A stretch of DNA of 39,219 nucleotides, taken from positions 1 through 39,219 of the forward strand of contig CAKSOR010000001.1 in NCBI GenBank assembly GCA_934477985.1, in the 5' to 3' direction. This DNA is from an uncultured Eubacteriales bacterium. GTDB lineage: Bacteria > Bacillota > Clostridia > Oscillospirales > CAG-272. Position 1 is the first letter of the stretch; each line of letters starts with the position of its first letter. The notes beneath the pieces are model-generated. The model saw nothing but the letters and a program-made list of their open reading frames with translations, ran no database searches and was not told where the DNA came from. Shown here piece after piece: positions 1 through 39,219 of this stretch. Both the position numbers and the translations under genes were made by a program.

Positions 1-148
1 TCATTTTGCCTGGCAAACGCAAAGTCATCGGTATTACCCACGTGCTCCGCGTTTGCCAACAATATATACTTCTTCAGCTCTTCACGAGTTGGCAAAGCCA
101 ACTCGCCTTACTTCTTACTTCGAGCGACGCGAAGCGGAGCGAGGCTGC

Positions 149-922
149 TTATCTGTTATTGGTATGCCCGTTCTTATAGACTTCCCTGAACCTCGTCGGC
201 GTGATACCCTCGTGGTACGCGAAGAACTTCAGAAACAGCTTGACGTCGGCAAATCCCCCGCGGTCGGCTATCTCGGTCAGCGTGAACTCCCTCTCGGTCA
301 GCAGAAACTTCAGGTAGTCCATCCGCCGATCCACAATCATCTGCTTCAGCCCGCTTCCGTACTTCCGCCGCAGAAGCCGCGAGATGTACTCCTCGTTGTA
401 CCCGAACCGCTCCGATACGTCCACCGAGTTTATCTGCCGGTCGGAATTTATCCTCACCCATTCGACCACCTTCTCAGCGAGCGAATCGGGTGAGACTCTT
501 TTTATATTCTGCGACTCAATCTCGGCGTTCAGCACACACAGAAGACTGTCCATCACCTCCGCGCCCGGGCGCTTCTCCGCGTAGTGCAGTATCTGCCTGC
601 ACAAGAGCGTCACCGAATACACGTCTCCAAGACGCAGATGCCTTATCCCGGCGTCCACGCCCTCCGGCAGCCAGAAATGCAGCCAGTAGAACGACACCCT
701 CTCGTCTGAGTTTCCCACCCCGCGGTGCTGCCGCTTCGCGTCGATATAGAGTATGTCCCCCGCCTCGAGCTCGAACAGCTCGCTTCCCTCCTCATAGTCG
801 ACCTCTAACTTGAAGCTCCCCTCGGTCACCACAATAAGCTCGGTCGTTTTGTTCTTACTTTCGGGATGAATCCATTCGTTCCGGGACGTAAACTTTCCCG
901 CGTTGCAGAATCTGCCTTTCAT
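149..922 (-). CDS. AraC-family transcriptional regulator (cupin-like sensor half plus C-terminal AraC HTH)
   Basis: Track ORF 149..1042 trimmed to Met41 (ATG 922-920). An AGGAG lies about 14 nt upstream, which is long spacing, so the start is moderately sure. The N-terminal half is cupin-like (AGDILYIDAKRQHRGV). The C-terminus carries the AraC double HTH (YISRLLRRKYGSGLKQMIVDRRMDYLKFLL...GGFADVKLFLKFFAYHEGITPTRFR). Stop is TAA. Confidence 0.85.
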   Translation of the reverse strand: MKGRFCNAGKFTSRNEWIHPESKNKTTELIVVTEGSFKLEVDYEEGSELFELEAGDILYIDAKRQHRGVGNSDERVSFYWLHFWLPEGVDAGIRHLRLGDVYSVTLLCRQILHYAEKRPGAEVMDSLLCVLNAEIESQNIKRVSPDSLAEKVVEWVRINSDRQINSVDVSERFGYNEEYISRLLRRKYGSGLKQMIVDRRMDYLKFLLTEREFTLTEIADRGGFADVKLFLKFFAYHEGITPTRFREVYKNGHTNNR

Positions 923-959
923 AAGTCGATTTTTTTCTCCTTTTGTACGGGTTTTGGGG

Positions 960-988
960 TTGAAATCGCCAAAAAAATATTGTATAAT
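960..988 (+). promoter_or_regulatory. Sigma70-type promoter for the GH127 gene: TTGAAA (960-965), 17 nt, extended TGTATAAT (981-988)
   Basis: Hexamers and the 17-nt spacing were read directly from the sequence. It sits about 70 nt upstream of ATG 1057. An alternative -35 TTGACA at 1012-1017 has only a poor -10 (CATACA). Confidence 0.5.
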
Positions 989-989
989 A

Positions 990-1018
990 ATTATAGCACA
1001 CAAAAACGCGTTTGACAA
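990..1018 (-). promoter_or_regulatory. Sigma70-type promoter for the AraC gene (minus strand): TTGTCA (1018-1013), 17 nt, TATAAT (995-990)
   Basis: Read on the reverse complement. Its -10 box is 1 nt away from the opposing plus-strand -10, giving the palindrome TATAAT-A-ATTATA at 983-995. Confidence 0.5.
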
Positions 1019-1056
1019 GTGCATTTTAAATCTTCCATACACAAGGAGAAAAAATC

Positions 1057-2886
1057 ATGACAAATTACCTCCCCCATGATCACATCCGCCTCACCTCCGG
1101 CTTCTGGCGCGAAAAGCAGAACCTCATCCGCAAGACCACCATCTGGAACGTCTACAAGCGCTTCAAGGACACCGGTCGCTTCGACGCCTTCAAGCTTGAC
1201 TGGAAGGAGGGCATGCCCAACAAGCCCCATATCTTCTGGGACTCCGACATCGCCAAGTGGCTTGAGTCGGTCGCTTACCTCACGAAGGAATCCCCCGAGC
1301 CCGAGCTCGAAAAAATAGTCGACGAGGTCGTCGACGACATCGCCCGCGGTCAGCTCGACGACGGCTACTTCAACATATACTACCAGCTCTTCGACATTGA
1401 GCACCGCTTCAGCTTCCGCGGTCAGCACGAGCTCTACTGCGCCGGACACCTCATCGAGGCGGCGATTGCCTATGACGACGCGACCGGCAAGCACAAGTTC
1501 CTCGAGGTCATGCTGAAATACGCCGCGCTTATAAAGAAGGTTTTCATGATCGACCACTCGGCGACCTACGACGCGCCGGGGCACGAGGAGATTGAGCTCG
1601 CGCTTGTCAAGCTCTACGACTACACAAAGGATCGCCAGTGGCTCGATCTCGCGCTCTGGTTCATCAACGCGCGCGGTCCGCAGGGCAAGCAGCAGCCGGG
1701 TGACAACTACCACCGCGGAACCAACATCCAGGATCACGCGCCGGTGCGCGAGCAGTTCACCGCCGAGGGTCACTGTGTCCGCGCCTGCTACCTCTACTGC
1801 GCGATGGCTGACCTCGCGCTCCGCGAGAACGACGCTGAGCTGAAGAAGGCCTGCGACAGCATCTACGCCGACATAACGAACTCCAAGATGTACATCACCG
1901 GCTCGATCGGCTCGACAAAGAACGCCGAGGCTTTCGAGGACGCCTACAGACTCCCGAACGACACGGCTTACGGCGAGACCTGCGCGGCGCTGGCGCTGGC
2001 GCTCTTCGCGCGCAGAATGGAGCGGATGGACGCCGACGCGAAGTACGCCGACACGGTCGAGCGGGTCATCTACAACGGCTTTTTGTCCGGACTCTCGCTT
2101 GACGGAAAGTCCTTCTTCTACGAGAACGCGCAGGAAATCGACCTTGAGAACCGCGGGATTGTCCGCGCTTCGCTCCACGCCAACCGCGACATCCACTTCC
2201 CGATCACCGAGCGCGTCGAGGTCTTCAGCTGCTCCTGCTGCCCGCCGAATGTCACGAGATTCATTCCGTCGATCGGCGACTTCCTCTACAACTTCACAGA
2301 GGATACCGTCTACATAAACCAGTACATGGCGTCCGAGGCTGATTTCGGAGACTATAAGATCACTCAGGAGACGAACTATCCGTTCGACGGACATGTAAGC
2401 GTAAAGTGCACGGCGGCAAAGAAGCTCGCGCTCAGGATTCCGTCCTGGTGCACTGTCTGGACGCTCAGAAAGAACGGCAAGCCGGTGAACGCCGAGGTTG
2501 TGAACGGCTTCGCCAAGGTCGACTCGACGGCGGGCGACGAAATCACGCTCGACCTTGTCATCGCTCCGAAGGTCGTCAGAGCCGACCGCAGAGTCAGAGT
2601 CGACCGCGGAATGAAGGCGGTCACCTACGGACCGTTCGTGATGTGCCTTGAGGGCGTCGACAACGGCGGCAGACTCGCTGACGTCGAGCTCACCGATAAT
2701 TTTACAGTCGGACGCGACGAGGAGCTCGGACTTCCCTGCGTCTATTGCGGCGCGGTCAGAGTCGACACTGACTCGCTCTACTCGGACAATGTCTCCGAAA
2801 AGCCGTTCAGGGCGAAGCTGATACCGTATTTCGCGTTCGCGAACCGCGGCGAGTGCGATATGAGAATCTGGAACGTTATCCGCTGA
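1057..2886 (+). CDS. Glycoside hydrolase family 127 (DUF1680), non-reducing-end beta-L-arabinofuranosidase-like
   Basis: 609-aa ORF with AGGAGA 8 nt upstream. The N-terminus LTSGFWREKQ, the (alpha/alpha)6 segment HELYCAGHLIEAA and the Cys cluster FSCSCCPPN match the GH127 fold and its Zn/Cys-nucleophile motif as I remember them. Stop is TGA. Confidence 0.88.
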   Translation: MTNYLPHDHIRLTSGFWREKQNLIRKTTIWNVYKRFKDTGRFDAFKLDWKEGMPNKPHIFWDSDIAKWLESVAYLTKESPEPELEKIVDEVVDDIARGQLDDGYFNIYYQLFDIEHRFSFRGQHELYCAGHLIEAAIAYDDATGKHKFLEVMLKYAALIKKVFMIDHSATYDAPGHEEIELALVKLYDYTKDRQWLDLALWFINARGPQGKQQPGDNYHRGTNIQDHAPVREQFTAEGHCVRACYLYCAMADLALRENDAELKKACDSIYADITNSKMYITGSIGSTKNAEAFEDAYRLPNDTAYGETCAALALALFARRMERMDADAKYADTVERVIYNGFLSGLSLDGKSFFYENAQEIDLENRGIVRASLHANRDIHFPITERVEVFSCSCCPPNVTRFIPSIGDFLYNFTEDTVYINQYMASEADFGDYKITQETNYPFDGHVSVKCTAAKKLALRIPSWCTVWTLRKNGKPVNAEVVNGFAKVDSTAGDEITLDLVIAPKVVRADRRVRVDRGMKAVTYGPFVMCLEGVDNGGRLADVELTDNFTVGRDEELGLPCVYCGAVRVDTDSLYSDNVSEKPFRAKLIPYFAFANRGECDMRIWNVIR

Positions 2887-2926
2887 AATACGCAAAAAAG
2901 TTTACAGCAGAGACTTTCTAAAGCAC

Positions 2927-2955
2927 TTGACTTTCCGGGCGTTTCATGGTAGAAT
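2927..2955 (+). promoter_or_regulatory. Sigma70-type promoter of the RSH cassette: TTGACT (2927-2932), 17 nt, extended TGG-TAGAAT (2947-2955)
   Basis: Read directly. It is followed by GGGAGG (2975-2980) 5 nt before ATG 2986. Confidence 0.6.
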
Positions 2956-2985
2956 ATCATCATTCCAACGTGCCGGGAGGAAAAC

Positions 2986-3600
2986 ATGACAGAGGATCTG
3001 CTTCTGATGAACGGACTGTCGACTCAGATACTGGAGCGGCTGTCGTATGAATCCCACCTCGGGAAGTCGCTCAAGTACAACCTTCACCACTTTGATAAGG
3101 AAGCGCTGCTGAACGAGCTGTTCGATATGACAAAATGGCTGCGCAAACAGAGCGTTTTAGATGAGATCGCACTGGACTACCGCATCAAGAGTATCGGTTC
3201 TATCACTCTTAAATATGAACGCTACTACCCTGACAGGCAGGTGCGCAAGACCTTCAACGATATTCTCGGGTTCAGGGCGTTCTGCGACGACTACCGGGAG
3301 CTTATCTGTCAGGACAGCGACGTATTCCGCGTAGTAGACATGTCGGACGGAAAGTCATCCGATGACGGCTACCGTGGTGTTCACCTGTACTATCAGTTGG
3401 ATAACCGCCACTACCCGATAGAGGTGCAGTTCAACACGCTCTATGACCGGCAGATGAACAACTGGCTTCACGATTATCTCTACAAAAAGGGTTATCCGGA
3501 CGAGGTCGGCAGAGAACTGCGTGAACGCTACGAAGAAGGCAGAATCCACAGTAAAGATGATTTTGAGGAGGAGTTAAACGATGTGCTACGTGCTCGCTAA
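2986..3600 (+). CDS. Stand-alone RelA/SpoT-homologue (RSH) synthetase-domain protein; small alarmone synthetase / toxSAS-like
   Basis: 204 aa. The motif order matches the RelA_SpoT synthetase domain of RelQ/RelP-type proteins: YRIKSIGSITLKYERY, DILGFRAFC (G-loop Asp), DDGYRGVHLYY, IEVQFNTLYDRQMNNWLHDYLYKK (the ExQxRT...H...YK block with Arg replaced by Asn). There is no hydrolase or regulatory domain. It has its own promoter and a strong RBS, and is visibly more AT-rich than its neighbours. Confidence 0.8.
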   Translation: MTEDLLLMNGLSTQILERLSYESHLGKSLKYNLHHFDKEALLNELFDMTKWLRKQSVLDEIALDYRIKSIGSITLKYERYYPDRQVRKTFNDILGFRAFCDDYRELICQDSDVFRVVDMSDGKSSDDGYRGVHLYYQLDNRHYPIEVQFNTLYDRQMNNWLHDYLYKKGYPDEVGRELRERYEEGRIHSKDDFEEELNDVLRAR

Positions 3601-3805
3601 AGACAGGAACAAACACGGCTGTGTCGCGCTCAAGACCAGAATCGGCGAAGAGCTTTCCGAGCTGGTAGTCGAGCTTGACGCGCTCGCGCCGCACAAGGGC
3701 ATCGAGATCGTCACGATCAGCCGCCCCACCGCCTACGGCGAATACGCGCCCTACTCCTTCGTCCAGACCGCCGATGAGCTTAAAGAAGCCGTAAAACGGA
3801 TGTAA
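3581..3805 (+). CDS. 74-aa hypothetical protein translationally coupled to the RSH gene (candidate cognate antitoxin)
   Basis: The ATG at 3581 overlaps the last 20 nt of the RSH CDS. GAGGAGGAG (3565-3573) lies 7 nt upstream, inside the RSH coding sequence. No family recognised. A strong terminator follows immediately. Confidence 0.6.
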   Translation: MCYVLAKDRNKHGCVALKTRIGEELSELVVELDALAPHKGIEIVTISRPTAYGEYAPYSFVQTADELKEAVKRM

Positions 3806-3812
3806 AACAACC

Positions 3813-3849
3813 AAAAGGGGCTGTCGCTTTTGCGACTGCCCCCTTTTTT
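3813..3849. terminator. Bidirectional rho-independent terminator between convergent genes
   Basis: GGGGCTGTCGC / GCGACTGCCCC stem (11 bp, one mismatch) with a TTTT loop. It is flanked by an A-run (3813-3816) and a T-run (3844-3849). The T-run overlaps the stop codon of the minus-strand SBP gene. Confidence 0.7.
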
Positions 3850-5305
3850 ACTTCATCTCACGATAAACCTTGTTTATCTCCTCAATCTTCGCTATCGCCG
3901 AGGACTCATTCTCCGCGTATACAGACGCGAAACTGTGACCTTCTGTCTGCGCGAGCTTCCACCCTATGGAATTGATCGCGGACGGTATCACGGCATTGTC
4001 GTAGAAATACCCGATGTCAAAAACGCGACCGTCACGAATGAGGTCGAGCATCTGCACCGACTCGTCATCGCGCGAATACTTCGTCTGCAAAGCAACCTCG
4101 TAATACTGCGGCATAACCGTCTTGCTTCCCTCCGCGCAAAGCGCTTCGAGAACGATCGAGACACGGTCAGGGTCGGCGACACTTATCGGCACGCCGATAA
4201 GATTACAGCCCGCGTCGACATTTGTGTAATACTTTTCATCGCTCTCGTCGAACTTCGGCCATGGAATTATTCCGAAATCCGACTTCATATCACGCATCAA
4301 GTCAAGCGTCTTGATATTGCCGTCAAGGAACATCGCCCGGTCTTCGGCAAATGTCCGCGCCTTAACATCAGCATTGCCGTCCGCAAGGATTATGTGTCCC
4401 GCGTCGCTGTCGGTGAACGCGAAATATTTATCAAAGATGTCGACTGTCCGCTCGGTGTTCAGCGTAAGCGTGAGCTCGTCGTTCCCATCCTTTTCACAGA
4501 TACGCTGACCGCCGGTATAAAGCACCTGAATTGGTCCGATCCACCAGCTTGTAAGGTAACCGACACGGTCGTTCTCGAAATCAATCTTACCATCGCCATT
4601 GAGGTTGCGCGTGCCCTGCTTTGCGAGCTTTCCGAATTCGTCGAATGTCCATTTTCCTGATTTTACCATGTCATACGGTTCGTCGAGCTTCAGCTCCCTG
4701 AAGATATGCTTGTTGTAGAACATACCATTAGCCGCGCCGAGATTGAGGTGGCAGATGTCTCCGGAGCAGGTAAACAGCTTGTGCGCTACTGAGAGACTTT
4801 CACGCGAGTCCTGATTCCACCAGGGCTTATCGAGGTCAATGTATTTCAATTCATTGTTCCATTCAAGGAGCAGGCTGTTCTGCGCGTAGCTTGAGATCTT
4901 GCGCGCGTGGCAGAGCAGCATGTCGTATGAATCATCTCCGGCGAGAATCACGCTTGTCGCGTCGGTCGCGTAGACATTCGCCGAGCGGACTATCCGGAAC
5001 TCGATTCCGAAGCGCTCAGCAACCTTCTGATTGCGCTCGTAGACAGCGTCATTCATGATGTCACCGGTCGTCGATTCGACATACATGTCCGCGATGAAGC
5101 CGTCATCGTCGCGCACGAACATCGTGAATGCCGCGCCTTCATAGTCGATCTCGGGCAGATCGTCGGATATTTCCGTTTCGACCGCCTCGGTCGTTGTGTC
5201 GCCGGATGGAGACGCGGTGGTTTCGTCGGGAGCGGCTTCGCCGCCGCAGGAAAATGCCGAGAGGAGGATTGCAAAGAGTAATGCCAGGGAGATGAATTTT
5301 TTCAT
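3848..5305 (-). CDS. Extracellular solute-binding lipoprotein (ABC-transporter family-1 sugar/oligosaccharide SBP)
   Basis: 485 aa. Lipoprotein signal MKKFISLALLFAILLSAFSCGG. The acidic Thr/Glu-rich linker and overall size and composition are typical of Clostridial oligosaccharide SBPs. No permease or ATPase genes are adjacent. Confidence 0.8.
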   Translation of the reverse strand: MKKFISLALLFAILLSAFSCGGEAAPDETTASPSGDTTTEAVETEISDDLPEIDYEGAAFTMFVRDDDGFIADMYVESTTGDIMNDAVYERNQKVAERFGIEFRIVRSANVYATDATSVILAGDDSYDMLLCHARKISSYAQNSLLLEWNNELKYIDLDKPWWNQDSRESLSVAHKLFTCSGDICHLNLGAANGMFYNKHIFRELKLDEPYDMVKSGKWTFDEFGKLAKQGTRNLNGDGKIDFENDRVGYLTSWWIGPIQVLYTGGQRICEKDGNDELTLTLNTERTVDIFDKYFAFTDSDAGHIILADGNADVKARTFAEDRAMFLDGNIKTLDLMRDMKSDFGIIPWPKFDESDEKYYTNVDAGCNLIGVPISVADPDRVSIVLEALCAEGSKTVMPQYYEVALQTKYSRDDESVQMLDLIRDGRVFDIGYFYDNAVIPSAINSIGWKLAQTEGHSFASVYAENESSAIAKIEEINKVYREMK

Positions 5306-5366
5306 TGTGCGCTGATCCTTTCTTTAATTTTCTGATTGTCGGTTTGTTGGCGCGCCCACGGCGCGT

Positions 5367-6584
5367 TCAGTTATAGTGAACTCCGAATTTTGCCTTGCAG
5401 ACCTCCGAGAGGTCGGGTTCGCCCCAGGACTTGTTGTAACCTGTGAAGCCGAGTACTTCGGGCGTGCGGTAGTCGGGCAGATTGTCGCGCGCGGTCAGCT
5501 CCTCGCGTATCGCCTGGAGATACCTGAAGCCGTACTCGACCGACGGCGAGATATAATGTCCCTCGTCCCACTCGTTCCAGTTGTCGATCATGAATATTTT
5601 CTTTCCCCAAGCGCCTTCGGGGAGCTTGTCAGCCGCCGCCTTCATTCGTCTGATGACCTTCCGGAAGCCGTCGGGAGTCAGATGATAGGGCGTCTCGCGC
5701 TCGAAATTGAAGCCCATGCTGTCCCAGTGCGGCGTGCAGCGCGGCGCGGCGTCGCGGAAGCAGGTCGCGGTCGGTATAGTCCGCATCGGGTCGCACTCAA
5801 AGCGCTTCTCGAGGATTCCGCACTGCCCTTCGATAATCTCGTCGTCGGGCGGAAGCGCGTCCTTCGGCGAATATCCGGCGTTGTAGCCGAAGTGGAAGTC
5901 ATATCCGTGCTCCACGCAGCTCTCGTAAACCCCGGGCGCGACGCCGTAGTTCCAGACGCAGGTCGCGATGATAAGCCCGCCGAAGCCGCGCGCTTTCAGG
6001 TACTCGCGGCACTTGTCGAAGATTTCGCGCTGATTCTCAACCGGCGCCAAATCCTCGTCCATCTCGTTCTTTCCGCAGACGAAGAGCACGGGCTTATCGT
6101 CGATTTTCAGATAGTTCTCGCGCGAGAAGTAGTTGTCGACCCAGAACGGCAGGAGGTTGTTCATCAGGTCGTCGGGCGAAGTCCCGCCCCAGCGCGCTCT
6201 GGCGTTTTCGTACATAATCGCGAACTTCATGTATTTCTGAAATTTCGCGTTGAAGAGCGCCTCGTGCAGTCCGTGACCGCAGCGGATTTTGTCGACCGTG
6301 ACCGGCTTTCCGACGTTTTCCTTGAGTCTGTACCAGCAGTGGATAAAGCAGTTCACGCCGTGCTCGACAGCCCACTTTATCTCCCAGTCGCAGACATCGG
6401 GGTTCTCCTCGTCGTAGTAGCCCATCAGCGGCGTGCGCTCGGGGTAGCCGTGCAGGTCGTCGAAGCCGCCGTGTATCTGAGCCGCGCCCTTCTTCCAGGC
6501 GGGATAATAGTGCGCCGCGACAATCCGGTCGGTCGAAGCCGGCATCGGGGTCGGTATCGAGTCAGAGAGTCTGATATTGTACAT
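5367..6584 (-). CDS. WbsX-like / GH99-like TIM-barrel protein (putative glycosidase); cytoplasmic
   Basis: 405 aa with AGGAG 6 nt upstream of the ATG. AAHYYPAWKK...PLMGYYDEENPDVCDWEIKWAVEHGVNCFIHCWY resembles the WbsX family signature (YYLPQFH...LGYYDL...GIDGFCYYHYWF). The family call is from memory and is not firm. Confidence 0.6.
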   Translation of the reverse strand: MYNIRLSDSIPTPMPASTDRIVAAHYYPAWKKGAAQIHGGFDDLHGYPERTPLMGYYDEENPDVCDWEIKWAVEHGVNCFIHCWYRLKENVGKPVTVDKIRCGHGLHEALFNAKFQKYMKFAIMYENARARWGGTSPDDLMNNLLPFWVDNYFSRENYLKIDDKPVLFVCGKNEMDEDLAPVENQREIFDKCREYLKARGFGGLIIATCVWNYGVAPGVYESCVEHGYDFHFGYNAGYSPKDALPPDDEIIEGQCGILEKRFECDPMRTIPTATCFRDAAPRCTPHWDSMGFNFERETPYHLTPDGFRKVIRRMKAAADKLPEGAWGKKIFMIDNWNEWDEGHYISPSVEYGFRYLQAIREELTARDNLPDYRTPEVLGFTGYNKSWGEPDLSEVCKAKFGVHYN

Positions 6585-6631
6585 ATGTCGCTCCTGTTCA
6601 CCCGGCGATCTTTACGACCGCCGGGATTATT

Positions 6632-9145
6632 TTATTTATTGAACTTCCAGTCCTTGTCGGGCAGGATGTCGGGAGTGCGGAGGAACTCGAGCTTTCTGTA
6701 GTCACCGAAATTCTCCTTCGCCTGGAACGCCACCGAAACCGTGCCGCTGACGTGCTTTGCGACGTAGCAGCCGCGCTTTTCGTCGTACTCTGTCTCGTAC
6801 TTCGGACCTCTCCACATGTCATACTCGCCGCCGATCCAGGCAGTTCCGCCCTTCTCGGGGAAGATTGTCAGCTCGGCGTCGTCGAGTCCCGAGAGTATGA
6901 AGCGCTCGTCGACGTTGATCAGAACGTCGCCCGGAGTGTAGCGGCGCATCGTGAGCTTCGCGCGATTTTTCTGCTTGACAAAGACGCGGCAGTCGGTGTG
7001 AATCCATCTCGAGAGCGGATAAGTTCCGACGCTGTCGTCGATCGTGAACTCCGTGCCGTCGAACGCCGGAGCGCCGTCGGGCGTCGTGAAGCTCATCCGA
7101 ACCGAGGCGTCCTTCGCGAAGACGTTGTAAATCACCGAGTTCCGGCACTTTCCGAGCTGAATTATCGGCAGATTGTCGTCGACGTTGAAGCACTCGAAGG
7201 TCATCGGATAGCCGAAGAGCTGCATCGCGCATCTCGTGAGCATCGCGCAGGGGAAATACCTCGACGGTTGGCGCTTGTTCGGGAGAGCCGGACGCGGGTT
7301 CGTGTCATGCGGGAACGAGCCGCGTATCCAGACGAGTCCGAGAGACTTGTTGAAGGTCATGTAAGCGCGCTTCTCGCCGTCCTTCGAGACGGTAGCGGTC
7401 ACATCCGTAGAGCCGTCGGAGAGTTCGCAGACTCCGCCGTTCGAGAGATAGCCGGGGTGAATGAGCGTCTTCGAGTAGGCGTTGACCTCGGCTTTATCGA
7501 GCGTCAGCGTCGTCCCGAAGCCGAGCTCGCCGTCGAGCTCGCCGCCAAGCGTGATTCCGCAAGCCCTTCTGAGCTTTTCGGAGGCGTTCCGGAGACTTCC
7601 GGCGAGGATGACCTTTCCGCCCTTCTCCATGACCTCAAAGAGCGAATTCTCAAGCTCGCTCCCGGCTTCGGGCACGGCGGTGAAGATGATGTTTCCGGTG
7701 AGCTTTGACTTGTCAGCCTTTACGAAATTGCCGTCCGATATGACGCTGTTGACCGGGAAGCCCATGTCGACCGCGCTCTCGACGAACCAGTCGTCCATGA
7801 ATATCTCCGAGAGCCGACCCTCGGCGAGTCCGACCTTGCAGTAGCTGTCGAACGGATAGACCCAGGTGACGAGTCCGGATTCATCGGGGTAGTCGTTGTA
7901 AGCCGTCAGAATGTGCGGCGTGACCTCGTTCGGGCAGCGCTCGGGAAGGCGTCCGAAGGAGTCGTCGGCACTTAAGAATCCGAGTCCGAAGGGCTTCGTG
8001 ACAGCTAAGTTTTCGTCGAGACGCGCTATCGAGAGCGGCAGGTAGATGTCGTGCGGGCTGCGGTCATAGCGGTCGAACCAGGGCGAGTTCGTCCACCAAG
8101 GGTCGTGGATGTAGTAGCGGAGCTGGAAGCCCTTCTCGGGCAGCTCGGCGATATGCGACATGAATCCGGCGAGCTCAAGTCCGAAGCGGTAGTTGAGCGG
8201 CGCCCACGGAGAGTTCGGCGGGGCTACGAGGTTCTTCACCGCGTAGATGTCGTTTATCGGGCAGCCGTGCGCCGAGATGTCCATTCCGGTCGAGAGGTTC
8301 GAGCCGCGGGTCTCAACTCTCGTGTCGCCTATAGCCGCGCAGAAGTACTTCCAGAACTCGGCAATGCTGTCGCGAACCCGTTTTGCGCCCTCAAAGTCGA
8401 ATTTCGTACCGTCGAACAATTCGCCCGTCCAGTTCCAGGACGCAAGCGAGAAACCAAAGCCGTTAGAGAGCCAGATGTAGTCGAACCCAAGGTCGCGCTT
8501 CATCGCCATGAACTGTCTGCCGAGGAACTCGCCGATATGCGTGCCCTCCGGGATTCCGTCAGGATAAGCGGCGTAATGATGATCGTCGGCGTGCAGCCTT
8601 GACGCGCAGTGCACCCAGTGCTTGCAGCCCATGATGTCGCCCTTAGAGATCTCGGGATGGCGGTTGTACTTGAACTCCGACCAGGCGAACTCGGGTCCGG
8701 GGTCGAAGGTCTCGCCGACCTCGATGTCAAAGCCGGTAACTTCCTTTCCGACCCGCTTCATGACCGAGATTATCTCCTTCAGGTCGCCGTAGGTCATCTC
8801 GGGCGGATTCTCGATATAGTGCACTGGGAAGGCGTGCAGCGACAGGCGGTCGTCACGGTCGTGCGGATCCGTGTCACGATCCCAGTTGCCAATTCCTATA
8901 TATTTGCACCACTCGAAGGAATCCTTTGGATTCCCGGAGTAATCGAGTATCTCCGAGCCGTCGCTCGTCCAGAAGAGGAGCGAGCATCCGGTCGCGTATT
9001 TTAAAAGCGGCTTCCACTGCTCGAAGAGGGTGTGCGCGACCCTCTCGAATCCGGCGGTGGTCTTGTCAAGTCCGAAGGGCTTCAGGCTTATCTCAAGACA
9101 GACCCTTCCGGCGTTCGTCGTAGAACGGTATTCGTAGTTAAACAT
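6632..9145 (-). CDS. Large uncharacterised cytoplasmic protein (837 aa), probably a carbohydrate-active enzyme
   Basis: Track ORF trimmed to Met10 (ATG 9145), preceded by AAGGAGAAAAAA. The composition is Trp/Tyr/Asp-rich. A mid-region IIFTAVPEAGSELENSLFEVMEKGGKVILAGSL resembles the GATase1-like trimerisation domain of GH42/GH112-type enzymes. I could not assign a family. Confidence 0.75.
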   Translation of the reverse strand: MFNYEYRSTTNAGRVCLEISLKPFGLDKTTAGFERVAHTLFEQWKPLLKYATGCSLLFWTSDGSEILDYSGNPKDSFEWCKYIGIGNWDRDTDPHDRDDRLSLHAFPVHYIENPPEMTYGDLKEIISVMKRVGKEVTGFDIEVGETFDPGPEFAWSEFKYNRHPEISKGDIMGCKHWVHCASRLHADDHHYAAYPDGIPEGTHIGEFLGRQFMAMKRDLGFDYIWLSNGFGFSLASWNWTGELFDGTKFDFEGAKRVRDSIAEFWKYFCAAIGDTRVETRGSNLSTGMDISAHGCPINDIYAVKNLVAPPNSPWAPLNYRFGLELAGFMSHIAELPEKGFQLRYYIHDPWWTNSPWFDRYDRSPHDIYLPLSIARLDENLAVTKPFGLGFLSADDSFGRLPERCPNEVTPHILTAYNDYPDESGLVTWVYPFDSYCKVGLAEGRLSEIFMDDWFVESAVDMGFPVNSVISDGNFVKADKSKLTGNIIFTAVPEAGSELENSLFEVMEKGGKVILAGSLRNASEKLRRACGITLGGELDGELGFGTTLTLDKAEVNAYSKTLIHPGYLSNGGVCELSDGSTDVTATVSKDGEKRAYMTFNKSLGLVWIRGSFPHDTNPRPALPNKRQPSRYFPCAMLTRCAMQLFGYPMTFECFNVDDNLPIIQLGKCRNSVIYNVFAKDASVRMSFTTPDGAPAFDGTEFTIDDSVGTYPLSRWIHTDCRVFVKQKNRAKLTMRRYTPGDVLINVDERFILSGLDDAELTIFPEKGGTAWIGGEYDMWRGPKYETEYDEKRGCYVAKHVSGTVSVAFQAKENFGDYRKLEFLRTPDILPDKDWKFNK

Positions 9146-9164
9146 TTTTTTCTCCTTAAATCTC

Positions 9165-10601
9165 TTAGTCAAGCGGCTTTTCGAGCTTTATATCCATCAT
9201 CCGCGCGAAGGTCCCGATCTCTTCGGTGTGATCGCCGATTCCGAGCGCTAAGTGGTGAGTCGGTCCCGCCGAGCACCAGCGCTCGACAAACTCGTTCGCG
9301 GGGACTTTGAAGCGGCATTTCGTGTTGGTGTTTCCGGTCGCCGGAATCGCGCCGGGTCTGGACTCGCCGGTCGCCTCTATGAGCTTTATCTTTCCGTCCC
9401 CGCCGACCGAGCAGGACAGCAGCGAGATCGGTCCGGTCTTTAATTTGAACTCTACCGAGACGCCCGCGCCCGGCTTTCCGTGGAACTTCTTCAGCTTTCT
9501 GAGCACCGGGCGCTCGTTGCTGATGTTGATGTTGTGCGGTCCGTCGTGACCGATGAGCACGATGTCGTCGACTACGTCGAAGGGATGCAGCTCGGCGAAC
9601 GAGCCTCCGCCGCCTACGCGGTTCATTATCAGCATCGCCGCGGCGGTCTTGAGGTCAGCCTCACCGGCGAGCGGGATGTCGCGGCTGGTTAAAAGCGAGT
9701 TTCCGATGATCAGGTTCGACGCTATGCGCTCATACTCGTTGCCGTGCTCGCCCTTGTAGAAGTAGGCGAGGGCGGTCAGTCCGTTCTTCTCGACGAGTGT
9801 GTCAAGTCCGATCGAGCAGCGCGCCGCGAGCTCAAGGTCGGAGTCGTGCACGAAATCGGTCAGCGGGTCGTTCGAGGGCTCGCGGATGTCGAATATCGAC
9901 CTGATAAGCCCGATCCGCTCCTTCACCTCAGCGTCTGTCGCGGCGTGCACATACTCGATGAGCTCGCACATCTCGAGCATCTTGACATGCGCCCCGAAAG
10001 TCCCTGAAAACGCGGTCGGGTCGGTGTTCATGTCGTACATTCCGTCGTAGGTGTGACCGAGATACCCGAACTTAGCGTACCTGAACGCGGCTACGGCGCA
10101 GATCGCGCGCTCGAAGACTCCTATGCGCGCCGCGATCTTCTCGCGCTCACCGGCGGTCTCGACGATGAAGAATGGCTTCGGAGCGCCAAGACGCTCATAG
10201 ACGCCGCCGAACTCGGGCATCGAGCAGATGTCGTCGTTGACGAGCTGCATATACGTCGTCGTCTTCGTGTAGTCAAGCCGGTCGAGCGGCTGGAGAGCGA
10301 CGAGTATCTGCGGAATTTTCAGGTACTTCGCGAACGGGAAGACGACCTGCGAGGTTATGTAGGTCGACATGACGACAAAGAGCGCGTCGAGGTCGGAAGC
10401 GAGCGCCTTCTTGAGGCAGACATACGAGCTGTCGATGTCGTCCGCGAAGCCGAGGTCGATGGTCTCGACCCTGTCCGAGAAGTATCCGGCGAGCCCGGCC
10501 TGCTTCTTCTTCAGCTCATCGAGCAGTCCGTCGAACTGATCCCAGTAGATGAAGTGTCCCATGCCGATAATCCCTATGCGGGGCTTTCTTGTGTGTATCA
10601 T
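9165..10601 (-). CDS. L-arabinose isomerase / L-fucose isomerase superfamily protein
   Basis: Track ORF trimmed to Met21 (ATG 10601), with AAGGAG 8 nt upstream. The N-terminus PRIGIIGMGHFIYWDQFDGL and the C-terminus GPTHHLALGIGDHTEEIGTFARMMDI match the AraA-like pattern (THH...G). Confidence 0.75.
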   Translation of the reverse strand: MIHTRKPRIGIIGMGHFIYWDQFDGLLDELKKKQAGLAGYFSDRVETIDLGFADDIDSSYVCLKKALASDLDALFVVMSTYITSQVVFPFAKYLKIPQILVALQPLDRLDYTKTTTYMQLVNDDICSMPEFGGVYERLGAPKPFFIVETAGEREKIAARIGVFERAICAVAAFRYAKFGYLGHTYDGMYDMNTDPTAFSGTFGAHVKMLEMCELIEYVHAATDAEVKERIGLIRSIFDIREPSNDPLTDFVHDSDLELAARCSIGLDTLVEKNGLTALAYFYKGEHGNEYERIASNLIIGNSLLTSRDIPLAGEADLKTAAAMLIMNRVGGGGSFAELHPFDVVDDIVLIGHDGPHNINISNERPVLRKLKKFHGKPGAGVSVEFKLKTGPISLLSCSVGGDGKIKLIEATGESRPGAIPATGNTNTKCRFKVPANEFVERWCSAGPTHHLALGIGDHTEEIGTFARMMDIKLEKPLD

Positions 10602-10692
10602 GTAAATATACTCCTTTGGAGGATTCTTATGGAAGCGCCGAGGTATGGCTCTTTTGCGCAAAAAAGGCTTTGATTCAGCGTATCCTTTATAT

Positions 10693-10721
10693 ATAGTACC
10701 ATGTTTCCGCCTTCATGTAAA
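10693..10721 (-). promoter_or_regulatory. Candidate promoter of the isomerase-to-SBP operon: TTTACA (10721-10716), 17 nt, extended TGG-TACTAT (10698-10693)
   Basis: Read on the reverse complement. It predicts a leader of about 85 nt that contains the 12-nt palindrome TTTTGCGCAAAA (10652-10663). Confidence 0.45.
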
Positions 10722-10772
10722 TGGATAATTCGCCCAAACCAGCACAAAACGACCACTTTGATGATTTTTTTC

Positions 10773-10801
10773 TTGACAAATCGGCGGAATTGGTGTAAAA
10801 T
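10773..10801 (+). promoter_or_regulatory. Candidate promoter of the tandem AraC genes: TTGACA (10773-10778), 17 nt, TAAAAT (10796-10801)
   Basis: Read directly. The RBS GAGGTGA (10821-10827) precedes ATG 10836. Confidence 0.5.
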
Positions 10802-10835
10802 AAATAGCAGAAAACAAACTGAGGTGAAAAACGAT

Positions 10836-11669
10836 ATGATCGATCAGGTACAGATAGCCGACTTCGATATACAGATAAACGAATTGCTTTTAGTGCACAA
10901 GAACACCTTTATCCACCGCTTCAAGTGGACGGAATACCGCACCGGAAGGCTTATCGACGGCGTGACCTTCTGTGTCTCCGGGAAGGCTTATTTCGACTAC
11001 GGCGACGACGGGTTCGAGCTGAACGCGGGAGAAATGGTGTTCCTGCCGGCGTCAAGCTCATATGTCGTAAGATGCTCAAGCGAAGAGCCGTTCGTCCACT
11101 ACACCGCGAACTTCACCCTCGACCGCGAAAAAAGCGCGGATCAGGGTGCGACCGCGTTCTCCGGGATACTCAGCGGAAATCTTCGCCACACGACCTCGCC
11201 CGAGAACGTCCGGGTCTATCTGCCGAAATTCGAGGCGCTGCTCTCGGTCTGGCAGAACAAGAAGAACGGCTACCGCGTCATGTCCAAGGCGCTGATCTAT
11301 GAGCTCCTCTACCTCTACTTCACCGACGCGGGGCGCACACACCGCAACCGCGACGAGTACGAGCGGCTTCTCCCGGCGAAAAAGCTGCTTGACACCGAAT
11401 ACATGAACTCCCAGACGACCGCGGAGCTCGCCGAGCTCTGCGAGATGAGCGTCACAAACTTCCGCCGGATGTTCACAAAGCTCTTCGCGATGCCGCCGGT
11501 TGAGTACAGGATGAACAAGCGTATCCTGCGCGCGAAGGATCTGCTGCTCTCGGGGCAGTACAGCGTCAGCGAGGCGTCGCGCGAAGTCGGATTCACCGAC
11601 CCGAACTATTTCACAAGGGTATTCAGGGCGCGCGAGGGAATCTCGCCGTCCGAGTTCATAAAGGGATGA
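10836..11669 (+). CDS. AraC-family transcriptional regulator (277 aa)
   Basis: Track ORF trimmed to Met46. It has a cupin-like N-terminus and a C-terminal AraC HTH (TTAELAELCEMSVTNFRRMFTKLF...VSEASREVGFTDPNYFTRVFRAREGISPSEF). Confidence 0.85.
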   Translation: MIDQVQIADFDIQINELLLVHKNTFIHRFKWTEYRTGRLIDGVTFCVSGKAYFDYGDDGFELNAGEMVFLPASSSYVVRCSSEEPFVHYTANFTLDREKSADQGATAFSGILSGNLRHTTSPENVRVYLPKFEALLSVWQNKKNGYRVMSKALIYELLYLYFTDAGRTHRNRDEYERLLPAKKLLDTEYMNSQTTAELAELCEMSVTNFRRMFTKLFAMPPVEYRMNKRILRAKDLLLSGQYSVSEASREVGFTDPNYFTRVFRAREGISPSEFIKG

Positions 11670-12514
11670 AGGAAATAACTCTTGAATGTATCTCGCCTCT
11701 CCTGCACTTCGCGAGATACATCGACATAACGCCGGATTACGGCTACAACGGAATAATCGCCTACGACGCGCGGATGCTCTGCGTTCTGTCGGGAAAGGGC
11801 GGACTCAGGGTCGAAGACAGCGTCTACAGGCTCGAGCCCGGCACGCTCATCTGCTGGCAGGCGGGGAGCGAGTACGGCTTTCAGGATATTTCGCAGCCGC
11901 TGCGGGTCATAATGCTCAACTTCGACTTCAGCGGCGCGGGCGATCCGGTAAAGCGCACGCCCGACACCGCGCGGGATTTCGACGCGGCGCGGATAGAAAA
12001 CACTCCGGCGCTCACAATGTACGCCGACCGCGCCGGGGTCTATATCGACCGCGAGGCTTACTACGCCGAACCGCTGATGCGCGAGCTCGTGAATGAGTAC
12101 ACGGCGCGAAAGGTCTGCTGGGAGAGCGTCTCGCGCGGGATTATAACGTCGCTCGTCTCAAGGCTTATCCGCGCGGCGCGGCGCGGCAACGACCACCGCG
12201 TAGCAACCGACGATGTCATCGCCTACATAAATGCCCACCTGGGCGAGAGGCTGACCTACGAGTCGCTCGGAAAGGTCTTCTCCTACCACCCCAACCACCT
12301 CAGCCGCATGATCTCGGAGAGCACCGGAATGCCGCTCCATCGCTATATCCAGAAGCTCCGGATCGAGCGCGCCTACGGGATGCTCTGCGACGAGGGAAAA
12401 TCGGTCGCCGAGGCCGCGAGACTCTGCGGATTCTCCGACCCGGCGGCGTTCGCAAAGCGCTTCCGGCTCGAGACCGGGATGACTCCGTCCGAAGCCGCGC
12501 GCGTGAGACGCTGA
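11666..12514 (+). CDS. AraC-family transcriptional regulator (282 aa), second of a tandem pair
   Basis: ATGA start/stop overlap with the upstream AraC gene. C-terminal HTH: LGKVFSYHPNHLSRMISESTGMPLHRYIQKLRIERAYGML...AARLCGFSDPAAFAKRFRLETGMTPSEA. Confidence 0.85.
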   Translation: MKEITLECISPLLHFARYIDITPDYGYNGIIAYDARMLCVLSGKGGLRVEDSVYRLEPGTLICWQAGSEYGFQDISQPLRVIMLNFDFSGAGDPVKRTPDTARDFDAARIENTPALTMYADRAGVYIDREAYYAEPLMRELVNEYTARKVCWESVSRGIITSLVSRLIRAARRGNDHRVATDDVIAYINAHLGERLTYESLGKVFSYHPNHLSRMISESTGMPLHRYIQKLRIERAYGMLCDEGKSVAEAARLCGFSDPAAFAKRFRLETGMTPSEAARVRR

Positions 12515-12542
12515 TTTTTCCCGACCACTAACTCATGGTTAG

Positions 12543-12571
12543 TTGCTTTTTCACTACCGTTGTTGTATAAT
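12543..12571 (+). promoter_or_regulatory. Promoter of the lipoprotein/LemA operon: TTGCTT (12543-12548), 17 nt, extended TG-TATAAT (12564-12571)
   Basis: Read directly. A weak hairpin (ACTAAC/GTTAGT, 12527-12543) plus a T-run just upstream may terminate the AraC genes. Confidence 0.55.
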
Positions 12572-12602
12572 ATTGTCAAACCTACCCTTAGGAGGGATGA
12601 AA

Positions 12603-13679
12603 ATGAAAAAACTGTTCTGTCTCATGCTCGCCTTCTGCGTCTGCCTTTCGTTTGCCGGATGCGGCGACGAGCCCGCCGGCGAGGACTGGCGCACATGGGG
12701 AACAATCACCACCGAAGGCGACGTCACCATCGACGATACGACCGCTCACGTGCTGATCTCGGTCTACAACTCGAGCACCGTCTTCTACCACGACATCTCC
12801 GAGCAGATCGAGTTCGCGACGCTTGAGTACCCGAAGACGCTCGACGCCTCGAAATTCAGCTCGATCGACCTCGACGACCTCAACTTCGACGGCAACACCG
12901 ACGTACAGCTGACCTTCTCGGACGATTCGGGCGACACGATATTGGTCTGGCTCTGGTACGAGAACGAGGGCTATCTCTACGACGACGAGCTCTCCTACTT
13001 CCCCGGCGAGATGAACAATCAGAACAACGACCCCGACGAACAGGACGTCGCCCAAGCGGCGATGTCCTATTTTGAACAGATGGGCGTCGAGCTGAACGCC
13101 GAGCCCGACAACGGCAAGTACGAGCTCCCGAACGGCGCCGTGCTGATGACCACCGACTACAAGACCTTCTACCGCACCTATGCCGACTGGGAGGTCAAGA
13201 TAACGTCGGACAAGGTATCCGGCGACGAGCGGAAGATTAAATTCACGGCGATCTGCTATATCCCCGACGAGTCGATTCCGGACTACGACGGCGACATATT
13301 AATCAGCTGCTCGAAGAACATCTTCGACGCTTACACCGGCTACTGCCTGACCGCCGAGCGCACCGACGGCAACACCTCTAAGGGCGACAACACCTACTCC
13401 TACGCGCTGGAGTTCGACGGCACAGAGTTCATCATCGAATACAGCTACTCGACGCGCTGGGCGTACTACGAGGACGGCTACCGCGCGACACTCTACCTCG
13501 ACTATGACGTGAGCGTTCCGGTCGGCTACGACGGACTCGTATTCGCGGCTCATACGGCGGCGGAGAATAAGGCTGAGTTCGACCGCCGCGACGCGCTCGG
13601 CGACGGATTCGACAATATCGCGCTCTTGCAGATGGAGGACTACGACCCGTCGGAGTCGCTCTTCTTCGGGATAAAGTGA
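12603..13679 (+). CDS. Hypothetical lipoprotein (358 aa)
   Basis: The second ATG is chosen because AGGAGGG ends 7 nt upstream of it. Lipobox LSFAGCGDE. An acidic extracytoplasmic domain carries an FG-GAP-like DLNFDGNTD stretch. No family assigned. Confidence 0.75.
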   Translation: MKKLFCLMLAFCVCLSFAGCGDEPAGEDWRTWGTITTEGDVTIDDTTAHVLISVYNSSTVFYHDISEQIEFATLEYPKTLDASKFSSIDLDDLNFDGNTDVQLTFSDDSGDTILVWLWYENEGYLYDDELSYFPGEMNNQNNDPDEQDVAQAAMSYFEQMGVELNAEPDNGKYELPNGAVLMTTDYKTFYRTYADWEVKITSDKVSGDERKIKFTAICYIPDESIPDYDGDILISCSKNIFDAYTGYCLTAERTDGNTSKGDNTYSYALEFDGTEFIIEYSYSTRWAYYEDGYRATLYLDYDVSVPVGYDGLVFAAHTAAENKAEFDRRDALGDGFDNIALLQMEDYDPSESLFFGIK

Positions 13680-13687
13680 GGTTCTGA

Positions 13688-14506
13688 ATGAAAAAAAGAT
13701 TAATCGCGCTCTCCTTCGCGCTTCTGCTGCTGACGTCCTGCGGAGAGAGCAAATCCGACCGCGTCACCGACCCGGCTGAGATCGACGGCTCGTGGTCTAC
13801 GACGATGGGCAATGTCCTGACGCTCGACATCGACTCGGGCACTTACACCTACCTCACCTTCTACGGTCGCACCGGACAGGGCGAATACGGGATGGTAAGC
13901 GGCTCAAAGCTGATGCTCGACTTCAACGGCATGATGTATGACTTCGAGCTGCGCGACGACGGCGTTCTGCGCCCCTTTATAAACGGCTCGACCGACCGCG
14001 AGGAGATCGGCGCGTGGACCTTCGTCCGCTCTGACGTCGGCGCGGGCGGCGAGTTCGACAAATCGGTGCTCGACGGCGCGTGGAGCAGCCCCGACGGCAC
14101 GGAGCTCACGATCGACACCTATAACGGCGGATATTCCGCGAAGCTGCCGGGCGGCGGAGTCTCCGAGGGCACTCTGAACGACGATTTTGACGGCAGGGGA
14201 TATTACCTCTACAACTCGGGCGAGCGCGGTTATTTCGTCATGGGAGACGCGAACGACAGCTTCAAGCTCTGTTTCGGTGAAGCAGACCCCGGCGCGTTCA
14301 GCGAAAGCGGCGAGCTCGAGCAGGTCTTCTACCGCGAGGGCACGGATATTCCGGACGCCGATAAATACGAGTACATTTACGACGAGGATTCGTCCACGGC
14401 GTGGATGTACGACGGCGTCGACACCTTCTACGTCGGCATGTACGGATACGAAATGACTGACGGCGTTCTGACGCACGACGGCGCGCCGGTGAAGAATCTA
14501 TGGTGA
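13688..14506 (+). CDS. Hypothetical lipoprotein (272 aa)
   Basis: Signal and lipobox MKKRLIALSFALLLLTSCGES. Gly/Asp/Tyr-rich. Starts 8 nt after the preceding gene. Confidence 0.75.
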   Translation: MKKRLIALSFALLLLTSCGESKSDRVTDPAEIDGSWSTTMGNVLTLDIDSGTYTYLTFYGRTGQGEYGMVSGSKLMLDFNGMMYDFELRDDGVLRPFINGSTDREEIGAWTFVRSDVGAGGEFDKSVLDGAWSSPDGTELTIDTYNGGYSAKLPGGGVSEGTLNDDFDGRGYYLYNSGERGYFVMGDANDSFKLCFGEADPGAFSESGELEQVFYREGTDIPDADKYEYIYDEDSSTAWMYDGVDTFYVGMYGYEMTDGVLTHDGAPVKNLW

Positions 14507-15156
14507 GCGATAAGGAGCGCCTGCGGGCGCGCAAGCTCACGAAAATCTCAAAGGCGGTGATGAAGGTCTTCGTCGGCGTCGCGACCGCGGCGGTGCTTCT
14601 GACGATTTTCGGATTCCTGAACCTCCTTTCCTGCCTGGCGGTCGTCGTCATAGCGGCGATTCCGACCGCGATTCTCGATAAGACGGCGCGGAAGGCGCGA
14701 AAAGATTTCTTCGCCGGGTTCGATAGCGACATCACCCGCGCGGCGCTGAAGAACTCTGAGCTCTCAGACGCGGTCTTCGAGCCCCGAAAGAAGCTCGATG
14801 AGGCGACTGTACGCGAGAGCGGATTGTTCGGGAATTTCGACTACGCCGACGGAAGCGGTTACCTCTCGGGGACGCTTGACGGCGTGCGATTCCGCTTCTC
14901 GGACATTGCCGTCGGACACAGGGAGAGACACCCGGTTCCGGAAGGCAGAGACCCCGAGTGGAAGTTCAACGACCACGTCGGCTGTCTGCTCGTCGTCGAC
15001 GTCGATGAGCGGCGGTATGAATTCATAAAGAAGACGCTGTTCGCGATAGAACTGAAGGAAGACGTCCCGCTCGCGGCGCAGAAAAAGCGCATAGAGAGCG
15101 AGATCGCCGGGCTCGCGGAGCACATAAGAAAATTATCGAACGGAGGAAAATCATGA
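14500..15156 (+). CDS. DUF3137-like membrane protein (218 aa)
   Basis: Overlaps the upstream stop by 7 nt. It has a basic N-terminus, two TM helices, then GLFGNFDYADGSGYLSGTLDGVRFRFSDIAV, which resembles the DUF3137 core. The start codon is not certain. Confidence 0.65.
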   Translation: MVSDKERLRARKLTKISKAVMKVFVGVATAAVLLTIFGFLNLLSCLAVVVIAAIPTAILDKTARKARKDFFAGFDSDITRAALKNSELSDAVFEPRKKLDEATVRESGLFGNFDYADGSGYLSGTLDGVRFRFSDIAVGHRERHPVPEGRDPEWKFNDHVGCLLVVDVDERRYEFIKKTLFAIELKEDVPLAAQKKRIESEIAGLAEHIRKLSNGGKS

Positions 15157-15686
15157 CAGCCATCATCATTGTCGCCATAATTGCAGTGCTTATACTCATC
15201 TGGTGCGTCTCGACGCTCAACGGCTTCAAGCGGCAGGAGATCCGCGTGAACGAGTCGCTCTCGGACATCGAGGTCGCGCTGACAAAGCGCTGCGACCTGC
15301 TCACGAAGATGCTCGACACCGCGAAGAACTACATGAAGAACGAGAAGGAGACCTTCACCGGGACGATAAAGCTCCGCAAGGGCATGTCGGTCGGCGAGCT
15401 CAACACGGCGGCGGGCGAGGTCGACGCGCTCTCGGGGAAGTTAGCGGCGGTCGCCGAGGGATACCCCGAGCTGAGGTCGGCTGACGTCTTTGTCGAGCTC
15501 CAGAAGGGCATCCGCGACGCCGAGGAGCATCTTCAGGCGGCGCGCAGACTCTACAACTCGAACGTTACAAAGTACAACACCGCGATTTCGGTCTTCCCAG
15601 CGAGCCTTCTCTCGGGCGGACGCAAGCCGATAGACTTCTTCGCCGCCACCGAGGGCGCGAAGTCGGACGTGAAGATGGATTTCTGA
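15153..15686 (+). CDS. lemA: LemA family membrane protein
   Basis: ATGA overlap with the upstream gene, with GGAGGA upstream. It has an N-terminal TM helix, then LNGFKRQEIRVNESLSDIEVALTKRCDLL...YPELRSADVFVELQKGIRDAEEHLQAARRLYNSNVTKYNTAISVFPASLL, which is a typical LemA sequence. Confidence 0.9.
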   Translation: MTAIIIVAIIAVLILIWCVSTLNGFKRQEIRVNESLSDIEVALTKRCDLLTKMLDTAKNYMKNEKETFTGTIKLRKGMSVGELNTAAGEVDALSGKLAAVAEGYPELRSADVFVELQKGIRDAEEHLQAARRLYNSNVTKYNTAISVFPASLLSGGRKPIDFFAATEGAKSDVKMDF

Positions 15687-15689
15687 TTT

Positions 15690-16571
15690 ATGGGGGACAA
15701 AATGGAAGACAGAAAAATGACCGATTCCGAGCTCACGGCTGAGCTTGGGAAGCTGAAAACCATCTCTCTTGTCGCGACCGTGTTCGTCTATCTGCTCGGC
15801 GCGCTGATGATTGTGATGTTCATCACCGGAAACACCGTGCCGGCGTTCGTGCTGCTGGTGCTTGCGTTTGTCGCGGGCTGGTTCAAAATAAGCTCCGACA
15901 AGAGGATAAAAAAGCTCACCGGCGACAACCTGATGAGCTCAATACTCACCGACACCTTCGGCGAGTACAAATATCTCCCGCACGGACACCTGAGTGTCGA
16001 CGCGGTAAAGAGCGCCGGGCTCGACCTGCCCGAGTTCAACGAGGCGGGCGGAAGCGACTACCTCAAAGCCGTCTGGAAGGGACTGCCGATCGAGCTCTCG
16101 AACATACAGCTGGACCTCGCCGACTCGATAATCGACGCCGACGGAAACAATCAGGAGCGCCGCAAGAACATCTTCACCGGCGTCTGGATGATCTGCGACA
16201 CCGGAAGGAAATCCGAAGCCGGCGTCCGCGTCACCGAGCGCTCAAAGTCCGGCAAGGGCGGTATCCGCACCGAGAACGAGGAGTTCAACGCGCGCTTCAA
16301 TGTCGCGTCTGAAAGTGAGCTCGAGGCGTTCAGAGTCCTGACGCCGCACATGATGGAGCGGATAATGAAAGTGAGCGGCGGCGCTGACAAGCTGCATATC
16401 TCCTTCCTCGCCGACGGAAAAGTGCATATCGCGCTCGAGGGCAAACAGTTCTTCGGGCTCGGCAAGGGCGCTCCGGACGTTTCGAAGCTGCGCGAAAAAT
16501 TCACGTCCGAGCTCGGCGGGCTGACCGGGATAATCGACGAACTCGGGCTCTGCGAAAGAAAGGACGGCTGA
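15690..16571 (+). CDS. DUF3137 domain membrane protein (about 290 aa)
   Basis: Two TM helices, then FGEYKYLPHGHLSVDAVKSAGLDLPEFNEAGGSDYLKAVWKGLPIELSNIQL...NIFTGVWMICDTGRK...NEEFNARFNVASESELEAFRVLTPHMMERI. The start is ambiguous: ATG 15690, 15702 (GGGGGA upstream) or 15717. Confidence 0.8.
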   Translation: MGDKMEDRKMTDSELTAELGKLKTISLVATVFVYLLGALMIVMFITGNTVPAFVLLVLAFVAGWFKISSDKRIKKLTGDNLMSSILTDTFGEYKYLPHGHLSVDAVKSAGLDLPEFNEAGGSDYLKAVWKGLPIELSNIQLDLADSIIDADGNNQERRKNIFTGVWMICDTGRKSEAGVRVTERSKSGKGGIRTENEEFNARFNVASESELEAFRVLTPHMMERIMKVSGGADKLHISFLADGKVHIALEGKQFFGLGKGAPDVSKLREKFTSELGGLTGIIDELGLCERKDG

Positions 16572-16572
16572 A

Positions 16573-16755
16573 ATGACATTCCAGACCTCACTCATAATCT
16601 TCATCGCCGCGATAGTGAGCGTTATACTCACGGCGGTTTTCAGAAAGAACCTCGGTCGGGCGTTCCTGCCGGGCGTCATAATAAGCGCGGTTATAGCGCT
16701 CGCGGCGCTTATCTACATGCTGCTGACGATCATCCTAGTCGGCGGCGTCGATTAG
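16573..16755 (+). CDS. 60-aa two-TM hydrophobic peptide
   Basis: Its ATG lies 1 nt after the preceding stop. The sequence is almost entirely two hydrophobic helices. It is the only CDS in the window ending in TAG, and that stop lies inside the left arm of the inverted repeat. Confidence 0.5.
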   Translation: MTFQTSLIIFIAAIVSVILTAVFRKNLGRAFLPGVIISAVIALAALIYMLLTIILVGGVD

Positions 16756-16847
16756 ATCTGTTCGATAACCCGACTTTAGCGTATGAAAATGGCGATGAAA
16801 TCGACATTTTCATTTACAATTCGGGAGGGTTATCGAACAGATCTAAT
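16753..16847. repeat. 95-nt rod-like inverted repeat (perfect 20-bp outer arms with nested inner stems)
   Basis: TTAGATCTGTTCGATAACCC (16753-16772) is the exact reverse complement of 16828-16847. Nested inside are ATGAAAATG (16784-16792) / CATTTTCAT (16806-16814) and CGAT/ATCG (16794-16797 / 16801-16804) around a GAA loop. Confidence 0.9.
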
Positions 16848-16859
16848 AAACACAAAAAG

Positions 16860-16893
16860 GCTCTGCCGGGATTCCGACAGAGCCGATTTTTTG
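16860..16893. terminator. Bidirectional rho-independent terminator
   Basis: GGCTCTG (16860-16866) / CAGAGCC (16879-16885) stem. An A-run lies upstream (CACAAAAAG) and TTTTTT lies downstream (16888-16893). It sits between convergent genes. Confidence 0.65.
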
Positions 16894-16929
16894 TCGCCGT
16901 GATGACGTCATTCGCGGTAGCGCCGCGGT

Positions 16930-18738
16930 TTATTTGAGGATAACCGAGTAAATCCCGGCTTTTTCAGCGCCGTACGCCCCGAGCGGAATCAGTCTGATGC
17001 GCTTTACCTCAGTGCCGAGCGGGAGCTTCCAGAGCCGCTTGTAGTTCTCGTCTACCTTCACGACCGACTTGAATTCCCCGCTTCCGTCGTCGACAAGAAC
17101 CTCGAACGACTTTAAGAGCGTGTCCGGCAGGTGCGCGAATTTCTCGTCGAGCTGGCGGTTGCAGCGCATCGGATAGTCCTTCGCCTGCCAGTAGACGCCC
17201 TCCTCGAAGCTGTCGCGGTTGAGGTCGCTGTCAAATATGAAGCGCACCTCGTCCGGCTTTCTGACCTCAGGGAAGATAATGTCGAGGCTGTCGCCGAAGT
17301 CCATCACGAGCTTGTGGTCAACGCCGTCGACAACGCGGTCGAGTCCGTCAAAGAGGATTCCGGCGTCGGTCGCCTTATCGCCCGAGATAACCTCGGCTCT
17401 CGCGCCCTCCGACATCGGCGTCAGAGCGCGGCTCGAGAACGGAAGCCAGCAGTCGTCCTCCATCAGGGTCTGGCGGAGCTCGCCGATGTGCGACTCATAG
17501 ATTCCGCGCGGCGAGGTGCCGTATCTTATCGCCATAGCAGCCGCCGTGCCCATCGCCTGACCGAGCGTGGAGCAGGTGCCCATGACGCGGCAGGACGACA
17601 TCGCGGTGTGCGTGCAGGAGATGTTGCGCCCCGAGAACATCAGGTTGTCGATATTCTTCGAGTACAGGCAGCGGTAGGGGATTCCGAACGGCGACGGAGC
17701 GGGATGGAATATCGTCGGGCGCTCCTTCGTGCCGAAGCCGTCGGGATTGTGGTCGTCCATCGACCAGCCGCCGTAGGCTATGAGGTCGTCGAAGTGCCCG
17801 CCCTCGCGGACGTCGCTCTGCTTTAAGATGTAGTCGCCGACATATCTGCGGCTCTCGCGCTTTCCGGGCAGGAATCCGACCCAGTCGAGCTCCCAGTTCT
17901 TCGCGTCGTAGTGACCCGAATTCTTGTAGAAATCCCAGACGCCGAAGGTGATCTTCAGAAGCTCGTGGCGCAGGGTCTCGGTGTCGGCGATCGAGTCGAC
18001 GTTGCCGCCGAGCTCGATCCACCAGAAGTTGTCGCCCTTGAACGCGAGCGGGTTCTTGAGGTTCACGCGGTGCGAGATAGTCTCGTCGGTGAACTTTGTC
18101 GCCCAGTCTGGCGCTTTGTAAGGCACTTCGCGGTCGGTCTCGCGCACCTGCATAAGGCAGGACATTCCCATCGTCTTGTTGTCCGAGACCTCGGGCGCGA
18201 TGTCCTCGCCGAACTCGTCGCGCGCCTCGCGTCCCATCCTGAATTCCGCGCCGGTAAGCGGGGCTAAAACGCTGTCGCCCGAGCAGTCGCAGAATATCTT
18301 CGCCTTCACCTCGTGGAACTTCTGAGTCGTCGTCTGCCAGCCCTTTATCGAGCTTACAGTGTTTTTGTCCATCACGGCGTCAAGGCAAGAGCAGTTGAGA
18401 ATCAGCTCAACGTTCGGCTCGTTCAAAAGGAGCTCGTAGGTGACGCTGTCCCAGATCGAGAAGTTGAGCGTCGGGTTGCGCCTCAGGTTCATCAGCGCGA
18501 GCTCCTCGGTGATGCCCGACTCGTTTCTGTCGCGGCCGCGCGCGCCGCGTATCCACATTCTTATCTCGCTCGAGGCGTTTCCGCCGACGACCGGGCGGTC
18601 GTGCATGACGACGACTTTCGCCCCGTGGCGCGCCGCCGCGGTCGCCGCGAAGAGTCCAGCCGCGCCCGCGCCGATTATACAGATGTCGGCTTCATGCTTT
18701 ATCGTTTCGAATCCGAATATTTCACTCTTATGTATCAT
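16930..18738 (-). CDS. FAD-dependent oxidoreductase (FAD_oxidored / PF12831-like), 602 aa
   Basis: Track ORF trimmed to Met47. Rossmann dinucleotide motif ADICIIGAGAAGLFAATAAARHGAKVVVMHDRPVVGGNASSE. No good RBS precedes this ATG, so the start is uncertain (an alternative TTG is at 18777). Confidence 0.8.
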   Translation of the reverse strand: MIHKSEIFGFETIKHEADICIIGAGAAGLFAATAAARHGAKVVVMHDRPVVGGNASSEIRMWIRGARGRDRNESGITEELALMNLRRNPTLNFSIWDSVTYELLLNEPNVELILNCSCLDAVMDKNTVSSIKGWQTTTQKFHEVKAKIFCDCSGDSVLAPLTGAEFRMGREARDEFGEDIAPEVSDNKTMGMSCLMQVRETDREVPYKAPDWATKFTDETISHRVNLKNPLAFKGDNFWWIELGGNVDSIADTETLRHELLKITFGVWDFYKNSGHYDAKNWELDWVGFLPGKRESRRYVGDYILKQSDVREGGHFDDLIAYGGWSMDDHNPDGFGTKERPTIFHPAPSPFGIPYRCLYSKNIDNLMFSGRNISCTHTAMSSCRVMGTCSTLGQAMGTAAAMAIRYGTSPRGIYESHIGELRQTLMEDDCWLPFSSRALTPMSEGARAEVISGDKATDAGILFDGLDRVVDGVDHKLVMDFGDSLDIIFPEVRKPDEVRFIFDSDLNRDSFEEGVYWQAKDYPMRCNRQLDEKFAHLPDTLLKSFEVLVDDGSGEFKSVVKVDENYKRLWKLPLGTEVKRIRLIPLGAYGAEKAGIYSVILK

Positions 18739-18792
18739 CTTGATTTGCAGGAATTTGATACCCCGCGTTCCTTTCAAAATATCTTCGATAAT

Positions 18793-18821
18793 AGTATAGC
18801 CTGTTTTTTCCGATTTGTCAA
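18793..18821 (-). promoter_or_regulatory. Promoter of the FAD oxidoreductase gene: TTGACA (18821-18816), 17 nt, TATACT (18798-18793)
   Basis: Read on the reverse complement. Confidence 0.55.
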
Positions 18822-18830
18822 GGCTTTTGG

Positions 18831-18870
18831 TGAAAATAAATATGCGGAAGAGAAAAATTCTTCCGCATAT
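18831..18870 (-). terminator. Rho-independent terminator ending the 10-gene minus-strand operon
   Basis: Perfect 12-bp stem ATATGCGGAAGA (18840-18851) / TCTTCCGCATAT (18859-18870) with a 7-nt loop. On the minus strand it is followed by TTTATTTTCA. Confidence 0.7.
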
Positions 18871-18910
18871 TATCAATATTCAGCAAAGCACCTTCAATTT
18901 TCTGCAAAGC

Positions 18911-19726
18911 TCACAGAAAGAGCCCGAGCTGAAGGTATGCCGAGCCGGTCTCGCCGGGACGCGGCTGAAGGTCGATCTGCACGCAGTAGAAGCCGTTGTT
19001 GACATACGCGACGCGGTCGACTCCGGCGACCCGGTCGGGAGTCAGGCAGAGTGTCAGCGCCTCTCCGGCGTCGTCCTCGGCTTTCAGGGTCAGCGCCCTG
19101 CCGTCGTAGCCGATCTCGTTCACATAGACGGCGTGCGCCATCGGGTCCTGCACCCGCTCGTTGAGGGTCAGCATGACCATCGCCTCGTCGGGATCGGAGG
19201 TCGCGTCGTAGACCGCCATCGCCGAGTCGCAGAACCAGCCGAGCGTGTCGAGGTCGTAGATTCCGGTGAAAAGGCGGTTCAGACCGATGTCGAAAGCCTT
19301 GTAGCTCTCGTCGTCCGAACGGTGATCCTGCGCCTTCTTCTCGTCGCGCGGGATCGTAAGGAAGGACAGCCGCACGACATAGCGGTCGGGCTCGTCCTCG
19401 GTGAGCCTCGGATAGACCTCGCAAGCCGTCTCGACCTCGAGAGTGTAGACGTAGTAGTCGTTCGAGACCGGGCGGACCGAGACGACGTTCTCCTCGGTGA
19501 AGGCGGCGCAGTTCCAGTTCTCGTCGGCGATCGTCACTCCGCAGCAGGAGCAGGTGTAGATATACGGCGCGATGAAGGGTCGACCGCCGTCAGCGTCGGT
19601 CATCACGCAAGCCGACTTCGCCCCGCGGAAGAGCTCGCAGAGCTGCTCGAAGCCCTCGTAGTCGCGCGTTGACCAGAACACCCGGTCGACCATCTCATGG
19701 TTCTTAGCGTTCTCCATAGAACTCAT
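18911..19726 (-). CDS. Hypothetical cytoplasmic protein (271 aa), no family recognised
   Basis: ATGA overlap with the upstream trigger-factor-like gene, with GGAAAGG upstream. The amino-acid composition is realistic (Y, F, N, C, W), unlike the Arg/Val-rich antisense ORF 18815..19672. Contains YTCSCCGVTIADENWNC. Confidence 0.7.
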   Translation of the reverse strand: MSSMENAKNHEMVDRVFWSTRDYEGFEQLCELFRGAKSACVMTDADGGRPFIAPYIYTCSCCGVTIADENWNCAAFTEENVVSVRPVSNDYYVYTLEVETACEVYPRLTEDEPDRYVVRLSFLTIPRDEKKAQDHRSDDESYKAFDIGLNRLFTGIYDLDTLGWFCDSAMAVYDATSDPDEAMVMLTLNERVQDPMAHAVYVNEIGYDGRALTLKAEDDAGEALTLCLTPDRVAGVDRVAYVNNGFYCVQIDLQPRPGETGSAYLQLGLFL

Positions 19727-20775
19727 TTCGCCTTTCCGTTCACGATGACGAAGTCGGGGAGCTTGGTCTGGAAGAGCACGTACTGCTTGATATAGGGCTT
19801 GCCGTACTCGTCGAACTGCGTCTGGGTGAAGCCCTCAGCCTCAAGATCGGCGTCCGATACCGTGATGCCCTCGATCTCGGCGATCGCCTGAGCCGCGAGA
19901 TACTGCGTAGCCGCCGCCTCGTAGCTCTCCATGTTGCCGTCGATATAAGCCTGCTTTGACTCGTAGCCGTAGAACTGCACAAGCACCTGCTCAACGGTCA
20001 TGCCGGTCATCGTCGCGTAGTAATCATATCGCGAGAGATCCTCCTCGACGATATAGTCGATGACGCTCTGCGGGAGATCGGAGACGGTCGCGTCGGCGAG
20101 GAGATTCCAGAAGAACTCGTTCTTCTGCTTCTCGACAACCCACTCCTCGATATTCTCGATGAGCGCCTCGGGCGTGTCGAAGCCGTAGCTCGACGCGATC
20201 TCGGCTGTCAGTTCAGCCTTGATGTAATCGCCCTGAATATAGTTTATCGTCGTCACGAAAACCGCGTCCTTTCCGGCGAGATCGGGATTGTTCTCGTAGG
20301 GAGTCGGGAAAGTGACCTCGACATTTATAGTCTCGCCCGGCTTGTGACCGATCAGCTGCTCTAAGAAGTCGTCGATATACGAGGTTTCGCCGATCGTGAC
20401 GTCAGTGCCCGCGCCCTGAGTCGTTCCGCCCTCGAACTCAACGCCGTCGACCGAGCCGACATAGTCGATGTTGACGGTGTCGCCGTCAGCGACCGCGCGG
20501 TCGGTGATGCGCTCGTAGGTCGAGAAGTTAGCGAGAACCGAGTCGAGCTGGGTCTGAACCTCCTCCTCGGAGGCGATCAGGATGTCCGCGTCGTACTCCG
20601 CGCCCTTGTAGGTCGGGAGAGTGACGATATCAGAGGCTTTGACGCCCTTGAAGAAGCCGTTTTCGTCGAGTCCGTCGCTCGGGGTGGTGGTCGTGTCGGT
20701 CTTTCCGCAGGCAAAGAGCTGCGCGCCGACGAGGGTCAGGGCTAAGAGAGCCGAGACAGGTTTTAAAAGTTTCAT
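19723..20775 (-). CDS. Trigger-factor-like lipoprotein (FKBP-type PPIase domain plus TF C-terminal domain, lipobox in place of the ribosome-binding domain)
   Basis: AAGGAG RBS. Signal and lipobox MKLLKPVSALLALTLVGAQLFACG. DGDTVNIDYVGSVDGVEFEGGTTQGAGTDVTIGETSYIDDFLEQLIGHKPGETINVEVTFPTPYENNPDLAGKDAVFVTTIN aligns by eye with the E. coli Tig PPIase segment (DRVTIDFTGSVDGEEFEGG...[43 protein letters not shown]). Confidence 0.85.
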   Translation of the reverse strand: MKLLKPVSALLALTLVGAQLFACGKTDTTTTPSDGLDENGFFKGVKASDIVTLPTYKGAEYDADILIASEEEVQTQLDSVLANFSTYERITDRAVADGDTVNIDYVGSVDGVEFEGGTTQGAGTDVTIGETSYIDDFLEQLIGHKPGETINVEVTFPTPYENNPDLAGKDAVFVTTINYIQGDYIKAELTAEIASSYGFDTPEALIENIEEWVVEKQKNEFFWNLLADATVSDLPQSVIDYIVEEDLSRYDYYATMTGMTVEQVLVQFYGYESKQAYIDGNMESYEAAATQYLAAQAIAEIEGITVSDADLEAEGFTQTQFDEYGKPYIKQYVLFQTKLPDFVIVNGKAK

Positions 20776-20790
20776 TTTTATCTCCTTAAA

Positions 20791-21672
20791 TTAAAAATTA
20801 TTTTCGTAGTATGGTTCGCAGACCGACGCGAAAACACCGTCCTTCTTGAGGACGTCCGCCGCCCTCTCAGCCGTTTCGCGGTCACTGAATATTCCGAAGA
20901 ACGACGGTCCGCTGCCGCTCATCAGAGCGCCGAGAGCGCCGTTTTCAAGCATCGACGCCTTTATCCCCGCCGCGACCGGTCGGACGGGCAGGACAGCCGA
21001 CTCGAAGATGTTGCCCGCGGCGGCGGCGATCTCCTCCGCTGTTCCGCCGAGCCTTGACGTGAACGCGCTCACATCCGGGCGCTCGGAGAAGTCGTACATC
21101 TCGTCGAGCCGCCGGTAAGCCCAGGGCGTTGAGACACCCTCTCCGCCGCAGGCTATGACGAAATAGCATTCCGGAAGTCTCCGGCAATCCGAAAACTTAT
21201 CGCCGATGCCGCGCGTGACGCTTATCCCGCGCTTTATACAGAACGGAACGTCCGCGCCGAGCCCCGAGCCTATTTCAAAAAGCTCAGCCCGGTCAAACCT
21301 CGTTCCGAAGAGCTCGTTCAGTCCGATCAGCGTCGCGGCGGCGTCGGTGCTTCCGCCGGCGAGTCCGGCTGCGATCGGAATGCGCTTTTCAATCCGCACC
21401 GAAACATTGAAACTGCCGATCCCGGCGGCGCGGAAGAACTCCTGCGCGGCGCGGTAGCAGAGATTGCTCTCATCGCAGGCGAGCGAGTCGACGCTGCACG
21501 AGACTGTTATACGCCTTACGCGTTCCTCTGAATTGAGCCGCTCGATTGTCAGCGTGTCGAAGAGCGTGACAGTCTGCATGACGCTCTCGATGTCGTGGTA
21601 GCCGTCCGGGCGCTTTGAGGCGATGTCGAGCCAGAGATTTATCTTCGCCGGGGCTTTTAGTGTTATCTCCAT
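20791..21672 (-). CDS. ispE: 4-diphosphocytidyl-2-C-methyl-D-erythritol kinase
   Basis: Track ORF trimmed to Met64 (293 aa), which lies 2 nt after the upstream stop. KAPAKINLWLDI...RPDGYHDIESVMQTVTLFDTL and the GHMP-kinase loop IPIAAGLAGGSTDAAA. Confidence 0.9.
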   Translation of the reverse strand: MEITLKAPAKINLWLDIASKRPDGYHDIESVMQTVTLFDTLTIERLNSEERVRRITVSCSVDSLACDESNLCYRAAQEFFRAAGIGSFNVSVRIEKRIPIAAGLAGGSTDAAATLIGLNELFGTRFDRAELFEIGSGLGADVPFCIKRGISVTRGIGDKFSDCRRLPECYFVIACGGEGVSTPWAYRRLDEMYDFSERPDVSAFTSRLGGTAEEIAAAAGNIFESAVLPVRPVAAGIKASMLENGALGALMSGSGPSFFGIFSDRETAERAADVLKKDGVFASVCEPYYENNF

Positions 21673-21674
21673 CG

Positions 21675-22844
21675 TCAGCCTCCGAGAAGCTTCATGACCG
21701 GGTTCTTCTTTATGACGACCGCCTTTACCGGACAGAGCTCCTGACAGCAGAAGCATTTGATGCAGTCGCGGTCGATGATGTGCGCGTGCTTCTTCGAATC
21801 GCCGACAAGCCCGATCGTCTTCTTCGGACAGCTTCGCGCGCACGCCCCGCAGCCGATACATTTCGCGGTCTCGACAAATGGCTTCGGCTGAAGCCAGCGG
21901 TTCAGCCGTCCGCCGAAGGCTTTAGTGAGGAATGTGAGCGCCGATGTGTCGCCCGCCGAGCTGTCAGGCTTCACGAAATCGCTCACCCGCTCGGGCGCGA
22001 CTCCGATGACTGTCGGCGAGTCGCAGGCGTATCCGCGCTTTTTTGCCTCCTCGAGCATGATGACCTCGTCGAATCCGATCAGCTTCGTTCCGACAATGTC
22101 GACATTGAAAGGGTTGATCCCGGCGATAAGATAGCCGAGTTTCCGCGGCTCGCCGCCGGTCGGACCGTTGCCCTCCATCGCGACGATTCCGTCGAGCAGG
22201 TTGAAGGTCGGCTTGTTCCCGGCGAAGAAAGCGCAGAGGTCGGTCAGCATCGAACCGAAATCGCCGTAATCGGGGAATCTCGCGTGGGTCTCGACTTTCG
22301 CGAGCCCGGGGATTGAGCCGAAATAATTCTTGACCGCGCCGCTGAATTTAGTCAGCGCGTGGCTCTTGAGCTTCGCCAGATTGACGATGACGTCGGCGTC
22401 GAGGAGCGGGGTTATCAGCTCGAAGCCGTGCGCGGTCTTCGCGTCGGGGAGCGCGACCTCTCGGCTTGATGTGTCGGTATTCAGCCTGACGCCGTACTTT
22501 TCGGCGACCGGGGTGATTTGGCAGGCATTGTAGAAGCCCTTCAGCGCCGACTCGGTGTAGAGTCCTGGCGGACTCTCGGCGATCAGAATATCGGCGGCGG
22601 AGTCCTTCAGAACGCGTATCATCGCCTCGAGGACAGCCGGATGAGTCGTCGCGGCGGCGTCGGGCGATTTCTTCATGACGAGGTTCGGCTTGATTACAAC
22701 CCTTTTGCCGTCGAACATTCCGGAAAGCCCGAGCTCCTTTAATTGTCCGCGGATGGTCGACTCAATCAGACCGACATCGTATCCGCCGACCCTCGCGAGC
22801 GCGACCGGCTCGTTTTTGTCGATTCCTTTTGTAAATTCCATCAC
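21675..22844 (-). CDS. DUF362 domain protein with C-terminal 2x[4Fe-4S] ferredoxin domain
   Basis: 389 aa with an ATGA overlap with nadB. KRVVIKPNLVMKKSP is typical of DUF362. The C-terminus has CIGCGACARSCP and CIKCFCCQELCP. Confidence 0.85.
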   Translation of the reverse strand: MMEFTKGIDKNEPVALARVGGYDVGLIESTIRGQLKELGLSGMFDGKRVVIKPNLVMKKSPDAAATTHPAVLEAMIRVLKDSAADILIAESPPGLYTESALKGFYNACQITPVAEKYGVRLNTDTSSREVALPDAKTAHGFELITPLLDADVIVNLAKLKSHALTKFSGAVKNYFGSIPGLAKVETHARFPDYGDFGSMLTDLCAFFAGNKPTFNLLDGIVAMEGNGPTGGEPRKLGYLIAGINPFNVDIVGTKLIGFDEVIMLEEAKKRGYACDSPTVIGVAPERVSDFVKPDSSAGDTSALTFLTKAFGGRLNRWLQPKPFVETAKCIGCGACARSCPKKTIGLVGDSKKHAHIIDRDCIKCFCCQELCPVKAVVIKKNPVMKLLGG

Positions 22845-24397
22845 TCAGCGTCGGGCTCGATATAGTGAGCGCCGACCGACTCCTTTCGGTTTATCGCTCC
22901 TGTGAGTATGCAGTCAGCCGCCGTCGCCATCGAATATAGCTCATATCCCGCGCGGCTGTCGAGCCTGAGCCCGTCGAGCTCGTCTATGAGCGAGTCGACA
23001 TAAGCCTTGCCGTGAGCCATGCCCTTCGGCGTCCGGACGGCGTTCGCGTCAGCCGTCATGACAGAGCGGAGTTCGGCGCGCTTCGAGACGTAATACTCAG
23101 CCGGGCGTGACTCGCCGTCCGAGAGCGGCTCGATCGAGACGGCAAGCTCGTAGTCATCGGGCGAGCGGAAGTCCGAGACGACCTTTTTAGCGGCTCTGCG
23201 CCCGAAGACCAGACACTCGAGCATCGAGTTGCTTGCGAGCCGGTTTCCGCCGTGGATTCCGGTCCACGCGCACTCACCGCAGGCATAGAGACCGCGGATG
23301 TTCGTCTGACCGTCGAGGTCGGTGTTTATGCCGCCCATCAGATAGTGCTGAGCCGGGCGCACCGGGATTTTGTCGTACGGCACGTTTATCCCGAACTTAC
23401 GGCACTCGCCGAAGATCGTCGGGAAGCGCTTCGAGAAGAACCCCTCGTCCATCGACGAGACATCGAGCCAGACCTGATCGTCTCCGACGCGGCGCATCTC
23501 CTTTATTATCTCGCGGGTGACGATGTCGCGCGGCGCGAGGTCTGCGAGCGGGTGCTTACCCTGCATGAAAGCCTCGCCGAGGTGATTTTTCAGTATTCCG
23601 CCCTCGCCGCGGACAGCCTCGGAGATGAGAAATCTCCGCTCAATCTGCCCCGACTGCGGGGTCATCGTCGTCGGGTGGAACTGCACGAACTCCATGTTGA
23701 CGACCTCAGCCCCGGCGCGTTTTGCCGCCGCGATTCCGTCGCCGACCGCGCCCTGAGGGTTGGTCGTGTGCTCATAGAGCGCGCCGATTCCGCCGGTCGC
23801 CAAAATTATATTCGGGCACTTGACAAGCGCCGGTTTGCCGTCCGAGACGACTATCGCGCCGGTGACGCCGTTTTGGTCGGTCAGCAGGTCGACAAGATAG
23901 GTGTCGGACATTATGTCAATGTCGCCGCGCGCCTCGACTATCTCGGCGAGTCGCTTTGTGGTCTCGCGTCCGGTCGCGTCGCCGCCGCAGTGAACGATAC
24001 GACGGCAGGAATGTCCGCCCTCGCGGGTGATCATCAGCTCGCCCTCGGGGTTCGTGTCGAACGGAACGCGCCAGTCTACGAGCTCGCGGATATTCTCGGG
24101 TCCTTCGCGGACAAGGGTCTCGACGGCTTTGAGATCGCAGAGACCCGCGCCGGCTTTCAGCGTGTCCTCGACATGCGACGAGAACTTATCGCCGGGGTCG
24201 ATGACGGCGGCGATTCCGCCCTGCGCCAGCCATGAATTAGAGCGGTCGATTGCGGCTTTGGTCACAAGACAGACCCGATAGCGCCGCGGGATGTGCAGAG
24301 CGGCGTAGAGTCCGGCGATTCCGCTGCCGATCACGAGCACATCGCAGGTCTTTTGTGTGAGTCCGGCGGTCGCGCCGGAGTAAATATATCTTCTCAA
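22841..24397 (-). CDS. nadB: L-aspartate oxidase
   Basis: 518 aa. DVLVIGSGIAGLYAAL, SNSWLAQGGIAAV, MEFVQFHPTT, ISEAVRGEGGIL, GLYACGECAWTGIHGGNRLASNSMLECLVFG. Confidence 0.92.
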   Translation of the reverse strand: MRRYIYSGATAGLTQKTCDVLVIGSGIAGLYAALHIPRRYRVCLVTKAAIDRSNSWLAQGGIAAVIDPGDKFSSHVEDTLKAGAGLCDLKAVETLVREGPENIRELVDWRVPFDTNPEGELMITREGGHSCRRIVHCGGDATGRETTKRLAEIVEARGDIDIMSDTYLVDLLTDQNGVTGAIVVSDGKPALVKCPNIILATGGIGALYEHTTNPQGAVGDGIAAAKRAGAEVVNMEFVQFHPTTMTPQSGQIERRFLISEAVRGEGGILKNHLGEAFMQGKHPLADLAPRDIVTREIIKEMRRVGDDQVWLDVSSMDEGFFSKRFPTIFGECRKFGINVPYDKIPVRPAQHYLMGGINTDLDGQTNIRGLYACGECAWTGIHGGNRLASNSMLECLVFGRRAAKKVVSDFRSPDDYELAVSIEPLSDGESRPAEYYVSKRAELRSVMTADANAVRTPKGMAHGKAYVDSLIDELDGLRLDSRAGYELYSMATAADCILTGAINRKESVGAHYIEPDAE

Positions 24398-24431
24398 AAT
24401 ACAGTGTCCTTTCGGTTTTGTCGTGTGTCGC

Positions 24432-25706
24432 TCAAGCCATCCGTCTCAGCGTCTCCCAGTCGCGGCAGAAATCGGGATAGGATTTCGCCGTGCAGCTCAT
24501 GTCGTCGACGACAACCTCGCCGATGCATCCGACCGAAGCCGCCGCGGCTGCCATCGCTATCCGGTGATCGCCGAAGCTCTGAGCGAATCCGCCCGAGAGC
24601 CTGTCGCGCCCGGTGATCAGAAGCCCGTCGTCGGTCTCGCTGACCTCTCCGCCGAGCGAGCGCAGCATCGCGGCGGTCGAGGTTATCCGGTCGCTCTCCT
24701 TGAGCCTGAGCCTTCCGGCGTTGTATATCCTCGTAGTCCCCTCGGCGAACGCCGCCATGACCGCGAGCGCCGGGACGAGGTCGGGAATGTCGGCGGCGTC
24801 GATGTCCGAAGCGCGGAGTCTTCCCTTCTCCACTCTTATCGAGCCGCCATCAAAGGTCACCTTTCCGCCGAAGCGGTTGACTATTTTAAACAGCTTAAAG
24901 TCGCCCTGGCGGGTCGACGGGTCTATGCCCTTTATCGTCACGTCGCCGTTCACCGCCGCCGCGACCGCGAAGAACGCCGCCTGCGAACAGTCGCCGTCAA
25001 CCGCGAATTCAGTCGGTCTGAACGCGCCGGTCACCGCGTAGCTGTCAGCGGTTTCCGTGACCCCGATTCCGAATCGCCTCAGCATATCGACGGTCAGGTC
25101 GGCGTACGGACAGCTCTCTAATTTTGTCGTGAGTTTCACGCGTCCCTCTCCGACGACCGACAGCGCGAAGAGAAGCCCGGTCACAAACTGTGACGATACG
25201 TCTCCGCGCAGTGCGAACTCACCGCCTGAGAGCCTCCCTGAGATTCTCAGCGGCAGGAAATCACCGCCCCCTGGATAATCCATCGTGACGCCGTGCGCGG
25301 TCAGAAGCGGCTCGTAGAGCTTTGTGGTGCGCCTTGGAAGCCTTCCGTGCCCGACGAACTCGACGCTTCTTCCGAGCGCCGCCGCGAGCGGTATCATGAA
25401 CCGCAGAGTCGACGCCGACTCGCCGCAGTCGACAATAACGAAATCAGACGAAGGCGTGTCAGCGCTCTCAGCGCGCCCGAGCGGCTTTCCGGTCGTCATG
25501 ACGCCGGAGCCGAGATCGGCTTCGAAATCAGCCCCGAGCGCCCTCAGAGCCCCGAGCGTCGCGGTCATGTCGTCCGAGTGAGTGAGCGCGGTTATACGGC
25601 TGTTTCCGGCGAGCGCGGCGCAGATCATCGCGCGGTGCGCCTGACTCTTTGAAGCCGGGACGCGCACCTCGCCGCGCAGCTCACCGGGCGTGAATATTCC
25701 CTTCAT
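24432..25706 (-). CDS. aroA: 3-phosphoshikimate 1-carboxyvinyltransferase (EPSP synthase)
   Basis: 424 aa. The N-terminus LRGEVRVPASKSQAHRAMICAALA and LGALRALGA are typical of AroA. 4-nt overlap with aroB. Confidence 0.92.
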   Translation of the reverse strand: MKGIFTPGELRGEVRVPASKSQAHRAMICAALAGNSRITALTHSDDMTATLGALRALGADFEADLGSGVMTTGKPLGRAESADTPSSDFVIVDCGESASTLRFMIPLAAALGRSVEFVGHGRLPRRTTKLYEPLLTAHGVTMDYPGGGDFLPLRISGRLSGGEFALRGDVSSQFVTGLLFALSVVGEGRVKLTTKLESCPYADLTVDMLRRFGIGVTETADSYAVTGAFRPTEFAVDGDCSQAAFFAVAAAVNGDVTIKGIDPSTRQGDFKLFKIVNRFGGKVTFDGGSIRVEKGRLRASDIDAADIPDLVPALAVMAAFAEGTTRIYNAGRLRLKESDRITSTAAMLRSLGGEVSETDDGLLITGRDRLSGGFAQSFGDHRIAMAAAAASVGCIGEVVVDDMSCTAKSYPDFCRDWETLRRMA

Positions 25707-26740
25707 ATAAGCCTCCGCAGCTCGTCGAGCGGTATGTCGCGGACAATGGCGTGTCCGATGCGGTCGAGCAGGACGAACGAAACCGAGTTTCCGGTGCGCT
25801 TCTTGTCGGAGGACGCGACCTTCAGAAGCTCGTCCGCCGGATAGTCCATTACGGTCGGGAGCTCGTAAGCCTCGAGCGCCGCTTTGATTTTGTCGTAGTA
25901 AGCCGGATAACCGAGTTTCTCGCCGATCTCAGCCGCGTAGAGCATGCCGATGCCGACCGACTCGCCGTGCGAGAAACGCTCGAAATTGCCGAGCTTCTCG
26001 ACCGCGTGACCGATAGTGTGACCGTAGTTCAGAATCTTTCTGAGTCCGCCCTCAAACTCGTCCTTCGTGACTACGTCAGCCTTGAACGCGGCACATCTTG
26101 TTATCATCTCAGCGCGCGAGATCGTCTTCGACGCGATGCCGTCGAAAAGCTCCTCATCGGCGATACATCCGGTCTTTATCGCCTCGCCCATGCCGTCGTC
26201 GATGAAGCGCTTCGGCAGAGTATCGAGGAATCTGCTGTCCGAGATGACCGCGACCGGCTGATGAAACGCGCCGACAAGGTTCTTTCCGACATCGAGATCG
26301 ACGCCGGTCTTGCCGCCGATCGACGAGTCTATCTGCGAAAGCAGCGTCGTCGGTATCTGCAACACGTCGACTCCGCGCAGATAGGTCGCCGCGGCGAATC
26401 CGCCCATGTCGCCGGTGACTCCGCCGCCGAGCGCTATCACGAGCGACTTTCTCGTAAGCTCAGCCCCGGCGAACGACTCGTACATCAGAGAGACCGTGCC
26501 GAGGTTCTTGTACACCTCACCAGCCGGGAAGACAAACTCCCCGGCGAAGTTCACGCCGATGTCAGAGAGCGCCGCGCGGAGCTTTTTGCCGTGAAGCGGA
26601 TAGACGCTGCTGTCAGACACAGCGAACACCCGGTCGTATTTTTTACTCCCGAAGAACTCACCGAGCGCCGCGTTTAAAATATCCTCGCCGACGTAGATGA
26701 AATATTCACCCGACGAATGCTTTACCCTTATCTTTTCCAT
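25703..26740 (-). CDS. aroB: 3-dehydroquinate synthase
   Basis: Start moved to the second ATG (26740) because AGGAGGA lies between the two ATGs. LGGGVTGDMGGFAAATYLRGVDVLQIPTTLLSQIDSSIGGKTGVDL...GKNLVGAFHQP. Confidence 0.9.
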   Translation of the reverse strand: MEKIRVKHSSGEYFIYVGEDILNAALGEFFGSKKYDRVFAVSDSSVYPLHGKKLRAALSDIGVNFAGEFVFPAGEVYKNLGTVSLMYESFAGAELTRKSLVIALGGGVTGDMGGFAAATYLRGVDVLQIPTTLLSQIDSSIGGKTGVDLDVGKNLVGAFHQPVAVISDSRFLDTLPKRFIDDGMGEAIKTGCIADEELFDGIASKTISRAEMITRCAAFKADVVTKDEFEGGLRKILNYGHTIGHAVEKLGNFERFSHGESVGIGMLYAAEIGEKLGYPAYYDKIKAALEAYELPTVMDYPADELLKVASSDKKRTGNSVSFVLLDRIGHAIVRDIPLDELRRLI

Positions 26741-26748
26741 TTTCCTCC

Positions 26749-27591
26749 TCATTCAATTCTGAATTTCAGGCTTATGTCGAGCGCGCGGACCGAATGAGTC
26801 AGCGCTCCGATGCTTATGAGATCGACTCCGCAGGCGGCAACCTCGAAGAGATTCCGGTCGCCCATGTTGCCCGACGCCTCGGTAAGAGCCCGTCCGGCGA
26901 CTATCTGAACCGCCTTCGTCATGTCCTCGCAGTTCATGTTGTCGAGCATGATGATGTCAGCCCCGGCTTCGAGAGCTTCGTTCAGTTCCTCGAAGGTCTC
27001 GACCTCGACCTCGATTTTGAGCGTGTGCGGAGCGTTCGCGCGCGCCGCCTTCACAGCCGCCGTTATTGAGCCAGCCGCGACGATGTGGTTGTCTTTTATG
27101 AGAATTCCGTCGGCTAAATTGAAGCGGTGATTCGTTCCGCCGCCGACCTTGACCGCGTATTTCTCGATGACGCGCAGTCCGGGAGTCGTCTTGCGGGTGT
27201 CGCAGATCTTCGCCTGAGTGCCCTCGACCTGCTTCACTGCCTCGGCGGTGCGGGTCGCGATGCCCGACATTCTCTGCATGAGATTCAGTCCGGTGCGCTC
27301 GCCGGTCAGTACGTTCGTCGCCTTGCCGCGAACCTCGGCGATTATCTCGCCCTTCTCTATGCGGTCGCCGTCCTTTTTGAGCGCCGTGAACTCAATCGAC
27401 GGGTCGATCAGCTCGAAAACCCGCTCCGCGACGCCGATTCCGCAGAGCACGCCGCTCTCCTTCGCCTTGTAGAGTCCGTGCGCTACGCGATCCTCGGGAA
27501 TCGTAGACTCGGTCGTGATGTCGCCCGTGCCGACGTCCTCGTCGAGCGCGTTCAGAATTATCCTGTCAAGTGTCTGTCCGAAAAGGTACAT
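26749..27591 (-). CDS. nadC: Nicotinate-nucleotide pyrophosphorylase (quinolinate phosphoribosyltransferase)
   Basis: 280 aa. LDEDVGTGDITTES, TRKTTPGLRVIEKYAVKVGGGTNHRFNLADGILIKDNH, IMLDNM. Confidence 0.92.
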   Translation of the reverse strand: MYLFGQTLDRIILNALDEDVGTGDITTESTIPEDRVAHGLYKAKESGVLCGIGVAERVFELIDPSIEFTALKKDGDRIEKGEIIAEVRGKATNVLTGERTGLNLMQRMSGIATRTAEAVKQVEGTQAKICDTRKTTPGLRVIEKYAVKVGGGTNHRFNLADGILIKDNHIVAAGSITAAVKAARANAPHTLKIEVEVETFEELNEALEAGADIIMLDNMNCEDMTKAVQIVAGRALTEASGNMGDRNLFEVAACGVDLISIGALTHSVRALDISLKFRIE

Positions 27592-27603
27592 TTGTCTTCT
27601 CCT

Positions 27604-28536
27604 TTACTTTATCGCGACCATCCGCTCGAGCGGAAGTCTCGCGGCTTCGATCTCTTCGTCGGTCATATGTATCTCATGCTCCCCGGTCTCAAGCGCGTTC
27701 AGCACGTCAGAGAGCCGGGTCTTCTTCATATCCGAGCAGATCAGATATGGCGTCAGCAGGTGATACTTCTTCTCGGGGTGGTAGTATTCCAGCCGCTCGA
27801 CGACTCCGACCTCAGTGCCGATTATGTACTCCTTGCCGCCGGTCTTCACGCAGTAGTCGATTATCTGCGAGGTGCTTCCGATGAAGTCGGCGCACGAGAG
27901 AACCTCCTCCTCGCACTCGGGATGAACCGCGAGGAGCGCGCCGGGATGCGCCGCCTTTGCCTTTTCGACCTCGTCAGGCGTGATGTTCTTGTGCGTCGGG
28001 CAGAATCCCGAGTGCAGGATGAACTCCTTCTCGGGGACGAGCTTTGAGATATATCCGCCGAGATTCTTGTCGGGAACAAAGATTATCTGCCTGTTCGGGA
28101 GGCTCTTCACGACCTTCAGCGCGTTCGACGAGGTGCAGCAGATATCGGAAACCGCCTTGGTCGCCGCCGACGAGTTGACATAGCAGACAACCGCCGCGTC
28201 GGGGTATCTTTCGCGCAGCGACTTTATATCCTCCGGCGTCACCATGTCAGCCATGCGGCATCCCGCGTCGGCGCGCGGGAGCACAACCTTCTTCGTCGGG
28301 TTGAGTATCTTCGCGCTCTCAGCCATGAAGCTGACTCCGCAGAAGATTATGAGCTCGTTTTCGGCGTTCTTCGCCCTTTTAGCGAGCTCAAATGAATCGC
28401 CGAAGAAGTCGGCGACCTGCTGTATCTCGAGCCGCTGATAGTAGTGCGCTAAGATAAGCGCGTTCTTTTCTTTCTTAAGACGCAGTATCTCGTCCGAAAG
28501 TTCCTTTATGTTATCGCTTGTCATCTGTTTCTCCAT
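27604..28536 (-). CDS. nadA: Quinolinate synthase
   Basis: 310 aa. ALILAHYYQ, FFGDSFELA, IIFCGVSFMAESAKIL, CRMADMV, YVNSSAATKA, CTSSNA, HPEC are typical NadA blocks. Confidence 0.92.
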   Translation of the reverse strand: MEKQMTSDNIKELSDEILRLKKEKNALILAHYYQRLEIQQVADFFGDSFELAKRAKNAENELIIFCGVSFMAESAKILNPTKKVVLPRADAGCRMADMVTPEDIKSLRERYPDAAVVCYVNSSAATKAVSDICCTSSNALKVVKSLPNRQIIFVPDKNLGGYISKLVPEKEFILHSGFCPTHKNITPDEVEKAKAAHPGALLAVHPECEEEVLSCADFIGSTSQIIDYCVKTGGKEYIIGTEVGVVERLEYYHPEKKYHLLTPYLICSDMKKTRLSDVLNALETGEHEIHMTDEEIEAARLPLERMVAIK

Positions 28537-28547
28537 TCAAATTCATT

Positions 28548-29201
28548 TCAGCTGACGAACCGCAGGCTGATCGGCGCGTTGCTGGTTATCACACTCAGTC
28601 TGCCCGGCTGACCCTCATCGGGAGTTCCGGGAAGATCGTTCTTCGCGTTTTTCGTGTGACTCTCGATGAAATAATCGCGCCGGTCGCCCTTTATCGTCCC
28701 GCTGACCGCGCCGTTCGAGGTCTCGAGCGCGATGTTCCGGCTCACGATGCCATCGACCTTCACCGGAGCGTTCCTTGTGACGGCGGTGAGACTGCCGCAT
28801 TCGACGCCGTCAAGCCTTATCGGAGCGTTTATCGTACCGAACTCAACGTTCGCGAGCACCGGAAGCGGGTCAACCGAAACCGGAGCGTTCTGCCCCTCGA
28901 CCGTGAGATCGCCGTGAAATTCCTCCGGGAGCTCGACTCTGACCCTCCCGGAACAGGAAACCCGCGAGAAGAGCGTCCCGTCCCTCTTTTTTCTGTGCTG
29001 GAGCGTCCAGACGCCATCCTGAGTCCCGGCGCTTATAATATCGCTCTCGTCGGTCTCGGTGAAAAGAACCCTGAGCGTGCCGCCCGGTACCGGCTTCACC
29101 TCGATCGGCAGAGCCGCGGCTTCGATAATGACCCCGCGCACCGACGCGAGATCAGCCGTATATTCCTTCGGCGAGCGTCCCGCCGACTCGTTTGTTTTCA
29201 T
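28548..29201 (-). CDS. DUF4097-like beta-strand-repeat protein (putative adhesin family), first gene of the operon
   Basis: 217 aa with RBS GGAAGGAAG. Repeated NAP[VI] strand motifs are present (QNAPVSV, INAPIRL, RNAPVKV, SNGAVSG, SNAPISL). The antisense ORF 28518..29252 is Arg-rich and is rejected. Confidence 0.72.
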   Translation of the reverse strand: MKTNESAGRSPKEYTADLASVRGVIIEAAALPIEVKPVPGGTLRVLFTETDESDIISAGTQDGVWTLQHRKKRDGTLFSRVSCSGRVRVELPEEFHGDLTVEGQNAPVSVDPLPVLANVEFGTINAPIRLDGVECGSLTAVTRNAPVKVDGIVSRNIALETSNGAVSGTIKGDRRDYFIESHTKNAKNDLPGTPDEGQPGRLSVITSNAPISLRFVS

Positions 29202-29253
29202 TTTGTGCTTCTTCCTTCCAGCCGGAAACCGGCGCGTATAAGTATACTATAAT

Positions 29254-29282
29254 ATAATACCACATCCCGGGCGATTTTGCAA
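29254..29282 (-). promoter_or_regulatory. Promoter of the DUF4097-nad-aro-ispE operon: TTGCAA (29282-29277), 17 nt, extended TGG-TATTAT (29259-29254)
   Basis: Read on the reverse complement. About 45 nt upstream of ATG 29201. Confidence 0.55.
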
Positions 29283-29404
29283 TACTAACACGATAAAATT
29301 CATCTGATTTTCAAATTTCGTGAGCGTTCGTCAGAAAGCCGTCACGTTTCTTGGACAATATGTTAATTTTATAGTTCGCAGATGGAAATATATTCTTTTT
29401 CCCC

Positions 29405-29433
29405 TTGACAAAAAACACGCGATGGATTAAAAT
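29405..29433 (+). promoter_or_regulatory. Promoter of the AI-2E transporter gene: TTGACA (29405-29410), 17 nt, TAAAAT (29428-29433)
   Basis: Read directly. GGAGGAAAG (29452-29460) precedes the TTG start at 29464. Confidence 0.55.
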
Positions 29434-29463
29434 TAAAGCATCTTATATTCCGGAGGAAAGATT

Positions 29464-30849
29464 TTGAAAATCGACTGGAACCAAAAATACACGACGATCG
29501 CCGTCTATACAATCCTGTCCTCGCTCGTCATAATACTTATAGTAGCCGCCGTGATGAACTTCCCGGTAATCGGCGCGGCGATAGGAAAGCTCAACTCGAT
29601 ACTGACTCCGGTCTGGTACGGGCTGATCATCGCCTACCTCGCAAACCCGATACTCAAATTCTGTGAGAAACACATCTTCCGCTTCAAGATAACCACAAAG
29701 CGCCAGAAAGGCACAAAACGCGCGCTTTCGATAGTGCTTACCCTGATCATCATCCTGATGATACTGACCATCCTGCTGCTCCTGATCATCCCTCAGGTCT
29801 ATCTGAGCGCAGCCGACTTCTCGAGCAAGCTGGGCGGATATATACAGAGCACAACAAAGCTGATAAACGAGTTTACCGCGAAGCTTGACGCGATATTCGA
29901 GAGTTCGGTTCTCTCCGAGATATTCGGAAACGACGTCAACACGGTGAGCGATTTTTTCAACAAATATATTGACCTTGAGAAGCTCTCAGCGGCGTTCCAG
30001 GACATGATAGCCGAGCTGACCGTCACGATCAAGGATCACTTCCCGCAGGTCGTCGGCATCTTCTCAGGGATAGCCAGCGGCTTCCTGAACGCAGTCCTTG
30101 GCATCTGCTTCTCGATCTACTTCCTGGCGTCAAAGGAAAAGCTCGTCGCGCAGCTTAAAAAGCTCCTCAGGTCGGTTACGAGCCAGAACGCATACAACAG
30201 CGTCCTTGAGCTCTGCAACTTCACCGACAAGACCTTCGGCAGCTTCATAACCGGAGAGATACTCGACTCGCTGATAGTCGGCGTACTCTGTTTCATTGTC
30301 TGCGCGATCTGCCGGATACCCTACGCGGTGCTCATCGGCGTGATCGTCGGCGTTACGAATATCATCCCGGTCGCCGGACCCTTCATCGGCGCTATTCCGA
30401 GCTTTCTGATCATCTTCATCGTCGACCCGGTGAAGGCGCTGTGGTTCGCGGTGATAATCCTCATTATCCAGCAGATGGACGGAAACGTCATCAAGCCGAA
30501 GATCCTCGGACAGACGACCGGACTCGCGTCGCTCTGGGTGCTCTTCTCGATCACCGTCATGGGCGGACTGATGGGGCTTGTCGGCATGATAATCGCCGTC
30601 CCGCTCTTCTCGATACTCTATTCGCTCTTAAAGATCGCGGTCGAAAAAAAGCTCGCGAAGCGTGAGCTCCCGACGGCGACGGTCGACTATTACGCCGGGG
30701 TCGAGGACAGAACGCTGACCGACGACGACTCGCACACATTAGCGGCAAAGCTTGCGGGTCTGACCGCCGGGCTGGGCGGAAATCCGATCGGCGCTAAGAT
30801 AAAGGGGCTCTGGGCGAAACTCAAGGGGAAAAAGAAGAAAAAGAAATAA
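29464..30849 (+). CDS. AI-2E family transporter (PerM/UPF0118)
   Basis: 461 aa with a TTG start and a strong RBS. It is multi-TM, and IPYAVLIGVIVGVTNIIPVAGPFIGAIPSFLI...QQMDGNVIKPKILG is the conserved AI-2E core. Poly-Lys C-terminus. Confidence 0.88.
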   Translation: MKIDWNQKYTTIAVYTILSSLVIILIVAAVMNFPVIGAAIGKLNSILTPVWYGLIIAYLANPILKFCEKHIFRFKITTKRQKGTKRALSIVLTLIIILMILTILLLLIIPQVYLSAADFSSKLGGYIQSTTKLINEFTAKLDAIFESSVLSEIFGNDVNTVSDFFNKYIDLEKLSAAFQDMIAELTVTIKDHFPQVVGIFSGIASGFLNAVLGICFSIYFLASKEKLVAQLKKLLRSVTSQNAYNSVLELCNFTDKTFGSFITGEILDSLIVGVLCFIVCAICRIPYAVLIGVIVGVTNIIPVAGPFIGAIPSFLIIFIVDPVKALWFAVIILIIQQMDGNVIKPKILGQTTGLASLWVLFSITVMGGLMGLVGMIIAVPLFSILYSLLKIAVEKKLAKRELPTATVDYYAGVEDRTLTDDDSHTLAAKLAGLTAGLGGNPIGAKIKGLWAKLKGKKKKKK

Positions 30850-30857
30850 AAAGAAAA

Positions 30858-30949
30858 AAGAGTGAAGAAGCAGGATGACAGACTTCCGCAGGTCGCCCGG
30901 CAGAACCGTGAGCTCAGCGTCTGCCAGGAATATCTGCTTCTTCACTCTT
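30858..30949. repeat. Perfect 16-bp inverted repeat with 60-nt spacer; probable long-loop bidirectional terminator
   Basis: AAGAGTGAAGAAGCAG (30858-30873) is the exact reverse complement of 30934-30949. It is flanked by an A-run upstream and CACTTTTAA downstream. The spacer has its own GGCAG/CTGCC pairings. It lies between the convergent AI-2E and hicB genes. Confidence 0.6.
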
Positions 30950-30954
30950 CACTT

Positions 30955-31353
30955 TTAATATATCCCGAGCTGCTTCACAAGCGCGTCTTGCAAGACCTTT
31001 GAGAAGTTGATATTCCGCTTCTCAGCCGCGGTGTTCAGCCACGAAGGGATAGTGCAGTTCTTTCGGACGGCGCGGCTTCCATATTTGGCGGCGCACACAT
31101 CCATATCGAGCACGATGAGGTCGGTAAAATCGCCCTTTTCGACCGCTATGTCGGTCATCCTCGAGGCGCTCGGCAGTTGGCTGCCATCCTCCAGCTCGTC
31201 GATCAGCCAGCCGCCAGCGGCTTCCTGAGCGTTCTCGATGGCTTCGCAAAGGCTGTGTCCCTCGGTCACACAACCGGGAAGATCAGGAAAAGTCACGCAG
31301 TATCCGGGATTCTCTTCTAAAGGCGAAAATACCGCCGGGTATATGAGTTTCAT
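30955..31353 (-). CDS. hicB: HicB family antitoxin
   Basis: 132 aa. YPAVFSPLEENPGYCVTFPDLPGCVTEGHSLCEAIENAQEAAGGWL is the HicB/UPF0150 fold signature. There is a C-terminal RHH-like tail. TAATG overlap with hicA. Confidence 0.9.
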   Translation of the reverse strand: MKLIYPAVFSPLEENPGYCVTFPDLPGCVTEGHSLCEAIENAQEAAGGWLIDELEDGSQLPSASRMTDIAVEKGDFTDLIVLDMDVCAAKYGSRAVRKNCTIPSWLNTAAEKRNINFSKVLQDALVKQLGIY

Positions 31354-31553
31354 TATTTATTTCCCTCCTTTGGGTCGATGCCCGCTTGCTTCATTATTGA
31401 GCGCGCGGTCTTAATATCGAGGTCTCCGCCATGCTTTGGCACAGTCACCTTGCCCGGCTTCGACGGATGTATGTACTGGTTATGCGAGCCACGGCAGCTC
31501 TTGAATATCCATCCATTGTCGAGAAGCAGCCGCTCTATCTCTTTGAACTTCAT
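31353..31553 (-). CDS. hicA: HicA family mRNA-interferase toxin
   Basis: 66 aa. MKFKEIERLLLDNGWIFKSCRGSHNQYIHPSKPGKVTVPKHGGDLDIKTARSIMKQAGI matches the HicA consensus (GSH...H...VTVP.H...L..GT...I.KQAG). Confidence 0.9.
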   Translation of the reverse strand: MKFKEIERLLLDNGWIFKSCRGSHNQYIHPSKPGKVTVPKHGGDLDIKTARSIMKQAGIDPKEGNK

Positions 31554-31583
31554 GCCATTACCTCATTCTCTATCAGTATATTT

Positions 31584-31612
31584 ATTATAGCACGTATTAT
31601 GCGCATTGTCAA
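31584..31612 (-). promoter_or_regulatory. hicAB promoter: perfect TTGACA (31612-31607), 17 nt, TGC-TATAAT (31589-31584)
   Basis: Read on the reverse complement. Both hexamers are exact consensus. Confidence 0.65.
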
Positions 31613-31683
31613 TAGTTTTTTCATCATTCAAACAAGCGTCTTTATTTATGCAAAAAAACAATGTTTTGATTCGGATTTTCTCA

Positions 31684-31712
31684 TTGACAAATCCCGCGCC
31701 GAGTGGTATAAT
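31684..31712 (+). promoter_or_regulatory. Promoter of the esterase/GH78-like pair: TTGACA (31684-31689), 17 nt, extended TGG-TATAAT (31704-31712)
   Basis: Read directly. Confidence 0.6.
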
Positions 31713-31747
31713 ATACCTATCTTACCCCCCCCGAAAGGAACAAACAA

Positions 31748-32449
31748 ATGAAAGTATTTCTGATGATGGGTCAGTCGAATATGGCAGGTCGCGGCGACCC
31801 GCGCGACATCCCTCCGCTGCCCTCCACACACGCCTTTGTGCTCCGCAACGGCAAGTGGCAGCCGATGACCGAGCCGATCAACATCGACCGCCCGATAAAG
31901 TTCACCGGAGCTATGGGCACCAACAGCGGCGTAGGTCCTGCCGCGTCATTCGCCGCCGCATACGCGAAGGAATTCGGCGAGGACATCGGACTTGTCCCCT
32001 GCGCCGAGGGCGGAAGCTCGCTTGAGGACTGGAAGGTCGACGGTCAGCTCTTTCTGAACGCATACTATCAGGCGAAACTCGCGTCAAACGTAGGCGAGCT
32101 CACCGGAATCATCTGGCATCAGGGCGAGGCTGAGTGTTCGTCCCCCGACCGCGCCTTCACCTACAAGGAGCGCTTTCTCGCGATAATGGACGAGCTCCAG
32201 AAGCGCCTCGGCGTCGAGCTTAAAATAGTTGTCGGCGAGATCGGCTGGTTCTTCATAGAGCACTCCGGCAAGCCAAAATACGTAAGCGACGTCAACAAGG
32301 CGCTGAACGACCTTGCCGCCGGGCACAAGAACATCGCCATCGCAAGCTCCGAGGGACTTTCTGACCGCGGCGATCTTCTGCACTTCAACGCTGAGAGCCA
32401 GCGCGAGTTCGGTCGCCGCTACTTCGAAGCATACAAGACACTTCTCTGA
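31748..32449 (+). CDS. SGNH/DUF303 carbohydrate esterase (sialate O-acetylesterase-like)
   Basis: 233 aa. The N-terminus FLMMGQSNMAGRG (GQSNM nucleophile block), CAEGGSSLEDW and IIWHQGEAE are typical of the DUF303 esterase family. Confidence 0.82.
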   Translation: MKVFLMMGQSNMAGRGDPRDIPPLPSTHAFVLRNGKWQPMTEPINIDRPIKFTGAMGTNSGVGPAASFAAAYAKEFGEDIGLVPCAEGGSSLEDWKVDGQLFLNAYYQAKLASNVGELTGIIWHQGEAECSSPDRAFTYKERFLAIMDELQKRLGVELKIVVGEIGWFFIEHSGKPKYVSDVNKALNDLAAGHKNIAIASSEGLSDRGDLLHFNAESQREFGRRYFEAYKTLL

Positions 32450-32459
32450 GGAGGATTTT

Positions 32460-34148
32460 ATGAAACTCACCGAAAAATTCGGCGTGAAGCCGTTTGACAC
32501 CGATCCCAGAAAACGTTATTATCTCCGTCCGACAAGAATAGTCACAACGTCGGGCGACGTCTCCCACCCCGAGGAGATGCTGAAGGACCGCGCGGGTCAG
32601 ATTTCCTTCGACTCGACCGGCTGTACGATACTCAGAAAGGGCGGCATGATCCTCGTCGACTTCGGGCGCGAGATACACGGAAGCGTCCGTCTGCTTGTCC
32701 AGTGGACGAAGCCAAAGCGCGTCACGGTGAATGTCCGCTTTGGCGAGTCGGTCACCGAGGCTCTGACTCCGACACCGGAAAAGGGCTCGACCAACGACCA
32801 CGCGAACCGCGATTTCAGACTCACTCTGAGCGGCTTTTCGGGCACGGACACAAATGAGTCGGGCTTCCGCTTCGCCGCGATAGAGCTTGCCGACGGCGAG
32901 GAAATCGCCCTGAAAGCGATTGAGGGCGTGCTGATAATCCGCGACATAGAGTATGTCGGCTCATTCGGCTGCTCCGACCCCGAGATCACTAAAATCTACG
33001 ACACGGCGGCTTACACGGCTCACCTCAACATGCAGGAGTACATGTGGGACGGCATCAAGCGCGACCGGCTTGTCTGGATAGGCGACATGCACCCTGAGGT
33101 CATGACAATCTGCTCGGTCTTCGGAGACAATGAGGTCGTGCCGCGCAGCCTTGACTCGGTCAGGGACGTGACCCCGCTCACCGCGAAGTCGGAGGGTCAG
33201 CGCGCGATGTGGATGAACGGCGTTCCGTCCTACACGATCTGGTGGCTTATGTGCCAGCGCGACTACTACATGCAGAACGGAAACCTTGAGTACCTGAAGG
33301 AGCAGAAGGAGTACATAAAAGAACTCGCTCCGGTGCTCTGTTCGCTCGTGAAGGACGACGGAAGCGAGAACTTCCCGGAGTGGAGATTCCTCGACTGGCC
33401 GACCAACGACGACCCGGTCGCAAAGCACTGCGGACTCCAGGGACTTCTGTCGCTCGGACTTGGAACAGTTGCGTATTTCTGCGACATATTCGGCGAGGAA
33501 GAGATAGCAACTGAGTGCCGCGCGAAGATGGATTTAATGAAAAAGCACATCCCCGAGCTGAAAGCGAAATCGGCTTCGTCGGTACTCGCGCTCTCCGGCA
33601 TAGTCGACGCGAAGAAGATCGACGACGAGGTGCTGAGCGTGAACGGCGCGCACGGCTACTCGACCTACTACTCCTACTATATAATGGCGGCGAAGGTGAT
33701 GGCGGGCAGGACGGCTGAGGCTCTGCGCGATATGAAGGAATACTACGGCGCGATGCTTAAGCTCGGCGCGACGACCTTCTGGGAGGACTTCGACCTTGAC
33801 TGGACGGTAAACGACAAGGGAGAGTTCGACGCGCACGGCATCGACGAGATTGTCCCGGAGGGCGGCAAGGACATACACGCCGACTTCGGAAAGTACTGCT
33901 ATGTCGGACTCAGACACAGCCTCTGCCACGGCTGGTCGTCAGGACCCTGCACCTTCATCGCAAGGCATATCCTCGGCGTGAAGATCCTCGAAGCCGGATG
34001 CAAAAAAATCGAGGTCAAGCCGAACCTCTGCGGGCTCGACTGGATTCGCGGCGCATACCCGACGCCCTTCGGCAAGGTTGAGATCTACGCCGACAAGGAC
34101 GGAAAGGTCGAGATAAAAGCGCCCGACGAAATTGAAATCGTGAGATAA
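32460..34148 (+). CDS. Six-hairpin glycosidase, alpha-L-rhamnosidase (GH78)-like, 562 aa
   Basis: Track ORF trimmed to Met50, with GAGGAGGA upstream. WDGIKRDRLVWIGDMH resembles the GH78 DCPQRDERLGWTGD block. The C-terminus is SLCHGWSSGPCTFIARHILGVKI...GAYPTPFGKVEI. The exact family is uncertain. Confidence 0.7.
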   Translation: MKLTEKFGVKPFDTDPRKRYYLRPTRIVTTSGDVSHPEEMLKDRAGQISFDSTGCTILRKGGMILVDFGREIHGSVRLLVQWTKPKRVTVNVRFGESVTEALTPTPEKGSTNDHANRDFRLTLSGFSGTDTNESGFRFAAIELADGEEIALKAIEGVLIIRDIEYVGSFGCSDPEITKIYDTAAYTAHLNMQEYMWDGIKRDRLVWIGDMHPEVMTICSVFGDNEVVPRSLDSVRDVTPLTAKSEGQRAMWMNGVPSYTIWWLMCQRDYYMQNGNLEYLKEQKEYIKELAPVLCSLVKDDGSENFPEWRFLDWPTNDDPVAKHCGLQGLLSLGLGTVAYFCDIFGEEEIATECRAKMDLMKKHIPELKAKSASSVLALSGIVDAKKIDDEVLSVNGAHGYSTYYSYYIMAAKVMAGRTAEALRDMKEYYGAMLKLGATTFWEDFDLDWTVNDKGEFDAHGIDEIVPEGGKDIHADFGKYCYVGLRHSLCHGWSSGPCTFIARHILGVKILEAGCKKIEVKPNLCGLDWIRGAYPTPFGKVEIYADKDGKVEIKAPDEIEIVR

Positions 34149-34173
34149 TTTAATCCACAGCTCTGTGTAAAAA

Positions 34174-34203
34174 AGTCCCTCCCCGGGAGACCGGAGAGGG
34201 ACT
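34174..34203. terminator. Bidirectional rho-independent terminator
   Basis: AGTCCCTCCCCGG / CCGGAGAGGGACT stem (13 bp, one mismatch) with a GAGA loop. AAAAA lies upstream and GCTTTATTT downstream. It sits between convergent genes. Confidence 0.7.
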
Positions 34204-34206
34204 GCT

Positions 34207-35493
34207 TTATTTCAGCTTGGTCGTGCCAAGGTTAGGGGAGAACTCATCACTGTAGACACCGTACTGTAATCGCGCGCTGTCGGGCTTCACGATGATTTCA
34301 GTTCCCGGCTCGAGAACGATGTCTCCGCCGGTCGAAAAGTCGTACATACAGACCTCGCCTCCCGCGCTGTAGACCAATGTCAGCTGAGCCTTCGCCGAAA
34401 TATGCTCGCCGCTATTCATGTCGTACTCATAGTCGCGCCGGACATATCCGACCGCGTCGACAAGCGCTCCTTCGATCTTCTCGCCCGATTTGTTCTCAAA
34501 CTCGCAATCAAAGCTCAGCCGGTCGCCGTTCGTCACCGACTTCAGCCGCACCGAAAGCCCGCCGCTTTCCCAGAGCACGAGGTCATACGCAACCGTTTCG
34601 CCCTTTTCGGGAATCGTCACCTTCACGTCAGGCAGAGTGTCGCGGTTCTCGCGGAAACCGAGCATATATGTCAGTACCTTCAGGGCGACCTTGTCGATCG
34701 ACTTTCCGTGTGTCGCGTTGTTGACCTTCACGACGTCGGCGTAAACCTTCCCACTGCCGACGAGCGTCAGATTACCGGACATCCAGCCGCGCCCGTCGTC
34801 GGTCTCAGCCGCGAAAGCTCCGTAAGCGGTCACCGAAACGCCGCTTTTCGTGAGCCCGAGCATGAAATCGTCCTTTATCTCCGCCGCCCAGAGGTCGTCG
34901 CTCTCCGAGACCTGAATCAGCTCAATCTGCTTCTTTCCGTACTTTATCGTCCCACCGCGTCTTGACGTTCTCGCGTCGGTGAGCTCCACAGCCGCTTCAT
35001 AGCCATTCGAGCGGAGGATGACGCTGTCGCCGGCTTCAACACCTCTGAACGTGTAGGTCGTGTAGCCGATCGTCGCGCCGCCCCAGTTCGGGTCGTCGTA
35101 GATAACACCGTTTATCTCGGCGGTCAGATCCTCGAGCTCCTTTGGCGGGATTCCCTGCCTTGCGTCGGCAGGGTCGATTTCAACCTCGTTTTCGCGCCAG
35201 AGCCAGACGGTCAGCAGATTCTCGTCCGACTCGGTGAGTATGACCGAATCAACTATGACATCGCCGAGCCGCACAGTATCCTTCGCCGTCAGAACCTTCA
35301 CCCCGCCGTCGACAATCCCGACTCCGGGCGCGAAGTACCTGAACCCGACCGCCGCGACTCCGAGCGCGAGCAGTATTGCGCAGGCGGCGACAAGCGGCAC
35401 TGTTTTCAGCTTCAGTCTCTTTTTCGTGTAGTTCTCCGCCTCGTCGAGATACTTTTCCTCGACAAATCCGAGCGCTTCGTTAAGCTTACTCAA
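34207..35493 (-). CDS. Single-pass membrane protein downstream of the ECF sigma factor (putative anti-sigma / sigma-associated sensor)
   Basis: 428 aa with an 8-nt overlap with the sigma gene. A short cytoplasmic N-terminus (LNEALGFVEEKYLDEAENY) is followed by one TM helix and a domain of about 370 aa outside the membrane. No zinc-finger anti-sigma motif was seen. Confidence 0.65.
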   Translation of the reverse strand: MSKLNEALGFVEEKYLDEAENYTKKRLKLKTVPLVAACAILLALGVAAVGFRYFAPGVGIVDGGVKVLTAKDTVRLGDVIVDSVILTESDENLLTVWLWRENEVEIDPADARQGIPPKELEDLTAEINGVIYDDPNWGGATIGYTTYTFRGVEAGDSVILRSNGYEAAVELTDARTSRRGGTIKYGKKQIELIQVSESDDLWAAEIKDDFMLGLTKSGVSVTAYGAFAAETDDGRGWMSGNLTLVGSGKVYADVVKVNNATHGKSIDKVALKVLTYMLGFRENRDTLPDVKVTIPEKGETVAYDLVLWESGGLSVRLKSVTNGDRLSFDCEFENKSGEKIEGALVDAVGYVRRDYEYDMNSGEHISAKAQLTLVYSAGGEVCMYDFSTGGDIVLEPGTEIIVKPDSARLQYGVYSDEFSPNLGTTKLK

Positions 35494-36031
35494 TGTAATC
35501 CCTCTCTTTCAGATAAGTTCTGAGCCGACCGCGAAGCCGGTACAGCTTCACGTTGAGGCTGTTCACCGTGATTCCGAGCCGCGCGGCGAGCTCTCCCGGC
35601 TCTTCGGCAAGGACATAGCGACGGATGAACATCACCCGCTCCTCGCGCCGCAGATTACCTAAGAAGCCGTTTATCGCCCCTCCGAGCTCCTTTGCCTCGA
35701 GCTTCTCAGAGATTTCATCGTCCGACGCGACCTCAAGAAGCTCGTCGAGCGGGATCGCCGTCCCGCGCTTTTTCGCAGCCATCAACTCGACGCGGTTCAG
35801 AGCGAGCCGACGCGCGATCATAGCCGAATACGACTTCACCGAGTCGGGTTTAGCGGGCGGAATGCTGTCCCAGAGCTTTCTTAAAACGTCGTTGTGAATC
35901 TCCTCGGCGTCCTCGGCGCTCCGCGTGATATTCCGCGCGACTGAGGTTATCAGCCGCCCGCAGAGCCGGTCGACATCGGCAAGCACAGTCTCGTCGCGCG
36001 ACTCAAAGCGCATGTATAAATTGTCGTCCAT
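35486..36031 (-). CDS. RNA polymerase sigma-70 family, ECF-type sigma factor
   Basis: 181 aa. Region 2-like (ITRSAEDAEEIHNDVLRKLWDSI) and region 4 HTH (REERVMFIRRYVLAEEPGELAARLGITVNSLNVKLYRLRGRLRTYL). Confidence 0.88.
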   Translation of the reverse strand: MDDNLYMRFESRDETVLADVDRLCGRLITSVARNITRSAEDAEEIHNDVLRKLWDSIPPAKPDSVKSYSAMIARRLALNRVELMAAKKRGTAIPLDELLEVASDDEISEKLEAKELGGAINGFLGNLRREERVMFIRRYVLAEEPGELAARLGITVNSLNVKLYRLRGRLRTYLKERDYIE

Positions 36032-36149
36032 CGTATCAGTCCTTTCGTGTGGTTTTGCACGTGCACTTATATAAACAGGAAAAAACCGCGATAATTACAG
36101 CTTCGCGAAAAATTCAACCTCCGGTTGTATTTTCCCGAAAACCGCGTCA

Positions 36150-36178
36150 TTGACACCCGACCGCTTTTATGATATAAT
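36150..36178 (+). promoter_or_regulatory. Promoter of the XRE-TPR gene: TTGACA (36150-36155), 17 nt, extended TGA-TATAAT (36170-36178)
   Basis: Read directly. Both hexamers are consensus. Confidence 0.6.
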
Positions 36179-36204
36179 TTTATCACAGAAAGGAGCGATA
36201 GTCA

Positions 36205-37200
36205 ATGAATTTAGGATCAAAGATTCGCGAGCTGCGTAAAAATAAGCGGCTCACACAGGAGGAGCTCGCCGCGAAGCTCAATGTCTCACCGCAGGCGGTC
36301 AGCAAGTGGGAATCCGCGGTTTGTCAACCCGACATCGCGCAGCTTCCGGTCTTAGCGAACTTCTTCGGAGTCAGTCTCGACACGCTGTTCGGTCGCGACG
36401 CAAGCGAGGTCGAGCGGAAAATCGAAGCCATCATAAAGGAACACGAGAACTGTTTCTGGAGCGACCGCGCAAAATGCGAGCCGCTTCTCACGAACGCGCT
36501 GAAAGAGTTCCCCGACAACGAGCGGCTGATGATCGAGCTCGCCGAGCTCTATATGTCCGAAGCGCCCGAAAAGGCTCTGCCGATAGCCGAAACGCTCGCG
36601 AACACCGCGGACGATTTTCTGATCGAAGGCAGAGCCAAACGCCTGCTCGCAAAGCTCTACACCGACGCCGGACGGAATTCCGACGCTCTGCGGGTCGTCG
36701 AGTCGCTTCCGGAGCTCGGCTCGCTCGATGTGAACGACCGCCTGCGCGTCGGCGCCGGACAGCTTTCGGGCGAGGACAGGCTGCGATTCGCAAATGACCT
36801 GAAATGGCAGACCGTACAGGATCTCTTCATGACCTGCGCCGACTAGGGCAGCGGCTATCTGCAAACCGGACAGTTCGAAGCGGCGCTTGAGTCGTTCGGC
36901 AAAGAGCGTGCGGTAATCGAGCTCTTCATGCTCTCGGATGAGATTTGTCTCGAAAGCTACAAATGGAGCGGCACGCGGGCAAACCACTGGGGAGCGTGCC
37001 TCAGCGAGGCGCTGTGCCTGTTCCGGCTCGGGCGGGATAACGAAGCGAAGGAAAAACTCGACCGCGCGAAATACATCCTGCGCCGCTCGAACGTCAGCCG
37101 CGACGGAACCGACTATTTCGCCGCCGAGCCGGAGAAATTCCTGACTCCGTTCCGTGAAGCGTATGAGGCGAAAGGACTTTGCGAATTCCTCCCGCTGTGA
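36205..37200 (+). pseudogene. XRE-family HTH plus TPR regulator interrupted by a single in-frame TAG (36844-36846)
   Basis: Track ORFs 36205..36846 and 36928..37200 are in the same frame (723 nt apart). Translating straight through gives ...LFMTCAD*GSGYLQTGQFEAALESFGKERAVIELFMLSDE..., so a TPR-like helix continues across the stop. The N-terminus LRKNKRLTQEELAAKLNVSPQAVSKWE is a Cro/C1 HTH. Confidence 0.7.
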
Positions 37201-37247
37201 TTTTTCGCCAGAAGATTTGCACAATCCGTTTTATTCCCGAAAAAGCC

Positions 37248-37276
37248 TTGCTTTCCCCGCCGGAGTATGATATAAT
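37248..37276 (+). promoter_or_regulatory. Promoter of the LVIVD-repeat gene: TTGCTT (37248-37253), 17 nt, extended TGA-TATAAT (37268-37276)
   Basis: Read directly. AAAGGA (37293-37298) precedes ATG 37307. Confidence 0.55.
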
Positions 37277-37306
37277 GGTCATACAAAAAGCGAAAGGAAT
37301 CACAAA

Positions 37307-39219
37307 ATGTCAATTCTCAACGGAGCTTACGCTCCCGAAACCCTGCTACCCGATCCCGCGCCGTTCGGTAAGTTTGATGTCACCGGAACTGTCGACCTCC
37401 CGAACGCCATGGACGCCGATACTCTCGATACCCCCGGCGGAAAGCTCCTTGTCGCCGCCGGACGCTGTAAATTGATGATACTCCGACTAAAAGACGGCGT
37501 TCCGGAGCTGATTTCCGAGCTCTCCGGGCTCGGCGACTCGCGCCAGATCATGATCTCGGACGGCTTTGCCTACGTCACCGCGCGCGCTGACGGGCTCTAT
37601 ATCTGCGACCTGCGCGACTACAGAAATCCGAAGCTCGTCCGCCGACTCGACACGCTTGAGCTCGCTACCGGAGTCTGCGCCGCCGACTGTCTGCTCGCCG
37701 TCACGAACCGCCACATGGGCTGCGAATTATGGGATGTCCGCGACCCTTATAATCCCGGCTGGCTGGGGAGCTTTTACTGCGGCGAGGCGCAGTCGGTCTG
37801 GCTTCACGAAAATAGCGCCTTCATCGGCGACTGGATGAACCGTCTCGTGCGGATATCCGACATCAGCAATCCCGCGAAAGCCGTGGAAATCTCGCGCTTT
37901 TCGGTCAACGGCTTTGCCGACGGAGTCTGTGTCGTTGAGTCGTCCGGACGCACGCTCTGTCTCTGCGCGACCGGACACCATTCGGCGAGACTTAAAAATC
38001 GCCGCAAGTACAAGAACTACGATTTCGTCACGCCTGAGATGCTCGCCGAGGGCTACGGCTGCGGTCACGGAGTCGAGATATTCGACGTCACCGACCCATA
38101 TGACCCAGAATACGTCTCGTCGATCAAATCCCCGCCGCATTTCGGCGGAATCGACTCCTGGCGGGTCTTCGCGGGCGAGGGCTTCTGCTACTTCACCGAC
38201 TCGATGAACGGCGTCTTCGAGCTCAATCTCACGGACATCCGGCATCCGCGCTTTTCGAAGAATTTCCGCCTTCCGATGCTCGGGCGGCAGAACCCGACTC
38301 CGCCGTCGATACAGTTAAGACGCCACGCGATAACCGGAGCGACGCTCATCGACGGCTTTGTCTGCGCGGCAGGCGAGACCGGAGTCACAATAGCGCGCGG
38401 AGTCGGCGGCAAACTCTCAAAGCCCTCGGCAAAGGTGAATTTTCCCGAAAAACCCGGTCGCGCCGGACAGTATCACTCCTTCGCGAAGCTCGGCGGCAGG
38501 CTTTTCATCGCCGCCGGGGACGACGGAATCATCGTCCGTGACGAGTCGGGCGAGAACAAGTTCGCGACCAGAGGCGCGTGCCTTGACATAATCGCGAAGA
38601 ACGGACTAATCATCACAGCCGAGAACGGCGAAGGCACGGCGGTCTATTCACCCGACCTCACCGAGCTCTCAAGACTTGACGCCGAACCACTGCGCCCGGT
38701 GCGCGAGATAGTCGACTGCGGAAAGTACATAGCGGCACAGCTCGGAAGCACGTTCGTTCAGGCGCTTGAGCTGACCGGAAACGCGTTGAGCAAAGTCGGC
38801 GAGCCGCTGTCAGTCGGACTCCTGTACCACCGTCATATCGCGCGGCATCCCGCCGGGGAATATCCGGTCACGCTCTCGCTTTCGGGCGGCCCCGCACTCC
38901 TTCTCAAGGAGAACGGATTTGCGCGGACTGAGTTCAGTCTCCGTGCCGAGACCTGCCCGATCGAGGAGGGCGCGGACGGCTGCAAAGGCGGACTGATACT
39001 CATCTTCAACGCCAAATACTGGTATCTCGACGACCCGACAAGCATCACAAACCTCCCCGATCCGATCCCCTGCCCCGGCGCGAGACTCAAGGGACAGCCC
39101 TTCGTCTGCGAAAATAAGCTCGCGCTCCTCAACCGCGTGAACGGCGTCGTCGAAATCATCGACATAACCGACCCGAAAGCGCCGGTGTTCGAGCGAAGGA
39201 TTGAGACGCGCACTCACCC
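37307..39219 (+). CDS. LVIVD-repeat beta-propeller protein, 3'-truncated by the window edge (more than 637 codons)
   Basis: Not in the supplied ORF track, presumably because there is no stop in the window. I translated the frame codon by codon from ATG 37307 to 39219 and found no stop. Recurrent LVIVD-type blades: GLYICDLRDYRNPKLV, CELWDVRDPYNPGWLG, LVRISDISNPAKAVEI, GVEIFDVTDPYDPEYV, VVEIIDITDPKAPV. No signal peptide. Confidence 0.8.
   Translation, partial: MSILNGAYAPETLLPDPAPFGKFDVTGTVDLPNAMDADTLDTPGGKLLVAAGRCKLMILRLKDGVPELISELSGLGDSRQIMISDGFAYVTARADGLYICDLRDYRNPKLVRRLDTLELATGVCAADCLLAVTNRHMGCELWDVRDPYNPGWLGSFYCGEAQSVWLHENSAFIGDWMNRLVRISDISNPAKAVEISRFSVNGFADGVCVVESSGRTLCLCATGHHSARLKNRRKYKNYDFVTPEMLAEGYGCGHGVEIFDVTDPYDPEYVSSIKSPPHFGGIDSWRVFAGEGFCYFTDSMNGVFELNLTDIRHPRFSKNFRLPMLGRQNPTPPSIQLRRHAITGATLIDGFVCAAGETGVTIARGVGGKLSKPSAKVNFPEKPGRAGQYHSFAKLGGRLFIAAGDDGIIVRDESGENKFATRGACLDIIAKNGLIITAENGEGTAVYSPDLTELSRLDAEPLRPVREIVDCGKYIAAQLGSTFVQALELTGNALSKVGEPLSVGLLYHRHIARHPAGEYPVTLSLSGGPALLLKENGFARTEFSLRAETCPIEEGADGCKGGLILIFNAKYWYLDDPTSITNLPDPIPCPGARLKGQPFVCENKLALLNRVNGVVEIIDITDPKAPVFERRIETRTH

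Follow-up and report, generated by a model that had tools for sequence, protein, structure and literature searches.

The closest described relative of the gene pair analysed here is FaRel2/ATfaRel2 of Coprobacillus sp. D7 (PDB 8PU1–8PU4), for which published work covers the toxic effect and its neutralisation, the complex and the action on tRNA (PMC7229694; bioRxiv 10.1101/2021.04.30.441581; PMC11782079). Y128 of the D7 toxin coordinates the acceptor adenine, the Y128A variant being non-toxic, and alanine in place of R29, as of one other residue, reduces both toxicity and tRNA binding; the D7 antitoxin adopts a compact β1-β2-α1-β3-(3-10)-β4-α2 pseudo-Zn-finger fold (PMC11782079).

Several other proteins share features with this system. 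In the phage-defence protein CapRelSJ46 (PDB 7ZTB), a tRNA-pyrophosphorylating toxSYNTH domain is likewise controlled by a pseudo-Zn-finger domain that blocks the ATP donor site with a YXXY motif (PMC11782079), but toxin and antitoxin are fused and undergo a conformational switch in cis. PhRel2/ATphRel2 and PhRel/ATphRel (gp29/gp30) are bicistronic toxSAS that also pyrophosphorylate the tRNA CCA end (bioRxiv 10.1101/2021.04.30.441581); these toxins, however, differ in tRNA specificity and belong to other RSH subfamilies, and their antitoxins are non-homologous and fail to cross-neutralise FaRel2 (PMC7229694, Table 1). FaRel and Tas1 use the RSH synthetase fold as a toxin as well, but make (pp)pApp and deplete ATP; their neutralisers are Tis1-type domains acting at the acceptor site, or a SAH hydrolase. 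RelQ and RelP (SAS1/SAS2) consist of a single RelA/SpoT synthetase domain of about 200 aa with the common ATP-donor-site architecture; they form C-terminal-helix tetramers and have neither an ordered N-terminal tRNA-binding extension nor an antitoxin partner.

The pair described here is located on a high-GC chromosome of uncultured gut Clostridia, within a contiguous stretch of 39,219 nucleotides that was analysed as a whole (the window). We regard it, with a probability of about 0.9, as an intact member of the FaRel2/ATfaRel2 family of type II toxin-antitoxin modules. Judged from sequence, the 204-aa protein is a FaRel2 orthologue and the 74-aa protein its cognate antitoxin ATfaRel2.

Organization and expression signals of the gene pair

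The toxin gene faRel2 (2986–3600, + strand) codes for a putative tRNA pyrophosphokinase of 204 aa with a toxSYNTH RelA/SpoT fold, and the antitoxin gene aTfaRel2 (3581–3805, + strand) for a protein of 74 aa with a predicted pseudo-Zn-finger domain. The two ORFs are read in different frames, are divided by a stop codon, and overlap by exactly 20 nt (3581–3600). The D7 genes also overlap and have the same toxin-first order, and an overlap of 16–29 nt is the rule across the family. A predicted sigma-70-type promoter at 2927–2955 (+ strand) comprises a –35 element TTGACT, a 17-nt spacer and an extended –10 element TGgTAGAAT; the prediction is a consensus match only (10 of 12 positions plus the TG extension), and two promoter-type sites occur in the region as compared with 0.9 expected from shuffled sequences. 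The Shine-Dalgarno sequence of faRel2 as read from the sequence, GGGAGG (2975–2980, + strand), is located 5 nt 5' of the ATG, while that of aTfaRel2, GAGGAGGAG (3565–3573, + strand), is placed within the 3' end of faRel2, 7 nt before the ATG at 3581. The pair is closed by a hairpin terminator (3813–3849, both strands), consisting of a hairpin at 3813–3847 followed by T6 (–20.9 kcal/mol; z = –4.7 versus shuffles). Flanked by an A-run (5') and a T-run (3'), it can end transcription of the pair (+ strand) as well as of the convergent gene of a solute-binding protein (SBP; – strand), the stop codon of which is at 3848–3850. A simple terminator scan missed this element owing to a single mismatched position of the stem. 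The layout proposed in the first-pass annotation, namely a stand-alone synthetase-domain ORF with its own promoter and ribosome binding site, an overlapping 74-aa ORF whose ribosome binding site is embedded in the toxin gene, and a strong bidirectional terminator, was thus recovered in full.

These signals indicate that faRel2 and aTfaRel2 are co-transcribed, toxin first, from the predicted promoter of their own. A search for an inverted-repeat operator upstream of the toxin gene yielded none, and only a single 7-nt direct repeat, possibly a chance occurrence, was observed. Scanning the whole window for Rfam families and for tRNAs did not give any match, indicating that neither an RNA antitoxin nor an adjoining tRNA integration site is present.

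The toxin

The 204-aa protein contains the motifs DILGFRAFC, GYRGVHLYY and IEVQFNT...WLHDYLYKK, and matches Pfam PF04607 (RelA_SpoT) with 31 bits. A phmmer search of the PDB retrieved the FaRel2 chains of 8PU1/3/4 (E 1.3e-65, residues 9–201), while Tas1, CapRel and RelP did not match at E ≤ 10. The five best Foldseek matches of the AF2 model (pLDDT 91.4) were FaRel2 chains, with a TM of 0.90 and an rmsd of 2.0 Å to 8pu3_C. The first-pass annotation had suspected a divergent or undescribed subfamily from a QIRT-to-QFNT substitution; however, QFNT is native to FaRel2 (IEIQFNT in 8PU4), and with 54% identity to D7 FaRel2 over 193 aligned residues the pair belongs to a known family. No NCBIfam model matches toxin or antitoxin.

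The set of functional residues reported for the D7 proteins (PMC11782079) was mapped one-to-one onto both proteins, and conservation was scored on 121 toxin homologues and seven aligned antitoxins. The residues of the ATP site of D7 FaRel2, R64, K66, S70, K74, R77, D90, G93, R95, E145 and Q147, correspond to identical residues at positions R66, K68, S72, K76, R79, D92, G95, R97, E146 and Q148, and each donor-site residue is invariant or almost invariant (119 or more of the 121 homologues). The G-loop tyrosine Y128 corresponds to Y129 within GYRGVH, and is tyrosine in 120 of 121 sequences; ATP, Mg, adenine and G-loop residues are thus all shared with D7, as is the IE(I/V)QFNT motif.

The N-terminal α1-α2 extension, whose helices were predicted by AF2 with high confidence, contains K30, the counterpart of D7 K28, which is invariant in the family. 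The adjacent R29 is replaced by Y31. This position holds Q in 49, R in 25, K in 20, H in 12, and Y in nine of the 121 homologues; since it varies across the family, toxin activity is probably kept, and the tRNA preference may differ. H33, R114 and Y134 of D7 are conserved as H35, R115 and Y135, whereas R86 is replaced by K88, so that the acceptor-stem patch reads Y31, H35, K88 as compared to R29, H33, R86 in D7. Y31 might move the tRNA target away from the tRNA-Gly/Thr recognised by D7 FaRel2.

The antitoxin

The first-pass annotation considered the 74-aa partner unrecognisable. It nevertheless matches Pfam DUF6718 (PF20476) over its entire length (residues 1–74 of 74, E 1.4e-28) as well as the ATfaRel2 chains of 8PU1/2/3 (E 1.9e-16 for 8pu1_A), and its 49% identity to the latter suggests a pseudo-Zn-finger fold. 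The secondary-structure order in a single-sequence AF2 model (E3–8, E13–18, H25–35, E41–47, H64–73), which is of low confidence with a pLDDT of only 50, agrees with the published topology. The YXXY motif Y52/Y55 (Y51/Y54 in D7), the β3 scaffold V44/I46 (V43/I45), and the secondary interface R48/Y58/F60 (R47/Y57/F59) are present and invariant in the seven aligned homologues. A literature search on DUF6718 did not retrieve any paper.

Linkage of the partner to the toxin, which the first-pass annotation had asked to be verified in other genomes, is nearly universal: of the 111 loci that encode a FaRel2 relative, 110 have the antitoxin gene directly after the toxin gene, the sole exception being a contig which ends at the toxin stop codon. 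The pair consists of orthologues of the experimentally validated FaRel2 and ATfaRel2, in agreement with its original interpretation as a toxSAS toxin-antitoxin system.

Proposed mode of action

By analogy with D7, pyrophosphorylation of the tRNA 3'-CCA end, blocked by an antitoxin that occludes the ATP site, is the most likely mode of action. Free FaRel2 would move the β-γ pyrophosphate of ATP to the terminal adenosine (3'-OH) of uncharged tRNA, and the modified 3'-CCA end would no longer be aminoacylated, leading to translation arrest. ATfaRel2 would bind to the toxin through β-sheet extension; the tyrosines Y52 and Y55 of its YXXY 3-10 helix are expected to insert between the adenine-stacking residues R66 and R97, shutting ATP out of the donor site. 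A 2:2 heterotetramer would be held by R48/Y58/F60 of the antitoxin and the C-terminal helices of the toxin. Unlike the cis-regulated CapRel, the two separately encoded proteins would form a stable complex in trans. We infer toxicity, neutralisation and tRNA modification from an orthologous pair, the toxin sharing 54% and the antitoxin 49% identity. Stabilisation of resident DNA and abortive phage defence are candidate roles.

Charge co-variation and the sister allele

While the family itself is already characterised, co-variation of charge at the toxin-antitoxin interface is new. The net charge of a toxin patch at the end of α3 and the start of α4 (residues 47–61, 70, 71 and 74 of the window protein) varies inversely with the charge of antitoxin helix α1 (residues 19–39), with r = –0.82 among 20 representatives below 80% identity. 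When three toxins were chosen blind for a non-acidic patch, all of their partners were acidic, matching the prediction. Most pairs of the family combine an acidic toxin with a basic antitoxin (–4 to –7 / +2 to +5), and the D7 pair has charges of –2 / +1. In the window pair, the toxin patch is neutral-to-basic and antitoxin α1 is acidic (0 / –3), as compared to –7 / +3 in a sister allele (L012) that occupies this very chromosomal site; the DNA around the two alleles is about 96% identical, and the flanking proteins are 97–100% identical. The promoter stretch of this allele is 100% identical, and the terminator forms the left breakpoint of an SBP replacement between the two loci; the interface, in turn, is hypervariable between these same-species alleles. 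The charge rule is imperfect, as L182 (P0004), a partial sequence, combines a toxin patch of –3 with the N-terminal half of a window-type (–3) antitoxin.

The window pair may tentatively be viewed as a charge-reversed "specificity allele" of FaRel2/ATfaRel2, although we consider this somewhat doubtful. If true, diversifying selection would have produced mutually insulated toxin-antitoxin variants, and such insulation would avoid cross-talk or allow escape from phage antitoxin mimics.

Genomic context and acquisition

The neighbourhood codes for an AraC-type regulator, a GH127 β-L-arabinofuranosidase, the SBP, a WbsX-like protein and an arabinose-isomerase-like protein. The pair had been described as interrupting a carbohydrate locus, and its flanks are indeed carbohydrate genes; since it is situated between two convergent transcription units, however, no operon is split. 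The accompanying statement that the toxin gene is clearly more AT-rich than its surroundings applies to this gene alone, and modestly: its GC content of 0.501 is the lowest of all genes of the window (mean 0.576) and its GC3 is 0.66 versus about 0.77–0.83 in its neighbours, but the antitoxin gene (0.582) is not AT-rich, and the adjoining SBP and AraC genes also reach only 0.526.

In none of 71 GH127 loci of related genomes was the pair present, which supports the earlier suggestion of an acquired module. No empty site was recovered at the nucleotide level: the nearest GH127 loci that lack the pair share just 75–80% protein identity, too little to place the boundaries of the insertion. In locus L019, a gene for 846 aa begins 148 bp after GH127. 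The module appears to have entered, by horizontal transfer, the gap between the convergent transcription units of a locus for arabino-oligosaccharide utilisation, and is now presumably kept under purifying selection, dN/dS versus L012 being 0.21 (toxin) and 0.31 (antitoxin).

The loci with a FaRel2 relative occur in unrelated contexts, including chromosomes, plasmids, predicted phages and recombinase elements, with transposases, serine recombinases, ParA/ParB plasmid genes, IMG/VR viral contigs and type I restriction-modification systems among the flanks. Twelve predicted viral contigs of IMG/VR harbor the pair, while a tblastn search of INPHARED phage records did not give any match. RefSeq lists such genes as "hypothetical protein / RelA-SpoT family protein" and "DUF6718 family protein", and pairs labelled in this way are located on plasmids of Clostridium perfringens and Clostridioides difficile.

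Alternative interpretations

With the same biochemistry, the pair could act in abortive infection, a phage cue freeing FaRel2 from ATfaRel2. Relatives that adjoin type I restriction HsdR, AAA_15/AAA_21 ATPases and helicases are consistent with this role, as is the hypervariable interface. On the other hand, the D7 pair did not protect E. coli against more than 60 coliphages (bioRxiv 10.1101/2024.07.05.602228), no defence genes adjoin the pair within the window, and the presence of the pair on predicted phages and ParA/ParB plasmids fits addiction or exclusion equally well. PADLOC reported a match of the toxin to the candidate system PDC-S33 (E 1.3e-6), which in principle favors such a role; being weak and partial, it was rejected as a sign of a defence system. 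A function in phage defence is therefore possible but unproven, and we consider it rather unlikely.

The first-pass annotation had left open whether the toxin synthesizes (pp)pApp or modifies tRNA. The RSH synthetase fold and the acceptor-site tyrosine are common to both modes, but orthology favors tRNA CCA pyrophosphorylation, as FaRel2 specifically inhibits translation and pyrophosphorylates tRNA CCA (bioRxiv 10.1101/2021.04.30.441581). Killing by (pp)pApp synthesis and ATP depletion, as in FaRel/Tas1, is also difficult to reconcile with the FaRel2-type α1-α2 extension, whose invariant K30 corresponds to D7 K28, needed for tRNA binding, with the lack of a sequence match to Tas1, and with an antitoxin of the ATP-donor-site-blocking pZFD type, which is tied to tRNA-modifying toxSAS (PMC11782079). 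Producers of (pp)pApp have antitoxins of the Tis1 or SAH type; the genes next to the pair include neither an SAH/HD-domain nor a Tis1-like one, and the three-gene operon organization of FaRel is absent. The (pp)pApp mode is thus highly improbable.

Just as improbable is an inactive relic, in which the toxin is disabled and the pair is drifting. Tyrosine in place of D7 R29 and a chromosomal site without adjoining mobility genes in the window might be read in this way, but both ORFs are intact, all catalytic residues as well as promoter and ribosome binding sites are kept, dN/dS is 0.2–0.3, and identical copies of the pair were found in three independent metagenome assemblies. The R29-to-Tyr exchange was rejected as a sign of inactivation, since this position is free to vary across the 121 homologues, which all possess the catalytic set, in a family that keeps the antitoxin everywhere.

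A housekeeping (p)ppGpp synthetase of the RelQ/RelP type with an unrelated or regulatory 74-aa protein, as might be assumed from RelA_SpoT being the sole Pfam domain, from the similar size, and from the name "putative GTP pyrophosphokinase" given to homologues by some sources, is effectively refuted, because the toxin matches FaRel2 (E 1e-65) far better than RelQ/YjbM, the next-best PDB match (E 1.4e-3), is only 17–25% identical to RelQ/RelP with a TM of about 0.4 in Foldseek, is linked to a homologue of a proven antitoxin, and occurs in variable and mobile contexts that lack conserved housekeeping synteny.

Implications for the family

The FaRel2/ATfaRel2 pair is mobile, being found on predicted phages, plasmids and recombinase elements besides chromosomes. 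The naturally charge-swapped alleles at one site provide a ready test set for the partner specificity of toxSAS. The practical value of the assignment is mainly in annotation: DUF6718, listed as a "family of unknown function", comprises the ATfaRel2 antitoxins, and with 1640 toxin homologues this link names well over a thousand genes of gut Clostridia as a tRNA-targeting toxin-antitoxin system.

Identity of the toxin and the antitoxin

The 204-aa protein encoded at 2986–3600 (+) carries the RelA/SpoT motifs quoted in the first-pass annotation, and its match to the Pfam family RelA_SpoT is marginal (31 bits, cut-off 27). A sequence search of the PDB retrieved FaRel2 of Coprobacillus sp. D7, the source of the experimentally characterised FaRel2/ATfaRel2 pair (8PU1, 8PU3 and 8PU4; E 1.3e-65 over residues 9–201; 54% identity, 104/193), the next match being RelQ/YjbM of B. 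subtilis (E 1.4e-3). An AlphaFold2 model computed with 33 homologues as input (pLDDT 91.4) has five FaRel2 chains as its best structural matches (TM 0.90, rmsd 2.0 Å), as against a TM of only about 0.4 for RelQ and RelP. By sequence and predicted fold, the protein is a FaRel2. The substitution of QIRT by QFNT, previously taken as a hint of a divergent subfamily, loses this meaning because FaRel2 itself natively carries QFNT (IEIQFNT in the D7 protein, IEVQFNT in the window toxin).

The 74-aa partner (3581–3805, +), which had been called unrecognisable, belongs over its full length to Pfam DUF6718 (E 1.4e-28) and matches the solved ATfaRel2 chains of 8PU1, 8PU2 and 8PU3 (E 1.9e-16, 49% identity); sequence comparison identifies it as ATfaRel2. 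In RefSeq, such pairs are named “hypothetical protein” or “RelA/SpoT family protein” plus “DUF6718 family protein”, as on a C. perfringens plasmid (NZ_CP075935.1; locus L088, 3019–3814) and a C. difficile plasmid (NZ_CP037841.1; locus L089, 2983–3793). The link between DUF6718 and ATfaRel2 is not reflected in the names at these two loci, and a literature search for DUF6718 found no paper mentioning the name.

Of the features that define the FaRel2/ATfaRel2 family, the window pair shows all those that could be tested, apart from a strictly conserved R29, a position that also varies among family members. FaRel/Tas1 systems are defined by SAH or Tis1 antitoxins and by (pp)pApp synthesis, features not found in the window pair, whose antitoxin is of the ATfaRel2 type. 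CapRel is a fused protein, whereas the window toxin and antitoxin are two separate ORFs; housekeeping RelQ and RelP are dismissed by the E-value and TM scores. Since the FaRel2/ATfaRel2 features are present and those of these other groups are absent, the pair is a toxSAS toxin-antitoxin module of a known subfamily. The toxSAS reading of the first-pass annotation was correct; its suggestion of an undescribed subfamily was not, since the subfamily has already been validated genetically, biochemically and structurally.

Organization and expression signals

The two ORFs, of 204 and 74 aa, lie exactly where they were first described and share 20 nt. The promoter and ribosome-binding site ascribed to the pair correspond to a promoter-like site TTGACT-17-TAGAAT with a TG extension (2927–2955, +; 10/12 consensus positions) and to GGGAGG, located 5 nt upstream of the first ATG (+). 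A second ribosome-binding site, GAGGAGGAG (3565–3573, +), is indeed embedded in the toxin coding sequence, 7 nt upstream of the second ATG. The strong terminator is borne out by a hairpin followed by T6 (3813–3847; –20.9 kcal/mol, z = –4.7); since an A-run is located on its 5' side and the stop codon of the convergent solute-binding-protein (SBP) gene abuts it, a bidirectional role is plausible.

The D7 operon is likewise toxin-first. D7 ATfaRel2 shows weak binding to its own upstream DNA (Kd 484 nM), and the last codons of the published promoter fragment encode MYILDKIGL, with which FaRel2 begins (PMC10565793). Upstream of the window toxin gene, a search for an inverted repeat found none. A direct repeat GACTTTC occurs at 2912–2918 and 2929–2935 (spacing 17 nt), its second copy overlapping the –35 hexamer; it could be an operator half-site or due to chance.

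Predicted mechanism and functional residues

Orthology with the D7 proteins suggests how the window copy may act. Free FaRel2 would use ATP to pyrophosphorylate the terminal adenosine at the 3' end of deacylated tRNA, as established for the D7 toxin (bioRxiv 10.1101/2021.04.30.441581), so that aminoacylation and, as a consequence, translation would be blocked. ATfaRel2 would neutralise the toxin by extending its beta-sheet, two YXXY tyrosines stacking on the adenine-binding arginines to exclude ATP and leave the tRNA site open; the complex is expected to be a 2:2 heterotetramer.

Functional residues were mapped with the structural study (PMC11782079) as the reference. In D7 FaRel2, the residues of the ATP/Mg/adenine site (R64, K66, S70, K74, R77, D90, G93, R95, E145, Q147) and the G-loop Y128 correspond to R66, K68, S72, K76, R79, D92, G95, R97, E146, Q148 and Y129 of the window toxin; all are identical, and each is kept in at least 119 of 121 homologues. 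The YXXY tyrosines (Y51, Y54), scaffold residues (V43, I45) and secondary interface (R47, Y57, F59) of D7 ATfaRel2 (PMC11782079) are likewise all present, as Y52, Y55, V44, I46, R48, Y58 and F60, and are invariant in seven aligned antitoxins.

D7 FaRel2 prefers tRNA-Gly and tRNA-Thr and reads acceptor-stem base pairs 1, 2, 4 and 5 (bioRxiv 10.1101/2024.07.05.602228). The acceptor-stem patch, defined by Kurata et al. (bioRxiv 10.1101/2021.04.30.441581), partly differs in the window toxin: K28 (window K30) is invariant, R114 and Y134 are conserved, H33 corresponds to H35 and R86 to K88, and R29 is replaced by Tyr31. The R29 position is the most variable of the patch (Q 49, R 25, K 20, H 12, Y 9 among 121 homologues), which fits the evolvability proposed in the literature for the part of toxSAS that recognises the acceptor stem (bioRxiv 10.1101/2024.07.05.602228).

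Distribution of the pair

The protein collection contains 1640 detectable toxin homologues, mostly of 201–212 aa, the named ones being labelled Clostridia or Erysipelotrichaceae. Among 111 loci encoding a toxin relative (metagenome look-ups, two plasmids, 12 IMG/VR viral contigs and 80 metagenome contigs), an ATfaRel2 homologue directly follows the toxin gene in 110, usually with an overlap of 16–29 nt, confirming the synteny of the small ORF; the sole exception is a contig ending at the toxin stop codon. The surroundings are mutually unrelated and include a UPF0236 transposase; RNase III, a helicase and an AAA protein; a PqqD/AAA_21 cluster; four serine recombinases with an MNT-like nucleotidyltransferase; ParA/ParB on a plasmid of Clostridioides difficile and a 130-kb plasmid of Clostridium perfringens; type I restriction HsdR; and ParA with a resolvase. 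Addiction, exclusion or defence would each fit the occurrence of the pair on predicted phages, on plasmids by partition genes and near restriction or ATPase genes; the D7 pair gave E. coli no protection against more than 60 coliphages (bioRxiv 10.1101/2024.07.05.602228).

A small NTP_transf_2/Polbeta (MNT-like) nucleotidyltransferase gene directly adjoins the pair in two unrelated contexts (L013, 5550–5942; L016, 766–1158; L187, 3824–4174). It may be a remnant of a HEPN/MNT-type toxin-antitoxin system or mark a recurrent toxin-antitoxin islet.

Genomic context and probable acquisition

The flanking genes code for an AraC-type regulator, a GH127 beta-L-arabinofuranosidase, the SBP, a WbsX-like protein, an 846-aa protein without Pfam domains and an arabinose-isomerase-like protein; the pair occupies a gap between convergent units, not the interior of an operon. 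The proposed AT-richness holds for the toxin gene (GC 0.501, GC3 0.66, the lowest of all window genes; window mean 0.576) and not for the antitoxin gene (0.582, like the window), and two flanking genes are also low (0.526). Three further assemblies of the lineage carry the pair at the same GH127/SBP site, two with identical copies (L010, L011) and one with a divergent allele (L012). When the GH127 protein was used as query against one genome per GTDB species, the pair was found in none of 71 related GH127 loci (up to 80% identical); in one of these, L019, the 846-aa gene starts 148 bp after the GH127 gene. The lack of the pair at these loci and the L019 arrangement support the earlier proposal of an acquired module, although an exact empty site was not found among the 71. 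Both genes are under purifying selection (dN/dS versus L012 in the non-overlapping parts: toxin 0.058/0.282, antitoxin 0.131/0.426).

Other features of the window were noted as well. Between the window and L012, the body of the SBP gene (3848–5305, –) is replaced by unrelated sequence (window 3850–5134, L012 3800–5132; 33% protein identity), with about 96% identical DNA on both sides; one breakpoint falls at the common terminator (3849), the other after roughly 57 codons of the SBP N-terminus (~5135). This looks like a cassette-like exchange of the substrate-binding part that keeps the signal/lipoprotein end. Relatives of the 846-aa protein (6632–9172, –; 70–76% identity) lie beside GH127/arabinose-isomerase-like genes in several Clostridia MAGs (L018, L019, L023), and the protein probably represents an uncharacterised glycoside hydrolase belonging to the arabinan/arabinoxylan locus. 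Three more ORFs, of 378, 272 and 218 aa, lack a Pfam match (noted alongside 12543–15156, +). A second toxin-antitoxin module (30955–31553, –) comprises a HicB-like antitoxin gene (30955–31353, –; HicB_lk_antitox, E 8e-19) and an abutting HicA-like 66-aa ORF (31353–31553, –), recognised by eye only.

A possible charge-swapped toxin-antitoxin interface

Against a background of about 96% DNA identity between the window and L012 (flanking proteins: AraC 100%, GH127 97.4%, WbsX-like 99%, 846-aa protein 96.7%), the toxins are only 92% and the antitoxins 86% identical. The differences are concentrated in nucleotides 3100–3199 (toxin residues ~47–74, end of helix alpha3/start of alpha4, helix limits taken from the AlphaFold2 model) and 3600–3699 (antitoxin residues ~20–39, helix alpha1). 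Toxin alpha3 contacts antitoxin alpha1, and alpha4 contacts beta3 and the beta3-alpha1 loop (PMC11782079). Toxin K50, R53 and K54 go with antitoxin E23, E24 and E27 in the window allele, versus E50, S53, E54, D56, E57, E70 and E71 with K23, K29 and R30 in L012; the changes reverse the charge of both patches. Such hypervariable patches (window 3124–3207 and 3635–3697) with compensating charge reversal were noted among same-species alleles (L012, L182, L183, L184).

Family-wide, net charge on the toxin patch varies inversely with that on the antitoxin patch (r = –0.76 across 62 distinct pairs; r = –0.82 with 17 representatives sharing less than 80% identity, 0/10,000 permutations as extreme), with weaker or no correlation in control regions. 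Among 121 toxins, about 10% lack an acidic patch. In a blind test, the partners fetched for three such toxins from other sublineages all had an acidic alpha1 (–1, –3, –1), and inclusion of these pairs gave r = –0.82 (n = 20). Allele L182, known from partial sequence, is an imperfect case: its toxin patch has a net charge of –3, and its antitoxin is of the window type. Taken with the contacts described in the text of PMC11782079, these statistics, partly corrected for phylogeny, suggest that this interface confers specificity electrostatically and has undergone several switches; the compensating charge feature may be new.

The main value of the analysis lies in annotation, namely that DUF6718 equals ATfaRel2, and the natural charge-swapped alleles provide a secondary lead.
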